The notes under the pieces: model-generated | The model's input: the letters and a program-made list of their open reading frames with translations, nothing else | Databases searched by the model: none | Told to the model about the DNA's origin: nothing | Made by a program: the position numbers and the translations under genes | In this document: one piece after another, positions 1 to 64,000 of the stretch | Layout of the letters: each line of letters starts with the position of its first letter | How positions within the stretch are numbered: the stretch's first letter is position 1 | From: Burkholderiaceae bacterium | GTDB lineage: Bacteria > Pseudomonadota > Gammaproteobacteria > Burkholderiales > Burkholderiaceae_F | NCBI GenBank assembly: GCA_017461315.1 | Contig: JAFTYR010000004.1 | Span: forward strand, 5,397-69,396 | DNA: 64,000 bases | Direction of reading: 5' to 3'

Positions 1-589
1 CATTTTTCCCCTCGAAGATCCAGAAGTTTCAAGAAAACTCATTATTGGAACGAATCGACCGGATCTTCGTTTGGTGATCGTACGAGCTAGTGACGTACCG
101 ACTTATGTGCAGTACGGAGCGGCGGATCTTGGTGTTGTCGGGAAGGACTCTCTTTACGAACATGGTGGTGCAGGACTTTACATTCCTGTAGACCTTGGCA
201 TTGCCAAGTGTCGTATGTGTGTAGCCTGTCCAAAAGGATTCGATTACCACAATAAGGTTAAAAGAGGGGCTCGATTACGCATTGCCACCAAATACATGAA
301 GTATTCAAGAGACTATTTTGCTCGTATTGGTGTTCATGTTGATTTAATTAAGTTGTATGGTTCGATGGAATTAGCTCCAATTGCCGGTTTGTCGGATGCC
401 ATTGTGGACTTAGTAAGTAGTGGAAAAACTTTAAAGGCAAACGGTTTAGTTGAGGTCGAAGAAATCGATAGAATTTCATCAAGACTCATTGTGGGTCAAG
501 CTGCAATGAAACTGAAACGTCAGGAATTACTTCCAATTATTGATGTATTTGAAAAAACAGCACAGGAAAATGCGACTAACCTTGAGTAG
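1..589 (+). CDS. hisG: ATP phosphoribosyltransferase, short (HisGS) form; 5' end lies outside the window
   Basis: The frame is open from base 2 ([49 protein letters not shown]...). It is HisG-like throughout and ends soon after [13 protein letters not shown], so there is no C-terminal regulatory domain. It heads a his operon. Confidence 0.9.
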
Positions 590-607
590 TACAAAGGAAT
601 AATCAAA

Positions 608-1912
608 ATGGTAAGAATTTTAAATACGCTAGATGCAGGTTTTGAAGAAAAATTCGACAGCTTAGTCGCCCAAGACAGTTCTGTAGATCCTGAAATTACA
701 AGACGTGCTGAAGCAATTGTATTAGACGTTCGTGAACGAGGCGATGAAGCCGTTTTGGAGTATACAAATCGCTTTGACCGTATGAATGCTCAGTCTGTAG
801 CAGAGTTAAAGATTACAGAAGACCAGTTGCGTGAGGCTTTGGAAACACTACCAGAGGATCAGAAGGTTGCCTTGCAGGAAGCTGCGGACCGTGTACGTGC
901 TTTTCACGAACATGAAATTGGTCAAAGTTGGACGATTACAGAAAAGGACGGTACAGAATTAGGTATTCGTTATACCCCATTGGATTCTGTAGGTCTGTAT
1001 GTTCCAGGTGGCAAGGCTGCATATCCTTCATCCGTGTTGATGAATGCAATGCCAGCACACGTTGCTGGTGTTAAGAAAATTGTTATGGTGGTACCAACTC
1101 CGGGCGGAGAACCAAATCAGTTGGTTTTAGCCGCGGCTTGTTTAGCGGGCGTCTCTGAGTGTTATACCATTGGTGGAGCCCAGGCTGTCGCCGCTCTGGC
1201 CTACGGTACTGAAACTATTCCAGCTGTTGATAAGATTGTCGGACCAGGTAATGCTTATGTGGCAGCGGCTAAGCGCTACGTTTTCGGTAAAGTCGGTATC
1301 GACATGATTGCTGGTCCATCTGAAATTTTGGTTATTTGTGATGGTAAGACCAACCCAGATTGGATTGCTATGGACTTGTTTAGCCAGGCTGAACACGATG
1401 AATTGGCTCAGGCTATTTTGTTAACGCCAGATGAGGCTTTTGCAAAGAAGGTTGAAGAGTCGATTGCCCGTCAGATGCCTAATTGCGAACGTAAGGCCAT
1501 CATTGAAGAAAGCTTAAAGAATCGTGGTGCCTTAATCGTTACTAAATCTGTAGAAGAAGCTTGTGAAATTGCTAATCGCATTGCTCCGGAACATCTTGAA
1601 TTATCTGTTGAAGATCCAGATCGTTACGTCGATTTAATCCGTCACGCAGGTGCTATGTTCCTTGGTGCTTATACCTGCGAAGCTTTGGGAGACTACTGTG
1701 CAGGCCCAAATCATGTTCTTCCGACTTCACGTACCGCTCGCTTTTCTTCACCGTTAGGTGTTTGGGACTTCCAAAAGCGCACCAGTATTTTGAAGGTTTC
1801 GAAGCAGGGCGCTGCTCACTTAGGACGCATTGCCGATGTATTGGCTCGTGGTGAATATCTGACATGCCATGCAGGTAGTGCCATGTATCGTGTAAACGAC
1901 TTAGAAAAGTAA
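608..1912 (+). CDS. hisD: histidinol dehydrogenase
   Basis: 434-aa ORF with HisD-like blocks ([23 protein letters not shown]), directly after hisG. Confidence 0.95.
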
Positions 1913-1929
1913 TCCGTAAAGGTGATTGG

Positions 1930-2520
1930 ATGCAACGAATCGCACATATTTCTCGCCAAACCAATGAAACACGTATTGAAGTTTCGGTTAATTTGGATGG
2001 AACCGGGCAAAGTGAAATTAAGTCAGGAATTGGTTTTTTGGATCATATGCTGACTCAGATTTCTCGTCATGGTTTGATCGATTTAACTGTATCTTGCCAA
2101 GGTGATTTAGAAGTAGATGGTCATCATACGGTAGAAGATATCGGTATTGCATTAGGACAATGCGTCTTTAATGCCGTAGGGGATAAACGAGGCATTGTGC
2201 GTTATGGTGCTAGTTGTGTTCCGTTAGATGAAGCGCTTTCAAGAACAGTGATTGATTTTTCAGGTCGCTCCCACCTTGAGTTTCATGCAGACTTTACGGC
2301 TCCTATGATTGGTGAATTAGACACTCAACTGGTTAGAGAGTTTTTTGAGGCCTTTACTAGCAATGCTCGTGTAACACTGCACATTGATAATTTACGCGGT
2401 GTTAACGCACATCATCAGTGTGAAAGTATTTTTAAATCATTTGGTCGCGCACTTAGAATGGCTTTAGAAATGGATGAACGGATGAGTGGAATCGTTCCAT
2501 CTACAAAAGGGGTTTTATGA
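1930..2520 (+). CDS. hisB: imidazoleglycerol-phosphate dehydratase
   Basis: 196 aa with IGPD motifs ([25 protein letters not shown]). Monofunctional length. Confidence 0.95.
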
Positions 2521-3152
2521 AAATTGCCATTATTGATTACGGATCCGGGAATTTGCGTTCCGTCAGTAAGGCTGTGGAGAAAGTAGCAGAAGGAACTGCG
2601 CAGGTTATAGTGACTTCTGATCCCGAAGTTGTGTATTCCGCAGATCGAGTGGTTTTTCCGGGACAAGGAGCAATGCCGGATTGTATGGCTCACCTCAGAA
2701 TGCATGGTTTAGAAGAAGCGGTACGTGACAGTATTGCCAATAAACCTTTCTTTGCTGTTTGCATCGGAGAGCAAATGCTGTTTGAACATAGTGAAGAAGG
2801 TAATGTAGAGGGATTAGGAATTTTTCCAGGAAGCGTGGTGCGTTTTCCGAATGATATGCATGATAGTTTGGGTGAGCGATTAAAAGTTCCTCAGATGGGA
2901 TGGAATCGTGTTAAACAAACCATGAATCACCCGATATGGGCTGGAGTACCCAATAATAGTTGGTACTATTTTGTGCATAGCTACTATGCTAAGCCGGAAA
3001 ACGAATCTATTGTTGCTGGTGTAACCGAATATGGAATTCCGGTTACGGTTGCTGTTGCAAAAGACAACGTGTTTGCGGCGCAATTTCATCCAGAAAAGAG
3101 TGCTGCAATGGGATTGCAGCTTTATAAGAATTTTTTGACTTGGAGGCCTTAA
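2517..3152 (+). CDS. hisH: imidazole glycerol phosphate synthase, glutamine amidotransferase subunit
   Basis: 211 aa starting [14 protein letters not shown], with a catalytic Cys block AVCIGEQ and [11 protein letters not shown] overlap with hisB. Confidence 0.95.
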
Positions 3153-3179
3153 AGGTTTTCTCCTTTATCGTTACAAATT

Positions 3180-3929
3180 ATGTTACTGATACCCGCAATC
3201 GATATCAAAGATGGTAAGTGTGTTCGTCTTCGCCAAGGCGATTTAAATTCTAATATTTCCGTCTTTAATGATGATCCTGTAGCTCAAGCACGACATTGGG
3301 TTGAACTCGGTGCAGAAAGATTGCATTTAGTTGATCTTGACGGTGCTAAGAGCGGAAAGCCTGTAAATCTTCCAGTGATTCGTAAAATTGTGAATGAATT
3401 CTCAAACGATGTGGAATTTGAAGTAGGCGGTGGCATGCGTACCTTAGAGCGCATCGGTGATGTCCTTGATCTCGGTGTTGACTATGTTGTGATTGGTACC
3501 GCAGCGGTGAAAGCCCCAGGCTTTTTGCACGATGCTTGTTCTAACTATGGTGGAAGCATTATCGTGTCTCTGGATGCTAAAGACGGCATGGTGATGACAG
3601 ACGCTTGGACTAAGAATACAGGCCACAAGGCCATTGATTTGGCTCGTAAATTTGAAGGCTATGGTGTTGATGCAATCCTTTATACCGATATTAGTCGTGA
3701 TGGTATGTTAACGGGGTGTAATGTCGATGCAACGGCTGAATTGGCTCGAGAAGTTAATATTCCAGTGATTGCGTCCGGTGGTATTCGTGATATTGAAGAT
3801 ATTCGTAAGTTGCTTGAAGTAGAAGACGATGGTGTTGAAATGGCTATCTTAGGTCGCTCTCTTTATGAAGGAACCTTGGATTTCACAGAAGCTTTAGAAC
3901 TGGTGAATTCTTTCGATAGTGAGGAATGA
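3180..3929 (+). CDS. hisA: ProFAR isomerase
   Basis: 249 aa. [16 protein letters not shown]-terminus and (beta/alpha)8 HisA-like sequence. Confidence 0.95.
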
Positions 3930-3932
3930 GGC

Positions 3933-4694
3933 ATGCTGGCACGTCGCATAATCCCATGTCTTGATGTCACAGCAGGACGAGTTGTCAAAGGAACCAACTT
4001 TGTCGAATTGCGTGATGCGGGAGATCCGGTCGAAATTGCTCGTCGATACGATGAACATAATGCAGACGAACTTACCTTCCTTGATATTACAGCCAGTTCC
4101 GATGGTCGGGATATGATTTTGAAGGTCATTGAAGATGTGGCTTCTCAAGTATTTATTCCATTAACTGTCGGTGGTGGTGTTCGTAAAGTTGAAGATGTGA
4201 GACGATTGCTGAATGCTGGCGCAGACAAGATTTCGATTAATACGGCGGGAGTTTTAAATCCAGATTTGATTGGCGAATCTTGTGCTGTTTACGGTAGCCA
4301 ATGTATCGTGGTTGCAATTGATGCGAAATCTCGTGGAGATGGAACTTGGGAGGTTTATACCCATGGTGGGCGTCGTGCTACCGGTATTGATGCGTTACAT
4401 TGGGCTCGCAAAGTTCAAGAGTTAGGTGCCGGAGAAATCTTGTTGACGAGCATGGATTGTGATGGCGTTAAAAATGGTTTTGATCTGGAACTAACTCGTA
4501 CGATCAGCGATGCTGTGAATATCCCTGTTATTGCATCTGGTGGCGTTGGAAACCTTCAACATTTAGTTGATGGTGTGAAGATTGGACATGCGGATGCGGT
4601 CTTGGCAGCGTCTATTTTCCATTTTGGTGAATACACCATTCGCCAAGCGAAAGAATATATGCGAGATGCAGGTATTCCTGTGCGATTGGATTAA
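3933..4694 (+). CDS. hisF: imidazole glycerol phosphate synthase, cyclase subunit
   Basis: 253 aa. RIIPCLDV...VVKG and SGGVG blocks typical of HisF. Confidence 0.95.
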
Positions 4695-4699
4695 TAGAG

Positions 4700-5089
4700 A
4701 TGGATGCGATTATTAAAGAAGTTAAATTTAATGATGATGGTCTAGTCCCAGTTATTGCTCAAGATGCAACCGATGGTCGTGTTTTGATGCTGGCCTGGGC
4801 TAATCAGGAAGCTTTAGAAGAAACCATTCAAACAGGATACGGTACTTATTTTTCCCGTTCTCGACAAAAATTGTGGAGAAAGGGAGAAGAAAGTGGTAAT
4901 AGACAGAAAATCAGTTCGATTCAATTAGATTGCGATGGTGATGCTATTTTGTATTTAGTTGAACAAATCGGGGGTATTGCCTGCCATACTGGAAGAAAGA
5001 GCTGTTTTTACCGAATTCTCAAAGATGGACGCTGGGTTGTAAATGAGGCAATTATTCGCAATCCTGAAGATATGTATCGTCATTCCTAG
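4700..5089 (+). CDS. hisI: phosphoribosyl-AMP cyclohydrolase
   Basis: 129 aa. AWANQEAL and CHTGRKSCF blocks. Confidence 0.93.
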
Positions 5090-5101
5090 GAATATGGCAA
5101 T

Positions 5102-5428
5102 ATGGATAGAATTTCTGTTTTAAGTGAAATCGCTGATGTGATTGATTCCCGTAAGGGGGCGGATCCACAGACATCATATGTAGCAAAACTTTTTTCAAAG
5201 GCTCCGGACGCTGCGTTAAAAAAAGTGGGCGAGGAAGCTACTGAAGTCGTGATGGCGGCAAAGGACGGAGACAAGGATCACTTAATTTATGAAGTAGCAG
5301 ATCTTTGGTTTCATTCTATGGTTGTTCTGGCTCAGGCCGGTCTTAGACCTGAAATGGTAGTCGCCGAATTGGCTCGACGAGAAGGTGTTTCTGGACTTGT
5401 TGAAAAGGCGAATCGGGCTGAGAAGTAA
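5102..5428 (+). CDS. hisE: phosphoribosyl-ATP pyrophosphatase
   Basis: 108 aa, MazG-type helical protein ([15 protein letters not shown]), in the last position of the his operon. Confidence 0.92.
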
Positions 5429-5506
5429 GAATTTGTTTATAAAATTTGAATTTATTTCGAAGCTTTTTTAAGATTTGTAGGTTGGTGTGCCTAAATAGGA
5501 GAGAAT

Positions 5507-5851
5507 ATGCAGAAAGAGGATTGTATTTTTTGCAAAATTGCACGCAAGGAAATTCCTTCGAAGCAAGTTTATGAAGACGAAGATGTGATCGCTTTTAAGG
5601 ATATTAATCCTGCAGCTCCTGTGCACTTATTGATCATTCCGAAACAACACTATGATTCGCTCGCTACCATGGGTGAAACAGAGATTCCGCTTTTGGGTAA
5701 AATGTTGGCTTTGGCCCCTGTTTTAGCAAAGGAAGCGGGCGCTACGAATGGTTTTCGCGTGGTGATTAATACAGGTCACGATAGCGGACAAGAAGTAAAT
5801 CATATTCACGTACATGTTTTGGGCGGTGCTCGCCCATGGAAAAAACTCTAG
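5507..5851 (+). CDS. HIT-family (histidine triad) nucleotide hydrolase
   Basis: 114 aa with the histidine triad HIHVHVLGG and a CIFCKI N-terminus. Confidence 0.9.
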   Translation: MQKEDCIFCKIARKEIPSKQVYEDEDVIAFKDINPAAPVHLLIIPKQHYDSLATMGETEIPLLGKMLALAPVLAKEAGATNGFRVVINTGHDSGQEVNHIHVHVLGGARPWKKL

Positions 5852-5860
5852 GAGTTCATA

Positions 5861-6076
5861 ATGGGATCATTCTCCATTTGGCATTGGTTGGTTGTTCTGG
5901 TAATTGTTGTTCTTGTTTTTGGTACCAGTAAGCTTAAGAACATGGGTAAAGACTTGGGTGGTGCTGTAAAGGGCTTCAAGGAAGGTATGAGAGAAGCCAC
6001 GGACGAACCTAAGGCGATCAACGCTACGAAATCTGAAGCAGTTGATGCTGAAGAAAAAGAGAAGAAGAACGCATAA
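5861..6076 (+). CDS. tatA: twin-arginine translocase subunit TatA
   Basis: 71 aa. N-terminal TM segment followed by [21 protein letters not shown]. Confidence 0.93.
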
Positions 6077-6086
6077 CGGATAGCCT

Positions 6087-6758
6087 ATGCTTGATCTTAG
6101 CATGGGGGAAATTGGGCTTATTGCTGTGGTAGCCCTGGTTGTCCTCGGTCCAGATAAGTTACCTGCAGTGGCTAAAACTGCAGGGACACTCATGGGTAAG
6201 GCTCAACGGTTCGTTTCTCAAGTTAAAAATGATATTGACCGAGAGGTTGAGTTATCTGAATTGAAGAAAATTCAAGAAGATGCTCGTCGCATGGCGGCTA
6301 ATATCGAAAATGACTTGAAAACAACTCAGAATGAGCTTCAAAAAGACGTTGATTCAATGAATCAGAGTCTTAAACAAATCGGTTCTGAGGTTAAGTCAGA
6401 GATCGATTATGTTTCCAATGACCTTAGAGATTCATGGGTAACGAGTACAGCGCCCAAATCCAATCCATCGGACTCAACTCAGTCGGTAGAAAAAAATAAA
6501 GTATCTACAGAGTGGGATGATGAGGTAAGTACGATTGATACACAAGAAATCGATGATACTTATGGTTGGCCAGAAGACGCATCGCAGGATAAGGCTCAGC
6601 GAGTTGGAAAACGGTCTGTGTCGAGTCCAACGGTGGAAGATTTGATGCGAGAGATCGAGATGCTCCGTGCTGAGTTGGGTAAACAGGCTTTGCCTCAAAG
6701 ACGAGGAAGTACGTTTGCTCGTGGTAGTCGTATTAACCGAACACGTATTACTCGGTAA
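6087..6758 (+). CDS. tatB: twin-arginine translocase subunit TatB
   Basis: 223 aa. TatA/B-type N-terminus GEIGLIAVVALVVLGPDKLP with a long acidic/Ser-rich tail. Lies between tatA and tatC. Confidence 0.88.
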   Translation: MLDLSMGEIGLIAVVALVVLGPDKLPAVAKTAGTLMGKAQRFVSQVKNDIDREVELSELKKIQEDARRMAANIENDLKTTQNELQKDVDSMNQSLKQIGSEVKSEIDYVSNDLRDSWVTSTAPKSNPSDSTQSVEKNKVSTEWDDEVSTIDTQEIDDTYGWPEDASQDKAQRVGKRSVSSPTVEDLMREIEMLRAELGKQALPQRRGSTFARGSRINRTRITR

Positions 6759-6764
6759 GAAATT

Positions 6765-7535
6765 ATGGATCCAAAGCAAATCGAATACGATGGTCCTGAA
6801 GACGATAAGGAACAGACGCTCGTTGCACATCTGGTTGAATTGCGTTCAAGATTGGTTCGATCCTGTGCGTCAGTACTGCTGGTGTTTGTTTGCTTGTCTC
6901 CATTCATGAAGCAGATATTTGATTATCTGAGTCAGCCTTTAATGGTAGCCTTACCTCAAGGCGCTAAACTATTAGCAATTGGAGTCATTGCACCCTTTAT
7001 GGTGCCATTAAAGGTGACTCTTTTTGTTGCTTTTTGTATTGCTCTTCCTTATGTGTTGTATCAGTTGTGGGCTTTTATTGCCCCGGGACTGTACCGTAAG
7101 GAAAAGCGTTTAGCCATTCCGATTATTGTTTCAAGTTTGCTGATGTTCTTCGTTGGCATGCTGTACTGTTATTTCGTCGTTTTTCGGATGGTGTTTCAGT
7201 TTATTGCTGGTTTTTCTCCAGAATCGGTTAACTTTGCACCAGACATTGATTCCTATTTCAGTTTTGTATTAGCGCTGTTTTTAGCGTTTGGATTAACTTT
7301 TGAAGTTCCGATTATTGTGGTGGTCCTAAATCGAATGGGGATTACTACAGTAGAAAAACTCAAAAAGGCTCGTCCTTATATGATTGTCGGTGCCTTCATA
7401 TTGGCAGCCATCGTGACACCTCCAGATGTACTTTCGCAACTCCTTCTGGCTTTACCTCTTGTCATACTGTACCAAGTCGGGATATGGTTATGTTCAGTAT
7501 TTGGGGTGTCGAAAAATTTAGATAGTAATGAGTAA
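6765..7535 (+). CDS. tatC: twin-arginine translocase subunit TatC
   Basis: 256-aa polytopic membrane protein (LVAHLVELRSRL...), TatC-like, at the third position of the tat operon. Confidence 0.93.
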   Translation: MDPKQIEYDGPEDDKEQTLVAHLVELRSRLVRSCASVLLVFVCLSPFMKQIFDYLSQPLMVALPQGAKLLAIGVIAPFMVPLKVTLFVAFCIALPYVLYQLWAFIAPGLYRKEKRLAIPIIVSSLLMFFVGMLYCYFVVFRMVFQFIAGFSPESVNFAPDIDSYFSFVLALFLAFGLTFEVPIIVVVLNRMGITTVEKLKKARPYMIVGAFILAAIVTPPDVLSQLLLALPLVILYQVGIWLCSVFGVSKNLDSNE

Positions 7536-7541
7536 CTTAAT

Positions 7542-7576
7542 ACCCCACTTCTGTGTTTAGTGGGGTTAACTTTTTT
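7542..7576 (+). terminator. intrinsic terminator after tatC
   Basis: 8-bp stem ACCCCACT/AGTGGGGT (7542-7549 / 7559-7566), 9-nt loop, then TAACTTTTTT. Confidence 0.75.
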
Positions 7577-7580
7577 ACGT

Positions 7581-8273
7581 ATGAAAGAAAATCAACCTTT
7601 TACAAAAAAAGATCTTGAAACGGCAAAGGTGAGTCTTCTTAGAGACGGACGCTGGGGCAATGCTTGTGTTTCCGTGGCTGAGATTGGAGGTAGGCGCTGG
7701 ACGATTAAAGACTTTTCGACAAGACATTGGTTGGTTCGAAATACTTTTGCACGATTTGTTTTAAGACGCGAATTAAAAGCGGTTAGAAAGCTAAAGGGCA
7801 TGAAAAGTGGTGTTCCTCAGGAAGCGTTTATGCTGGACGCTTGTACACTTGCCGTTGAATATGTCCCAGGTCGAGTTCTATCTCGTGTCCCTAAAGAAGA
7901 AATTACGCCCGAATTTTTGCGTCAATGTGAAGATTTAATTCATGAACTTCACAGCCGTGATTTGGTGCATCTAGATACACGAGGTACAGGCAATTGGGTA
8001 ATGAGACCAGATGGCACACCGGGCTTAATTGATTTTCAAGCAAGTGTTCATACCTCTGGTTTACCTAAAAAACTCCGATCTTTTATGGAAGATATGGATA
8101 TCGGCGGAGTTTACAAAAAATGGGCAAAGTTCTGTCCAGAAGCTATGGACAAAGAGCGTCAAGCTGAATATGACCGCATTAATAAACTTCGCAAACTTTG
8201 GGTGGTTCGGGGTTATTTCGGTATCAAGAAAAAACATACGAAGCACATCCATGGCAAAGATATCGTAGATTAA
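7581..8273 (+). CDS. protein-kinase-like fold protein (LPS-kinase/RIO-like family), function unknown
   Basis: WTIKDF (beta3 Lys), RRELKAVRKL (alphaC Glu), HSRDLVHLDTRGTGNWV (HxD..N catalytic loop) and LIDFQ (metal-binding Asp). I take ATG 7581 as the start because the upstream GTG 7560 lies inside the terminator stem. Confidence 0.6.
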   Translation: MKENQPFTKKDLETAKVSLLRDGRWGNACVSVAEIGGRRWTIKDFSTRHWLVRNTFARFVLRRELKAVRKLKGMKSGVPQEAFMLDACTLAVEYVPGRVLSRVPKEEITPEFLRQCEDLIHELHSRDLVHLDTRGTGNWVMRPDGTPGLIDFQASVHTSGLPKKLRSFMEDMDIGGVYKKWAKFCPEAMDKERQAEYDRINKLRKLWVVRGYFGIKKKHTKHIHGKDIVD

Positions 8274-8317
8274 TTATTAATTTGTAATACAACCCTCTTT
8301 TTTACTTGGAAAATTGA

Positions 8318-9979
8318 ATGGCTCAGTACGTATATACAATGAACCGTGTCGGGAAGATTGTTCCGCCGAAACGTGAAATTCTTAAAGATATTTCTTTATC
8401 TTTTTTCCCGGGAGCAAAGATCGGTGTTCTAGGCTTAAATGGTGCTGGAAAGTCGACCCTTCTTAAAATCATGGCAGGAGTCGATACCGAGATTGAAGGC
8501 GAAGCCATTCCAATGCCGGGATTGCGTATTGGGTATTTACCTCAAGAGCCAGTGTTAGATCCGTCGAAAACGGTTAGAGAAACGGTTCAAGAAGGTTTGG
8601 GTGAAATCTTTGATGCTCAGAAGAGATTAGAAGAGGTTTACGCAGCTTATGCTGATCCGGATGCAGATTTTGATCAGTTAGCCGCGGAACAAGCCCGTCT
8701 TGAAGCCATCATTTCTGCCGGAGGCACAAATGCTGAAACTCAGATGGAAATCGCAGCAGATGCGCTTCGTCTTCCTGACTGGGATGCCATTATCGGAAAT
8801 CTCTCCGGTGGTGAAAAACGTCGTGTAGCCTTGTGTCGCTTGTTGTTGTCGAAGCCTGACATGCTTTTGTTGGATGAACCAACAAACCATTTGGATGCAG
8901 AAAGTGTCGATTGGCTTGAACAATTTTTACATCGTTTTCCAGGAACCGTTGTTGCAGTAACTCACGACCGTTACTTCTTAGACAACGCTGCGGAGTGGAT
9001 TCTTGAATTAGACCGTGGCTATGGTATTCCTTGGAAGGGTAACTATTCTTCTTGGTTGGATCAGAAAGAACAACGTCTTTTGTTAGAACAGAAGAAAGAA
9101 GACGCTCGCATTAAGGCAATGAAGCACGAATTAGAGTGGGTTCGTCAAAATGCAAAGGGGCGTCAAGCTAAAAGTAAAGCTCGTTTGAATCGCTTTGAAG
9201 AACTTTCAAGCTACGAATATCAAAAGAGAAATGAGACCAATGAAATTTTTATTCCAGTTGCTGAACGATTGGGTAACAAGGTCATTGAGTTTAAGAATGT
9301 GTCTAAGGGGTTCGGCGATCGTCTTTTGATTGACGATTTAAGTTTTACGTTGCCTCCGGGGTCTATTGTTGGTGTGATCGGACCAAATGGTGCTGGTAAG
9401 TCCACTTTATTTAAGATGATTACTGGAGTTGAGACTCCTGATAGTGGTGAAATTGATATTGGACCAACAGTACAAATCAGTTCTGTAACCCAAACTCGAG
9501 AATCTTTGCCAAACGATAAGACCGTATGGGAAGCCGTTTCAAATGGTTTAGATATTTTGAAAGTAGGTCGCTTTGAAATGCCAAGCCGAGCTTATCTTGG
9601 ACGCTTTAATTTCAAGGGTGGAGATCAGCAAAAGATTGTTGGAACTCTTTCTGGTGGTGAAAGAGGACGATTGCACATGGCCAAGACGTTGTTAAATGGT
9701 GGTAACGTTTTACTGCTGGACGAACCATCAAACGACTTAGACGTTGAAACACTTCGTGCATTAGAAGAAGCCCTCTTAGAGTTTGCGGGTTGCGCCATGG
9801 TAATTTCTCATGACCGTTGGTTCTTAGACCGTATTGCAACTCATATTCTGGCTTTTGAAGGGGATTCAAAGGTCACGTTCTTTGCTGGTAACTACACCGA
9901 ATATGAAGCTGATAAGAAGCGTCGTCTTGGTGATCAAGCCGGTCCACACCGTCTTCGTTTTAAACCATTGAAGGACTAA
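8318..9979 (+). CDS. ettA: energy-dependent translational throttle protein (ABC-F ATPase)
   Basis: 553 aa starting MAQYVYTMNRVGKIVPPKREILKDISLSFFPGAKIGVLGLNGAGKSTLL, with two ABC cassettes. Very close to the EttA N-terminus as I recall it. Confidence 0.95.
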   Translation: MAQYVYTMNRVGKIVPPKREILKDISLSFFPGAKIGVLGLNGAGKSTLLKIMAGVDTEIEGEAIPMPGLRIGYLPQEPVLDPSKTVRETVQEGLGEIFDAQKRLEEVYAAYADPDADFDQLAAEQARLEAIISAGGTNAETQMEIAADALRLPDWDAIIGNLSGGEKRRVALCRLLLSKPDMLLLDEPTNHLDAESVDWLEQFLHRFPGTVVAVTHDRYFLDNAAEWILELDRGYGIPWKGNYSSWLDQKEQRLLLEQKKEDARIKAMKHELEWVRQNAKGRQAKSKARLNRFEELSSYEYQKRNETNEIFIPVAERLGNKVIEFKNVSKGFGDRLLIDDLSFTLPPGSIVGVIGPNGAGKSTLFKMITGVETPDSGEIDIGPTVQISSVTQTRESLPNDKTVWEAVSNGLDILKVGRFEMPSRAYLGRFNFKGGDQQKIVGTLSGGERGRLHMAKTLLNGGNVLLLDEPSNDLDVETLRALEEALLEFAGCAMVISHDRWFLDRIATHILAFEGDSKVTFFAGNYTEYEADKKRRLGDQAGPHRLRFKPLKD

Positions 9980-9984
9980 TCAGA

Positions 9985-11865
9985 GTGTCAGATACGACTC
10001 AGATTTCAGCTCCAATTGTTCTACGGGATGAATCCGGAGCTCCCTGGTCTGAGCAGTATGGTGATATTTATGCTTCACGTGACGGAGCTATGTCTCAAGC
10101 CCGTCACGTTTTTCTGGGTGGTAATAATCTACCTAAACGTTGGCAAGATAAAAAGCAGTTTGTCATACTGGAAAATGGATTTGGGCTCGGTGGAAATTTT
10201 CTCACGACGCTAAGAGCTTGGCGTGAAGATTCTAAGCATTGCGACAAACTTTGTTTTGTTTCTATAGAAAAACATCCTGTTACCGCAGAAGAGATTCTCT
10301 CTTATGCGGATCCCGATTTAAAAGTAGAAGCTAAAGAATTAGCTTCTAAATGGCCAATCCGAACCCCAGGAGTTCATCAAATCGAGTTTGACCAGGGATC
10401 GGTTGTTCTGAGTCTATATTTCATGGATTCGGTGCTTGCTTCTAAGCGTCTTTCTCTGGGTTTTGATGCGCTTTACCTTGATGGATTCTCTCCAAAAGTG
10501 AATCCAGAGATGTGGCAATCTCAGTTACTGAAAGCTTTTTGCCGTTATGCAAGACCTGGTGCGACACTAGCTACTTGGTGCGTTGCTGGAGCCGTTAGAA
10601 GAGCTCTTTTTGAAGGTGGTTTTACTGTAGAAAAAAAGACGGGTTTTGGGCATAAAGCCTCAATGACTGTTGGTGTGTATGAGCCACGATTTAAGACTCG
10701 TCGGATGCCTAATGTATCAATGCCCAGATCCGATAAAAATGAAAATCACATTTTAATTGTAGGCGCTGGCTTAAGTGGTGGTGCTTTAATTGAAGAGTTT
10801 TCAAGACGTGGTTGGAAGGTTACGGTTGTTGATGAAGGATGCGTACCAGCTAGCTTTGCTTCAGCTATACGGTGGGGAATGTTGCACGCACAGATGTCTG
10901 CCGATGATAACCGTTTATTTCGTCTAACAAGAGCCGGTTTTGAAGTCACCCTAAAGCATTTAGAGTCCTATCCATCGTATTTCCGGGCAGAAGGACTTTT
11001 TCAGATGGCTAAAGACGATACTGAATATTTGAAATGGCAGTCTTTATTTAATGAAAAAATGCCTTTTGAAATGCCTCAAAATTTCTTAGAGCTGATTGAT
11101 GCAAAAGAAGCATCTCGGCGCGTTGGAGCGCACGTTAAACGAGGTGGCATTTGGCATTATCAAGCTGGAATTTTGAATGCATCTTGCTGGGTACGAGAAC
11201 GGATTTATCGCAGTGGGGCTACGATCTTTTCCAATCAACGGGTTGAATCAATATCCAAAGTAAACGGTCAATGGGTACTTTGGGATCAAATGGGAACAAA
11301 GATAGCTCAAGCACCTTATTTAGTGATCGCTACTGCTAGTGATACACCTCGATTGTTAGGACTTAATTTTCCGATTTCTGACTGGAGAGGGCGAATTAGT
11401 CTACTAACGGAACCGGATCTTTCAGATCTAAAAGTTAGTGTGACGGGTAAAGGATACGCTTTAAGAAGTCCGGATCAATGGGTGGTAACTGGTGCTTCTT
11501 ATGAAGAAGATGGACACGAAGTCGAAGATGCAAGGCGAGTTCATCTGGATAATCTAAAAAAACTGAGTAATTTTTTTCCAGATCTCAAAGATGCGACAGC
11601 AATGGGATTTTTCGACGGAAAGCGATGTGTTGCAATCGATCGCCTACCGATAGTTGGAGCAGTTCCTCAAGATGCATTTTCGTCAGATATCGATTGTGAA
11701 GGACTTTATTGTTGTTTTGCGATGGCTTCTCGTGCAATTACTTTGTCGGATCTAGCTGCACGTATAATTGCGTCTCAAATCGAAGGGGAACCACTTCCTG
11801 TGGAAGCAGATTTAATCGCTTCTATAGCCCCGAATCGTTTTTCTAGAAAAGAGTGTAAATCATGA
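9985..11865 (+). CDS. mnmC: bifunctional tRNA mnm5s2U34 methyltransferase / FAD-dependent cmnm5s2U34 oxidoreductase
   Basis: 626 aa. N-terminal methyltransferase domain (DALYLDGFSP) plus C-terminal DAO domain (ILIVGAGLSGGAL). GTG start with AAGGA 9 nt upstream. Confidence 0.88.
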   Translation: MSDTTQISAPIVLRDESGAPWSEQYGDIYASRDGAMSQARHVFLGGNNLPKRWQDKKQFVILENGFGLGGNFLTTLRAWREDSKHCDKLCFVSIEKHPVTAEEILSYADPDLKVEAKELASKWPIRTPGVHQIEFDQGSVVLSLYFMDSVLASKRLSLGFDALYLDGFSPKVNPEMWQSQLLKAFCRYARPGATLATWCVAGAVRRALFEGGFTVEKKTGFGHKASMTVGVYEPRFKTRRMPNVSMPRSDKNENHILIVGAGLSGGALIEEFSRRGWKVTVVDEGCVPASFASAIRWGMLHAQMSADDNRLFRLTRAGFEVTLKHLESYPSYFRAEGLFQMAKDDTEYLKWQSLFNEKMPFEMPQNFLELIDAKEASRRVGAHVKRGGIWHYQAGILNASCWVRERIYRSGATIFSNQRVESISKVNGQWVLWDQMGTKIAQAPYLVIATASDTPRLLGLNFPISDWRGRISLLTEPDLSDLKVSVTGKGYALRSPDQWVVTGASYEEDGHEVEDARRVHLDNLKKLSNFFPDLKDATAMGFFDGKRCVAIDRLPIVGAVPQDAFSSDIDCEGLYCCFAMASRAITLSDLAARIIASQIEGEPLPVEADLIASIAPNRFSRKECKS

Positions 11866-12209
11866 TTTCCTTTTTTCGTCATCGACGTACACTGTTCGTA
11901 TTCGTTTTTCTTTCAGTGGTTGCTGTAGCGGTATTTATGCGCTGGCAGGCCTCGACAGACGAAGAGATAAAATACAGTGAAACACAAAGAGAGTTGTTTG
12001 TTCGTTTTAATGAAGAGGCAGAAAAAAAACTGCAATTAACGAAAGAACAACGTGATAGTGGTTTACTTTTTGAGGCGTTTAAGTGTCGTAAACCTTTGGC
12101 TGGTGATCGAAAGTACTGTGATCGTGTGATGGAAAAGTTTGATCAAATGCTCACACCGCAACAACGAGATCAGTTTATTCCGCTTGTCAAAGAATATTTT
12201 TCAAAGTAA
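11862..12209 (+). CDS. small exported/anchored protein with two LTXXQ motifs (Spy/CpxP-like)
   Basis: 115 aa. Hydrophobic N-terminus LFVFVFLSVVAVAVF, with LQLTKEQRD and MLTPQQRDQF motifs. ATGA overlap with mnmC and a 2-nt gap to uppP. Confidence 0.6.
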   Translation: MISFFRHRRTLFVFVFLSVVAVAVFMRWQASTDEEIKYSETQRELFVRFNEEAEKKLQLTKEQRDSGLLFEAFKCRKPLAGDRKYCDRVMEKFDQMLTPQQRDQFIPLVKEYFSK

Positions 12210-12211
12210 GT

Positions 12212-13039
12212 ATGGATTGGATTCTTTATATTAAGGCCCTGATTCTCGGTATCGTTGAAGGGCTGACCGAATTTTTACCTGTTTCTTCTACAGGACATTT
12301 AATTGTTGCTGGAGACCTTCTTCATTATGAAGGAGCTGAGGCAGATACGTTTTATATTACCATTCAGGCCGGTGCGATCTTTGCCGTATGTTGGCACTAT
12401 AGAACTCGTCTTATTGAAATTTTATGTGGTCTTTTTTCTCAGAAAAAGCAACAAAAGCTTGCTATTAATATGATTTTGGCCTTTTTACCCGCTGCGGTTA
12501 TCGGGGTCTTAGTCGCCAAGCACATTAAATTTTATTTATTTAATCCAGTAGCAGTTGCTACGGCATTAGTGATTGGTGGTTTACTGATTCTTTGGATTGA
12601 AGCCATACATAGTCGTAAGAACTATCAACCTCGAGTTAAAGAAATGGATGATATGACTTGGGTTGATGCATTTAAAGTAGGTTGCTTGCAGTGTTTGGCT
12701 ATGATTCCGGGGACAAGTCGATCTGGCTCTACCATTATTGGGGGGCTAGTAATTGGGCTGTCGCGGAAGGCGGCGACCGAATTTTCATTCTTTTTGTCAA
12801 TTCCGACCATCTTCGCCGCTACGATCTACGATCTTTGGGAATCCCGAGATCTATTAACAACCGATAATCTTCCGGTCATTGGAATTGGTTTTGTAGTTTC
12901 ATTTTTCTCAGCTTTAATCGTTGTTCGCTGGTTACTTCAGTACGTATCACGAAACGATTTTCGTTCTTTCGGTTGGTATCGAATCTTCTTTGGTGGTGTG
13001 ATTCTTATTACTTGGGCTACTGGATTAGTGAGTTGGTAA
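12212..13039 (+). CDS. uppP: undecaprenyl-diphosphate phosphatase
   Basis: 275 aa. BacA/UppP motifs GIVEGLTEFLPVSSTGHL and PGTSRSGSTI. Confidence 0.95.
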   Translation: MDWILYIKALILGIVEGLTEFLPVSSTGHLIVAGDLLHYEGAEADTFYITIQAGAIFAVCWHYRTRLIEILCGLFSQKKQQKLAINMILAFLPAAVIGVLVAKHIKFYLFNPVAVATALVIGGLLILWIEAIHSRKNYQPRVKEMDDMTWVDAFKVGCLQCLAMIPGTSRSGSTIIGGLVIGLSRKAATEFSFFLSIPTIFAATIYDLWESRDLLTTDNLPVIGIGFVVSFFSALIVVRWLLQYVSRNDFRSFGWYRIFFGGVILITWATGLVSW

Positions 13040-13071
13040 GTGATACCAAGATTCCCAAAGAAAATGAACAT

Positions 13072-13100
13072 AAAAATACCCCGTTGGCAAACGGGGGTAT
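13072..13100 (-). terminator. intrinsic terminator after trmB (hairpin shared with convergent uppP)
   Basis: Hairpin TACCCCGT..ACGGGGGTA. On the minus strand it is followed by TTTTTAT. Confidence 0.65.
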
Positions 13101-13124
13101 GGTTCAAGACACAGGAGTTTTCCT

Positions 13125-13844
13125 TTACTGACGAAGGAACACTAAGTCCCAACAACCATGACCGAGTCGATTACCTCGTTCATTGAATTTAGTTGTTGGA
13201 CGCTCGGTAATCGGATTAGCCATTACCGGGGAGAAAGAATCGTATTGATTCTTTAGAAGTGGTTCATTGCTGAGCACTTCCATCATTTGTTCTGCGTAAT
13301 TTTCCCAATCTGTTGCGCAGTGCAAATAACCACCTACTTTAATTCGAGAACTAAGCATATTGATAAACGGTTGAGCTACGAGACGACGCTTATGGTGCCG
13401 AGCTTTTCTCCATGGATCCGGGAAGAAAATATGAACACCGTCCAGAGAATTTTCTGGAATCATGTCTCGAACTACTTCTACCGCATCGTGACGACAGATA
13501 CGAATATTCTTAAGCTCCATGTCATGAATGCGTTTGGAAAGTGCCCCAACTCCAGCTAGGAAAACTTCACAGCCGACGAAATTCACTTCAGGATGTGCTG
13601 AGGCAATCGCTGCGGTTGTTTCACCCATACCGCATCCAATTTCTAGAACGAGTGGGTTGTTGTTATTAAAAAGTTTTGGTGAGTCGATTTTATTGTCTGG
13701 CTCATAAGGTAGTTCATATAATGGGAACAATTCTTCGATTGCTCTTTCTTGAGAGCTACTAATATGCCCTCGACGTAAACAAAAACTACGAATATGTCGC
13801 TTTTTTAACTCTTCGATTTGTTCGGGAGTCAGTTCACTTTTCAT
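13125..13844 (-). CDS. trmB: tRNA (guanine46-N7)-methyltransferase
   Basis: 239 aa. SAM-binding LEIGCGMGE and the FPDPWRKARHHKRR block typical of TrmB. Confidence 0.93.
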   Translation of the reverse strand: MKSELTPEQIEELKKRHIRSFCLRRGHISSSQERAIEELFPLYELPYEPDNKIDSPKLFNNNNPLVLEIGCGMGETTAAIASAHPEVNFVGCEVFLAGVGALSKRIHDMELKNIRICRHDAVEVVRDMIPENSLDGVHIFFPDPWRKARHHKRRLVAQPFINMLSSRIKVGGYLHCATDWENYAEQMMEVLSNEPLLKNQYDSFSPVMANPITERPTTKFNERGNRLGHGCWDLVFLRQ

Positions 13845-14030
13845 AAAGATTCAATCAAGTAAAAGGAATAAGACCGTAATTTTAGACAGAATTTCGGTTG
13901 TTTAAATACCTTGAGTTTATCGGCACAGCTTATTTTGAAAGATTTTTTAAAAATACAGCCTAAACGAATTAGTTTGATTCGCTTCTATGAATATAAATAA
14001 GGGATGAGGGAAGTATAGATAAAAATACGT

Positions 14031-14104
14031 TGGAGCGGGTGAGGGGAATCGAACCCCCGTCGTCGGCTTGGGAAGCCGTCGCTCTACCATTGAGCTACAC
14101 CCGC
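14031..14104 (-). tRNA. tRNA-Gly (anticodon CCC)
   Basis: The reverse complement reads GCGGGTGTAGCTCAATGGTAGAGCGACGGCTTCCCAAGCCGACGACGGGGGTTCGATTCCCCTCACCCGCTCCA. It folds as a cloverleaf with anticodon loop TTCCCAA and an encoded CCA. Confidence 0.93.
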
Positions 14105-14152
14105 ATGAGGGAAAAATTTTAACGCAAAATAACTGAAAAGAGTAGGAGTATG

Positions 14153-14785
14153 TTACTTCAGTATTTTGCGAATTACTAAAGTCCAAAAATGTACCGAATA
14201 TCCTGTCAGCACGGCTGATATTAAGGTACCTAGTCCAATGCCTTTAAGTCCATGAAAATAAACAAGACTCAATAAAATTGCCAAAATAACTAAAGTGACA
14301 TCATTGATGACTTTAATTTTGTGAAATGGCTTTTTGCTTTTTAGGGCAACAGCTAGAACAAAACCTTCTCCAGGAAGCATCATGATGTTAGACCAAACCT
14401 CACAGGCAATGCCTAAGCCCATCACGATAATTCCGAAGATATTAATCATGATTTGAAGGGCTAAATGGTCCGTTGTCAGAAATTGAGTATTAGACATCGA
14501 AATGTCGATGGCTATCGCAAAAAGGTAGACCAATGGAATCTGCAAAAAAATGGTCCAACGAAAATCTTTCCGAAGAATTAAAACCTGAAGGATCACCAGG
14601 ATTACATTGATAAAAAAGGTGGTTTCACCAAAACTGTAGTCTGTGACATAACTACTTACTAACGGTAAGGAACTGATAGGACTGGTCCCGATACCTGCTT
14701 GAGTCACGATCGCAATACCGAAACTCATCAAAATAATGCCGACGATAAAAATAATCCATCGAACGATTTTGTTTGAGTAGTTCAA
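14153..14785 (-). CDS. YczE/YitT-like integral membrane protein, function unknown
   Basis: 210 aa, polytopic. N-terminus IVGIILMSFGIAIVTQAGIGTSPISSLP resembles the YczE family. TTG start with a GGAGAG SD 5-6 nt upstream. Confidence 0.6.
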   Translation of the reverse strand: MNYSNKIVRWIIFIVGIILMSFGIAIVTQAGIGTSPISSLPLVSSYVTDYSFGETTFFINVILVILQVLILRKDFRWTIFLQIPLVYLFAIAIDISMSNTQFLTTDHLALQIMINIFGIIVMGLGIACEVWSNIMMLPGEGFVLAVALKSKKPFHKIKVINDVTLVILAILLSLVYFHGLKGIGLGTLISAVLTGYSVHFWTLVIRKILK

Positions 14786-14826
14786 GTTCTCTCCAAAATC
14801 TGAAATAAATGACGTGAGCTTTAAGT

Positions 14827-14861
14827 GAAAAAGCCGGTTGAGGAATGTATCTCATACCGGC
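14827..14861 (-). terminator. intrinsic terminator after metI
   Basis: Minus-strand hairpin GCCGGT-17 nt-ACCGGC followed by TTTTT. Confidence 0.5.
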
Positions 14862-14883
14862 CCATAATAAGCAGATTAATTTA

Positions 14884-15537
14884 TTATTTTTTAGATACTT
14901 TTCGAACAGCCCAATCACCGAAGGATTGTAGTGATTGAACAAAAATCACCAAAATTACGACCACAGCAAGCATAACTTCAGGCATGAAACGCTGGTAACC
15001 GTAGCGAATCCCCATGTCACCAAGACCACCGCCACCGACGGCTCCAGCCATTGCTGAACTGCCAACCAAAGCAACAAAGGCAATGGTCAATCCAGCCAAG
15101 ATGCCCGGCATTGCTTCAGGAAGTAGTACTTTAAGGATGATCTGAATGTTAGAGGCCCCCATGGATTCAGCGGCTTCGATCAAACCTTTATCTACTTCTC
15201 GAAGGCTTGTTTCTACGAGTCGAGCGATGAAAGGAGCGGCTGCAATCGTAAGCGGAACAATCGCTGCAGTCGTTCCAATCGATGAACCAACAATGAGTCG
15301 TGTAAACGGAATAATCGCTACTAAAAGGATAATAAAGGGAACTGAGCGGACGATATTGACGATCGTTCCGATAATTCGGTTGATTACTGGTCTTGGGGTG
15401 ATTCCCTTTATCGAGGTAATAAAAAGGAATACGCCCAGAGGGATACCAATCGCAGCGCCCAAAATACCGCTAATACCGACCATAAAGATCGTTTCGAGCA
15501 AAGATTCCCAAAGTAAATTAATCAAATTAGAGGACAT
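14884..15537 (-). CDS. metI: methionine ABC transporter permease
   Basis: 217 aa. MetI-like sequence (ETIFMVGISGILGAAIGIPLGV...EAAESMGAS) that overlaps the metN stop. Confidence 0.9.
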   Translation of the reverse strand: MSSNLINLLWESLLETIFMVGISGILGAAIGIPLGVFLFITSIKGITPRPVINRIIGTIVNIVRSVPFIILLVAIIPFTRLIVGSSIGTTAAIVPLTIAAAPFIARLVETSLREVDKGLIEAAESMGASNIQIILKVLLPEAMPGILAGLTIAFVALVGSSAMAGAVGGGGLGDMGIRYGYQRFMPEVMLAVVVILVIFVQSLQSFGDWAVRKVSKK

Positions 15538-16585
15538 GATTGAGCTCCTCGACCTTTATTTGTTTGGATCGAATGAATTCTAAGGATTGCAGATAATTTT
15601 CCTTATTTCCCGTCAAAGTGATCGTCAGAGTACCGTAACTTTGACCTTGAATATCGTCCACTTGTCCAAGAAGGATATTGAAGTCCAAGTTAAACAATCG
15701 ACAGGCTTCGGAAATTACAGGATCTGTCGTATGAGTCCCTACGAAGGTTAAACGCAATAGATGAATGGGTTTGTCTTGCGGTTTACGAGTTTTCAGTTGC
15801 TCTCTAAGGCGTTCTACGATTCGAGGAGGAAGTTCTCGAGCCGCAAGTACACTACCTAAAAGTGCCTGAGTGACTTCGTGCTTAGGGTCACGGAAAACAT
15901 CGAGTACGGTACCACTTTCAACGATCTGACCACGTTCCATCACCACTACTTTGTTACAGATCTGCTTTACCACATCCATTTCATGGGTAATCATCACAAT
16001 AGTGAGTCCCAATTTTTGGTTAATTTCTTTCAGTAGTTCTAATGTGGCTTGGGTAGTTTCAGGGTCTAAAGCGGATGTAGCTTCATCACTTAAAAGAATC
16101 TTTGGATCAGAAGAAAGTGCTCGTGCAATGCCCACGCGTTGCTTTTGTCCACCAGATAGCTGAGATGGATACTTATGTTTATGTTCAGATAGTCCAACCA
16201 ATTCAATTAAAGGTTCTACTTTTTTCTGAATCTCGGATTTACTGACTCCGGCGAGTTCTAAAGGTAAAGCGATGTTGTCGTAGACAGTTCGCGAAGACAG
16301 TAAATTGAAGTGTTGGAAAATCATCCCAATTTCACGACGCATTTTTCTTAAATCGGCAATGTTCATAGCCGTTAGATCTTTACCATCAACAATTACTTTT
16401 CCGGACGTTGGACGATTTAATAAGTTGATACAACGGACTAAAGTACTTTTACCGGCACCAGATCGGCCAATAATTCCGAAGATATCGCCTTTATTGATGT
16501 GGATATTGACGTCTTTACAAGCGTAAAACGTTGATTGACCATCAGAGGTTTTATATTCCTGAGAGATATGTTGTAAATCAATCAC
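15527..16585 (-). CDS. metN: methionine import ATP-binding protein
   Basis: 352 aa. Walker A GRSGAGKST, signature LSGGQKQR, and a C-terminal NIL regulatory domain. GTG start with AAGGA upstream. Confidence 0.92.
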   Translation of the reverse strand: MIDLQHISQEYKTSDGQSTFYACKDVNIHINKGDIFGIIGRSGAGKSTLVRCINLLNRPTSGKVIVDGKDLTAMNIADLRKMRREIGMIFQHFNLLSSRTVYDNIALPLELAGVSKSEIQKKVEPLIELVGLSEHKHKYPSQLSGGQKQRVGIARALSSDPKILLSDEATSALDPETTQATLELLKEINQKLGLTIVMITHEMDVVKQICNKVVVMERGQIVESGTVLDVFRDPKHEVTQALLGSVLAARELPPRIVERLREQLKTRKPQDKPIHLLRLTFVGTHTTDPVISEACRLFNLDFNILLGQVDDIQGQSYGTLTITLTGNKENYLQSLEFIRSKQIKVEELNHVL

Positions 16586-16704
16586 TTTTTTTCCTTAATT
16601 GGCCAGCTCTAACTTTTTTATGGAGCTTCAAGAGTTTCTAGGGTACAATCCCACGATTATTCATGAAAATTGGCAACAAAAGCGTTTTATTCGAAAGAAA
16701 ATTT

Positions 16705-16747
16705 GCACAAAAAAGGAAATCTCGTTTGGCTTTAGGCCAAACGAGAT
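16705..16747 (-). terminator. intrinsic terminator of the tRNA-Lys operon
   Basis: 12-bp stem (16719-16730 / 16736-16747) followed on the minus strand by TTTCCTTTTTT. Confidence 0.8.
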
Positions 16748-16752
16748 TATCG

Positions 16753-16828
16753 TGGTGGGAACACAGGGATTCGAACCCGGGACCGACGGATTAAGAGTCC
16801 GCTGCTCTACCAACTGAGCTATGTTCCC
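16753..16828 (-). tRNA. tRNA-Lys (anticodon CUU), copy 2
   Basis: The reverse complement is GGGAACATAGCTCAGTTGGTAGAGCAGCGGACTCTTAATCCGTCGGTCCCGGGTTCGAATCCCTGTGTTCCCACCA, with anticodon loop CTCTTAA. Confidence 0.93.
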
Positions 16829-16890
16829 AATAAATGTTGCTTGCTAATCAGCTATACGGAAATAAACAGAATAGTTGGAAAGAATAAGAT

Positions 16891-16966
16891 TGGTGGGAAC
16901 ACAGGGATTCGAACCCGGGACCGACGGATTAAGAGTCCGCTGCTCTACCAACTGAGCTATGTTCCC
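16891..16966 (-). tRNA. tRNA-Lys (anticodon CUU), copy 1
   Basis: Identical 76-nt sequence to 16753..16828. Confidence 0.93.
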
Positions 16967-16989
16967 ACTCAGGATACTCTTACGAGTTT

Positions 16990-17065
16990 TGGTGGGTTGT
17001 GCGAGACTCGAACTCACGACCAATGGATTAAAAGTCCACTGCTCTACCAACTGAGCTAACAACCC
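16990..17065 (-). tRNA. tRNA-Lys (anticodon UUU)
   Basis: The reverse complement is GGGTTGTTAGCTCAGTTGGTAGAGCAGTGGACTTTTAATCCATTGGTCGTGAGTTCGAGTCTCGCACAACCCACCA. Confidence 0.93.
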
Positions 17066-17102
17066 GATCAAAATTCTCAACAAGCAAACTTGAGAGAACA
17101 GA

Positions 17103-17130
17103 ATTATACCTAAAAAAAAATGCTTGTCAA
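17103..17130 (-). promoter_or_regulatory. near-consensus sigma70 promoter of the tRNA-Lys operon
   Basis: The minus strand reads TTGACA (17130-17125), a 16-nt spacer, then TATAAT (17108-17103), about 35 nt upstream of the first tRNA. Confidence 0.7.
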
Positions 17131-17297
17131 CTGAAATAGAGGGGAATTGAAATTCTCAAGTGCATTTTATTTTTGTGTGGTCGAATTATACTTACTGTAA
17201 CGATATAAATGAGGAAATAATTTTCCTCTAAATGTTTTTCGATTACCATTGAACAAAATACGAATGACTTGATTCGAATAAAGGAACAATATAAAAG

Positions 17298-18425
17298 ATG
17301 GCTGAAAAGAAAAAGATGAAAGCGCCTGTTGAACAGATTGTCGATACAGAAGCTCGTAAAAAGGCTCTAAAAATGGCCTTGGACCAAATTGCCAAACAGT
17401 TTGGGAAAGATGCGGTAATGCGTATGGGCGATCAGCCTCACTTGGAAGATCTTGACGTTGTCTCAACGGGTTCTTTTACACTCGATTATGCGTTAGGTGT
17501 TGGTGGTTTGCCACGGGGTCGTGTTGTCGAAATTTATGGGCCAGAATCTTCTGGAAAAACAACATTGACGTTGCACATTGTGGCTGAAATGCAAAAATTG
17601 GGTGGAACGTGTGCTTTTATTGATGCGGAACACGCTCTAGATGTGAACTATGCCCGTAATTTGGGTGTCAATATTGACGACTTATTATTAGCTCAACCAG
17701 ATAATGGTGAGCAGGCTTTAGAAATTACTGATTCTCTGGTGCGTTCTGGCGCAGTTGATTTGGTGGTAATTGACTCGGTAGCCGCTCTTGTTCCGAAGTC
17801 CGAAATAGAAGGCGACATGGGTGAAGCCCTTCCTGGCCTACAAGCTCGCTTGATGAGCCAAGCGCTTCGTAAACTCACTGCTAGTATTAAGAAAGCAAAT
17901 ACTTTAGTGGTTTTCATCAATCAGGTTCGTCAAAAAATTGGTGTGGTGTACGGATCTGCTGAAACGACGACTGGTGGTAACGCACTCAAGTTATACGCTA
18001 CGGTTCGCTTGGATATTCGTCGTATTGGTGGCGTGAAAAAAGGCGATGATGTTTTAGGTAATGAAACTCGCGTTAAGGTTGTTAAAAATAAAGTTGCCCC
18101 TCCATTCAAACAAGCCGAATTTGAAATTTTGTACGGTGAAGGTATTTCCCGTGAGGGAGAGGTCATTGATATCGGTACCGAGATGAAGATCTTTGATAAG
18201 TCTGGTGCTTGGTATGCTTATCAGGGATCTAAGATTGGTCAGGGTAAGGCCGCAGCTCGCCAATGGCTCAAAGACCACCCAGAAGAAATGAAACAAATCG
18301 AAGCCCAGATTCGTAGTAAATTGCAAGCCAGCGACCCCAAAGCAGAGGGAAAAACGGCTCCTGCTGTTTCTCCAGAAGTGACGACCGATTTTGCTGTTAA
18401 GGAAGAGTTATTTGAAGATCTATGA
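17298..18425 (+). CDS. recA: recombinase A
   Basis: 375 aa. [10 protein letters not shown] Walker A and canonical RecA sequence with an acidic C-terminal tail. Confidence 0.97.
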
Positions 18426-18898
18426 TCTTGACGCAAGAGAATGATCAACGTAAAGCCATCATGCGAAAGGCGGTGGCTTTATTAGCTTTACGAGAAAGAA
18501 GTCGTGCAGAGTTGGTTCAAAAACTCTCGGATTTTTTTAGTGGTACTGATTCCGCTCTAATTGAAAGTGTGTTGGATGAACTTGAAAGCAAAAAATATCT
18601 TTCAGATGAGCGGTTTGCTCGAGTTCGTTTGATGTTGCGCTCTTCTCGATACGGAGATAGACGTCTTCGGGACGAGTTACGCCAATCTGGCATTAGTGAA
18701 TCATCTATTGATTCAGCCTTTGAAGATCTAAAAGAAACGGAATACGAACGAGCTAAGGCGCTATGGGATCGAAAATTTGGTGAAGTTGCCAAGGATCCCA
18801 AAGAAAAGGCAAAACAATTTCGTTTCTTAGCTTCTAGAGGTTTTTCATTTCGAGTCATTAATCGAATTCTTGAAAATCAGGAAGATGAGGAATACTAG
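18422..18898 (+). CDS. recX: RecA regulator RecX
   Basis: 158 aa helical-repeat protein ([13 protein letters not shown]..), overlapping the recA stop (ATGA). Confidence 0.85.
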
Positions 18899-19040
18899 AT
18901 AAAAACAGTTTTCCCTTGTATTTTTCAATATTTTGAAGCAACAAGAAGCATTAATGTAAAAAAAAGACAGGGAGGGCAAAATCCGTGAATTCAATACGGT
19001 AAACTCTCCCTCGGTTTACTTTTGATTAATCTCTTTTAAC

Positions 19041-20213
19041 ATGAAAATTCACGAGTATCAGGCCAGAGAGATTTTGTCTCGATTTGGCGTGCCGATCCCA
19101 AAAGGTATTGTTGCAAAATCTGCAGAAGAAGCGGTTCAAGCATCACAGAATTTAGGTGGTGACGTTTGGGCGGTCAAAGCACAGGTTCACGCCGGTGGAC
19201 GAGGCAAAGGGGGCGGTGTAAAAGTACTTCGCCGTCTAGATGATGTGAAGGCTTTCTCTGAGAAATTAATCGGTAGCCGCTTAGTTACTCCACAAACCGG
19301 TCCAGAAGGGGCTCCGGTTGGTTGTGTATTAGTTCAAGAGGGTGTAAATATCGTTTCAGAGTATTACGTCAGCTTTTTAGTAGATCGTGTTACTCAACAA
19401 CCATTGCTACTGGCTTCTTCTGCTGGTGGTATGGAAATCGAACGTGTTGCTGTAGAAACTCCCGAAAAAATTGTCCAAGTTCAATTTGATATTGAAATCG
19501 GTCTAACTGAAGAAAAAGCAATTACAGTTATTAACCGCCTGGGTATGCCCGATGAAGTGTTACCACAGGCTATCGAAGTTTTGATGGGACTTTGGAAAGC
19601 CTACGTCTCAATGGATTGCACATTGCTTGAGATTAACCCCCTTGTTGTGACAGCAGATAAAAGAGTGTTGCCATTAGATGTCAAAATGGTTTTTGATGAC
19701 AATGCCTTATATCGTCACCCAGAATTGGAAGTATTGCACGATCCCTTACAGGAAGATCCCACAGAATTGAGGGCACATAATTCTGGCTTGCAGTACATTC
19801 CTCTTGGCGGAAATATTGCATGTCTTGTTAATGGTGCAGGCCTTGCTATGGCCACAATGGATACGATTAAATTATTCGGTGGGGAACCTGCTAATTTCCT
19901 CGATATTGGTGGTGGAGCTAGTACGGAGAGAGTCACAGCTGCGTTCCAAATCATGGTAGAGCAACCTGAAGTTAAGGTTATCCTCGTTAATATCTTCGGT
20001 GGCATTATGAAGTGCGATGTGATCGCTGAAGGCGTGGTTCATGCTTGTCGTAATGTTAAATTGAACGTGCCTCTCATTGTCCGCATGAAAGGTACTCACG
20101 AAGATATTGGTAAAAAGATTCTTGATGATAGTGGTCTACCGATTGTGGTCGCTGAAACACTAGATGAAGCGGCTCAAAAAGCAATAGAACTAGCGAATAA
20201 AGAAGAAAAATGA
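19041..20213 (+). CDS. sucC: succinate--CoA ligase (ADP-forming) beta subunit
   Basis: 390 aa starting [18 protein letters not shown], with [10 protein letters not shown] and other SucC blocks. Confidence 0.96.
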
Positions 20214-21115
20214 GTATTTTAGTTAATCGCAATAGCCGAATCATTACGCAAGGAATGACCGGTAGAACAGGGCTGTTTCATACTCGACTCTGTCGTGAGT
20301 ATGGTGCGGGTCAAGAATGCTTTGTTGCTGGAGTGAATCCAAAGAAGGCTGGAGAACTTTGTGATGGAATCCCTGTTTTCGCTACAGTCAAAGAAGCAAA
20401 AGAAAAAACAAATGCGAATGTTAGCGTTATTTACGTTCCACCGGCAGGGGCTGCGAACGCGATCATTGAAGCCTGTGATGCGGGTATTGAATTAGTCGTT
20501 TGTATTACAGAAGGGATTCCAATTTTAGATATGGTCCGAGTTCGGGAGCATATGCGTAAAACGCAGAGTAAGTCCCGTCTATTAGGTCCAAACTGTCCTG
20601 GTATTTTAGTGCCGGATGAAGTGAAAATTGGCATTATGCCTGCTCAAATTCATAAAAAAGGACGCATTGGAGTAGTTTCTCGTTCAGGTACGTTAACCTA
20701 TGAGGCCGCAGAGCAACTAACCCGATTAGGCTATGGTCAGTCAACTGTTATTGGTATCGGTGGCGATCCAATCAATGGTTTAAAACACATTGACGTGTTG
20801 CAACTCTTTAATGAAGATCCTGATACTGATGCTGTCGTCATGATTGGTGAGATTGGAGGATCTGATGAAGAACAAGCCGCTCAGTGGGTTCGGGATCATA
20901 TGAAAAAACCGGTGGTCGGTTTTATCGCTGGCGTAACTGCTCCAGCTGGAAAGCGCATGGGACATGCCGGAGCTATTATCTCCGGCGGTCAAGGTGGGGC
21001 TGAAAGTAAGTTAGCCATGCTGGAAGCATGTGGCATTCGAACCACACGAAATCCATCACAAATTGGCGAGTTGCTCAAAGAGGTCCTTGAAGCGCACAAG
21101 AACAGGGAGCAATAA
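20210..21115 (+). CDS. sucD: succinate--CoA ligase alpha subunit
   Basis: 301 aa. [19 protein letters not shown] and MGHAGAII (phosphohistidine loop). ATGA overlap with sucC. Confidence 0.96.
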
Positions 21116-21117
21116 GC

Positions 21118-21828
21118 GTGGAAATGATATTAGCTTGGCTGTCCGAGATTCACTGGGCAGCGGTTTTCCAAATCATCCTAATTGATATTCTCTTAGGTGG
21201 TGACAATGCTGTTGTTATCGCTTTAGCCTGTCGAAATTTGGATCCGCATTTGAGAACCAAAGGTGTTGTTTATGGTTGTGCGGGTGCGATTGCACTTCGC
21301 GTCATTTTGATTGCGTTTGCAGTATCCATTATGCAAATACCGTTCTTAAAGTTCTGTGGTGGTGTCCTTTTACTTTGGATCGGTATTAAATTAATCGCTC
21401 CTACGCATGAAGAAGGGCAAGAAATTCATGCAAGTAAAAAGCTCTGGGGTGCGATTAAAACCATTATCGTGGCTGATTTGGTGATGTCGATTGATAATGT
21501 GATTGCGATTGCCGGTGCCGCGGAACAGGCTCCTGGACACCATCAGATGGCTTTGGTTATTTTCGGCCTTTTGGTTAGTGTTCCCTTTATTTTGGGCGGT
21601 AGTCAAATCGTATTAAAGGCGATCGATCGTTTCCCAATTATTGTCTATGCGGGTGGCATGTTGCTTGGCTGGATTGCGGGTACTTTGATGGTGGATGATC
21701 CAGGTGTATCTTCTCACTTCCCCAATATGCCCGAGATACATACTGAAGGAGGTATCGCAGGTGCCTTCTTTGTACTTATGGTGGCTCTAGCTCTGAAAAT
21801 GTGGCGAAAAAATAAACAAGCTCATTAA
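21118..21828 (+). CDS. TerC-family integral membrane protein
   Basis: 236 aa. DILLGGDNAVVIAL and LVMSIDNVIAIAG repeats typical of TerC/YjbE-like proteins. The start is GTG 21118 or ATG 21124. Confidence 0.8.
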   Translation: MEMILAWLSEIHWAAVFQIILIDILLGGDNAVVIALACRNLDPHLRTKGVVYGCAGAIALRVILIAFAVSIMQIPFLKFCGGVLLLWIGIKLIAPTHEEGQEIHASKKLWGAIKTIIVADLVMSIDNVIAIAGAAEQAPGHHQMALVIFGLLVSVPFILGGSQIVLKAIDRFPIIVYAGGMLLGWIAGTLMVDDPGVSSHFPNMPEIHTEGGIAGAFFVLMVALALKMWRKNKQAH

Positions 21829-21861
21829 GTAGAGTCAAAAAGAAATTACTTTTTTAATATG

Positions 21862-21898
21862 AAAACGCCCCGTTGGTATCAGTCATACTCACGGGGCG
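21862..21898 (-). terminator. intrinsic terminator after mnmA (hairpin shared with the convergent TerC gene)
   Basis: 8-bp stem CGCCCCGT/ACGGGGCG. On the minus strand it is followed by TTTTCAT. Confidence 0.65.
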
Positions 21899-21924
21899 AA
21901 TACTTATTGAGTTGTGGTCTTTAT

Positions 21925-22998
21925 CTATTTGATAATAGCGCCACCTAAACAGATATCTTGGTCATAAAGGACTGCGCTTTGACCTGGAGTTACGGCCCAA
22001 AGAATATCGGAGCTTTGAATCTTTAAGCAATTTTGGTCTGCAACAAGAATTTCAGCTGGAACATCAGGCATACGGTAACGTGTCTTAATCGAAATATTCT
22101 TTTGTTGAGGTGCGACTCCAGCAACCCAACTCGGCTTGGTTCCGGTTAATTGATGAGAGGTCAACCATGGATGATCATGTCCTTGCACCACATAAAGAGT
22201 ATTGTTTGGAATATCTTTTCGAGCCACAAACCACGGTTCACCATTTCCTTCTTTACTGCCACCAATTCCAATGCCCTTGCGTTGTCCTAATGTGTAGAAG
22301 GATAAACCAATATGTTCTCCAATGAGACGGCCTTCAGGCGTTTTGATTGGGCCGGGTTTGTTGGCAATATAACGATTTAAGAATTCTCTAAAAGGACGCT
22401 CCCCAATAAAGCAAATTCCGGTACTGTCTTTCTTTTTTGCATTAGGAAGGCCAATTTCTTCAGCAATTCTTCTGACTTCCGTTTTGTGGAGTTCACCAAC
22501 AGGGAACATCGCTTTAGATAGCTGTGCCTGATTAAGGCGATGTAAGAAATAGCTTTGATCTTTATTGGGATCAAGACCTTTTAATAGTTGAAAGCCTTGA
22601 TCGGTTTCTCTAACTCGTGCGTAGTGACCTGTTGCAATTTGCTCGGCTCCGAGTCGAATCGCATGGTCTAAGAATGCTTTAAACTTAATTTCCGAATTAC
22701 AAAGAACGTCTGGATTAGGTGTGCGTCCTGCACGATACTCGCTTAAAAATTCAGAAAAAACTCGCTCTTTGTATTCCTTGGCGAAATTGACTGCTTCAAT
22801 ATCAATGTCAATTACATCAGCTACCGCTGTGGCATCAATTAAATCCTGACGGGAAGAACAATATTCGCTATCGTCATCATCTTCCCAATTTTTCATAAAT
22901 AAACCGATAACTTCATAGCCTTGTTGCTTGAGCAAATAGGCACTGACTGCGGAGTCGACACCTCCTGATAGCCCAACGACCACAGTTTTTTTTGACAA
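21925..22998 (-). CDS. mnmA: tRNA-specific 2-thiouridylase
   Basis: 357 aa. PP-loop [13 protein letters not shown] and a catalytic Cys region. TTG start preceded by AGGAGAG. Confidence 0.94.
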
Positions 22999-23067
22999 TT
23001 AATCTCTCCTAGAGTGATTTTGATTTGATGGCTTCTATTGTACATAAGCCAAAGTGCATCGTTGTTT

Positions 23068-23511
23068 TTACTCGTTTTCTTGTTTTAAAAATAGTTTTTT
23101 CCAACGAATAAAATCTAAGATGGTTTCTAATGTACAAGGTCCTCTTAATTGATCCTGTTTTTGAAGAATTTCTTTTAAGCTGAGCCAATGTCGTGCAATG
23201 ATTTCAGGAGAGTGACGTTCAAAAGGAAATTCTTCAGTAATTTCAGCGATAAATGCATGTCGTTGATAATGGCGAACGAGACCGGGTTCGGAGTGTTTTC
23301 CCACTTTTTTATAAATTCCCAATAATTGAATGGGTTGGATTTCAACACAAGCTTCTTCTCGAGTCTCTCTTATTAGAGCTTCGATGATGGTCTCACCTTT
23401 TTCGACGTGACCTGCGGGTTGATTGAAGCGAATTCCTTGAACTGTTTGTTCTTCAATCATTAAAAAACGACCGTTCTTGTAGATGACTGAGGCGACTGTG
23501 TCAACACTCAT
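23068..23511 (-). CDS. NUDIX hydrolase
   Basis: 147 aa. Nudix box GHVEKGETIIEALIRETREEACV. Confidence 0.85.
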   Translation of the reverse strand: MSVDTVASVIYKNGRFLMIEEQTVQGIRFNQPAGHVEKGETIIEALIRETREEACVEIQPIQLLGIYKKVGKHSEPGLVRHYQRHAFIAEITEEFPFERHSPEIIARHWLSLKEILQKQDQLRGPCTLETILDFIRWKKLFLKQENE

Positions 23512-23570
23512 TACGTTTATCTCCTAACTTTTAAGAAATATTTTATGCTAGTGTGTTTAAAAAAACATAC

Positions 23571-24638
23571 ATGGAATCGAATATGTCAAAAATGAATCCT
23601 AAGGCTCATTTTTTATTAAGAACTTTCGGTATTACAAAACCAATCTTTGCAATGCCATCAACGCTGACGGCAACTGTGAAACAAGTTGCTGAAGCGTGTA
23701 ATGCTGGAGCTTTAGGTGTGTTTCCGGCAGGGTACTTGACTGCTGATGAAATTGAAAAAGTAATCGTTTCAATTCGACAGTTAACTGATAAACCGTTCGC
23801 ATTACAGATTTTTCCGGAACAACCCGTTCAGTATGACGATAAAACGCTACAAGTTTTAGATAAAGCGTTATCTTCGGTGCGAGAACATTACGGTATTAGT
23901 CCTCAAAGGCCATTAGTACCGATTGATTTCGAAAAGCAATTTGAAGCAATTTTAGATTTGAATGTGCCGGTTGTTGGCTTGATGTTAGGTGGACTTAGAG
24001 AACCCTATATGGAGGCATTAGAAGCCAAAGGGATTAAGACTTTTGGCGTTACTTCAAATCTAAAGGATGCAAAAGTTCTTCGCGCTAGTGGTGTAAATGC
24101 AGTTTTAGCTCACGGTTGGGATGGTCCTGGTCTTGTTTCTCATAACGAAACAGAAGCGAATCGAGCTTTTGTGGGTGCGATGACATTAATAGAAGAATGT
24201 GTTCGTGCGATTCAAGTACCAGTATTAGCTGGAGGTTCCATGATGTCTCAAGGAGCCGTTAAGGTGGCTAAAACATTGGGAGCTGCGGGGCTTGTGTTAA
24301 CCGATGCACTCTTAGCCGCGGAAGAATCTGCCCTTCCTAAAGAATGGATATCCGCTTTAGCTTATATGACAGATGGTTCTTCTCAGGTCTCTAATTCTAT
24401 TTTTGGACGAAATGCGCGAGTACTGTGGACTGGATTATGTGCTGAGATGCAACAAGCTGGTTTACCATCGTTGCCATTTCCTTATCAGTGGTTAGCGTTA
24501 GAGGATATTTTCCGAGCTGCGATGCAGGGCGATATCATCGAAGACTGTCCATTGGAATTCGGACAAATGGGTTACTTGCTAACGGCAGATAAAACCCAGG
24601 ATATTATCGATCGATTCTGTCAATGGTATGAGGAATAA
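23571..24638 (+). CDS. nitronate monooxygenase / FabK-like FMN oxidoreductase family protein
   Basis: About 355 aa TIM-barrel NMO-like protein (ITKPIFAMPS..., AGGSMMSQGAV). The start is uncertain (GTG 23553, ATG 23571 or ATG 23583). Confidence 0.7.
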   Translation: MESNMSKMNPKAHFLLRTFGITKPIFAMPSTLTATVKQVAEACNAGALGVFPAGYLTADEIEKVIVSIRQLTDKPFALQIFPEQPVQYDDKTLQVLDKALSSVREHYGISPQRPLVPIDFEKQFEAILDLNVPVVGLMLGGLREPYMEALEAKGIKTFGVTSNLKDAKVLRASGVNAVLAHGWDGPGLVSHNETEANRAFVGAMTLIEECVRAIQVPVLAGGSMMSQGAVKVAKTLGAAGLVLTDALLAAEESALPKEWISALAYMTDGSSQVSNSIFGRNARVLWTGLCAEMQQAGLPSLPFPYQWLALEDIFRAAMQGDIIEDCPLEFGQMGYLLTADKTQDIIDRFCQWYEE

Positions 24639-24639
24639 A

Positions 24640-25269
24640 ATGAATTTAAATCAGTGTCTTATCATTGTTGATGTACAAAATGATTTCCTTAGTCATGGTG
24701 CATTAGCGGTTCCGAATGGAGAAGAAGTTATTGCTCCTATTAATGATATCGTGGATTTGTTTGATACGGTGGTATATACACAGGATTGGCATCCTGAAAA
24801 TCATATTTCTTTTGCTAGCAATCATTCAGATCGAAAGATTTTAGATGTCATTGAATTAGATTACGGGACACAAGTTTTATGGCCAAATCATTGTGTTGAG
24901 AATACAAAAGGCGCAGAGCTTGCCTCAAACCTTAAAATTGCCTCTAAGGCTCATTTCGTAAAAAAGGGAATTCATTCTCAAATTGATAGCTATTCTGGTT
25001 TTTTAGAGGCAGATCGCAAAACATCAACAGGATTAGCTGAATGGCTTAAAGCTAGAGGCATTAAGCAAGTATTTATTTGTGGTTTAGCAACGGACTTTTG
25101 TGTCTCATGGACTGCGTTAGATGCTAAAAATTTAGGATTTGACGTGCTTGTTATTGAAGATGCTTGTCGTGGCCTTGATATCAATGATTCGATTAAACAA
25201 GAAAAACTGAAGTGGCAAGCAAATGGAATTAAAGTAACAAGCACCGAAAAGCTCCCTCACATTGCATAA
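24640..25269 (+). CDS. pncA: nicotinamidase/pyrazinamidase (isochorismatase family)
   Basis: LIIVDVQNDF, WPNHCV and the catalytic Cys in ICGLATDFCV. GAGGA SD 5 nt before ATG 24640. Confidence 0.88.
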   Translation: MNLNQCLIIVDVQNDFLSHGALAVPNGEEVIAPINDIVDLFDTVVYTQDWHPENHISFASNHSDRKILDVIELDYGTQVLWPNHCVENTKGAELASNLKIASKAHFVKKGIHSQIDSYSGFLEADRKTSTGLAEWLKARGIKQVFICGLATDFCVSWTALDAKNLGFDVLVIEDACRGLDINDSIKQEKLKWQANGIKVTSTEKLPHIA

Positions 25270-25329
25270 CAGAATTATGAAATGCGAAGGAGTGTCTATG
25301 AATTTAATGAAGCTCATTTGACGAAGTCA

Positions 25330-26055
25330 TCAGAACCATAATGCGATAAACGGGGTTAATAATGGCGCTAAAAATGCGGTTGTTAAACCCGTTAATCCTA
25401 TAGCTAGGCTTGCATAAGCACCGGCTTCGTCGTTGTATTGAAATGCTCTCGAGGTTCCAATACCATGAGATGCTAAACCTAAAGCAAAGCCTTTTGAAGC
25501 ATTATCCGTAATACGTAGAACAGAATAAACAAATCCGGATAAAACAGCTCCTAAGACACCCGTAATTACAACTAGAGAAGCCGATAATTCAGGTATTCCT
25601 CCCAACTTTTCTGTGATTGACATCGCAATTGGTGTTGTAACACTCTTGGGCGCCAAACTAACGAGCGTTTCATATGAGCCACCAAAGAGTCCAGCAATAA
25701 TCATGGCTGAAGCTAGAGCTACGATACTGCCACTAGTAAGTCCAAGCAAAATAGGAAGCCAGTTTTTCGCTAATTGTTTTCTAAGATCGAAAAGCGGAAT
25801 GGCCAATGCAACGGTTGTTGGTCCTAGTAAAAAATGAATAAATTGGGCACCATCAAAGTAAGTTTGATAGGGTGTCTTTGTCAGAGTGAGCAAAACAATC
25901 AAAAAAATGATGGATAGAGCTACTGGATTACAAAGTGAATTTTGTTTTGAAAATTGGTGAATTCTTTGAGCTAGGACATAAGCTAGAAGTGTGATGGCCA
26001 GCCAAAAAACGGGGTAACTTGTTAAGAAAGCTCCAATATCGCTTAATTTAGTCAT
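25330..26055 (-). CDS. lrgB: LrgB-family membrane protein
   Basis: 241 aa, polytopic. PKSVTTPIAM block typical of LrgB/CidB. Abuts the lrgA stop. Confidence 0.88.
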   Translation of the reverse strand: MTKLSDIGAFLTSYPVFWLAITLLAYVLAQRIHQFSKQNSLCNPVALSIIFLIVLLTLTKTPYQTYFDGAQFIHFLLGPTTVALAIPLFDLRKQLAKNWLPILLGLTSGSIVALASAMIIAGLFGGSYETLVSLAPKSVTTPIAMSITEKLGGIPELSASLVVITGVLGAVLSGFVYSVLRITDNASKGFALGLASHGIGTSRAFQYNDEAGAYASLAIGLTGLTTAFLAPLLTPFIALWF

Positions 26056-26526
26056 TTAGTGATCTCCTTGTCTTTCAAGGAGTTTTTTCTGTCGTTTCTT
26101 TTCTAACCAGTGAGAACTGTATTTAATCACTAAAGCGGTTGTAGCAATTGCCAATAGGGTTGAAATAACCAGAGATGAACAAATCGCAATCCATTCATGT
26201 TGAATACGATCTAAATGAAGCATTACTCCAACACCGGCAGGTACAAAAAAAATAGCTAAATATGAAATTAGTAGCAAGGAGATGGGACGAACATATTTTG
26301 CAAGATTTTCATTACAAATAAGTGTTGTTAGTAGTAAAAACATACCGATGACAGTACCCGGAATTGGTAAAGAAAAGTAGCGTTCGAGCACATTACCTGC
26401 GATCTGAAAGGCGAGCAGTAGCGTAAATCCAAAGATCATAATGACAATCAATAGATAACAAAAGAAGAATCTTATTCCAAGAATCTCTACATAAGATAAA
26501 AAACAAATTTTATTTTTAATTCGCAA
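26056..26526 (-). CDS. lrgA: CidA/LrgA-family holin-like membrane protein
   Basis: LPIPGTVIGMFLLL motif. The start is uncertain: TTG 26526 gives 156 aa and internal ATG 26439 gives 127 aa. Confidence 0.8.
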   Translation of the reverse strand: MRIKNKICFLSYVEILGIRFFFCYLLIVIMIFGFTLLLAFQIAGNVLERYFSLPIPGTVIGMFLLLTTLICNENLAKYVRPISLLLISYLAIFFVPAGVGVMLHLDRIQHEWIAICSSLVISTLLAIATTALVIKYSSHWLEKKRQKKLLERQGDH

Positions 26527-26619
26527 CTAAAGGAAAGATATAGAAAATCATTTAAAGTAAAAATTGGTGATTAAAATAAAAATTGTGTGTGTTTTTTTAA
26601 CGAATCTGGAGATCTGTCA

Positions 26620-27750
26620 GTGTCTACTCAACCAACTTCTATATTGGAATCTTATCTTGAAGATCTAGCATCACTCGTTAACTTTGATTGTGGAACCGAA
26701 AATCCGGATGGCGTAACCCGGGCTGCGGGGATCATGAAGGAACACTTTGATTCGATTGGCTTTAAAACAGAAATCATCGATTTTGGGCCAGCGGTTGGTA
26801 ATGGTCTTTTAGCCACGAATAAACCAGGTGCATCTCGTTATGACGTGCTGTTAAATGCGCACCTTGATACGGTTTTTCCGGATGGAACTGCAGCGACCCG
26901 TCCGTTAACCATCAAAGGCGATCGGGCTTATGGTCCTGGATGCGCAGACTGTAAGGGCGGTGTTTTAGCGATTTACTATGCCCTAAAGGCTGCTCGTAAA
27001 GAAGATTTAGATCGACTATCCATTGCGGTTGCCTACAATCCAGACGAAGAAACAGGGTCAAGACACTCTCAGAAGTGGCTTTCTGAATTGTCTTCAAAGG
27101 CAGATCGTGTTTTGATTTTTGAACCGGCCCGTGCTAATGGTGAGTTGGTTCGTTCTCGTAAAGGAGCGGCCCGTCTTAAGATCAATTTTCACGGACAGTC
27201 TTCTCATGCAGGGAATGCACCCTACAAAGGGGCTAATGCCAACTTGGCTGCGATCCGATTCGCCTCGGCCGCTGCGGGGCTCGCTGATGTAGAACGCGGT
27301 ACAACCGTGAACCCAGGATTGATTCACGGCGGTGAAGCAGCGAATATCATTTCCAGTCACTGTGAAGTCGTTTTAGATTTACGGTATTGGAATAATGTTG
27401 ATTGGAAATTATTGACTACTGAAATTGAAAAACTTGCGCAACAAACGTGGGCACCTCGTGTTACCCAGGAGTATGTGTGGTTAACCAATGATCCGGCTAT
27501 GCCTTATTCGGAATCCAGTAAAGTTTTAGTCGATCAGGTAACGGAGGCCGCTCGACTCGAAGGTTTTGAAGTGAAATGGTTAGACGTTGGTGGAGCTTCA
27601 GACGGCAACCTCATGGCTGAACACGGTACTTTGGTTGTTGATGGTTGTGGACCCGCAGGGGGTGACTATCATTCCGATAAGGAATTCTTACGTTTAGATA
27701 CGGTAGAGGAGAGAATCCGCATGGTTAGCCGTTTTCTGACACTTATTTAG
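26620..27750 (+). CDS. M20-family metallopeptidase (carboxypeptidase G2 / glutamate carboxypeptidase-like)
   Basis: HLDTVFP, NPDEETGS and SHAG blocks. GTG 26620 is preferred because GGAG lies 9 nt upstream; the ORF is open from 26587. Confidence 0.8.
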   Translation: MSTQPTSILESYLEDLASLVNFDCGTENPDGVTRAAGIMKEHFDSIGFKTEIIDFGPAVGNGLLATNKPGASRYDVLLNAHLDTVFPDGTAATRPLTIKGDRAYGPGCADCKGGVLAIYYALKAARKEDLDRLSIAVAYNPDEETGSRHSQKWLSELSSKADRVLIFEPARANGELVRSRKGAARLKINFHGQSSHAGNAPYKGANANLAAIRFASAAAGLADVERGTTVNPGLIHGGEAANIISSHCEVVLDLRYWNNVDWKLLTTEIEKLAQQTWAPRVTQEYVWLTNDPAMPYSESSKVLVDQVTEAARLEGFEVKWLDVGGASDGNLMAEHGTLVVDGCGPAGGDYHSDKEFLRLDTVEERIRMVSRFLTLI

Positions 27751-27906
27751 TGAAATCTCAGGATAGATGAGCCATTATTGGATTTTTTTGTAAAAAAGCA
27801 AGGGAAATTACTGAAAAATTTGTTGCTCAATACTGAAAATTGGTTAGTAGTAGAAATTACAATAGACTCCGAAGTATTTTTTGTAACTTTAATTTAAATT
27901 TTTATC

Positions 27907-28578
27907 ATGACTGATACAACCGTTAACAATACGGAACAGCATGCTGAAAAAGTGGGCGTAGGTGCATACGTTGCGTTTGCATTCGCTATCTGCTTTTTCT
28001 CAGGTGTGTTCTATAAGATGCCAGAAGCTTACAAGTGGCTTGGCGCTTTAGACTTTACAACTTTGATCGGTAAGTTTGGTACGATGGCTGGAACTAAGGC
28101 TAACTTCGTTGGTTCTGGTGGTTTGAGTGCTCGTGCTGGTTTCTTATTTTCCTTGTCCCTATTCCCAGGCGTTATGCTTGCAATGGGATTGATTGAAGTT
28201 TTGGCTCACTACGGTGCTCTTCGTGCTGCTCAGCAGTTGATGACTCCGATTCTCAAGCCAGTTTTAGGTATTCCTGGTATCACTAGTTTGGCTTTGGTTA
28301 CCGACCTTCAGAGTACTGACGGTGGTGCCGCTTTAACCCGTGCTCTTTGGGATGAAGGTAAGATTACTAGGAAGAATCTTATCGTGATCGCTGCTTGGCA
28401 GTATGCCGGTGCTGGTTGTATTGCTAACTATTATTCCACTGTTTCCGCACTTTTCTTTGCATTCCTTTGCCCAGTGTGGGTTCCAGTTATCATTATTCTT
28501 AGCTTGAAGTTTGTAGGCGGTGCCTTTATCCGCTTCATCCTCAGTACGCTTTACAGAAAGGATTTTGCAAATGAGTAA
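27907..28578 (+). CDS. YjiH-like nucleoside-recognition (GATE) domain membrane protein
   Basis: 223 aa polytopic protein. Its size and its pairing with a smaller YjiG-like partner match the E. coli yjiH/yjiG arrangement as I recall it. Confidence 0.6.
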   Translation: MTDTTVNNTEQHAEKVGVGAYVAFAFAICFFSGVFYKMPEAYKWLGALDFTTLIGKFGTMAGTKANFVGSGGLSARAGFLFSLSLFPGVMLAMGLIEVLAHYGALRAAQQLMTPILKPVLGIPGITSLALVTDLQSTDGGAALTRALWDEGKITRKNLIVIAAWQYAGAGCIANYYSTVSALFFAFLCPVWVPVIIILSLKFVGGAFIRFILSTLYRKDFANE

Positions 28579-29053
28579 CGCACCGACTAAAACAACTTCT
28601 AAGAATCCATTCGATATCTTTATCGTGGGTTTACGTAAAGGTTTTGGTATCGGCTGTAACAGCCTTTTGCCAAACGTTTTGATGGCTTTCGTTCTTACCT
28701 ACATCCTTCAACTTTTCGGTGTTATGGATTTCTTAGGTAAGTACTGTGGTGGTGCTATGGCTCCATTCGGTCTTCCAGGTGAAGCGATCACTGCTTTGTT
28801 AGCTACATGGCTTTCTTGTGGTGCTGGTGTTGGCGTTGCTGCGAGCTTGGCTGCTAGCGGTACCTTAGACGGCACGCACTTAACTATCATGGCTCCGGCA
28901 TTCATTTTGATGGCTTCTCAGATTCAGTACATGGGTCGTCTCTTGGGTGTTGCTGATGTGCCGAAGAAGTACTGGCCAGTTTTGATGTTCAATAGCGTAT
29001 TGATGGCCTTAATCGGTATGATCCTGATGCGCATGTATTTAGGTGCATCATAA
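28571..29053 (+). CDS. YjiG/SpmB-like nucleoside-recognition (GATE) domain membrane protein
   Basis: 160 aa polytopic protein. Its ATG lies within ATGAGTAA, overlapping the upstream stop by 8 nt. Confidence 0.6.
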   Translation: MSNAPTKTTSKNPFDIFIVGLRKGFGIGCNSLLPNVLMAFVLTYILQLFGVMDFLGKYCGGAMAPFGLPGEAITALLATWLSCGAGVGVAASLAASGTLDGTHLTIMAPAFILMASQIQYMGRLLGVADVPKKYWPVLMFNSVLMALIGMILMRMYLGAS

Positions 29054-29079
29054 TTCTGTTAACTTAATAACAGAGAAAG

Positions 29080-29117
29080 GCGGAGGTTCGAGGAAGAATT
29101 CTCCGCTTTATTTTTTT
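29080..29117 (+). terminator. intrinsic terminator after the YjiG-like gene
   Basis: Stem GCGGAG/CTCCGC with a 15-nt loop, then TTTATTTTTTT. Confidence 0.6.
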
Positions 29118-29127
29118 GCAGGAAGCT

Positions 29128-29346
29128 ATGACTGAAAAACAATTACAAATTGGCACTAGTGAATTTATCCGTTTAGGCGATGCACTGAAGGCCGCTGATA
29201 TCGTGTCTACCGGTGGGCAGGCAAAAATGTTGGTACAAAGTGGTCAGGTTTACGTTGATGGTAAACCGTGTACCCAACGAGGTACGAAACTTCGATGTGG
29301 GCAGTCCTTTATGGCAATGTCAGTTCTCGTGAAAATTTCAGCCTAA
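29128..29346 (+). CDS. S4-domain RNA-binding protein, YbcJ family
   Basis: 72 aa. LGDALKAADIVSTGGQAKMLVQSGQVYVDGKPCTQRGTKL resembles YbcJ. AGGA lies 4-5 nt upstream of ATG 29128. Confidence 0.75.
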   Translation: MTEKQLQIGTSEFIRLGDALKAADIVSTGGQAKMLVQSGQVYVDGKPCTQRGTKLRCGQSFMAMSVLVKISA

Positions 29347-29350
29347 CTCT

Positions 29351-29392
29351 AAAAAAGCGAAAGCCCTGTTATAGATCGTAAACAGGGCTTTA
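29351..29392. terminator. bidirectional hairpin terminator between ybcJ-like and infA
   Basis: 11-bp stem AAAGCCCTGTT/AACAGGGCTTT with an A-tract upstream, which reads as a T-tract on the minus strand. Confidence 0.75.
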
Positions 29393-29437
29393 CAGTTAAA
29401 CATCTTGATCTAGTTTTACTAGAAAAAGTGTTTAATG

Positions 29438-29704
29438 TTATTTGCGACGTGTGGCAGTGGTTGTAGTGGCAGGAGTTGGACGTCCTTCAATGTGACGGAA
29501 CGTGATACGACCCTTGCTCAAATCATAAGGAGAAAGTTCTAGAGAAACTTTATCGCCAGCCAAAATGCGGATATGGTGTTTACGCATCTTTCCGTTGGTG
29601 TAAGCGACTAATTCGTGACCATTGTCTAAAACTACGCGATAACGGGCATCGGGAAGCACTTCGCTAACGACACCACTCATTTCAATTAGATCTTCTTTTG
29701 CCAT
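29438..29704 (-). CDS. infA: translation initiation factor IF-1, with a 16-aa C-terminal extension
   Basis: [70 protein letters not shown], followed by [18 protein letters not shown]. Confidence 0.95.
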
Positions 29705-29980
29705 ATATTTGTTTATTTATCTTCATCTTACGCCCAAAGGGCAATTTTTAAATTTTACAGGAAAAAAAGTTATTCCTTCAAGGAATCTAGCTTTGAGATG
29801 AATAAATTAGGATAATTTCTTCATTTATTTCGGTTCTACCGCAAGGTTTTTACGGGAAATTACTTTTTTTTAAGTTTACTTGGCACTTATAAAGTCAAAC
29901 TTGGACAACCTCGTTTAAAATCACAGAAATAATCGGTCTTATTAAAGGTTAAAAAGGTAAGCCTTTAGCGTGACCAGGAA

Positions 29981-30538
29981 ATGGAGAAAAAATTGAAGAA
30001 TATTCTCGTGATCTATTATTCTCGCCATGGACATACAGCTCGCATGGTACGTCGCATTGTTGAAAAACTTAAAGAGCTCGGTAATCATGCAGAAATGATG
30101 CCAGTAGCAGAAGCTCTGCGAGAAGGTGTTGATTGGGATAATTGGGATTTCGTTCTTTTCGGAACTCCCGTTGTTTATGGTACTTACCATCCAAGTGTTT
30201 TCGAATTTGTTCGTAATAACTGTACACGTTTGGATCGTAAACCTAATGCGATGTTTAACGTTACGGTTGTAGCTCGTACCCCATATAAGGCAACGGTCGA
30301 AGGTAACCGTTATATGCAGAACTTCTTGAAGCGCTCTCCATGGCGTCCGAAAGATCTCAAGTGTTTTGCCGGAAAAATCGACTATCCTAATTTGAATTTC
30401 TTTGATAAGCGTTGCATCCAGCTTATTATGAAAATCACTAATGGACCGACAGATCCTACCGTATGTATCGATTACACCGATTGGGATGAGGTGAATCGTT
30501 ATGCGGAGCATATTTCCCGTCTTGCTGAACAAGGTTAA
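29981..30538 (+). CDS. hemG: menaquinone-dependent protoporphyrinogen IX dehydrogenase (long-chain flavodoxin-like)
   Basis: 185 aa. ILVIYYSRHGHTARM, YGTYHPSV, RSPWRPK, KIDYPNLNFFDKRCIQLIMKITNGPTD and DYTDWDEV run parallel to E. coli HemG as I recall it. Confidence 0.85.
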   Translation: MEKKLKNILVIYYSRHGHTARMVRRIVEKLKELGNHAEMMPVAEALREGVDWDNWDFVLFGTPVVYGTYHPSVFEFVRNNCTRLDRKPNAMFNVTVVARTPYKATVEGNRYMQNFLKRSPWRPKDLKCFAGKIDYPNLNFFDKRCIQLIMKITNGPTDPTVCIDYTDWDEVNRYAEHISRLAEQG

Positions 30539-30557
30539 TTAATTTTTAAGTAGTAAG

Positions 30558-30598
30558 CAGAAAACTGCTCAATGTCGGTAGTTTTCTGTTTCTGCTTT
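30558..30598 (+). terminator. intrinsic terminator after hemG
   Basis: 9-bp stem CAGAAAACT/AGTTTTCTG followed by TTTCTGCTTT. Confidence 0.6.
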
Positions 30599-30615
30599 GA
30601 GAAAAGGATTTAAGA

Positions 30616-32316
30616 ATGGCAGAAGACCTTGGATTTCCATGGCTTAGAAATTACCCAGAGGGACTTCCTCATACGATCGATCCCGACCGTTATCTTTCTT
30701 TAGTTGATTTTCAAGCAAAATTCTGTGAAAAGTTTGCGCATTTGCCTGCATTTACAAATTTTGGCAAAACCATTTCGTACGCAGAGTTTGATCAAAAAAG
30801 TAGTGCATTTGCTTCTTACTTGATGTCACTTCCTGGAATCAAAAAGGGAGATCGAGTTGCTTTAATGATGCCTAATTTATTGCAATACCCTGTTGCTCTT
30901 TTTGGTGTTTTGAAAGCAGGTTTAATCGTTGTTAACGTCAATCCTCTTTATACATCTCGAGAACTCTTGGGAACTTTGAAGGATTCTGGCGCTAAAATTT
31001 TAGTTATTGTCGAAAATTTTGCCAAGACGTTTGAACGTATTCAGAAAGAATCAAGTGTTGAACATGTCATCACGACCCAGGTGGGTGATTTATTGAGTGC
31101 TCCGAAGCGTCTCTTGATTAACTTTGTTCTCAAAAAAGTTAAGAAGATGGTGCCGGAATTCCATCTTCCTGAAGCTGTTTCTTTCTTAGAAGCTCTTCAA
31201 AAGGGTAGCTCTACTTCCTTTAATCCTCCAGAAATTGATCGAGAAGATATTGCTTTCTTGCAATACACAGGAGGTACAACAGGAGTTCCTAAGGGAGCGA
31301 TGTTGACTCATCGTAACGTGTTGGCCAATGTATTACAAACAGGTGCTTGGGTCAGCCGAGATTTCGAAGAGGGTAAAGAGCGAGTAATGACCGCTTTACC
31401 GCTTTATCATATCTTTAGCTTAACGGCGACATGCTTCTGTCTACAGTGGGGGGCTCATTGTATTCTCATCACGAATCCTCGTGATATGAAGGGATTAGTT
31501 AAAGAATGTGCTAAGTGGAAGTTCAGCTTAATCTGTGGCGTTAATACCTTGTTTAACGGCTTATTGCATACACCTGGATTTAAAGACTTAGATTTCTCTA
31601 GTTTAAAACTAACCGTTGGCGGTGGAACTCAGGTACAAAAACCAGTTGCCGAAGAATGGTTTAAGGCGACTAAGGGTGAAATTATTGAAGCTTATGGTCT
31701 GACGGAGTGTTCTCCCGGGGTTGCTGCGAATCCGCTTAACACACCATGGAATGGCTCGGTTGGATTCCCACTCCCTTCGACTGAAGTTACGATTCGTGGT
31801 GAAGGTTTCCGCGATTTAGGTACTTGGGTAACGGCTGGGGAAATTGAACAAAAGACCGGAGAAATCTGCGTTCGTGGACCTCAAGTCATGAAAGGCTACT
31901 GGCAAAAACCGGAAGAAACGGCCAATGTGCTTCATGATGGTTGGTTAAGAACTGGAGATATCGGAAACATGGATTCCAATGGTCGTATTACGATCACGGA
32001 TCGTCAGAAAGATATGATTTTAGTTTCTGGCTTTAACGTTTATCCAAATGAAGTTGAGTCCGTTCTTCAGAGTATGCCTCAGGTTTTAGAGTGCGGTGTG
32101 GTTGGTGTGCCGAGTGCTAAATCGGGAGAAACCGTTAAGGCTGTTATTGTGAAGAAAGATCCTTCTTTAACCAAGGAAGAAGTGATTAAGTATTGCCGAC
32201 AACAGTTAACCGGCTACAAAATGCCAAGAGAAATCGTCTTTGTAGATTCAATTCCTAAGACACCGGTCGGTAAGATTCTCAGAAGAGAACTTAAAGATTT
32301 AGTAGAAAAAGTGTGA
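30616..32316 (+). CDS. fadD: long-chain-fatty-acid--CoA ligase
   Basis: 566 aa. AMP-binding motif LQYTGGTTGVPKGAMLTHRN, plus TGDIG and PKTPVGKILRREL. Confidence 0.9.
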   Translation: MAEDLGFPWLRNYPEGLPHTIDPDRYLSLVDFQAKFCEKFAHLPAFTNFGKTISYAEFDQKSSAFASYLMSLPGIKKGDRVALMMPNLLQYPVALFGVLKAGLIVVNVNPLYTSRELLGTLKDSGAKILVIVENFAKTFERIQKESSVEHVITTQVGDLLSAPKRLLINFVLKKVKKMVPEFHLPEAVSFLEALQKGSSTSFNPPEIDREDIAFLQYTGGTTGVPKGAMLTHRNVLANVLQTGAWVSRDFEEGKERVMTALPLYHIFSLTATCFCLQWGAHCILITNPRDMKGLVKECAKWKFSLICGVNTLFNGLLHTPGFKDLDFSSLKLTVGGGTQVQKPVAEEWFKATKGEIIEAYGLTECSPGVAANPLNTPWNGSVGFPLPSTEVTIRGEGFRDLGTWVTAGEIEQKTGEICVRGPQVMKGYWQKPEETANVLHDGWLRTGDIGNMDSNGRITITDRQKDMILVSGFNVYPNEVESVLQSMPQVLECGVVGVPSAKSGETVKAVIVKKDPSLTKEEVIKYCRQQLTGYKMPREIVFVDSIPKTPVGKILRRELKDLVEKV

Positions 32317-32341
32317 TTGGCTTGAATTAGTCAAAATACAG

Positions 32342-32379
32342 GGCAGTTTGTTTAAATGAACAGACTGCCTACTTATTTA
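32342..32379 (+). terminator. intrinsic terminator after fadD
   Basis: 11-bp stem GGCAGTTTGTT/AACAGACTGCC (one G-U pair) followed by TACTTATTT. Confidence 0.6.
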
Positions 32380-32419
32380 ATTAGAGGCTTTTTTAAATAG
32401 GGCAAGGAGAAAGTAGAAC

Positions 32420-33691
32420 ATGTATTCTCAGGAAGAATTGAGCAGACTGTGTCATCAGATTCATCAATATCCCGAACCCGGTTGGTGTGAATTTGTTACT
32501 ACCGCTCGTTTAGTAAAGCATTTAATGCCAATGGGTCTTGAAGTACTCACAGGCACTAAAATCATTAATCCGAAGTATGTTGCCGGTCGAAACTTAGAAC
32601 AAGTGAATTTATTCTTAGAGAAAGCCAGAGAGTATGGTGTTTCTGAACTGGAATTAAAGAGCTTTGAGGACTATACCGGTTGTGTAGCCATTCTTAAGAC
32701 AGGACGTCCCGGTCCTGTATTGGCGATTCGTTGTGATATCGACTGTGTTGAAGTCAGTGAATCAACGGATCCACAACATCGTCCAGCCAAAGAAGGCTGG
32801 GCAAGCCAGAACGAAGGTTGTATGCATTCATGTGGACACGATGCGCATCAGACCATCGGTATTGGTCTTTGTTCATGGTTGGCAGATCACCGTGATGAAC
32901 TTTGTGGCACGATCAAGGTATTGTTCCAACCGGCCGAAGAAGGTGTTAGAGGTGCTCGTCCAATGGCTGAAAGCGGTATTTTGGATGATGTCGATTATTT
33001 CTTTGCAAGCCATATTGGTATTGATGTTCCAACCGGAAAGATTTCAGCCCATCCAGGTTGCTTCTTGGCTTCTAAGAAATTAGATGCCGTATTTACGGGT
33101 AAAGCATCGCATGCAGGTGCGAATGCAGAACGAGGTCGTAATGCACTCTTAGCGGCTTCGACCGCTGCTCTTGCTGTTACAGCAATTGCTCGTCACGGAC
33201 AGGGACGCTCTGCTGTCAATGTCGGTACTTTACATGCTGGAGAGGGTCGTAATGTGATTGCCTCTACAGCTAAGTTGCAACTTGAAGTTCGTGGTGAAAC
33301 CGAAGAAATTAATAGCTACATGTATGAAGAAGCGGTAAGACGTCTTGAGGGCGCCGCTACCATGTACGGCTGTACACTTGAAATTCTTCCTCAAGGTGAA
33401 GCAACCGAATTTAATCCGGATGAGAAAGCAATTCTTCTTGCCGAAGAAGTCGCTAACGAGATTGTTGGAAAGGAAAATACAGCTCGCCTGCATCAGCCAA
33501 TGGGAAGTGAAGATGCCACCATCATGCTAAAACGAGTTCAATCTCATGGTGGAATTGGAACTTATCTCTTGTTTGGTTCCGATCTTAAGGCCGGTCACCA
33601 TCAAAATCTCTTTGATTTTGATGAAAAAGTAATCGGCATCGCTCTTCGTTTCTATGAAGCGTTGGTTAGCAAAATCAGTGGCGTCAAATAA
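32420..33691 (+). CDS. M20D-family amidohydrolase (AbgA / hippurate hydrolase-like)
   Basis: 423 aa. SCGHDAH metal-binding block and FQPAEEG. Confidence 0.8.
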   Translation: MYSQEELSRLCHQIHQYPEPGWCEFVTTARLVKHLMPMGLEVLTGTKIINPKYVAGRNLEQVNLFLEKAREYGVSELELKSFEDYTGCVAILKTGRPGPVLAIRCDIDCVEVSESTDPQHRPAKEGWASQNEGCMHSCGHDAHQTIGIGLCSWLADHRDELCGTIKVLFQPAEEGVRGARPMAESGILDDVDYFFASHIGIDVPTGKISAHPGCFLASKKLDAVFTGKASHAGANAERGRNALLAASTAALAVTAIARHGQGRSAVNVGTLHAGEGRNVIASTAKLQLEVRGETEEINSYMYEEAVRRLEGAATMYGCTLEILPQGEATEFNPDEKAILLAEEVANEIVGKENTARLHQPMGSEDATIMLKRVQSHGGIGTYLLFGSDLKAGHHQNLFDFDEKVIGIALRFYEALVSKISGVK

Positions 33692-33710
33692 TATTTGACG
33701 ACTTGAGATA

Positions 33711-33742
33711 TCTAAACTGCCCTCTTATGAGGGCGGTTTAGA
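33711..33742. terminator. strong hairpin between convergent genes (no U-tract on either strand)
   Basis: 14-bp stem TCTAAACTGCCCTC-TTAT-GAGGGCGGTTTAGA with one G-U pair. Confidence 0.5.
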
Positions 33743-33764
33743 CACTGATAAGAAAGGATTGATA

Positions 33765-34829
33765 TTAGCAACAGCGTTGACGACGGTCGCGTACGGATTT
33801 TGCTAATGTTTCGAGAACTTTTTTTGTATCTTCCCAACAGATACAAGCGTCTGTCACAGACAGACCATATTGGAGATTCTTACCGTCACCAATAGGCTGA
33901 TTGCCTTCGACTAAATTACTTTCAATCATTACCCCCATGATGTTGGAATTACCGTTAGCGACTTGCTTAGCAACATTGTTGACAACATCAATCTGCTTCT
34001 TAAATTGTTTTTCACTGTTAGAGTGACTGACGTCAATCATCAAGTTTGGAGTAATCCCAGCATTTTTTAGCTGTTCAACGGCTGAAGCAACGCTGACTTC
34101 ATCGTAATTTGGTTGTTTTCCACCACGTAAAATAACGTGACAGTCTTCATTGCCGTTAGTAACCACAATCGCAGAGTGACCACCCTTAGTGACGGAAAGG
34201 AAGACATGTTCGTGACGAGAAGCTTTTACTGCATCAATCGCAATTTTTACATTACCGTCGGTACCATTTTTAAAGCCAACTGGACAAGATAAACCGCTTG
34301 CAAGCTCTCTATGAACCTGACTTTCGGTGGTTCTTGCTCCAATGGCACCCCAGGCGATAAGGTCTGCAATGTACTGTGGGGTGATCATATCGAGGTATTC
34401 GGTCGCAGCAGGGACTCCCTTTTCGTTAATATCTAGGAGCAACTCTCTAGCTAATCTCAAACCGTGATTAATACGGAAGCTACTATCTAAGTCTGGGTCA
34501 TTAATGAGTCCTTTCCATCCCAGAGCGGTTCGTGGTTTTTCAAAATACACGCGCATAATGATTTCTAAATCCTGCATGTGTTTACGACGTAATTCGGCAA
34601 GTTTGTCTGCGTATTCGAGAGCGGCTTCTGGATCGTGAATAGAACAGGGGCCGACAATCACGAGTAGACGATCGTCACGGCCATGGATGATGTCTGAGGC
34701 AGAAGAGCGGGCATGATGAACGGTGGCTGAAGCAACCTTTTCACACGGGAACTCTCGAATTAAATGAGACGGTGGTGTCAGTTCACGAATTTCTTTGATT
34801 CGTAAATCATCGGTCGTGTAATTCTGCAT
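33765..34829 (-). CDS. aroG: class I (AroG-type) 3-deoxy-7-phosphoheptulonate (DAHP) synthase
   Basis: 354 aa. MQNYTTDDLRIKEIRELTPP..., GPCSIHD, RVYFEKPRT and GARTTESQVHRELASGLSCPVGFKNGTDG are nearly collinear with E. coli AroG. Confidence 0.95.
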   Translation of the reverse strand: MQNYTTDDLRIKEIRELTPPSHLIREFPCEKVASATVHHARSSASDIIHGRDDRLLVIVGPCSIHDPEAALEYADKLAELRRKHMQDLEIIMRVYFEKPRTALGWKGLINDPDLDSSFRINHGLRLARELLLDINEKGVPAATEYLDMITPQYIADLIAWGAIGARTTESQVHRELASGLSCPVGFKNGTDGNVKIAIDAVKASRHEHVFLSVTKGGHSAIVVTNGNEDCHVILRGGKQPNYDEVSVASAVEQLKNAGITPNLMIDVSHSNSEKQFKKQIDVVNNVAKQVANGNSNIMGVMIESNLVEGNQPIGDGKNLQYGLSVTDACICWEDTKKVLETLAKSVRDRRQRCC

Positions 34830-34862
34830 AGGTATTTTCCTTTCTTATCATGAGGCCATCCA

Positions 34863-34898
34863 TTAAAAAACCGCCTGAGGTTTGAACCTTAGGCGGTT
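34863..34898 (-). terminator. intrinsic terminator about 35 nt upstream of the aroG ATG (the terminator arm of the candidate attenuator)
   Basis: RNA AACCGCCUAAGGU-UCAA-ACCUCAGGCGGUU followed by UUUU. The flanks CAUCCAUUAA and UUAAUGGAUG can extend the helix. Confidence 0.75.
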
Positions 34899-34915
34899 AA
34901 TGGATGTTTTGAGTT

Positions 34916-34996
34916 TTATTTGGTACGCATCAGCATCTTCCGCCTATTTGTGGAATAGTAAAAATAAAACGAAAAGCTAAAGCGTACGTTAGACAT
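34916..34996 (-). CDS. candidate Phe/Tyr-rich leader peptide (26 aa) of aroG
   Basis: ATG 34996 to TAA 34916 encodes MSNVRFSFSFYFYYSTNRRKMLMRTK. Seven of the nine codons 6-14 are Phe or Tyr. No clear SD. It is too short for the ORF track. Confidence 0.6.
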   Translation of the reverse strand: MSNVRFSFSFYFYYSTNRRKMLMRTK

Positions 34997-35076
34997 ATCT
35001 GTCAGGTTCACAAAATGATTGAACTGTTAAAAATATAACTCAAAAAATAGGAATAAACGAAAATAGAAAAACTTTT

Positions 35077-36036
35077 TTAAAAATCACTCATAAAGAAGAA
35101 CACAGTACAGTGATAGAAGACGGGAGCAGCGAAGAAAAGCATCTCCATCTTATCAAGTACACCACGCGTGAGCATGTAGCTGGTATCTAGTCTTTTAGCC
35201 CCTAGTGAACGTTTTATCGAGGTCATCACTAGGCCACCCAAGGTACCCGAGATGATAATCACCAATGACATGAGCGGAGCCTGCCATGCTCTAAATGGGG
35301 TAAGCCAAAAGAGTGCAGAACCCATGAGGAGTGCTCCAAAACTACCAATAAAGATTCCTTTATAGGTCTTATAAGGGTTACTGAATGTAGGACGACCCTG
35401 CCAAATAGCACTTGCCATGATCTGGAAAAGATCTGCAAAGTAAAGTACTAATAGGAAGTAAAGCATCAATAACAGTCCATTTGAATGGTACCGTTGTAAG
35501 TTAAGTGTTGCAATTGCAGGAGCATGGCTGATACAGAACACAGTTAACATAATGCCCCACTGTACCTTTGCAACACGCTCTAAGAAGCGATCCATGTTTT
35601 TCCCGAGTGCCATCACAACAGGAAGCGTCAGGAAAAGATAGATTGGAATAAATAACGTAAAGAGGCCAATCGCATCAAATCCCAAAAAGATGTATTGCAA
35701 GGGAATAGCGATGTAGAACGCAATGATCAGGATAAGATGATCTTGCCTTCTAGTAGGCGTTAATGCAATAAATTCTCGTAATGCAAAAAAAGACATTAAA
35801 GCGAAAATAAAAAGAAGCGCAATTTCACCAACGCAAAAAGCGATTGTAAAGATGATAATTAAAGGCCAAGAAGAACGAACCCTGGAATTAACAATACGGA
35901 TACTGTTCGTTCGTACTTCATTTCCTGTAGCCCGCTTTGCTAACCAACTCCCTACAAACGTACCAATAGTAGAGAGCAAAATTAAAACAGCGAGAATCGT
36001 AAAAAACGCTTCTTGAGTAGAAAAGCCTAGACGCAT
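35077..36036 (-). CDS. CdsA-family (CTP_transf_1) membrane protein with a degenerate catalytic signature
   Basis: 319 aa, polytopic. The C-terminal block TSIKRSLGAKRLDTSYMLTRGVLDKMEMLFFAAPVFY aligns to the CdsA motif KR-x4-KD...PGHGG..DRxD, but with key residues replaced. Confidence 0.7.
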   Translation of the reverse strand: MRLGFSTQEAFFTILAVLILLSTIGTFVGSWLAKRATGNEVRTNSIRIVNSRVRSSWPLIIIFTIAFCVGEIALLFIFALMSFFALREFIALTPTRRQDHLILIIAFYIAIPLQYIFLGFDAIGLFTLFIPIYLFLTLPVVMALGKNMDRFLERVAKVQWGIMLTVFCISHAPAIATLNLQRYHSNGLLLMLYFLLVLYFADLFQIMASAIWQGRPTFSNPYKTYKGIFIGSFGALLMGSALFWLTPFRAWQAPLMSLVIIISGTLGGLVMTSIKRSLGAKRLDTSYMLTRGVLDKMEMLFFAAPVFYHCTVFFFMSDF

Positions 36037-36038
36037 GA

Positions 36039-36653
36039 TTAAAGCTCCCGTGCCAGACGGATCACCGCACTTCTGGCTCTTTCTAAAAATAAGTCTTTTG
36101 GATCTTCAGCGGAATGCTGTAATGGGGTTCCAAACCGAACTGAACAAAGAGTAGGAACGGGTAAAAGAGCTCCTTTAGGCATCGAACGATGAAGATTCTC
36201 TAAGTAAACAGGGATTAGTTCGACTTCCGGAAATTCACACATTAAACGCCAGATACCACTCTTAAATGGACCAGGAAGTGGTTGAGGTGAGCGAGTGCCT
36301 TCCGGAAAGATGATTAAGGAGTCGCCATTGCGGAGTGCGTCACGCATTGGATCGAGCGGGTCTCCATTAGATGATCTTCGACGGTCTACCAAAACACAAT
36401 TTAATTCATCGACAGCAATACGTTTACGGATACCACTTTGCCAGTAGTCACGAGCAGCGACGGGCCGAGTGACCGCTCTTAGCTCTCGAGGTAGCGAGGA
36501 CCAAATTACAATCGTGTCCAAGTGACTCGTATGATTAGCAAAATAAATGCGTTGTTTCTTTTCTGGTAAGCAACCAATCCATTGAGGATAAGCACCAACC
36601 AAAAGCCGAGTTAACCACGTGATACCCGGCATGAATTTAAAGGCCTGAATCAA
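36039..36653 (-). CDS. PlsC-type lysophospholipid acyltransferase
   Basis: NHTSHLDT (HX4D) and FPEGTRS motifs. The start is TTG 36653 or ATG 36632. Confidence 0.8.
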   Translation of the reverse strand: MIQAFKFMPGITWLTRLLVGAYPQWIGCLPEKKQRIYFANHTSHLDTIVIWSSLPRELRAVTRPVAARDYWQSGIRKRIAVDELNCVLVDRRRSSNGDPLDPMRDALRNGDSLIIFPEGTRSPQPLPGPFKSGIWRLMCEFPEVELIPVYLENLHRSMPKGALLPVPTLCSVRFGTPLQHSAEDPKDLFLERARSAVIRLAREL

Positions 36654-36787
36654 TTTCAGCTCCGTCCCATATGCGATTTTCTAATTATGCCTTCTCTGTG
36701 GTCTTTGTGGTGAATACAAAATAGAGTAAAAACCACGATTTTTAGGCCTTAGAATAGAAAATTGCATCGTTACCACAAATTTTTTAT

Positions 36788-38227
36788 CTAGGAATCTGTT
36801 CCACCAACTGTTAAACCGTTAATCAGAAGGGTCGGCATACCCACTCCAACCGGAACACTTTGACCGTCTTTACCACAAGTTCCTACACCTGGATCCAAGG
36901 CTAAATCATTTCCAATAAGCTCAATCTTCGTCAGCGCATCTTCGCCAGAACCAATGAGTGTTGCTCCTTTAATCGGAGCCGTTACTTTCCCGTTTTCAAT
37001 TAGCCAAGCATCACTCATTGTGAAAACAAATTTGCCACTAGTGATATCCACTTGTCCTCCACCAAAGTTTTTGGCATAGATTCCATAGCGAACGGATTCA
37101 ATAATTTCTTGAGGATCTAATGAACCTCCTAGCATGAATGTATTGGTCATTCGAGGCATAGGAAGGTGAGCAAAACTTTCTCGTCGTGCATTCCCTGTAA
37201 TCGAAAATCCGCTCAACTTAGCGTTCGTTTCGTCTTGTATATATCCTTTCAGAATACCATCTTCAATTAATACGGTTCTTTGCGTGGGATTACCTTCGTC
37301 GTCAATATTCAAGGATCCTCTACGGTTCGGTATCGTGCCATCGTCAACGACGGTAACTCCTGGGCTTGCGATACGTGTTCCAATTTTGTCGGAAAAAACG
37401 CTAGTACCTTTACGGTTGAAATCACCTTCAAGTCCGTGTCCGACGGCTTCATGAAGAAGAATACCTGGCCAGCCACATCCTAAAACAACCGGAAGTACCC
37501 CTGCTGGGGATGCTTTCGCTTCTAAATTTCGAAGAGCGGAATCCACAGCTTCATCGACATATTGCTTTAATATGTCGTCTGTAAAGTAGTCCAAAGAAAA
37601 GCGCCCACCGCCTCCTGAGTGAGCTTGTTCTCTTTGGTTATTCTTTTCAACGATAACGGATAGCCCCATTCGAACTAAAGGGCGTACATCACCGGCGAGT
37701 CGCCCATCGGTTGCAGTCACTAAAATCGTGTCGTAGGAAGCGTTTACATAAGCAACGACCTGAGTCACCAGGGGGCTTTTAGAACGAGCTAGCGCTTCAA
37801 TTTTTTTTAATAGAGCGATTTTATTTTCTGTTTTGGCTAGTTCGATCGGATTTTGTGCCATGTAAAGAGAAGGCTTTTCTTTACAGCACGAGATTTTTAC
37901 CTCTGTTTCAGTCTGAGTCGCTGAACCAATACTTTTTACTGTTTGAATCGCTTTTTTTAAAGCAGGCAAGGAAATTTCATCTGAGTAAGCTAAGGCGCTT
38001 TTTGAGCCACTAACGGCTCTAACACCAACGCCACAATCGATACTGAAATTCCCTGCTTTGACAATGCCTTCTTCAAGGATGAAGCCTTCATTCAAGTTTT
38101 TTTGAAAATAGAAGTCGCAATAATCAATACCACCACGATCCAATAACTGGAAGGCTCTTTCTAAATCTTCAAGAGCAATGTCATTTGCTTCTAAAAGTTC
38201 TTTGACCGCTAAAGCTGTGTTATTCAA
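36788..38227 (-). CDS. tldD: metalloprotease TldD
   Basis: HEAVGHGLEGD and other TldD-like sequence throughout. The ORF is open to TTG 38281, but TTG 38227 gives an E. coli-like length of 479 aa and only an 8-nt overlap with the upstream gene. Confidence 0.9.
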   Translation of the reverse strand: MNNTALAVKELLEANDIALEDLERAFQLLDRGGIDYCDFYFQKNLNEGFILEEGIVKAGNFSIDCGVGVRAVSGSKSALAYSDEISLPALKKAIQTVKSIGSATQTETEVKISCCKEKPSLYMAQNPIELAKTENKIALLKKIEALARSKSPLVTQVVAYVNASYDTILVTATDGRLAGDVRPLVRMGLSVIVEKNNQREQAHSGGGGRFSLDYFTDDILKQYVDEAVDSALRNLEAKASPAGVLPVVLGCGWPGILLHEAVGHGLEGDFNRKGTSVFSDKIGTRIASPGVTVVDDGTIPNRRGSLNIDDEGNPTQRTVLIEDGILKGYIQDETNAKLSGFSITGNARRESFAHLPMPRMTNTFMLGGSLDPQEIIESVRYGIYAKNFGGGQVDITSGKFVFTMSDAWLIENGKVTAPIKGATLIGSGEDALTKIELIGNDLALDPGVGTCGKDGQSVPVGVGMPTLLINGLTVGGTDS

Positions 38228-39044
38228 GATCGTACTCTGTTCTATTAAGTAAAGCCGGTAACGTTGCTCGTACTTGAGCAATGAGTGTTGGATTTACTGT
38301 AGCGATCGAAACGCCAGTTTGGGTCTGATCGAGCTTGGAAACCACATTGCCCCAAGGATCGACAATTGTAGAGTGTCCCCAGAAACTGCGACCCGAGTCA
38401 TTTGTACCAGCTTGGCCCGCTGCGGCAACGTAGCAGAGGTTTTCTACCGCCCGTGCACGCAATAATAGTTCCCAGTGTGCTCTACCCGTGTTAACCGTAA
38501 ATGCAGAAGGCAATACGATTAAATCAGGTGTATCCATGTATCTAAAAAGTCTCGGGAATCTTAAGTCATAGCAAACTGCTAAACCTACTTTTAATGTGAT
38601 TCCATTAACCAAGGGCAAAGAGAAATGAACAGGCTTAGTACCGGGTTTAAAGTATTGAGTTTCGTCGTGAGATTCAGTTGCGTGTGAATAAGCAAAAAGG
38701 TGAATCTTATCGTAACGAGCTAAAGTGCCTCCGAACGAGTCATAGACAATCGAGCTATTGTAGATTCGATCTGGAGTATCACTTTTTAATGGAATGGAAC
38801 CAGCAACAACCGTGATTCCGTTCTGTTTAGCCACATTAGCAATCTCTTCTTGGATAGGACCGGATTCATAGTCTTCGGCAATCTTAAAGAGTGCATCCGT
38901 ATCTCCCATCAGTGGGAACATTTCTGGAAGTACGGCTAATTCTGCTCCCTGTAGAGCCGCTTGGCGAATAAGACTTGAAGCCGTTTTGAGGTTTTCTTGA
39001 ACATCAGAACCTGATGTCATTTGGCAAGTAGCTATTTTCAACAT
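38220..39044 (-). CDS. carbon-nitrogen hydrolase (nitrilase superfamily) protein
   Basis: 274 aa. Glu-Lys-Cys triad contexts LPEMF, KIHLF and AVCYDLRFP. Confidence 0.85.
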   Translation of the reverse strand: MLKIATCQMTSGSDVQENLKTASSLIRQAALQGAELAVLPEMFPLMGDTDALFKIAEDYESGPIQEEIANVAKQNGITVVAGSIPLKSDTPDRIYNSSIVYDSFGGTLARYDKIHLFAYSHATESHDETQYFKPGTKPVHFSLPLVNGITLKVGLAVCYDLRFPRLFRYMDTPDLIVLPSAFTVNTGRAHWELLLRARAVENLCYVAAAGQAGTNDSGRSFWGHSTIVDPWGNVVSKLDQTQTGVSIATVNPTLIAQVRATLPALLNRTEYDLE

Positions 39045-39059
39045 AATTCAATATAAAAA

Positions 39060-42000
39060 TTACATATTTAAATCGTACAAAATTTCACTAGGTTTCTCTA
39101 CTTGTCGTTCAATCTTTTGAACAATCGGATCGGACCATGTTCCCGTTACATGGTACTCAAATGAGAAAAGCTTACTGAGTGGGTTCTTAAAGAGTAATTG
39201 TGCAATAAAACTACCGACACCAACAATAGGATTCGCAACTGCAAGTGCAATCGAAGCACCACTCGCATTAATATCTGGAAGAACTAGGATATCAAGATCT
39301 TGAGTTTCTTCCCGTATGTTAATGAGACCACTAATCACAATGGAAGCACTTGTTCCCACAACGGTCAATTCTTTTAAGTCCATATGACCATTATCAATCG
39401 TTGTTTTTCCGACGATCGTATCGAACGTAAAGCCTTTTGAGTAGAAGTCTCTGAAGTCAAGGGTGAGGTATCGAGTTAAGGATTGCAAACTCAATAGCGA
39501 TAAAAGTTTGGCCCCAGCACCCGGTTGAATCTTTTGAATATCACCTTTGCTTAGGTTTATTTCTAGGGCACCGTCAAAGCTTTCCCGGTTAAACCCTAAA
39601 GGCGTTCCTTCCCAAGAAAGTTCTCCTTTAACGATCCCTCGACCATTTCGAATCAAGTTAGACATTCCGATCCGACTGAGCACTCCTCCTAAGTTTTTAA
39701 TTCGATTATCAAGCAATAGTGTGGTGCGATTATTGCCATCAAAACCTTTGAGCCAACTTCCTGACGAAGTAAAAACTTGATCGCTATTTTGAATATTAAG
39801 TTTTTTGATTTGCCACAAATGACCTTGCATTGAAGGCGTGTTAATCGCATTAAGTTCAATTCGTCCTAATTTGACGTCACCATAAGCAAAGTCTTCAATA
39901 ATGGCGTTGATTGCAGGCCATCCACCTTGAATATCAACGGGTTTTGCTTCTTGTGCGACCGTATCTAATGTATTTGGAACGAGAAGCTTTGAAAAATGAG
40001 CAATCAATTGAGGTGTTTTACCTTTTTGATTTTGTTGCCATTCTAAATTTCCAGAGGTCTGTTGGCTTTCAACATGAGCAATCCAACCTTGTGGGCTTCT
40101 TTGAGCATTCAAATGGAATTGATCTTGGTTGAAATTACGAATAAAAAGATGATCAATATCAATTTTTACCGTATCAATCTCAGGGAACGTAATGTAAGGG
40201 GTCTTGGTATCAGAAGAAAAATCTAAAACCTTTGGTGCTAAATCCGTCCATTCTTCCAAAGAGAAGGTTTGCAAATCGGCATTAATCGAAATACCTCGTG
40301 AAGGCATGGGTAAAGCAATCGGGAATCCAAAGGTGCCTTGTTTTAATACATTATTCTTTAAGACTAATTGCGTTTGTCCAATCTTTTGTATATCAACGTG
40401 AACCGCAAGTGTGTCTTTCTTTGCCTGTACTTTAATGGCTAATGGATTTTCAGTGGCTTGTGATTTTGTTAAAGGTGTCGGTAATTTACTCGACATGCCA
40501 ACCAATGAACTTTGAATGTCGACGTCAATAACACTATCTCGTATATTGGCAACTACCTTAAACGGAGTCTTACCCGCAAAGTATCGGTTTGTTAATTCAG
40601 GTGTCCAAGTACCAGGAAGGACTTGGTGTAAAGCACCGGCAGGTAGAGTCCCTTTGGCATTGACTTGAATTGTTCCATTTTTAAGTGTTGCAAGCGTCGC
40701 AGAAACGGCTTCACCCAAAATGTTTGCCTTGAGTTCCTTACTGTCAGCGCCTTTTTCAGAAAAATGAACCGTTCCATTAATTTTTCTTAAAGAAGGGATG
40801 CTGAACTGGTTAAAGGCAAGATCATTGTTTTGAGCTGTGAAACTACCATCGACTGAAGCATCGTAATTGCTATCAAACGGTATCTTGAGCATCAATGAAA
40901 GAAGACCATTACCACTACCATTTGCTTTGGTAAAAATCCCTCCCGTATAGTCGGTAACAGGGGAGTGATTTGCGTAGTGGAGGAAAGAATTAATATCTCC
41001 CGAGGCCTTTGCCTCGATGTTCAACCAAATAGGTTTTGCAGAAAAAGCCGGAATTTCAGCTAATACATTTGAAATGGATGCCTTTTGATAACGCCCAGAT
41101 TTAGCCTCAATCATCATGCTTTCTCCGGCGAAGGTACCAGTTCCAGATACACGTTCAAAAACAGGCCAAATTGCACCATGCTTCCAAGTACCGTTGCTGT
41201 TCGTTTTATTTGTCGGGAAAACATCTAAGGTTACGTCTTTAAAATCAAAGACCGTTTTGAAGCTATGTTCATTCGATAAAGTCCACGGGAATTCGTGTAA
41301 AGGCCCTCGAACGGTTGCGTGACCGTTAGAAGCCGTACCCGAAAGAAGAGCGCGCTTTAACCAAAGGATGGTTTCCTTACCTGCGATGTTAGGAACATAC
41401 TTCCAAGCACTCGTGGCTTTGCCTTGGATATTTTTGAGATTGAGATCTAGATATCCAAAGGGGCTACCATCTCTTCTATAAGAACCAGTGCCATCGAACT
41501 GAATCTCGTCACTTGAAGCATGTATTCTTTTCAATGTGATCATGCTAGGGGTTAAATCTTTACCGATTGACCAGCTACTTTCTGCGTCTAATTGATTCAG
41601 TCGGAAACTGGCAACGGGGAAAATGCCAGGGAAAGATACTTGGGCATTTTTAGACTTAATTCGAATGGTTCCACCTTTACTTGTGGCTTGAAGATTCCCT
41701 GTGAGGTGACGGAAGCCAGGTAACCAGGGTCCATTGTTTTTACCAGAAGCACCATCCGATTGAAGATCAATAAATTCCAAAGAAGCTTCATAGCGAGTAG
41801 GTTGAGAAATCGAACCATCCCATAGAACAGATAGGTTTTGGATCGTCCCCCCGAGATTTCTCTGGTTAACGAATTTCTTTAATTCATTCGGCAATGGTAA
41901 AGACGGGAATAATTTAACAATCTCAGAAATCTTCACAATATTGGCTTGGATTTTCGCAGAAGAAAGATCATTTTCTTTTGTGAAAATTTGACCGCTGATC

Positions 42001-43052
42001 TCTAAACTCGGACTCGGGTTTTCGTTAGCGACTTTATAGACAAAGTCGTTAGTTGAAAAACGATATTCATTTTGAGTTAAAGATCCCTTAATTTTCCCCT
42101 TGAGGTAGTCAAAATGCAGTTCCTTTAATTCAGGTGAAAAATGCATTGATAAATTTGACAAGGCCCCGATAAAGGAAAAACCTTCTAGTTTCCAATGATT
42201 TAGTTCAACCCATAAGTGACCAGAACCTTCACCTTGTATCTTCAGGACGGTTTGAGGAAGCCATTCCTTGAGTTTTTGGAAATTGATATACGGCAAATCA
42301 CCATACACGGTTCCTTTCCAATCGTGTGGATTATTGGGTAAGGAGCCAAAAGACGGTTTGAATTTTGCTCGAATATCAAAAGGCTTAGCGATTTCAGATG
42401 GAGGCGTGATTTGTAATCCAATCTTTTTAAAGATAGGTCCATTTTGGATGCCAATATTTATATCTTGCAAAGACAATTGGCGTTGTTGTCCCAAATAATC
42501 AATAAAGTCAATTTGTCCTTGAGTGATCAGGATTTCTCGTTGTTTGAAGTACCAATTCAATGATTCTTCAAAAGAAAAACTTTCAGTAGAGGATTGAACA
42601 TTCGGATCGATCTCGAAACCTAAAACAGAAAGTTTATTATCAGCCGTTCTCGTGATATTGAGCTGAGGCTTATCTAACTGTAGCCGTGCAAATACTGGAG
42701 TTAGATGGATTAAGGAACGATAGGAGAGGATACCAATTGCTTTTTGAGCGGTAGTTTTATCTGAATTCTCTCCAATCTGAATGTCATCAATTTCGAAATA
42801 TGGATTTAGACGATACCATCCCGTCTTTAAAGAGCCGATATGAACAGGCTGATTTAGTAGGGTGCTTAATTTTTGCTCGATTAATGGCTTTGATTCTGCA
42901 ATCTTGGGAACAACCACATAGCGAGTTGTCAGTATAACGGCAACGCTTAGGAAGAAAATAATAACGAAAAACCATCCGATCCAAGAAAGGATTCGATTGA
43001 ATCGGCCGATTTTTACATCGGCAATCGGTTTTTGATTCGTTGTTTGATTCAT
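39060..43052 (-). CDS. yhdP: YhdP-family (AsmA-like) large envelope protein
   Basis: 1330 aa. N-terminal anchor followed by a long beta-rich periplasmic region. Its size, C-terminal block and position next to tldD match E. coli yhdP. Confidence 0.8.
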   Translation of the reverse strand: MNQTTNQKPIADVKIGRFNRILSWIGWFFVIIFFLSVAVILTTRYVVVPKIAESKPLIEQKLSTLLNQPVHIGSLKTGWYRLNPYFEIDDIQIGENSDKTTAQKAIGILSYRSLIHLTPVFARLQLDKPQLNITRTADNKLSVLGFEIDPNVQSSTESFSFEESLNWYFKQREILITQGQIDFIDYLGQQRQLSLQDINIGIQNGPIFKKIGLQITPPSEIAKPFDIRAKFKPSFGSLPNNPHDWKGTVYGDLPYINFQKLKEWLPQTVLKIQGEGSGHLWVELNHWKLEGFSFIGALSNLSMHFSPELKELHFDYLKGKIKGSLTQNEYRFSTNDFVYKVANENPSPSLEISGQIFTKENDLSSAKIQANIVKISEIVKLFPSLPLPNELKKFVNQRNLGGTIQNLSVLWDGSISQPTRYEASLEFIDLQSDGASGKNNGPWLPGFRHLTGNLQATSKGGTIRIKSKNAQVSFPGIFPVASFRLNQLDAESSWSIGKDLTPSMITLKRIHASSDEIQFDGTGSYRRDGSPFGYLDLNLKNIQGKATSAWKYVPNIAGKETILWLKRALLSGTASNGHATVRGPLHEFPWTLSNEHSFKTVFDFKDVTLDVFPTNKTNSNGTWKHGAIWPVFERVSGTGTFAGESMMIEAKSGRYQKASISNVLAEIPAFSAKPIWLNIEAKASGDINSFLHYANHSPVTDYTGGIFTKANGSGNGLLSLMLKIPFDSNYDASVDGSFTAQNNDLAFNQFSIPSLRKINGTVHFSEKGADSKELKANILGEAVSATLATLKNGTIQVNAKGTLPAGALHQVLPGTWTPELTNRYFAGKTPFKVVANIRDSVIDVDIQSSLVGMSSKLPTPLTKSQATENPLAIKVQAKKDTLAVHVDIQKIGQTQLVLKNNVLKQGTFGFPIALPMPSRGISINADLQTFSLEEWTDLAPKVLDFSSDTKTPYITFPEIDTVKIDIDHLFIRNFNQDQFHLNAQRSPQGWIAHVESQQTSGNLEWQQNQKGKTPQLIAHFSKLLVPNTLDTVAQEAKPVDIQGGWPAINAIIEDFAYGDVKLGRIELNAINTPSMQGHLWQIKKLNIQNSDQVFTSSGSWLKGFDGNNRTTLLLDNRIKNLGGVLSRIGMSNLIRNGRGIVKGELSWEGTPLGFNRESFDGALEINLSKGDIQKIQPGAGAKLLSLLSLQSLTRYLTLDFRDFYSKGFTFDTIVGKTTIDNGHMDLKELTVVGTSASIVISGLINIREETQDLDILVLPDINASGASIALAVANPIVGVGSFIAQLLFKNPLSKLFSFEYHVTGTWSDPIVQKIERQVEKPSEILYDLNM

Positions 43053-43142
43053 TTGATACGCAAAACGAAAATAAATATGTCCGCTAATGTATTCTCAACT
43101 GTAACATATACCATAACAGTGTAATCCTATACGTCTTTAATC

Positions 43143-46013
43143 ATGTCTGAAACCGTTTCGTTCACTTTGCGTCCAAACCAACAAAGGTTGTCTTTTTCGG
43201 AGGTACCTCAATACTCTCAGTATGTAGCTCGCGCCTTAAAGGCAAAGTTTGGTGAAGATGAGGTTCAAAAAGAAGCTTATTTACAGGAGTTACAAGAAAC
43301 TTGTTGGACAGAAGAGGCAATTCGAGAACGACTAGAAAAAATTCAAACATCCGAGGAACTCGAAAGCGAAGCCCGTAGATTACGTCGGGATATTTTACTT
43401 TCACTGATTGTTCGCGATATTACGGGAGTCGGTGGTTATGAAGAAGTTGTAAAAGTAATCACCGCTTTAGCGGAGGTCGTAGTTCAAAAGACGGTTTGGG
43501 TTTATTCACGAGAATTAGCGAAGCGTTTCGGTGTTCCTATGTCCGCCGATGGGATCCCTCAAGACTTATTAGTGGTTGGAATGGGAAAACTTGGTGGTGC
43601 AGAACTTAATGTTTCAAGCGATATTGATCTTATCTTCGTTTATAACGAAGATGGGGAATGTTCTGCAACGCCGGAATTTCCGAATCCACGGAAACAACTT
43701 TCAAACCGAGAGTTTTTTGAACGTCTATCGAAGAAAATTATTCCTGCGATCGACAATATCACTTATGACGGCTTTGTTTTCCGTGTTGATATGAGATTAC
43801 GTCCCAATGGAGATTCCGGTCCGATTGTTGACTCTTGTGCCATGCTAGAGGAGTACCTCATGACGCAAGGACGAGATTGGGAACGATTCGCTTGGTCTAA
43901 AGGGCGTGTTGTAAGTACTCCCGTATTCGCTTCAAAAGAACAGTTTGAACAACAAGTTAAAGAATTAGGAGACTTGGTCCGTCCCTTTGTCTATCGAAAG
44001 TTTTTGGATTTTTCTGCGATTAGTTCTTTAACGGATTTACACGCTCGAATCCGTGCGGCGAGTCGTCAAAGAGAATTTGAAGCTCTTAAAAAAGGTACTA
44101 ATATCAAGTTGGGTCGTGGTGGTATTCGAGAAATTGAATTTATTGTTCAGACCTTTCAGGTGATTCGTGCAGGGCGTATAAAATTGCTCCGAGAACGATC
44201 CACCCTAAAATCACTCCAATTACTAGCAAAAGAGTACGTTATCTCACAAGAAGAGGCGCAACGTCTTTCAGAGATTTATGTTTTTTTGCGAAATTTTGAA
44301 CATGCGTTGCAGTATGTTGACGATCAGCAAACACAACTTTATCCGGATAATCTAGACGAACAGGTTAAGATTGCCACTATGTTAGGGTTTAGCCATGAGG
44401 ATCTCAATGAGACCTTACGCCAAGCCAATGATTATGTAGCCGCATCTTTTGATTCAATCTTTCAAACGGATAAGGAAGAAGAGCATGATGAGTGGCCTAT
44501 TGGTTGGGAAACCGGTAAAGAATCTACACTTGATGCATTAACCGAACTTCTTGCTACTTATGGTTATGGTAGACCAGGGGAAGCAGCAAACCGCATGTTG
44601 ACTCTTATGAAATTAAGGTCAATGAAGCTCATTAATTCATCAGCTCGAGATCGAATGGTGAAATTGGTTAAACGAATTGTGCACGACATACCACAACAAA
44701 TCGGAACCTTTAGAACCAGTATTTCTGCAGATGATCTTTTAGAACGATATGTTCAATTTTTAGAGGTTATTGCAGGGCGTCCTACCTATGTATCGTTATT
44801 GATGCAATATCCGTCTACGTGCGTGCAGGTGTCTCGATTACTTGCTGCGAGTCGCTGGGCTACAAATTACCTCATTCGTCATCCCTTGCTATTAGATGAA
44901 TTATTAGACGAACGTATCGATCGTATTGATGATTACACGCCGGTTAATTACTCCAATTACATCGAGAGAATGCGCTGGAGACTCGAAGGTCTTGATGAAC
45001 AAGACCAAGAGGCTCGAATGAATTTGGTGCGAGAGTTTCACCACGCAGCGCTCTTCAAACTTCTAGTAGCGGATTTAGATGGACGCTTTACGGTTGAACG
45101 ATTGGCCGATCAGCTTTCTGCTTTAGCGGATGCAACACTAGAAGTGGTCATTGAAGAAGCGTGGAAAACGGTTCCAAATCGTCACCGGGAAGATCCTTGT
45201 TTTGCGGTAATTGCTTTTGGAAAATTAGGTGGTAAAGAATTAGGATATGCAAGTGATTTAGATCTTGTATTTCTTTACGATGATGACTATCCCGATGCTG
45301 AAAAAGTCTATGGTCGCCTGGCAAGACGTTTGTTGAATTGGTTAACCGTGACAACTACTTCTGGCGTTTTATTTGATGTTGATATGCGATTGCGTCCTAA
45401 TGGAGAATCCGGAATGTTGGTTTCTACTCTAGATGCATTTAGACGTTACGAACGCAATGAAGATGGTACGGGAGCTTGGACGTGGGAACATCAAGCCCTT
45501 ACTAGGGGACGTTTCTGTGCCGGAAATCGAGATATCGGAGACGAATTTGAAAAAGAACGAAAAGAAATTCTTTGTCGGTGCCGGGATCCACAGAGAATTG
45601 CACAAGAAATTTTAACGATGCGTCAGAGGATGCACGATGGACATGTCAATAAATCATCTTTGTATGATATTAAGCACGATTCAGGGGGGATGGTTGATGT
45701 TGAATTCATGGTGCAATACTTGGTTTTGACGGCTTCGCACAAACATCCAGAATTAGTTAATAATTTTGGAAATATTAAGCTCATTACAATGGCTTCAGAG
45801 GCGGGGCTGATTGACTCAGAGAAGGCGTTGTCTGTGGCGAAGGCCTACCGAGACTATCGTCGCCTACAACATCGTTATCGCTTAAATATTCCGGACAATA
45901 TGCCTGTTCGAGTGGATCCGGATTCTTTAGGAATGAATCCAGAAGTCGTACGATCACTTTGGAAGGATGTGTTTGGTCCTTATGAAGAATTACCTCTAGT
46001 GGAATTAAAGTAA
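43143..46013 (+). CDS. glnE: bifunctional glutamine synthetase adenylyltransferase / adenylyl-removing enzyme
   Basis: 956 aa. Two nucleotidyltransferase domains (GKLGGAELNVSSDIDLIFVY and GKLGGKELGYASDLDLVFLY). Confidence 0.95.
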   Translation: MSETVSFTLRPNQQRLSFSEVPQYSQYVARALKAKFGEDEVQKEAYLQELQETCWTEEAIRERLEKIQTSEELESEARRLRRDILLSLIVRDITGVGGYEEVVKVITALAEVVVQKTVWVYSRELAKRFGVPMSADGIPQDLLVVGMGKLGGAELNVSSDIDLIFVYNEDGECSATPEFPNPRKQLSNREFFERLSKKIIPAIDNITYDGFVFRVDMRLRPNGDSGPIVDSCAMLEEYLMTQGRDWERFAWSKGRVVSTPVFASKEQFEQQVKELGDLVRPFVYRKFLDFSAISSLTDLHARIRAASRQREFEALKKGTNIKLGRGGIREIEFIVQTFQVIRAGRIKLLRERSTLKSLQLLAKEYVISQEEAQRLSEIYVFLRNFEHALQYVDDQQTQLYPDNLDEQVKIATMLGFSHEDLNETLRQANDYVAASFDSIFQTDKEEEHDEWPIGWETGKESTLDALTELLATYGYGRPGEAANRMLTLMKLRSMKLINSSARDRMVKLVKRIVHDIPQQIGTFRTSISADDLLERYVQFLEVIAGRPTYVSLLMQYPSTCVQVSRLLAASRWATNYLIRHPLLLDELLDERIDRIDDYTPVNYSNYIERMRWRLEGLDEQDQEARMNLVREFHHAALFKLLVADLDGRFTVERLADQLSALADATLEVVIEEAWKTVPNRHREDPCFAVIAFGKLGGKELGYASDLDLVFLYDDDYPDAEKVYGRLARRLLNWLTVTTTSGVLFDVDMRLRPNGESGMLVSTLDAFRRYERNEDGTGAWTWEHQALTRGRFCAGNRDIGDEFEKERKEILCRCRDPQRIAQEILTMRQRMHDGHVNKSSLYDIKHDSGGMVDVEFMVQYLVLTASHKHPELVNNFGNIKLITMASEAGLIDSEKALSVAKAYRDYRRLQHRYRLNIPDNMPVRVDPDSLGMNPEVVRSLWKDVFGPYEELPLVELK

Positions 46014-46990
46014 TGATGGAGTTTGGTGTATCGGACTATCAGGCCCCGAAGTGGCTTCCGAGCGGACATTTACAGACCATTTGGCCAGCTCAGTATATGG
46101 CTCGCCCTCAAGTTTCTTACCGTCGAGAGATTTGGGATACTCCTGATGGCGATGTAGTGGCTATTGATTTAATTCATCCAGATTTGCCAAGTGGTGTGCC
46201 AACGCTAGTTCATTTTCATGGACTAGAAGGGTCGTCGCAGAGTCACTATGCTCTAGCTTTGATGCAGACTTGTCAGAATCATAATATTCGTGGTGTCGTG
46301 GTTCATTACAGAGGGTGTGGTGGTATTGAAAATAAGAAACCACGCGCATACTTCGCCGCAGATGCTTCTGAGTTAGATTGGATCTTTCGACGTATAAAAA
46401 CGCGCTGGCCCAATAGTTCTATTTCTGCGATGGGTGTGTCGCTTGGTGCTAACAATTTACTTTATTGGGCAGGAACCCGAGAAGAAGAGGCCTCTAAATG
46501 GGTGGATTTTATTGTGGCGGTTTGTTCTCCACTTGATTTAGTAAGAAGTAGTCAGTGTTTTTCTTCAGGGATTACACGACTTTATGAGTGGAATTTTTTA
46601 CGAACGTTGCGACCTAAAGCGAAAAGAATGAATCAACAATTTCCGGGATTGTTATCTGACGAAAAAATAGATTCGATTCATTCACTATGGGATTTTGATG
46701 ACTGTGTTACAGCGCCTTTGCATGGTTTCTGTAATGCATTAGACTATCTAACTCGTTGTTCGAGTAAGTTATATTTGGGTGGAATTCGTGTTCCAACTCT
46801 GTTGCTAAACTCTCGAAACGATCCGTTTCTCAAAGCGGAATGTTTTCCAAAACCAGAGGAATTATCTGGTTTTATTAAAGCGGAATTCCCAAATGAAGGT
46901 GGTCATTGTGGATTTCCGCAAGGTAGTTTTCCCGGTAGCCTTGGGTATCTTCCCATGCGCACGCTGAGGTTTATTACTTGTGGCGAATAA
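46013..46990 (+). CDS. alpha/beta-fold hydrolase, YheT-like
   Basis: 325 aa. HFHGLEGS and the nucleophile elbow GVSLGAN. 1-nt overlap (TAATG) with glnE. Confidence 0.75.
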   Translation: MMEFGVSDYQAPKWLPSGHLQTIWPAQYMARPQVSYRREIWDTPDGDVVAIDLIHPDLPSGVPTLVHFHGLEGSSQSHYALALMQTCQNHNIRGVVVHYRGCGGIENKKPRAYFAADASELDWIFRRIKTRWPNSSISAMGVSLGANNLLYWAGTREEEASKWVDFIVAVCSPLDLVRSSQCFSSGITRLYEWNFLRTLRPKAKRMNQQFPGLLSDEKIDSIHSLWDFDDCVTAPLHGFCNALDYLTRCSSKLYLGGIRVPTLLLNSRNDPFLKAECFPKPEELSGFIKAEFPNEGGHCGFPQGSFPGSLGYLPMRTLRFITCGE

Positions 46991-47030
46991 TGTTTAAACG
47001 CTGGCTTGTGTCGCTGGTAGTGGAGATTGT

Positions 47031-47615
47031 ATGCAAATGAACCTTTCAAAAGACCGAACGTGTGGTCTGCTGTATTTTGCTTTATTCATCCTAACTATAC
47101 CCGCAATGAATTGGGTTGTGATGAACGTAGGATTGTCATGTACTGAAAGCGGTCCTTGTTTAATTCCTGTTTGGTTTGGCATACAAGCTCCAAGTGGCGT
47201 GTTAATGGCTGGTTTTGCTCTGGTTTTACGAGACCTCGTTCAATCTAAGTTAGGGGTTCGTTGGTCTTTGTACGCTATTGTTCTAGGCGCTTTACTTTCA
47301 GCGGTTTTCTCAGATTCTTCCTTAATTTTTGCTTGTGTTTTAGCTTTTTTCTTTTCTGAATTAGCAGATCTTTTGGTCTATACACCACTGAGAAAAAAAT
47401 GGCCGGCATGGGCTATTTTGGCAAGTGGTCTTGTGGGTTCAGTGGTTGATAGTGCAATATTTTTAACCATTGCGTTCGGAGGTACTGAATTCTTATTTGG
47501 TCAGGTTCTCGGAAAGTTCTGGATGTCCTTGATTGTAGCGATTTTGGTGGGTTGGTTGCATACTCGCCAGAGACGATTAAATCGTGTTGCGATACAGGAG
47601 CGCTTGATTCGTTAA
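47031..47615 (+). CDS. VUT-family (YhhQ-like) queuosine-precursor transporter
   Basis: 194 aa membrane protein. FFFSELADLLVY and VGSVVDSAIFLTIAFG resemble DUF165/YhhQ blocks. Confidence 0.65.
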   Translation: MQMNLSKDRTCGLLYFALFILTIPAMNWVVMNVGLSCTESGPCLIPVWFGIQAPSGVLMAGFALVLRDLVQSKLGVRWSLYAIVLGALLSAVFSDSSLIFACVLAFFFSELADLLVYTPLRKKWPAWAILASGLVGSVVDSAIFLTIAFGGTEFLFGQVLGKFWMSLIVAILVGWLHTRQRRLNRVAIQERLIR

Positions 47616-47621
47616 TTTCTT

Positions 47622-48623
47622 ATGAGTATCGTAAAAACTAGTGTATTGCTGATCAATTTAGGTTCACCTGAGGCACCTGAGGTGCCTCAAGTGCGAGTTT
47701 ATCTCAAGGAGTTTCTTTCAGATAAACGGGTTATCGAAATTTCTGATTGGATTTGGAAACCTATTTTGCATGCTTTTATCCTAAGAAGGCGTCCAGCGAT
47801 AACGGCTCTAAAGTACCAATCTATATGGACAGAAGAGGGAGCTCCTTTACTCGTTCATACGCGTCATTTGGCGGAATCTTTGCAAGAAAAGCTTGATCTA
47901 AAAGTAGAAAAAATTCGAGTGGATTGGGCCATGCGATACGGTTCTCCATCCATAGATTCGACCATAAAAAGATTGCATCAAAAAGAGGGTGTTGAAAAAA
48001 TTCTATTGGTTCCTCTCTATCCGCAATATTCTGCAACCACTACTGCTACCGTGATGGATGTGGTTGGAAGTACATTGGCTTCAATGAGAAGTCAACCGGA
48101 AATTCGCTTGATTCGAGACTATCACCGTCATCCTTCTTACATTCAGGCTATCGCTAGAAAGATTCAGCAATTGTGGAAAGAAAAAGGAACATTAACGGAA
48201 GATGCTCGCCTTGTCCTGTCGTTCCACGGAATGCCTCAGTCTTATAGCGATAAGGGAGATCCTTATCGCTCTCAATGCGAAACAACTGCTGAATTACTCA
48301 GGAAGGAATTAGGACTTGATGGAGAAAAAGTTATTTTGTCTTACCAGAGTCGTTTTGGAAAAGAAGAATGGCTTAAACCCTATACCGATAAGATACTAGA
48401 ACAGTTGGCGAGCAATGGAATTCACCGTGTCGATATCCTCTGTCCGGGTTTTTCAGCGGATTGTTTAGAGACTTTAGAGGAAATCAATCAGGAAGTGCGA
48501 GGTATTTTTTTGAACGCAGGTGGCAAGAAGTTTAATTATGTTGCGTGCTTAAATGATGATACGGATTGGGTGAAGTCGCTATCGGAAATTATTACACCTC
48601 ATTTATTCGGTTGGGTCGAGTAA
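47622..48623 (+). CDS. hemH: ferrochelatase
   Basis: 333 aa. VLLINLGSPEAP, PLYPQYSATT, LSFHGMPQ and a C-terminal acidic block. Confidence 0.93.
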   Translation: MSIVKTSVLLINLGSPEAPEVPQVRVYLKEFLSDKRVIEISDWIWKPILHAFILRRRPAITALKYQSIWTEEGAPLLVHTRHLAESLQEKLDLKVEKIRVDWAMRYGSPSIDSTIKRLHQKEGVEKILLVPLYPQYSATTTATVMDVVGSTLASMRSQPEIRLIRDYHRHPSYIQAIARKIQQLWKEKGTLTEDARLVLSFHGMPQSYSDKGDPYRSQCETTAELLRKELGLDGEKVILSYQSRFGKEEWLKPYTDKILEQLASNGIHRVDILCPGFSADCLETLEEINQEVRGIFLNAGGKKFNYVACLNDDTDWVKSLSEIITPHLFGWVE

Positions 48624-48728
48624 AAACACTGGTTTAACACTAGTTTAAAAATCCCTTTTTCATGACTCAGTTTGCTTTATGTATTAAGGGATTTCTCTTA
48701 TTTTATTGATTATTTTTCGTTTTAAAGG

Positions 48729-48755
48729 TTGAAAAAAAGCAAGTCGCCACCATAT
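48729..48755 (+). promoter_or_regulatory. sigma32 (RpoH)-type heat-shock promoter of grpE
   Basis: TTGAAA, 13 nt, CACCATAT, against the consensus CTTGAAA, 13-14 nt, CCCCATNT. Confidence 0.6.
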
Positions 48756-48774
48756 CTACGTCCTAGATGATTCT

Positions 48775-48796
48775 TCCGCTCGTTAGCGGATTTTTT
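48775..48796 (+). promoter_or_regulatory. terminator-like hairpin inside the grpE 5' leader
   Basis: TCCGCT-CGTT-AGCGGA followed by TTTTTT, lying between the sigma32 -10 element and the grpE SD. Confidence 0.45.
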
Positions 48797-48819
48797 GATT
48801 CTCTAAATTGGAGTGCTAG

Positions 48820-49368
48820 ATGCAAGAAAACGAAAACCAGCAACAGGTTCAACCTGAAGAGCCAGTTTGTGAAACACAAGAACAGACTGAAACCGCAGAA
48901 AAAGTGTTGTCTGGAGAAGATCTCAGTGAAGAACTGAAGAAGAGCCAAGAGAAAGCAGCGGAGAACTACGATCTTTACATTCGTGCGCTTGCTGAAGCAG
49001 ACAACGTTCGTCGTCGTGCTTATGAAGATGTAGCTAAAGCACGCAAGTTTGGCATTGAAAAATTTGCAGAATCCTTATTGCCTGTTGTCGATAGTATGGA
49101 AAAGGCTTTAGAGGCGACTCAAAATGAAACGGGTCCGATTCGTGAAGGTTTAGTCGTTACACAACGTCAGTTATTAGCCGCCCTCGAAAGCAACGGTATG
49201 CGTTGCGAGGATCCTGTGGGCGAAAAATTTGATCCGAACAAAATGCAGGCAATCGCTGCGGTACCGAGCGATAAAGTCGAATCAGGCTATGTCGTTGAAG
49301 TATTCCAAAAAGGTTGGATGATTGCCGATCGTGTACTCCGTCCTGCAATGGTTGCCGTCGCTCAATAA
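48820..49368 (+). CDS. grpE: nucleotide exchange factor GrpE
   Basis: 182 aa. RALAEADNVRRRA and other GrpE-like sequence, upstream of dnaK. Confidence 0.95.
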   Translation: MQENENQQQVQPEEPVCETQEQTETAEKVLSGEDLSEELKKSQEKAAENYDLYIRALAEADNVRRRAYEDVAKARKFGIEKFAESLLPVVDSMEKALEATQNETGPIREGLVVTQRQLLAALESNGMRCEDPVGEKFDPNKMQAIAAVPSDKVESGYVVEVFQKGWMIADRVLRPAMVAVAQ

Positions 49369-49378
49369 AAAAATCCAC

Positions 49379-49405
49379 TTGGATTTTTCAGAATCGTCAC
49401 CATAT
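49379..49405 (+). promoter_or_regulatory. sigma32-type promoter of dnaK
   Basis: TTGGAT, 13 nt, CACCATAT. The -10 octamer and the spacing are identical to the grpE promoter. Confidence 0.5.
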
Positions 49406-49467
49406 TGAAGAAAATGAAGAAAACAATGTCAGGTTCGTGTTGAGTCTGACTAAAGAGGAAAAGAAAA

Positions 49468-51381
49468 ATGTCAAAGATTATCGGTATTTACTTAGGTACA
49501 ACAAACTCTGCAGTTGCAGTTATGGAAGGCGACAAGGTTCGCGTGATCGAAAATAGTGAAGGTGCTCGCACTACTCCTTCTATTGTTGCTTACATGGAAA
49601 ATAGCGAAATTCTCGTCGGTGCTCCTGCTAAGCGTCAGGCTGTAACAAATCCAGCCAATACACTTTTTGCGATTAAGCGTTTGATTGGTCGCCGTTATGA
49701 CGACAAAGAAGTTCAAAAGGACATTTCTTTGATGCCTTACAAGATCGTTAAGGCTGGTAATGGAGACGCTTGGGTTAAGGTACTCGGTGAAAAAGATTTG
49801 GCTCCACAGCAGATTTCTGCAGAAATTTTGCGCAAGATGAAGCAAACTGCAGAAGACTACTTAGGTGAACCGGTTACAGAAGCTGTTATTACCGTTCCTG
49901 CTTACTTTAACGATAGTCAGCGTCAGGCTACTAAAGATGCCGGCAAGATCGCTGGTCTTGAAGTTCGCCGTATTATTAATGAACCAACCGCCGCGGCTCT
50001 AGCATTCGGTATGGACAAGGGCGGTAAGGGTGACCGTAAGATCGCTGTTTATGACCTCGGTGGCGGTACATTCGATATTTCTATTATCGATTTAGCTGAT
50101 GTTGACGGTGAAAAACAGTTTGAAGTGCTCTCTACAAATGGTGATACCTTCTTGGGTGGTGAAGACTTTGACCAGAGAATCGTTGACTTCGTTATCGGTG
50201 AATTCAAGAAGGACACAGGCTTAGATCTCAGTAAGGATATTTTGGCTTTACAACGCTTAAAGGACGCAGCGGAAAAGGCTAAGATCGAATTGTCTAGCCG
50301 TCAGGAAACTGAATTGAACTTACCTTACATCACGGCTGACGCAACGGGTCCAAAACACTTGAATATGAAGTTGACTCGCTCCAAGTTGGAAAGCTTAACT
50401 GAAGATTTGGTTGCTCGTACCGTTGAACCATGCCGTAAAGCATTGCAAGATGCCGGTGCTTCTGTTGATGAAATTTCTGACGTTATTTTGGTTGGCGGTA
50501 TGACTCGTATGCCTGCTGTCCAGGAAGAAGTTAAGAAATTTTTTGGAAAAGAACCGCGTAAAGACGTTAACCCAGATGAAGCTGTTGCGATCGGCGCTGC
50601 GATCCAGGGTGCTGTTCTTTCTGGCGACCGTAACGACGTATTGTTATTAGACGTTACTCCTTTGACCCTTGGTATTGAAACCTTGGGTGGTGTCATGACT
50701 CCAATGATCAAGCGTAATACAACGATCCCAACAAAGCACGCTCAGGTTTTCTCAACTGCCGAAGACAATCAACCTGCTGTAACCATTAAGGTTTACCAAG
50801 GTGAACGTGAGATGGCTAGCAACAACAAGTTGTTGGGTGAATTTAATCTTGAAGGTATTGCTCCAGCTCCAAGAGGCTTACCACAGATTGAAGTTACCTT
50901 CGATATTGATGCAAACGGTATTCTTCATGTATCTGCTAAGGATAAGGCCACAGGTAAGGAAAACAACATCACGATTAAGGCTAGTTCTGGTTTAAGCGAT
51001 GCTGATGTTGAACGTATGGTTAAAGAAGCTGAAGCTAACAAGGAAGAAGACCATCGTCGATTTGAATTAGCACAGGCTCGCAATACCGCAGATAGTTCGA
51101 TCCACCAGGTTCAAAAGACTTTGAAGGATTTAGGCGATAAGGTTGATGGAGCAGACCGTGCAGCTTGTGAAAGCGCAATCAAGGATCTTGAAGAAGCTGT
51201 TAAGGGTGAGGATAAGGATCGTATCGTTAAGCTTACAGAAGCTTTGATGACCGCTGCTCAGAAAATCGGTGAAAAGCTGAATCAGCAAGCTCAACAGGCT
51301 CAATCTGCTGATGCTCAGACCGGTGCCCAGAAGCAGAAGAAAGATGACGATGTCGTCGATGCTGACTTCAAAGAAGTTTAA
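49468..51381 (+). CDS. dnaK: molecular chaperone DnaK (Hsp70)
   Basis: 637 aa. Canonical Hsp70 signatures ([29 protein letters not shown]). Confidence 0.98.
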
Positions 51382-51494
51382 TCTGATTTAGTTGGGTTAA
51401 TACGAAGGGGTCGCTGGCATAGACGGTGGCCCCGTTGCTGTATCTAGCCTAAATGTGACTAATAACGTTTACTGAGATAAAAGAGATTCTTCCA

Positions 51495-52661
51495 ATGGCT
51501 GATGAAGAAATTGATTACTACGAAGTTTTAAACGTCAGTAAGACCGCAACACAGGATGAAATCAAGAAGAGTTATCGTCGCCTTGCGATGAAGTATCATC
51601 CTGACCGTAACCAAGGTAATAAGGATGCGGAAGAAAAGTTCAAACAGGTCGGTAAGGCATACGATGTTTTGAGTGACCCTCAAAAGCGAGCTGCTTACGA
51701 TCGGTATGGGCACGCCGCTTTTGCGAATGGAGCCGGTGGTGCGGGTAATCCTTTCGGTCAAGGTGGTTTTGGCGGATTTGGTGGCTTCCAGCAGGGGAAT
51801 TTCTCAGATTTGGGTGATATTTTCTCAGAAATTTTCGGTGGCCAACGTCCTCGAGAAGATGGCAACCGTCAGTACGTTCGTGGTTCTGACTTACAGTATG
51901 AGTTAGCGATTACTTTAGAGCAGGCCGCTCACGGTTACACTACTGAAATCCGTGTTCCAGTCTGGTCTGATTGTCCAGATTGTAAGGGAACTGGTTGTAA
52001 GAAGGGAACAGAACCGACGTCTTGCCAATACTGTGGTGGCACAGGCTTTATCCGCTCTTCAAACGGTTTCTTCCAAGTGCAACAGACCTGTCCCCATTGT
52101 CACGGAACCGGCAAGATGATCAAGAATCCGTGTTCAACATGTCACGGTACTGGTAAACAGAAAGAAACAAAGACAATTGAAATTAAGATTCCTGCCGGAA
52201 TTGATGATGGTCAGAGAATTCGTCTGCAGGGTAAAGGTGAGCCTGGTATTGGTAATGGTCCTGCTGGCGACCTTTATGTCTTGATCCGTATTAAAGATCA
52301 TGACATCTTTATCCGTGATGGCATGGATTTACACGTTGAAATGCCGGTTAGCTTTGCTAAGGTTACTTTAGGTGGTGAGCTTCAGGTTCCAACTTTGGAT
52401 GCTAAGGCAACGATTAAGATTCCAGAAGGTACTCAAACTGGTAAGACATTCCGTTTACGTGAAAAAGGTATTAAGAGTTTACGTACCGGTGGTATCGGGG
52501 ATCTTTACATCCACTTGAATGTTGAAGTTCCAGTTAACCTGACTCGAGAACAAAAGGAATTACTGGAAAAATTTGATGCTTCTTTAGAAAAGAGCGGAAA
52601 GAAACATCACTCTAAAGAAAGTGAGGGCTTCTTTGACAAAATCAAAGATCTATTCAAGTAA
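51495..52661 (+). CDS. dnaJ: molecular chaperone DnaJ
   Basis: 388 aa. J-domain with HPD, a G/F region, and four CxxCxGxG zinc-finger repeats. Confidence 0.97.
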
Positions 52662-52679
52662 CCAATTTTTCTGAAGTGA

Positions 52680-52707
52680 AAATCGGCCCATCCGGGCCGA
52701 TTTTTTT
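52680..52707 (+). terminator. intrinsic terminator after dnaJ
   Basis: ATCGGCCC-ATCC-GGGCCGAT followed by TTTTTT. Confidence 0.85.
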
Positions 52708-52719
52708 GATAGGTATCCA
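52706..52719 (+). promoter_or_regulatory. FNR/CRP-family half-palindrome box
   Basis: TTGAT-AGGT-ATCCA matches TTGAT-N4-ATCAA at 9 of 10 positions. A TAGTAT -10-like hexamer at 52741-52746 places the box centre near -41. Confidence 0.4.
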
Positions 52720-52864
52720 ATTGCTTTACAGTCAGATAAATAGTATTAGACAATCGATTTAATGTCGCTAATAGATGCAATTCTGTTTGTTATACGTAAT
52801 AGGCTGAATTTTCACGTAATTATTCGTAGAATCTAATTAAATTGAAAGAAAATGTATTTTTCTA

Positions 52865-52873
52865 TGCTATATT
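52865..52873 (+). promoter_or_regulatory. extended -10 promoter element proximal to the Dcu transporter gene
   Basis: TGcTATATT lies 34 nt upstream of the ATG. Confidence 0.4.
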
Positions 52874-52906
52874 GCGCCTCTTTCTAAAAAAGAGGGGTTA
52901 ATAATC

Positions 52907-54208
52907 ATGGCATGGGTACATTTTATACTCTTGTTCGGTTGTATTATTTATGCAGCTAAGTTAGGAGGCATCGGTGTTGGTATGGCCGGTGGTCTCGGTA
53001 TGGCTATTGCCGTTTTCGGTCTTGGCCTTCCTCCAGGATCTATTCCTGTTGACGTGATCCTCATCATTATGGCAGTGCTCTTTACATGCTCTGTAATGCA
53101 CGTTGCCGGTGGTATGGATTACATGATTCGTGTGGCTTCCCATATTCTTCGTAGCAATCCAAAATACATCAACATTTTGGCTCCAGCTATTGCTTTCACA
53201 TTAACCATCTTCTCTGGTACTGGTTTTACAACTATGGCCATTTTGAACGTGGTTCAAGAAGTTGCTAAGCAAAACGGTGTTCGCCCATCTCAGCCTTTGA
53301 CATCTGCTGTTGTTGCATCTCAGATTGCTATTTCTGCATCTCCGATCTCTGCTGCCACAGCCGCTATGTACGTTGTAGTTGAAAAGATGGGTGTTTCTTT
53401 CGGTGAAGCTCTCTGTGTTATTCTTCCTGCTGGCTTGTTCGGCGCTGCTGTTGCATCCTTGATTTCTTCCTTCCAAGGTGTTGACCTCGCTAAGGACCCA
53501 ATCTTCCAGGCTCGTATGCGTGAAGGTTTGGTTAGCATGGCTACTAAGGAACAGATGGAAAAGCCATTGCCTAAGGGTGCTAAGCTTTCCGTTGGCCTTT
53601 TCTTAGGTTCTGTTTTGTTCATCGTTTTGATGCTTTTGTTCAAGAAGGAAATCGGCCATACATTAGGTTCTCGTGACATCATCGTTATCACGATGCTCTT
53701 CGTCTCCATGATGATGTACTGGTTCTGTGACGTTAACCTTTCCAAGATCAAGCAGTCTTCTATCTTCCACGGTGGTTTTGAATCTCTGATTGTTATTCTT
53801 GGTATCGTTTGGATGTCTTCTACCATCATCGGTGTTTACGTTCCAACTATTAAAGAACAGGCTACAGTACTCTTAGGTCAGTACCCAGGTTTGTTAGCTC
53901 TAGCATTCTTCTGCGTATCTGCATTGTTGTTCTCTCAGGGTGCTACATCCGCCTTGTTGGTACCGCTTGCTGCAAGTCTCGGTTGCGATGCCGGCATGAT
54001 CTTAGCTTGCTTCGTTGCTGTTTCTGGTATTTTCGTTACAAACGTTTACCCAACATCTGCATTCGCTGTTTCTTGCGACGATACAGGTTCCTATATGGGT
54101 AAATGGAGTGGTTCTTTGGTTATCAACCATCCATTCTTCTTACCAGGTTGCTTAGGCTTAGTAGCAGCTATCCCGTTCGGTTTCTTCATGGCTTCCGTCG
54201 TTTTATAA
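52907..54208 (+). CDS. dcuA: anaerobic C4-dicarboxylate transporter, DcuA/DcuB family
   Basis: 433 aa (DcuA length). Collinear with E. coli DcuA as recalled (KLGGIGVGMAGGLG, NPKYINILAP, SAVVASQIAISASPISAA, NHPFFLPG). Confidence 0.9.
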   Translation: MAWVHFILLFGCIIYAAKLGGIGVGMAGGLGMAIAVFGLGLPPGSIPVDVILIIMAVLFTCSVMHVAGGMDYMIRVASHILRSNPKYINILAPAIAFTLTIFSGTGFTTMAILNVVQEVAKQNGVRPSQPLTSAVVASQIAISASPISAATAAMYVVVEKMGVSFGEALCVILPAGLFGAAVASLISSFQGVDLAKDPIFQARMREGLVSMATKEQMEKPLPKGAKLSVGLFLGSVLFIVLMLLFKKEIGHTLGSRDIIVITMLFVSMMMYWFCDVNLSKIKQSSIFHGGFESLIVILGIVWMSSTIIGVYVPTIKEQATVLLGQYPGLLALAFFCVSALLFSQGATSALLVPLAASLGCDAGMILACFVAVSGIFVTNVYPTSAFAVSCDDTGSYMGKWSGSLVINHPFFLPGCLGLVAAIPFGFFMASVVL

Positions 54209-54246
54209 TCCGACCCGTCCTGATTTAAACGAAACGAATCAATAGA

Positions 54247-54283
54247 GCTCCAAGTGTTGTCACTTGGGGCTTTATTTTTATTT
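54247..54283 (+). terminator. intrinsic terminator after dcuA
   Basis: 10-bp stem GCTCCAAGTG/CACTTGGGGC followed by TTTATTTTTATTT. Confidence 0.75.
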
Positions 54284-54359
54284 GCTGATTGATTCTTTCG
54301 TTTATCCCACGTTTTAGTGATAAATTTATCGCCATTAAACTTGAAGTAAGTGATGTTGT

Positions 54360-55073
54360 ATGTACGGACTAGGCACTTTAATTAATGCAATTGCGATCGT
54401 TGTAGGAGGCCTAGTTGGTCTTTTATTTGGTAATCGATTAAATGATGCCTTTCGTCATGCTTTGATGAATGCAGGTGGTTTGTGTTGTTTATTCATTGGG
54501 ATCAGTGGAACTTTGAGTGAAATGATCATGATCGAAAACAATCAAGTGCATCTACAAGGTACGATGATGATAGTTATCACATTTGTTTTAGGAACTCTTT
54601 TAGGTTGTTGGCTTAATCTACAACAAAAGATAGAAGACTTTGGTATCTTTTTACGTAAGCTTTTTAAGGCAAATGAAGATAGTCAATTTATTAATGCCTT
54701 TGTTGTTTCGAGTTTAACGGTCTGTATCGGTGCTATGGCGATCGTTGGTGCCATCCAAGATGCCTTAGCTGGGGATATTTCAATATTAGTAGCTAAATCC
54801 ATTATGGATGCGGTTGTAATTATGATTTTTACCGCATCGCTAGGAAAGGGTGCCATATTTTCAGCGATCCCTGTTTTTCTTTTTCAGGGTAGTATTACCG
54901 CTTTAGCTGTCGTGATCGAACCATTTTTGAATGAAACGGTTCTATCCAATATTTCAATGACAGGTTCTATGTTGATTTTCTGTGTTGGCGTTAATCTGAT
55001 CTGGGGACAGAAATTCCCAGTTGCTAATATGTTGCCGGTTTTGTTGTTCGCAGCCGGAGCCGCCTTCCTTTAA
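54360..55073 (+). CDS. DUF554-family membrane protein (YdfK/YqgA-like)
   Basis: 237 aa, polytopic. The N-terminus GTLINAIAIVVGGLVGLLFGNRL is typical of DUF554. Confidence 0.7.
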   Translation: MYGLGTLINAIAIVVGGLVGLLFGNRLNDAFRHALMNAGGLCCLFIGISGTLSEMIMIENNQVHLQGTMMIVITFVLGTLLGCWLNLQQKIEDFGIFLRKLFKANEDSQFINAFVVSSLTVCIGAMAIVGAIQDALAGDISILVAKSIMDAVVIMIFTASLGKGAIFSAIPVFLFQGSITALAVVIEPFLNETVLSNISMTGSMLIFCVGVNLIWGQKFPVANMLPVLLFAAGAAFL

Positions 55074-55086
55074 TCAAATCGAGTAT

Positions 55087-55683
55087 CTAGAGCGAATGGA
55101 CGTAATCAGCGATCCCCGAAAGAAACATTTGAACCGCTAAAACAACCAAAATAAGTCCCATCAAACGTTCAAACGCAACGGTAGCTTTCTTACCTAACAG
55201 TCGTTGAATTGCATCACCTGAAATGATGATAAGGGCACTTGATACCATAGCAAGTGTAATCGCTCCGATCCAAGTGTAAATCTTAGAAGGGTCACTACTA
55301 ACCATAAGCATGACGGTTGTTAAAGCAGAGGGTCCTGCCAGCATAGGGATGGCAATAGGGAAGATATACGGCTCACCATCTTCAATATCACCATAAATTC
55401 CAGCTCGACTTGGAAAAAGCATACGAAGTGCGATGATTAACAATACTAAACCACCGCCAATTGTTAAAGCCTCTTTAGAAAGCCCAAGAACTGCCATAAA
55501 ATTTTGACCAAAAAAAGCAAATAAGGTCAAAATTAATAAGGCGAAAAAACATTCTCGAGTAATGACAAAATTCTTTCGCCGTGGTTGAACATTTTTCAGT
55601 GCTGCGGACAGCGCCGGGATACTTCCTACTGGATCAACGATAAGAAACAACGTAACGAACGCAGTAAAAAAAGTCTGCTCCAT
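55087..55683 (-). CDS. MarC-family (UPF0056) membrane protein
   Basis: 198 aa. FLIVDPVGSIP N-terminal motif typical of MarC/YhgN. Confidence 0.8.
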   Translation of the reverse strand: MEQTFFTAFVTLFLIVDPVGSIPALSAALKNVQPRRKNFVITRECFFALLILTLFAFFGQNFMAVLGLSKEALTIGGGLVLLIIALRMLFPSRAGIYGDIEDGEPYIFPIAIPMLAGPSALTTVMLMVSSDPSKIYTWIGAITLAMVSSALIIISGDAIQRLLGKKATVAFERLMGLILVVLAVQMFLSGIADYVHSL

Positions 55684-55703
55684 TTGAATTCACCCTCTTT
55701 CTT

Positions 55704-58700
55704 TTAATCACGTTTTTTAATCTTAGTCGAAACAAACCATGTGAAGAAAACAGGGATAAAGAATGTGGTAATGAAGGTTGCAGCGAGCATACCGCCTAAG
55801 ACCCCGGTACCCATGGATTGACGAGCCGCGGCGCCCGCACCTGTTGCAATGGCAAGTGGAACAACACCCAAAATAAAGGCCATGGACGTCATGATGATAG
55901 GACGCAGACGAAGCTTTGCTGCCTCTAATGCGGCTTCTATCGGTGGCAATCCTTCTTCCATCTTCTGAGCGGCGAATTCAACGATCAAAATCGCATTCTT
56001 GGCCGTTAAACCGATTAGAACGAGCAGACCAATTTGGAAGTAAATGTCGTTTGTAAATCCTCTAAAGTACGTAGCAACCAAAGCTCCTAATATGGAGTAG
56101 GGGACAGACATAACTACCGCAATTGGTAACGACCAACGTTCAAACTGAGCGGCGAGGATCAAGAAAATGATGATCATACCGAATACAAAGGCGTTGGTTG
56201 AAGAACTACCAATTCGTTTTTCATGGAAGGCCTGACCATTCCATTCAACGTGGAACCCGGTTGGTAAGTTATTCGCTTCGGTTTCAACAACACGGATGAT
56301 ATCACCGGTACTGTAACCCTGAGCGGCCTGTACGGTCATAGAAGCTGCTAAGAAACCATTCATACGCTTTAATGATTCAGGGCCAGAAGTTCTTTCAACG
56401 GTAGCTAAGGTTGAAATTGGAACCATTTTGCCCGAGCTTGAACGTACATAAAGTTCACCAAGAGATTCCGGTGTCATGCGATAAGGAGCATCTGCTTGAA
56501 TAATGACTCGGTAAATTTTCCCGATACGAGTAAAGTCATTAATGTATTTACCACCCATGAAATAAGCAAGAGTGTTATAAATATCCGCAATTGGTACACC
56601 CATCGCTAATGCTTTAGCTTCATCGATCGTTAGATAAAGCTGTGGTGCATCGGCTTGAAGCATGGCTCGCGAAGATGCAATACTCGGATCGGATAAAAGA
56701 CGATCTCGGAAGCTCTCAGCGACTTGCTGTACGATCAATGGATCATCAGTTTCACGAGATTGTAGATAGAAACTTAGACCTCCAGATCGTCCTAAACCAC
56801 GAATCGGAGCCGGATTAATCGCTTGACCAATTGAATCGGTTCGAGCATTTACAAGCTTTTGAATTTCTCGACGGATCGCTTCAGAATTGTTCGTTCGGTC
56901 TTTCCAGGGTTCAAGCTGAACGATCATGGTCGCAGCATTCGGCTTGTTGTCGTTAGCAATCGTATCATTCGATACTAAAGTCGTAACGTTCTTAACCCCT
57001 TCAATCTTACGAACTTCTTTATTTAATTCATCAACTACATGTCCCGTGCGCAATAAACTAGCGCCTTCTGGTAATTGCAAAGAAACTCTTAAAACACCTT
57101 GGTCTTCTCGAGGCACAAACGAAGTCGGTACGATTTCAAAAAGTTTCCAACAGAAAAAGAGAACAGCAAGGAGAATTACAGCGGTAACCCAACGCTTCTG
57201 AAGGTTAAATTGAACTCCCTTCAAGTACAGATTCTTAAAACCATCAAATCCCTGGTTAAAAATATTGAAGATTCGAGGGACTCGTTCACTGTTTTTTAAC
57301 AAAATGGCACATAGTGCTGGTGTTAAAGTTAAAGCAACAAAACCGGAAAGGATGACAGAAACTGCAATTGTTACGGCAAATTGACGGTAAAGCTCACCAG
57401 CCATGCCACCCAAGAAGGCAACAGGAGTGAAAACAGTAGTAAGAACCAACACGATGGCGACAAGTGCACCCGAGACTTCTTTCATGGCTTTCTGAGCTGC
57501 CTTCAGTGGTGAAAGATGCTCTTCTACCATGATACGTTCTACGTTTTCGAGAACCACAATCGCATCGTCAACCACAATACCAATGGCTAGTGTCATCGCA
57601 AATAGCGTTAACGTATTTAACGTAAAACCTAAAACCCATAGCCCGGCAAGCGTTCCAATTAACGATACCGGCACTGCTAGCATCGGAATAATCGTTGCTC
57701 GCCAACTCTGAAGGAATAGGTAAACGACTAAAAGAACCAGGATCAAAGCTTCGAGAAGCGTTTGCATCACCTCATCTAAAGCAGCTTCTACGAATAAAGA
57801 CGTATCGTCCGTAATGACATAGGTGATGTTTTCTGGGAAGTTCTTTGAAAGTTCCTCTAGACGTTTTTTAACGGCTTCAGCCGTAGCCATCGAATTAGCA
57901 CCGGTTTGCAGATAAACTGCAAAGGTGACACTTGGATAATCATTTAAGAGGTTATAGCCTTCGTAGCTACGATTTCCGACTTCAACTCGAGCGATATCGT
58001 GGATGCGAACAATACCATCGGCACCTTGGGAACGAACGATGATATTGCCGAATTCATCGGGACGTAATAATTGGCCCCGAGTACGGATGGTGTAAACCAA
58101 TTGTTGATCATCTGTGGTTGGAGCAACCCCTACTTTACCTGCTGCGTACTGGTAGTTTTGCTGTTCAATTGCATTCCGTACATCAATCGCTGTAATACCT
58201 AATTGAGCCATCTTGCGTGGATTTAACCAAATACGCATCGCACTTTGCGAGTTTCCATAAACCCCAACGTCACCGACTCCCGGAACTCGTTTGATTTCAT
58301 CAACTACATTAAGGTTAACGAAGTCAGCGAGTTCAATTGGTTTAAGATCGCCATTTGGAGAAAAGAAGGGCACCATTAGCAGAGTTTCTTCGCTTCGCTT
58401 ACGCACGGTCACACCGTCTTGTCGCACCGACTCAGGCAATCGTCTTTCTGCAGAACGGACGCGGTTATTAATTTCAAGCATTGCATCATTGGCGTCTGTT
58501 CCTACTTCGAAGGTACAAGCAATTCGTACCTGACCGTTAGATCGAATCGAAGTCTCGTAGTACAACAAGCCTTCAATACCGGATAATTGATCCTCAATGG
58601 GCGCTGCGACCGTTTTCGCGAGCGTCTGTGCATCTGCGCCTTCATAAGTCGTGTTGATCGACACAACAGGAGGTGCAATTTCTGGGTATTGCGCCATTGG

Positions 58701-58793
58701 CAAATCACGCCACGCAAGAAGACCGGCGATGATAATCAAAATTGACATAACCGCCGCAAAGATCGGACGGCGAATGCAAAACTGCGACAGCAT
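55704..58793 (-). CDS. RND (HAE1, AcrB-like) multidrug efflux permease
   Basis: 1029 aa. MLSQFCIRRPIFAAVMSILIIIAGL start and 12-TM / two-large-loop architecture. Confidence 0.93.
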   Translation of the reverse strand: MLSQFCIRRPIFAAVMSILIIIAGLLAWRDLPMAQYPEIAPPVVSINTTYEGADAQTLAKTVAAPIEDQLSGIEGLLYYETSIRSNGQVRIACTFEVGTDANDAMLEINNRVRSAERRLPESVRQDGVTVRKRSEETLLMVPFFSPNGDLKPIELADFVNLNVVDEIKRVPGVGDVGVYGNSQSAMRIWLNPRKMAQLGITAIDVRNAIEQQNYQYAAGKVGVAPTTDDQQLVYTIRTRGQLLRPDEFGNIIVRSQGADGIVRIHDIARVEVGNRSYEGYNLLNDYPSVTFAVYLQTGANSMATAEAVKKRLEELSKNFPENITYVITDDTSLFVEAALDEVMQTLLEALILVLLVVYLFLQSWRATIIPMLAVPVSLIGTLAGLWVLGFTLNTLTLFAMTLAIGIVVDDAIVVLENVERIMVEEHLSPLKAAQKAMKEVSGALVAIVLVLTTVFTPVAFLGGMAGELYRQFAVTIAVSVILSGFVALTLTPALCAILLKNSERVPRIFNIFNQGFDGFKNLYLKGVQFNLQKRWVTAVILLAVLFFCWKLFEIVPTSFVPREDQGVLRVSLQLPEGASLLRTGHVVDELNKEVRKIEGVKNVTTLVSNDTIANDNKPNAATMIVQLEPWKDRTNNSEAIRREIQKLVNARTDSIGQAINPAPIRGLGRSGGLSFYLQSRETDDPLIVQQVAESFRDRLLSDPSIASSRAMLQADAPQLYLTIDEAKALAMGVPIADIYNTLAYFMGGKYINDFTRIGKIYRVIIQADAPYRMTPESLGELYVRSSSGKMVPISTLATVERTSGPESLKRMNGFLAASMTVQAAQGYSTGDIIRVVETEANNLPTGFHVEWNGQAFHEKRIGSSSTNAFVFGMIIIFLILAAQFERWSLPIAVVMSVPYSILGALVATYFRGFTNDIYFQIGLLVLIGLTAKNAILIVEFAAQKMEEGLPPIEAALEAAKLRLRPIIMTSMAFILGVVPLAIATGAGAAARQSMGTGVLGGMLAATFITTFFIPVFFTWFVSTKIKKRD

Positions 58794-58796
58794 TGT

Positions 58797-59891
58797 TTAG
58801 TCCTTTTGAGTTGTTGCGGGAACTACCGACATACGGTCTTTTAACTTTTGAATTTGATCGATAATGACAAGTTCACCATCCTTTAGCCCTGAAGTAACAA
58901 TCCAGTCTTTGCCTAACCAACGACCAACGGTAACTTTTTGTTGACGAGCTTTACCGTCTCGTTCAACAAAAACCGCATAACTTCCGTCAGAAAGTTGAAG
59001 AATCGCACTTTGCGGGACTAAGAAAACATTCGGTTGAATTCCAAGAATCAATCGAACGGTGACATATTGTCCGGGCAACAAGTCGCTTTTTTCTAATTTG
59101 GCACTTAAAGAACGGGTACCGGTTTGTGGATCAATTTGAATAGCGGCGAAATCAAGAGTACCTTCTACTTTCTCTTTTAGCGTTTTATTGATGACGGTTA
59201 CCGGCGTTTTAGCAGTAAGTGTATAACCATGCAAATCCCGTTCACTGACAGAAAAACGAACTTTCAGGTTTTTATCCTGAGTAATATCAGTCAGTGCGGT
59301 TGTATTAGCATTAACCAAGGTTCCAGGATTTATGAGAGCCCGACCAGCAATCCCATCAACTGGAGCACGAACCTTGGTGTAACCTAAAGAAATCGAAGCT
59401 TCTCTAGCCTTGGCTTGAGCATTTAATAAATTTGCTTTGGCAATTAAATAATCGGACTGAGCATCAGTGTATTGCTTTTCGCTGACGGCTCGCTTTTGCC
59501 ACAGCGTTGCAAATCGCTTAGATTCCCGTAAGTTCTTCTCAACCGTTGCTTTTGCCAGTTGTACTTCAGCTCGGGCACTATCATAAGATGCTTGGAAGGG
59601 AGCGGGATCAATCACAAAAAGAACATCACCTTTCCTTACAGGATGTCCTTCTGTATAAGTCCGTTTTAAAACAGGACCGGTGACTTGTGGATGAACAATG
59701 ACTGCCGCTTCGCCTTCAGTTTGTCCAAAAACATCAACCCAGTAGGGTTGAGCCGTTGCAGTAGCTGTTAGCGTTTTAACGGGTACTGGTTTTGTCGTAT
59801 TTTTCGTTGTTTTTTTATCCTGACAACCGGTGAGTGAGCAAGTTGCAAAGAGGATACAAAAAGCTACTATTGTGGTTCGAGAAAGCTTCAT
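58797..59891 (-). CDS. RND efflux periplasmic adaptor (membrane fusion) lipoprotein
   Basis: 364 aa. Lipobox SLTGC, coiled-coil hairpin and barrel regions. Lies 3 nt upstream of the RND pump gene. Confidence 0.9.
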   Translation of the reverse strand: MKLSRTTIVAFCILFATCSLTGCQDKKTTKNTTKPVPVKTLTATATAQPYWVDVFGQTEGEAAVIVHPQVTGPVLKRTYTEGHPVRKGDVLFVIDPAPFQASYDSARAEVQLAKATVEKNLRESKRFATLWQKRAVSEKQYTDAQSDYLIAKANLLNAQAKAREASISLGYTKVRAPVDGIAGRALINPGTLVNANTTALTDITQDKNLKVRFSVSERDLHGYTLTAKTPVTVINKTLKEKVEGTLDFAAIQIDPQTGTRSLSAKLEKSDLLPGQYVTVRLILGIQPNVFLVPQSAILQLSDGSYAVFVERDGKARQQKVTVGRWLGKDWIVTSGLKDGELVIIDQIQKLKDRMSVVPATTQKD

Positions 59892-60027
59892 GATGTTTTT
59901 AAAAATCTATTCTCCCTTTTACTTGAGGATAACTCAAAAAAACCACTAAAACGCTTGGAATTGATTTTTATTTCAATAAAAAATTAGGGTTTTATCTCAA
60001 ATCGAAACGTATTTAAACAAATTGGTG

Positions 60028-61839
60028 TTAGTGGCTTAAAGGTTCTGTTTTTTTGAGTAACCATTGCGAGGTTTTGGGATCGTCTTGAACGAGACTGTAT
60101 AAAGAATCTCGTACTCTTTGATGATACTGATTGATCCAATCGATTTCGTCTTTAAGTAACTCTTCAACTAGAACACAATCTAAATCAATCGGACAAAGAG
60201 TTAGGGTTTCAAATTCTAGGAATGTTCCAAATTCAGTTGAACCCGCTAGGCGATTTGCAACAAGATTTTCAATCCGAATGCCCCAACGACTTGGTCGATA
60301 AAGACCTGGTTCGTTGCTAGTGACCATACCGACCTGCATGGCAGTTGCATCTGAAATCGTTGCCGATTGTCCTGGACGGATTCGTGGATAACTGATTCGC
60401 TGAGGACCTTCATGGACATTTAGGAAAAATCCGACACCGTGCCCTGTACCATGACCGTAATCAGACATTTGTCGCCAAAGCGGTTCTCGAGCAATTGCAT
60501 CAATGGCTTGAGATGAAATTCCTAATGGGAATTTAGCCATTGCAAGGCGAATATGTGAACGAAGTACCGCAGTGTAGTCTTGTTTCATTTCATAGGTAAT
60601 GGATCCAACGGGAATGGTTCGAGTAATGTCGGTGGTCCCTTCAGGAAATTGTGCTCCCGAATCAATTAATAAAAAGTTATTTTTAAGAATCGGAGAAGAA
60701 TTCTTTTCAGTTGCTCGATAGTGGGGGAGTGCTCCGTTAGGACCGAATGCTACAATGGTTTCAAAACTAATATCTGTAAAACGAGGTAAAGCACTGCGAT
60801 ATTCAAATAATTTCTCGGCAACGCTGACTTCTGTTAATTCTCCGGAATTCTTTTCTTGATCTAACCAAGCAAAAAAACGAACTAAAGCAACCCCATCTTG
60901 AAGCATAGCCTGACGAATTAAGGTAATTTCTTCGTCTGATTTAATGGCTTTGAATGCGGTTACAGGATTTGAAATGGGTAATACAGAAACCCTATCTGAG
61001 ACTTGGGTTGCTAAATAAGCATTGGTCTGATTGGGATCAAAACCGAGTGAACCTTTGTTTAGGTTTTTCAGATAATCATGAATGGATTCGTACGAATGGA
61101 TACGTATCGCATCCATTGACAAAGAACGTTCTATTTCTTTAGAAATAGAGGACAGATTAACAAAAAGATCGAGTGCGCCATCTTTTGAAACTAGAGCATA
61201 GCTATAAAACACTGGATTGTGCGGAATATCAGACGCCCTTAAGTTAGTCAACCAAGCAATGTCGTCTAATGTAGTTAGAAGCAAGCGATCGACGTGAAGT
61301 TGCTCCATTTTTGATTGAACAAGGTCGATTTTTTCTTTACGGCTTCGAGGTGAAACGCTATGTTCATAAATGCTTGAAAACCGTTGTTTAGGCCGATTTA
61401 ACCAAACTTGACTGGCTAAGTCTACGGTAGATCGAAGCTCTAAAGACTGCTCTTTTAGGTCTTTTTTGAGTTGGTTAAAACTAGACTGACTAAATAAAGT
61501 AGCATCGACAACAACTTGAGCTTTCGGATTTAATTGTTGGCTAAGCCACTCATCAATCGAAGGTGTATTTGATTCACCGTCTTTCATTAAGGTAATGCCA
61601 CTGGCTTCAAGTTCTTTTTGTGCTTGTTCCCAGTAGCGAGAATCGGTCCAAAGGGCACTTGAAGATAAGGTGACGACTAAGGTACCAGCGGATCCACTAA
61701 ACCCAGATAGAAAAGAGCGAAACTTAAAGTGCTCATCTAAATACTCTGATAAATGGGGATCTGAGGTAGGAATGATGCAAGCATCCCAGTGTTTTTCTTG
61801 TAAAAGATTTCTCAGACTAAATAGATGAGTGGTTACCAT
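60028..61839 (-). CDS. M24B aminopeptidase P-family protein (long form with N-terminal creatinase-like domains)
   Basis: HGTGHGVGFFLNVHEGP and SNEPGLY metal-site blocks. ATG 61839 has AGGA 11 nt upstream; the ORF is open to TTG 61848. Confidence 0.85.
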   Translation of the reverse strand: MVTTHLFSLRNLLQEKHWDACIIPTSDPHLSEYLDEHFKFRSFLSGFSGSAGTLVVTLSSSALWTDSRYWEQAQKELEASGITLMKDGESNTPSIDEWLSQQLNPKAQVVVDATLFSQSSFNQLKKDLKEQSLELRSTVDLASQVWLNRPKQRFSSIYEHSVSPRSRKEKIDLVQSKMEQLHVDRLLLTTLDDIAWLTNLRASDIPHNPVFYSYALVSKDGALDLFVNLSSISKEIERSLSMDAIRIHSYESIHDYLKNLNKGSLGFDPNQTNAYLATQVSDRVSVLPISNPVTAFKAIKSDEEITLIRQAMLQDGVALVRFFAWLDQEKNSGELTEVSVAEKLFEYRSALPRFTDISFETIVAFGPNGALPHYRATEKNSSPILKNNFLLIDSGAQFPEGTTDITRTIPVGSITYEMKQDYTAVLRSHIRLAMAKFPLGISSQAIDAIAREPLWRQMSDYGHGTGHGVGFFLNVHEGPQRISYPRIRPGQSATISDATAMQVGMVTSNEPGLYRPSRWGIRIENLVANRLAGSTEFGTFLEFETLTLCPIDLDCVLVEELLKDEIDWINQYHQRVRDSLYSLVQDDPKTSQWLLKKTEPLSH

Positions 61840-61850
61840 AAAAGTCAATC

Positions 61851-62207
61851 CTAATAAACCTTACGTAGCGTGCATGTTAAAGGAACGCCACTTTCTTCTT
61901 CACCAATGACTGTGTCTCCAATCGAGATTTTCTCGACTCGCCAACCCGCATCTCGTAATTCATTGAGTGTGGCGACTACATCCAAGTCACTACACTCAAA
62001 TGAAAAACCTCCTAAAGCCGTACTTGGTGTATATAAACCGGTACCTCGACACGTGGTCTGCATTCTCAACGGTGCATCGATCAGGGGATCGAGTTCAGAA
62101 CGGGTACTGTGAGGTTGAAAAGGTTGTTGATAACTCGATTGCATCGCACATCCCGTAAGCATTACAAGGATAAGTGTGGTGAGTATCAAAAACAGTCGAT
62201 TAGCCAT
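61851..62207 (-). CDS. small lipoprotein, function unknown
   Basis: 118 aa. Signal peptide plus lipobox LTGC. 8-nt overlap (ATGGCTAA) with the upstream DAHP synthase gene. Confidence 0.6.
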   Translation of the reverse strand: MANRLFLILTTLILVMLTGCAMQSSYQQPFQPHSTRSELDPLIDAPLRMQTTCRGTGLYTPSTALGGFSFECSDLDVVATLNELRDAGWRVEKISIGDTVIGEEESGVPLTCTLRKVY

Positions 62208-63297
62208 TTAGTTTTTTATCCAAAAGTTTTCGGTGAAGACGACGAATAATGTGTTCTGTCGTATCCCAATCAATACAAGCATCCGTTACAGAAACGCCAT
62301 ACTTTAATTGGCTTAAGTCTTCAGGAATCTTTTGATTTCCTTCGTTGATGTTGCTTTCAAGCATGACACCACAAATCGAAGTGTTGCCATTGATGATTTG
62401 AGTTACACAGTCACGAAGCACAAATGGTTGTAATGCAGGATCCTTCATACTATTAGCATGAGAGCAATCAACCACAATCCGCTTTGGAAGTCCCACTTTT
62501 TCTAAAGCTTTTTCAGCCAGCATAATGCTTACTGTATCGAAGTTCGGTCGTCCACCACCGCCTCTTAATACTAAGTGGCTATACTGATTTCCCTTGGTTT
62601 GTACGATGGCAGAATGCCCGTCTTCAGCTAAACCTAAGAAGAAATGAGGGCGACGGCTAGCCTGTACGGCGTTAATCGAAGCATCTAAAAGACCATCTGT
62701 TGAATTCTTGAAACCAACTGGAGCTGATAAGCCACTAGCCATTTCTCGGTGTGTTTGACTTTCTGTGGTTCTGGCTCCAATAGCGTACCAACTGACAAGT
62801 TCACCAATGTATTGAGGACCGAATGGATCTAGGGCTTCGGTAGCAATTGGAAGTCCCATTTCACTAATTTGAAGCATAAGTTGACGGGCCTTGAGCATGC
62901 CTTCGTCCATGCGGAAGGTGTTATTCATGTAAGGATCATTGATGTATCCTTTCCATCCGGTCACGGTTCTCGGTTTTTCAAAGTAAACACGCATCACCAA
63001 ATAAGTGGTTTCTTCCACTTGTTCGGCAAGTTCTTTAAGACGCTTGGCGTAGTCAAGGGCTGCGATCGGATCATGAATTGAACAAGGTCCCGTTACAACC
63101 ATGATTCGTTCATCCGTACCATCAATAATTCGTTTAATGGTGGTTCTCCCGGTAGCCACGGTTTGAGCCGCTTTTTCTGAAAGTGGAGCCTTAGCTTTAA
63201 TTTCCTGAGGAGTTGGCATCGGAGAAAAGGCCTCAATATTAATATCTTCAAGAGAAAGGCCTGCCATTTTCTGATTTTCGTTAAGTTCTGGTGTCAT
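62200..63297 (-). CDS. class I DAHP synthase, second paralogue (AroH/AroF-like)
   Basis: 365 aa. GPCSIHD, RVYFEKPRT and GARTTESQTHREMASGLSAPVGFKNSTDG. Clearly diverged from the aroG copy at 33765. Confidence 0.92.
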   Translation of the reverse strand: MTPELNENQKMAGLSLEDINIEAFSPMPTPQEIKAKAPLSEKAAQTVATGRTTIKRIIDGTDERIMVVTGPCSIHDPIAALDYAKRLKELAEQVEETTYLVMRVYFEKPRTVTGWKGYINDPYMNNTFRMDEGMLKARQLMLQISEMGLPIATEALDPFGPQYIGELVSWYAIGARTTESQTHREMASGLSAPVGFKNSTDGLLDASINAVQASRRPHFFLGLAEDGHSAIVQTKGNQYSHLVLRGGGGRPNFDTVSIMLAEKALEKVGLPKRIVVDCSHANSMKDPALQPFVLRDCVTQIINGNTSICGVMLESNINEGNQKIPEDLSQLKYGVSVTDACIDWDTTEHIIRRLHRKLLDKKLNG

Positions 63298-63321
63298 TCG
63301 TTGAATCCGTTTTAACTGACT

Positions 63322-64000
63322 TTAGTATTCTTGTGATCGAAACTGATTTTTCTTCCTAGAGAAATTCATTTTAGAGGTCGAAAACCGAGATTGTGTTCTC
63401 TGCGAGAACTTTTTGTGGTTTTTAAAATCCTTTTTGGCTCGATTAGGTTTCTTTGTGTTGTCTTCTTCGCATTTTGATACTTCCTGGTTGTAGTTAAATC
63501 CAGGAAAGTCGGACAGTGTGATCTTCTTTTTAAGGAACTTTTCAATATCTTGTAAGTATTGAAGTTCCCCTTCGCTTACCAAAGAAAAAGCTTCTCCTGA
63601 AAAACCGGCTCTTCCTGTGCGTCCAATTCGATGAACGTAGTCTTCGGCCTGTTGAGGTAATTCAAAATTAATGATCTGAGGTAATTGTTCAATATCAAGA
63701 CCACGAGCAGCGACGTCAGTAGCCACTAAAATCGGCAGTTCATGATTCTTAAACGCCTCTAATGCTTTAATTCGTTGTGCTTGGGTTTTATCGCCATGAA
63801 TAGCTAGAACTTTAAATCCATCTTCTTTAAGTTGTTTAGCTAATCGATCGCTAGTTGTTTTAGTTCGAGTAAAGATCAAAACTTGTTGCCACTGATTATC
63901 CACAATTAAATCTCGAACGGCTTCTCGTTTTAAAACTTCAGGCATTCGATACCAAGTTTGACGAACCAAATGAGTCGCCTTATTAGAATTAAGCTCAATA
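63322..64000 (-). CDS. DEAD-box RNA helicase (RhlE-like), C-terminal part; 5' end outside the window
   Basis: The frame is open to the window edge. Motifs: VLIFTRTK, HGDKTQAQR, ATDVAARGLDI, YVHRIGRTGRAG, and a basic C-terminal tail. Confidence 0.9.
   Translation of the reverse strand, partial: IELNSNKATHLVRQTWYRMPEVLKREAVRDLIVDNQWQQVLIFTRTKTTSDRLAKQLKEDGFKVLAIHGDKTQAQRIKALEAFKNHELPILVATDVAARGLDIEQLPQIINFELPQQAEDYVHRIGRTGRAGFSGEAFSLVSEGELQYLQDIEKFLKKKITLSDFPGFNYNQEVSKCEEDNTKKPNRAKKDFKNHKKFSQRTQSRFSTSKMNFSRKKNQFRSQEY

Follow-up and report, generated by a model that had tools for sequence, protein, structure and literature searches.

The first step of aromatic amino acid synthesis is controlled in E. 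coli by the repressors TyrR and TrpR. Both proteins have been reported to be conserved in Gammaproteobacteria and absent from other proteobacterial classes (PMC5343134), which leaves a gap in Burkholderiales that an attenuator could fill. Attenuation of a DAHP synthase gene has been described in C. glutamicum, where the aroR leader attenuates the aroF operon (Neshat et al. 2014, in PMC11802643), as had been predicted earlier (PMC4046766). As summarised in PMC11802643, read-through in this system is enhanced under Phe limitation, while Tyr is without effect. The second precedent is the uORFC-13-1 motif reported by the Breaker laboratory upstream of Acholeplasma aroF, for which attenuation has been proposed on comparative grounds only, and whose 24 representatives come exclusively from Acholeplasma (Mollicutes) and environmental sequences (PMC8632094). 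A literature search found only these two precedents and an old hypothesis on E. coli aroF; no paper or annotation was found for an aroG leader of Burkholderiales or Betaproteobacteria, and an earlier prediction may exist elsewhere.

The stretch of 64,000 nucleotides of Burkholderiaceae DNA analysed here (the window) holds an element of this kind in front of aroG. It is highly likely that a classical ribosome-mediated leader-peptide transcription attenuator controls this gene, a computational prediction that draws on the sequence elements, on their being kept and co-varying across more than 60 species, and on energetics. The gut bacterium from which the window comes, along with dozens of its relatives among the Burkholderiales, would very probably use it to switch on aroG when Phe or Tyr is short.

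The aroG Leader and Its Genetic Neighborhood

The features of the locus are collected in Table 1. The product of aroG matches the Pfam family PF00793 (DAHP_synth_1, E=2e-98) and the AroG equivalog model NF006723 of NCBIfam (586.7 bits, with a cut-off of 568), and its start codon is preceded by the Shine–Dalgarno (SD) sequence AGGA at 34841-34838. The upstream neighbor, a cdsA-like gene, is not part of the attenuator; its synteny is common to the related loci L001 and L005, and inverted in L003. No GC-rich hairpin is seen between this gene and the leader (35076-34997), so that read-through may enter the leader.

Between both genes lies the Phe/Tyr-rich leader ORF that the earlier note had described, which starts with an ATG at 34996 and stops with a TAA at 34918-34916 on the minus strand. 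Like trpL, pheL, and hisL-type attenuators, it holds a cluster of cognate codons, with seven Phe/Tyr codons in the nine codons 6-14 (TTT AGC TTT TCG TTT TAT TTT TAC TAT), where all four Phe codons are UUU and the Tyr codons are UAU, UAC, and UAU. This cluster is proposed as the predicted ribosome-stalling site.

The two weak points that had been raised about this leader, the lack of a clear SD sequence and a mediocre promoter, are both real. The leader ATG of the window has no SD sequence, and this is a family-wide trait, since a core SD is found in 25% of the family leaders, versus 82% of the aroG starts and a background of 7%. The ATG itself is conserved in the family, with a GTG start in the variant L004. 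As for the promoter, the candidate combines a -35 box TTGAGT (35043-35038), a 17-nt spacer, and a -10 box AATCAT (35020-35015), matching the consensus in 8/12 positions and implying a 5′ UTR as short as about 11 nt. It is mirrored in Parasutterella muris (L002) by TTGAAG-17-AATCAT upstream of the leader, and in L003 by TTGAAA-17-ATAAAT. The leader is presumably translated, and initiation might be SD-independent on a short 5′ UTR; the frequent lack of an SD sequence raises the question of how ribosomes start on these leaders.

Table 1. Coordinates of the aroG locus of the window and of the predicted elements of its leader.
Feature	Position	Strand	Remarks
cdsA-like CTP cytidylyltransferase-family gene	35077..36036	-	Upstream neighbor; Pfam PF01148
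Leader promoter, sigma-70 type (candidate)	35015..35043	-	Inferred
Leader ORF	34916..34996	-	26 codons + stop; translation MSNVRFSFSFYFYYSTNRRKMLMRTK*
Segment 1, outer part, GUACGCUUUAGC	34976..34987	-	Partner 34934-34923
Regulatory codon cluster, leader codons 6-14	34955..34981	-	4 Phe + 3 Tyr
Segment 2 core, UAGGCGG, leader codons 17-19	34940..34946	-	Antiterminator strand
Segment 2 distal, GCUGAUGCGUAC	34923..34934	-	Partner of segment 1
Segment 3, terminator 5′ arm AACCGCCUAAGGU	34886..34898	-	Alternative partner segment 2
Segment 4, terminator 3′ arm ACCUCAGGCGGUU (34881-34869) + U6 (34870-34865)	34865..34881	-	
aroG, DAHP synthase class I, AroG type, 354 aa	33765..34829	-	ATG 34829

Alternative Structures of the Leader RNA

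An intrinsic terminator separates the leader ORF from the structural gene, as had been noted before. Its hairpin, AACCGCCUAAGGU-UCAA-ACCUCAGGCGGUU (34898-34869), consists of 12 pairs and one A·C mismatch (-17.5 kcal/mol) and begins 17 nt past the leader stop codon; the U6 tract that follows ends 35 nt before aroG. A simple promoter/terminator scan reported neither this hairpin nor the promoter candidate, which is put down to a limit of the scan, as the hairpin is plain in the folds; it was probably missed due to its internal mismatch or because the first two U of the tract already take part in the last two pairs of the stem.

The two alternative pairings that had been put forward are also borne out. 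UAGGCGG (34946-34940) is a perfect complement of CCGCCUA (34896-34890) in the 5′ arm of the terminator, and a perfect 7-mer complement of this arm appears in only 0.055% of the shuffles of the 98-nt leader. By computation, UAGGCGG:CCGCCUA thus provides an antiterminator (2:3) that is exclusive with the terminator. The pairing of GUACGCUUUAGC with GCUGAUGCGUAC, in turn, is present in the MFE fold, where the outer and inner pairs of segment 1 make up a ribosome-free 1:2 hairpin that buries GGCGG, with -24.3 kcal/mol in the nascent transcript according to the MFE folds of the window. Such a 1:2 helix is found in the window and in most members of the family, although not in all. The whole 181-nt region folds with -54.2 kcal/mol (z = -5.55), and none of 200 shuffles folds as well.

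The earlier note had called for a comparison of the energies of both conformers. Without a ribosome, the conformer with the 1:2 hairpin and the terminator is favored in the window over the antiterminator conformer (-42.4 versus -31.8 kcal/mol). With a stalled ribosome, the terminator conformer is still the more stable one (-22.4 versus -18.7 kcal/mol), which discards a purely thermodynamic switch, and the choice must therefore be kinetic, made co-transcriptionally as in trp.

Folding simulations of nascent transcripts across the family show the antiterminator in the MFE structure of 62/62 loci when the ribosome is stalled at most of the aromatic codons, and of 18/62 without a ribosome. In the ribosome-free RNA, the segment with the aromatic codons sequesters GGCGG in 38/62 loci. 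A ribosome placed at the stop codon still permits the 2:3 pairing in 21/62 loci, the window included, under a simple footprint model, and termination in replete cells consequently needs either a steric argument or the re-forming of the 1:2 hairpin.

Distribution in Burkholderiales

A covariance model built here (R1) was run on 80 reference Burkholderiales aroG loci and on the window. It matches 64 of the 80 loci with 44–122 bits, all of them directly upstream of the DAHP synthase gene, and has a single hit in the window (62.5 bits). Carriers belong to Sutterellaceae, Alcaligenaceae (including Bordetella), and Oxalobacteraceae, together with other MAGs. By the same model, the element is missing from 16 of the 80 loci, two Sutterella genomes among them; it is likewise absent from the aroG locus of Neisseria gonorrhoeae and from the chromid-borne paralogues of DAHP synthase in Burkholderia, Caballeronia, and Mycetohabitans, all three. 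The earlier proposal to look for the leader and its alternative pairings in relatives from Burkholderiales and Sutterellaceae has therefore found both of them kept.

An ORF scan identifies an F/Y-rich leader with GGCGG and a terminator upstream of aroG in 62 loci. ORFs with at least six aromatic residues out of nine appear in 57/78 upstream regions versus 0/78 of their reverse complements, and the remaining controls yield 2/1560 for shuffles and 1/71 for downstream regions. In Mesosutterella, a tandem duplication has resulted in two DAHP synthase genes that are 86% identical, each with its own leader and terminator, one leader being Tyr-rich and the other Phe-rich. Such leaders on recent paralogues represent a natural experiment in the evolution of sensor specificity.

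Regarding the existing collections, the Rfam family RF01859 (Phe_leader) aligns with the window element over its full length, with 24.4 bits (E=0.14) and a gathering score of 55, a resemblance that speaks for an attenuator. With a score so far below the threshold, membership in this family is rejected, and the likeness to pheL is restricted to the way of working. Neither the window nor any of 20 family members produces an Rfam match at the gathering score, and the miRNA, snoRNA, and rRNA matches of a permissive scan fit the hairpin by chance. The NCBIfam leader-peptide models used by PGAP (pheL, trpL, etc.) match none of six leader peptides even at E<=10, and ten leader peptides are absent from a collection of 15 billion proteins.

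Family Anatomy and Co-Variation

Leader ORFs of the family comprise 18–32 codons, with six to nine Phe/Tyr codons per stretch of nine, and are followed after the stop codon by an intrinsic terminator of the form AAACCGCC...GGCGG-U5-10, typically located 25–66 nt from aroG. In the alignment of the family (A1), no variation is seen in GGCGG, CCGCC, the second GGCGG, or the U tract. The spacing of these elements is also maintained, the last aromatic codon lying 5–17 nt before GGCGG in 62/62 loci (8–17 nt in 59), and the leader stop codon between GGCGG and CCGCC in 60/62.

Among the residues preceding GGCGG, 30% are Phe and 13% Tyr, with 5.1 Phe versus 2.2 Tyr codons per leader. The share of UUU among the Phe codons reaches 68% in the leaders versus 28% in the adjacent aroG (OR 5.5, p=1.6e-27), and in high-GC genomes 61% versus 9%. 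On the other hand, GGCGG is read in frame 2 in 55 leaders, in frame 0 in six, and in frame 1 in the window, and the region encodes KAV, LAE, GG, or RR. Being kept in all three frames, this motif is, as far as the sequences indicate, constrained at the RNA level. The outer helix GUACG/CGUAC recurs in L006, where its 3′ strand codes for other residues in another frame.

The co-variation analysis was anchored on the exact GGCGG. Due to the short (5–10 bp) and mostly invariant core of the antiterminator, the signal in this helix comes from one or two positions beside it. A G following CCGCC in the terminator arm coincides with a C preceding GGCGG in the leader in 5/5 cases, and a T with an A in 6/6; overall, the flanking position of the 2:3 helix pairs in 32/59 loci versus 20.8 expected, a number reached by 0/2000 permutations in a comparison not corrected for phylogeny. 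In the terminator stem, the two positions adjacent to the core are paired in 50/59 and 31/35 loci with three pair types each, and 0/2000 permutations, likewise uncorrected for phylogeny, reach the observed values. The search for compensatory stem changes in relatives, which had been suggested before, also yields an example close to the window, whose UAGGCGG:CCGCCUA stands against GCGGCGG:CCGCCGC in the closest relative, L001; with UA:UA exchanged for GC:GC, these two close relatives differ, judged from their sequences, by a compensatory change.

Alternative Explanations

The hairpin could merely serve to terminate the plsC/cdsA-like operon upstream, next to which the F/Y-rich ORF and the pairings would be coincidental. 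The cdsA-like gene does end 79–97 nt upstream on the same strand in the window, L001, and L005, with no intervening terminator, and the hairpin probably also stops read-through from this operon. However, in L003 the same plsC/cdsA pair runs divergently to aroG, and the neighbor is an unrelated divergent hydrolase in L006, both loci retaining the leader and the terminator, which are in fact kept in about 64 genomes whose upstream contexts vary. With the upstream gene divergent in these relatives, the element follows aroG, and this reading, which the earlier note had named among those that would undo its proposal, is excluded by L003 and L006 and can be considered very improbable, all the more so as the leader ORF and GGCGG lie far beyond chance. 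The survey of upstream neighbors, based on stop-to-stop ORFs, is noisy in high-GC genomes and serves as a pointer only, and the neighbors of three low-GC relatives were verified by ORF lists and Pfam. Equally little credence can be given to a functional aromatic-rich micropeptide, with the hairpin as its terminator and aroG under its own promoter. An ATG-started ORF with an F/Y-rich core is certainly conserved, but the peptide is not conserved outside this run, with lengths of 18–32 aa, unrelated C-termini, and GGCGG in three frames. The strong preference for UUU, a slow wobble codon, the usual lack of an SD sequence, the scant room for a promoter in a terminator-to-aroG gap of typically 25–66 nt, the switch between Tyr and Phe in the leaders of the Mesosutterella paralogues, and the lack of any gene caller's call of such peptides among the 15 billion proteins all speak against it.

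It is also improbable that the element works as a translation-independent switch, either riboswitch-like or a protein- or tRNA-binding RNA, in which the ORF would be incidental, despite the conservation of GGCGG as RNA, the mostly missing SD sequence, and the pairing of a U-rich with a purine-rich strand in many members. Against such a switch stand the in-frame ORF from ATG to stop with its aromatic codons in one frame in 62 members (plus the GTG variant L004), and the position of the stop codon between segments 2 and 3 in 60/62. Moreover, the U-rich region is periodic, made of UUY/UAY codons rather than of plain U runs, no Rfam riboswitch or T-box matches the element, and no conserved aptamer-like structure exists outside the alternative helices. 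A different matter is whether a genuine attenuator senses something other than both amino acids, namely the general translation status (or a slowing linked to (p)ppGpp), or Phe alone. This possibility has to be kept in view, although it remains unlikely. For Phe alone speak the excess of Phe codons (5.1 versus 2.2 per leader) and C. glutamicum aroR, which holds Phe-Tyr-Phe, and yet, as reported in PMC11802643, only Phe limitation affected the operon. The cluster of the window, however, contains three Tyr codons, and one Mesosutterella leader is dominated by Tyr (five Tyr and two Phe), which indicates that the Tyr codons are functional at least there.

Proposed Mechanism

In the ribosome-mediated attenuator that we favor, transcription would start about 10–20 nt 5′ of the leader ATG, with a possible contribution of read-through from the cdsA-like gene. 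When charged Phe- and Tyr-tRNAs are ample, the ribosome would read all 26 codons down to the stop codon, which is predicted to sit in the loop that separates segment 2 with its GGCGG from segment 3 with its CCGCC. There the ribosome would cover or sterically block segment 2, or segment 1 would pair again with segment 2 after ribosome release. In either case, segment 3 would be free to pair with segment 4 and form the terminator before U6, so that the polymerase would halt 35 nt before aroG.

When charged tRNA-Phe or tRNA-Tyr is scarce, on the other hand, the ribosome is expected to stall on the UUU/UAY cluster of codons 6-14. The stalled ribosome would melt the 1:2 hairpin and leave UAGGCGG exposed just past it, and this motif could capture CCGCCUA as soon as it is transcribed, before segment 4 exists. 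The resulting 2:3 pairing would prevent the terminator, and aroG would be transcribed.

Comparison with Known Systems

The mechanism itself is a textbook one, whereas no description or annotation of the family of Burkholderiales aroG leaders seems to exist. On balance, we lean towards the prediction that the window element is the founding example of an undescribed, order-wide family exerting the main transcriptional control of the entry into the shikimate pathway in Burkholderiales, as a sensor of Phe plus Tyr with SD-free translation, whose codon mix can be retuned, as in the Tyr-rich and Phe-rich leaders of Mesosutterella. If true, this would give a concrete and easily testable answer to how aroG is controlled in a large order, which spans gut Sutterellaceae, Bordetella and its relatives, and many Oxalobacteraceae from soil and water. 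A family of more than 60 species would also enlarge the small set of leader-peptide attenuators and could be added to Rfam and to annotation pipelines, while those who engineer Betaproteobacteria could use the element as a compact part that responds to Phe/Tyr.

The claim that attenuation of aroG would be a different regulatory solution holds with respect to E. coli; precedents are aroR-aroF in C. glutamicum and uORFC-13-1 in Acholeplasma. The element shares with the TyrR/TrpR system the goal of end-product transcriptional control over the first committed aromatic step, but TyrR and TrpR are protein repressors acting on operator DNA, in contrast to the RNA/ribosome switch predicted here.

The attenuators pheL-pheA and pheM-pheST of E. 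coli have in common with the window element a short leader ORF with a run of Phe codons, the alternative 1:2/2:3/3:4 helices, and an intrinsic terminator right in front of the structural gene. However, these systems regulate pheA or pheST, instead of the pathway-entry gene aroG. Compared to pheL, the Burkholderiales element mixes Tyr with Phe codons, holds an invariant GGCGG/CCGCC core, usually lacks an SD sequence, and is hosted by Burkholderiales rather than by Enterobacterales.

With aroR from C. glutamicum, the element shares a leader with Phe and Tyr codons that attenuates a DAHP synthase gene. Nevertheless, aroR belongs to Actinobacteria and contains only a Phe-Tyr-Phe tripeptide, versus six to nine aromatic codons here, and, going by its description, its sequence and structure appear unrelated to those of the Burkholderiales element. 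Similarly, uORFC-13-1 from Acholeplasma holds a predicted uORF with Phe codons just before the intrinsic terminator of a DAHP synthase gene, but the motif is a different one, having an RBS and a U-run in which at least one Phe is encoded. The different phyla and the very different composition of the leaders make homology to aroR or uORFC-13-1 unlikely, and suggest that the likeness among these three systems is functional.

Organization of the aroG leader region

The element on the minus strand upstream of aroG, the gene for DAHP synthase, the entry enzyme of aromatic amino-acid synthesis, is very probably a ribosome-mediated attenuator of this gene, a prediction from sequence that supports the interpretation of the earlier note. 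All the coordinates proposed there were borne out on reading the minus strand. Codons 6–14 of the leader ORF include four Phe codons (all UUU) and three Tyr codons, and the terminator hairpin, with 12 pairs and one A·C mismatch (−17.5 kcal/mol), continues into a U6 tract. The AroG protein lies above the cut-off of the NCBI AroG equivalog model. Besides the cdsA-like gene, an acyltransferase gene and a TldD/PmbA gene are found upstream on the same strand.

Features of the aroG region, of the tRNA genes in the window and of the second unit in Mesosutterella multiformis
Feature	Position	Strand	Basis or remark
Leader ORF MSNVRFSFSFYFYYSTNRRKMLMRTK, 26 codons	ATG 34996, stop 34918–34916	minus	sequence reading
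Terminator hairpin AACCGCCUAAGGU-UCAA-ACCUCAGGCGGUU	34898–34869	minus	17 nt past leader stop
aroG, 354 aa	ATG 34829, next after hairpin	minus	Pfam DAHP_synth_1, E=2e-98
cdsA-like gene, upstream of leader	36036–35077	minus	Pfam
tRNA-Gly(CCC)	14031–14104	minus	Rfam
tRNA-Lys cluster, three genes (two CUU, one UUU)	16753–17065	minus	Rfam
M. multiformis, second leader and terminator	L005: 3682–3819		
M. multiformis, second DAHP synthase gene	L005: 3862–4941		

The element can be divided into the aromatic-codon region (segment 1), a GGCGG strand (segment 2), and the 5' and 3' arms of the terminator (segments 3 and 4), so that helices 1:2, 2:3 and 3:4 represent anti-antiterminator, antiterminator and terminator, respectively. 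The complementarity behind the 2:3 pairing proposed earlier is confirmed: UAGGCGG (34946–34940) matches CCGCCUA of the terminator 5' arm at every base, and a perfect 7-mer complement occurs in only 0.055% of shuffled leaders. The 181-nt region has a minimum free energy (MFE) of −54.2 kcal/mol (z=−5.55 vs. shuffles), and this structure contains both the terminator and the 1:2 helix of the earlier note.

Two further complementary stretches, CAUCCAUU before the stem and AAUGGAUG after the U tract, flank the terminator (34855–34906, minus strand). Their pairing lengthens the hairpin in the full-length fold, is possible only in read-through transcripts, and was not seen in the closest relative (L001). 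In the antiterminator conformer the CAUC part is likewise paired, with GAUG.

Conservation across the Burkholderiales

Conservation in relatives, which the earlier note had made the decisive test, was examined in 80 aroG loci from species-representative genomes, the nearest from Sutterellaceae (Parasutterella, Sutterella, Mesosutterella, and Duodenibacillus; 69–79% AroG identity), followed by Alcaligenaceae, Oxalobacteraceae, and other Burkholderiales (63–68%). Of 81 upstream regions scanned for short ATG-initiated ORFs, 62 have a Phe/Tyr-rich leader before aroG. ORFs with at least six aromatic residues in nine were present in 57/78 upstream regions vs. 0/78 reverse complements, 2/1560 shuffles, and 1/71 downstream regions. 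Downstream of every leader found there is a terminator with the pattern AAA-CCGCC-N-GGCGG-U5–10, and GGCGG lies 5–17 nt past the last aromatic codon in all 62 leaders (8–17 nt in 59). A MAFFT alignment of 61 elements, where only GGCGG, CCGCC, GGCGG, and the U tract are invariant, was used to build a covariance model (R1). This model detects the element in 64/80 loci (44–122 bits), adding to the ORF scan three copies, namely L004 (GTG start), L079 (cut by the contig end), and L012, and has a single match in the 64-kb window (35001–34865, 62.5 bits, E about 1e-12).

No leader or terminator was detectable in 16 of the 80 aroG loci, including two Sutterella MAGs with 69% AroG identity (L010 and L011). 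Neisseria gonorrhoeae aroG likewise has no such element upstream, and neither do the chromid DAHP synthase paralogues (55–57% identical) of Burkholderia, Caballeronia, and Mycetohabitans. The family is clade-restricted. The Neisseriales comparators (NZ_CP119142.1 and NZ_CP119140.1) are 2.17-Mb N. gonorrhoeae records filed as plasmids that are evidently chromosomes. The L004 contig (CAVJUB010000006.1), labelled with the Bacteroidota name Hallella faecis, encodes an AroG 72% identical to that of the window, and is probably a mis-binned Sutterellaceae contig. About 350 conjugative plasmids of E. coli and Salmonella, many of poultry origin, encode a DAHP synthase with about 45% identity to the window AroG, unrelated to the leader element.

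A hairpin at this position might serve only as the terminator of the upstream operon. The leader indeed has a cdsA-like gene ahead of it, in the same orientation, in the window, in L001, and in M. multiformis (L005), and the window hairpin may also stop cdsA read-through, because there is no other terminator between them. However, the element is kept in L003, whose copy of this acyltransferase/cdsA pair is turned round so that it diverges from the leader-aroG unit, and in L006, where the neighbour is an unrelated divergent hydrolase, which rules out an exclusive role for the upstream operon.

Initiation of the leader

The two weak points of the earlier note hold. The window leader lacks an SD (34997–35014), a lack that, as read from the start regions, is a family trait and not only the window's: core SDs precede 25% of the leaders vs. 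82% of aroG starts and 7% of random positions. This hints at initiation that is SD-independent or proceeds via a short 5' UTR. The promoter candidate (TTGAGT-17-AATCAT) is modest. Parasutterella muris has a counterpart, TTGAAG-17-AATCAT, and there the closest ORF upstream lies about 400 nt off, on the opposite strand.

Alternative pairing and proposed mechanism

Across the alignment, GGCGG is conserved at the RNA level rather than in the peptide: it is read in frame 2 in 55 leaders, in frame 0 in six, and in frame 1 in the window, and its region encodes KAV, LAE, GG, RR, and others. With the invariant cores as anchors, the base 5' of the leader GGCGG co-varies with the base 3' of the arm CCGCC. 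An arm G is matched by a leader C (5/5), and an arm T by a leader A (6/6, including the window), as in the compensatory double change within Sutterellaceae between the window (UAGGCGG:CCGCCUA) and L001 (GCGGCGG:CCGCCGC). This flanking position is paired in 32/59 elements vs. 20.8 expected, with 0/2000 permutations as high. The terminator stem co-varies at two core-adjacent positions (50/59 and 31/35 paired; three pair types each). The permutation tests take no account of phylogeny and draw on few positions; they are supportive rather than conclusive.

Nascent transcripts ending halfway through the terminator loop, that is, before segment 4, were folded with a ribosome footprint on each aromatic codon. 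With a stalled ribosome, GGCGG:CCGCC is in the MFE structure for most stalling positions in 62/62 loci vs. 18/62 without ribosome. In free RNA, GGCGG is paired with the aromatic-codon segment in 38/62 loci, which in this model is anti-antiterminator logic. For the ribosome-free window, the 1:2 helix plus terminator amounts to −42.4 kcal/mol vs. −31.8 for the antiterminator conformer, and a ribosome stalled at codon 12 reduces the gap to 3.7 kcal/mol (−22.4 vs. −18.7). As the terminator conformer stays more stable even then, the choice would have to be kinetic, as in trp, with 2:3 predicted to form before segment 4 is transcribed. In 60/62 loci, the leader stop codon falls between segments 2 and 3, where a terminating ribosome would cover segment 2 or occupy the would-be antiterminator loop; a footprint-only model, which includes no steric effect, still permits 2:3 in 21/62 loci.

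Codon usage and duplication in Mesosutterella

Phe is encoded by UUU in 68% of cases in leaders vs. 28% in the adjacent aroG (OR 5.5, p=1.6e-27), and in genomes whose aroG uses at least 80% UUC, the figures are 61% vs. 9%. This bias fits selection for slow wobble decoding, U-rich pairing, or both. In M. multiformis, R1 has a second match downstream of aroG, before a second DAHP synthase gene. Both tandem enzymes are 86% identical and each has its own leader-terminator, the first Tyr-rich (five Tyr and two Phe; MLNHVYGAYYYYGFF...) and the second Phe-rich (MNYRARFYFTFNFF...). Such divergence of regulatory codons after recent duplication is a prediction of an amino-acid-sensing role, and suggests isoenzyme-specific retuning of the sensor.

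Relation to known attenuators

At gathering level, Rfam matches in the window comprise only the tRNA-Gly and three tRNA-Lys genes. Neither the window element nor any of 20 family members reaches the threshold of an Rfam 15 family, the leader peptides have no NCBIfam match, and ten of these peptides were absent from a 15-billion-protein collection. The full-text literature search found no description from Burkholderiales or Betaproteobacteria; a 2004 survey of proteobacterial attenuators, outside its coverage, may list the element. The Rfam Phe_leader model aligns over the entire length of the window element, but the score is 24.4 bits, where gathering requires 55, which places the element outside that family.

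The repressors TyrR and TrpR reportedly do not occur beyond the Gammaproteobacteria (PMC5343134), which gives the leader a plausible physiological niche. Attenuation of DAHP synthase genes has precedents in other phyla, and the mechanism is textbook. The aroR-aroF system of C. glutamicum, with a Phe-Tyr-Phe leader, responds to Phe limitation (PMC11802643, PMC4046766), and comparative analysis led to the prediction of the uORFC-13-1 motif in Acholeplasma (PMC8632094, which also cites an old hypothesis of aroF attenuation in E. coli). The computational evidence points to an element working like E. coli pheL-pheA, within a robust, unannotated family that extends across most of the sampled Burkholderiales (Sutterellaceae, Alcaligenaceae, Oxalobacteraceae, and others) and, as an aroG leader family in this order, appears to be new.
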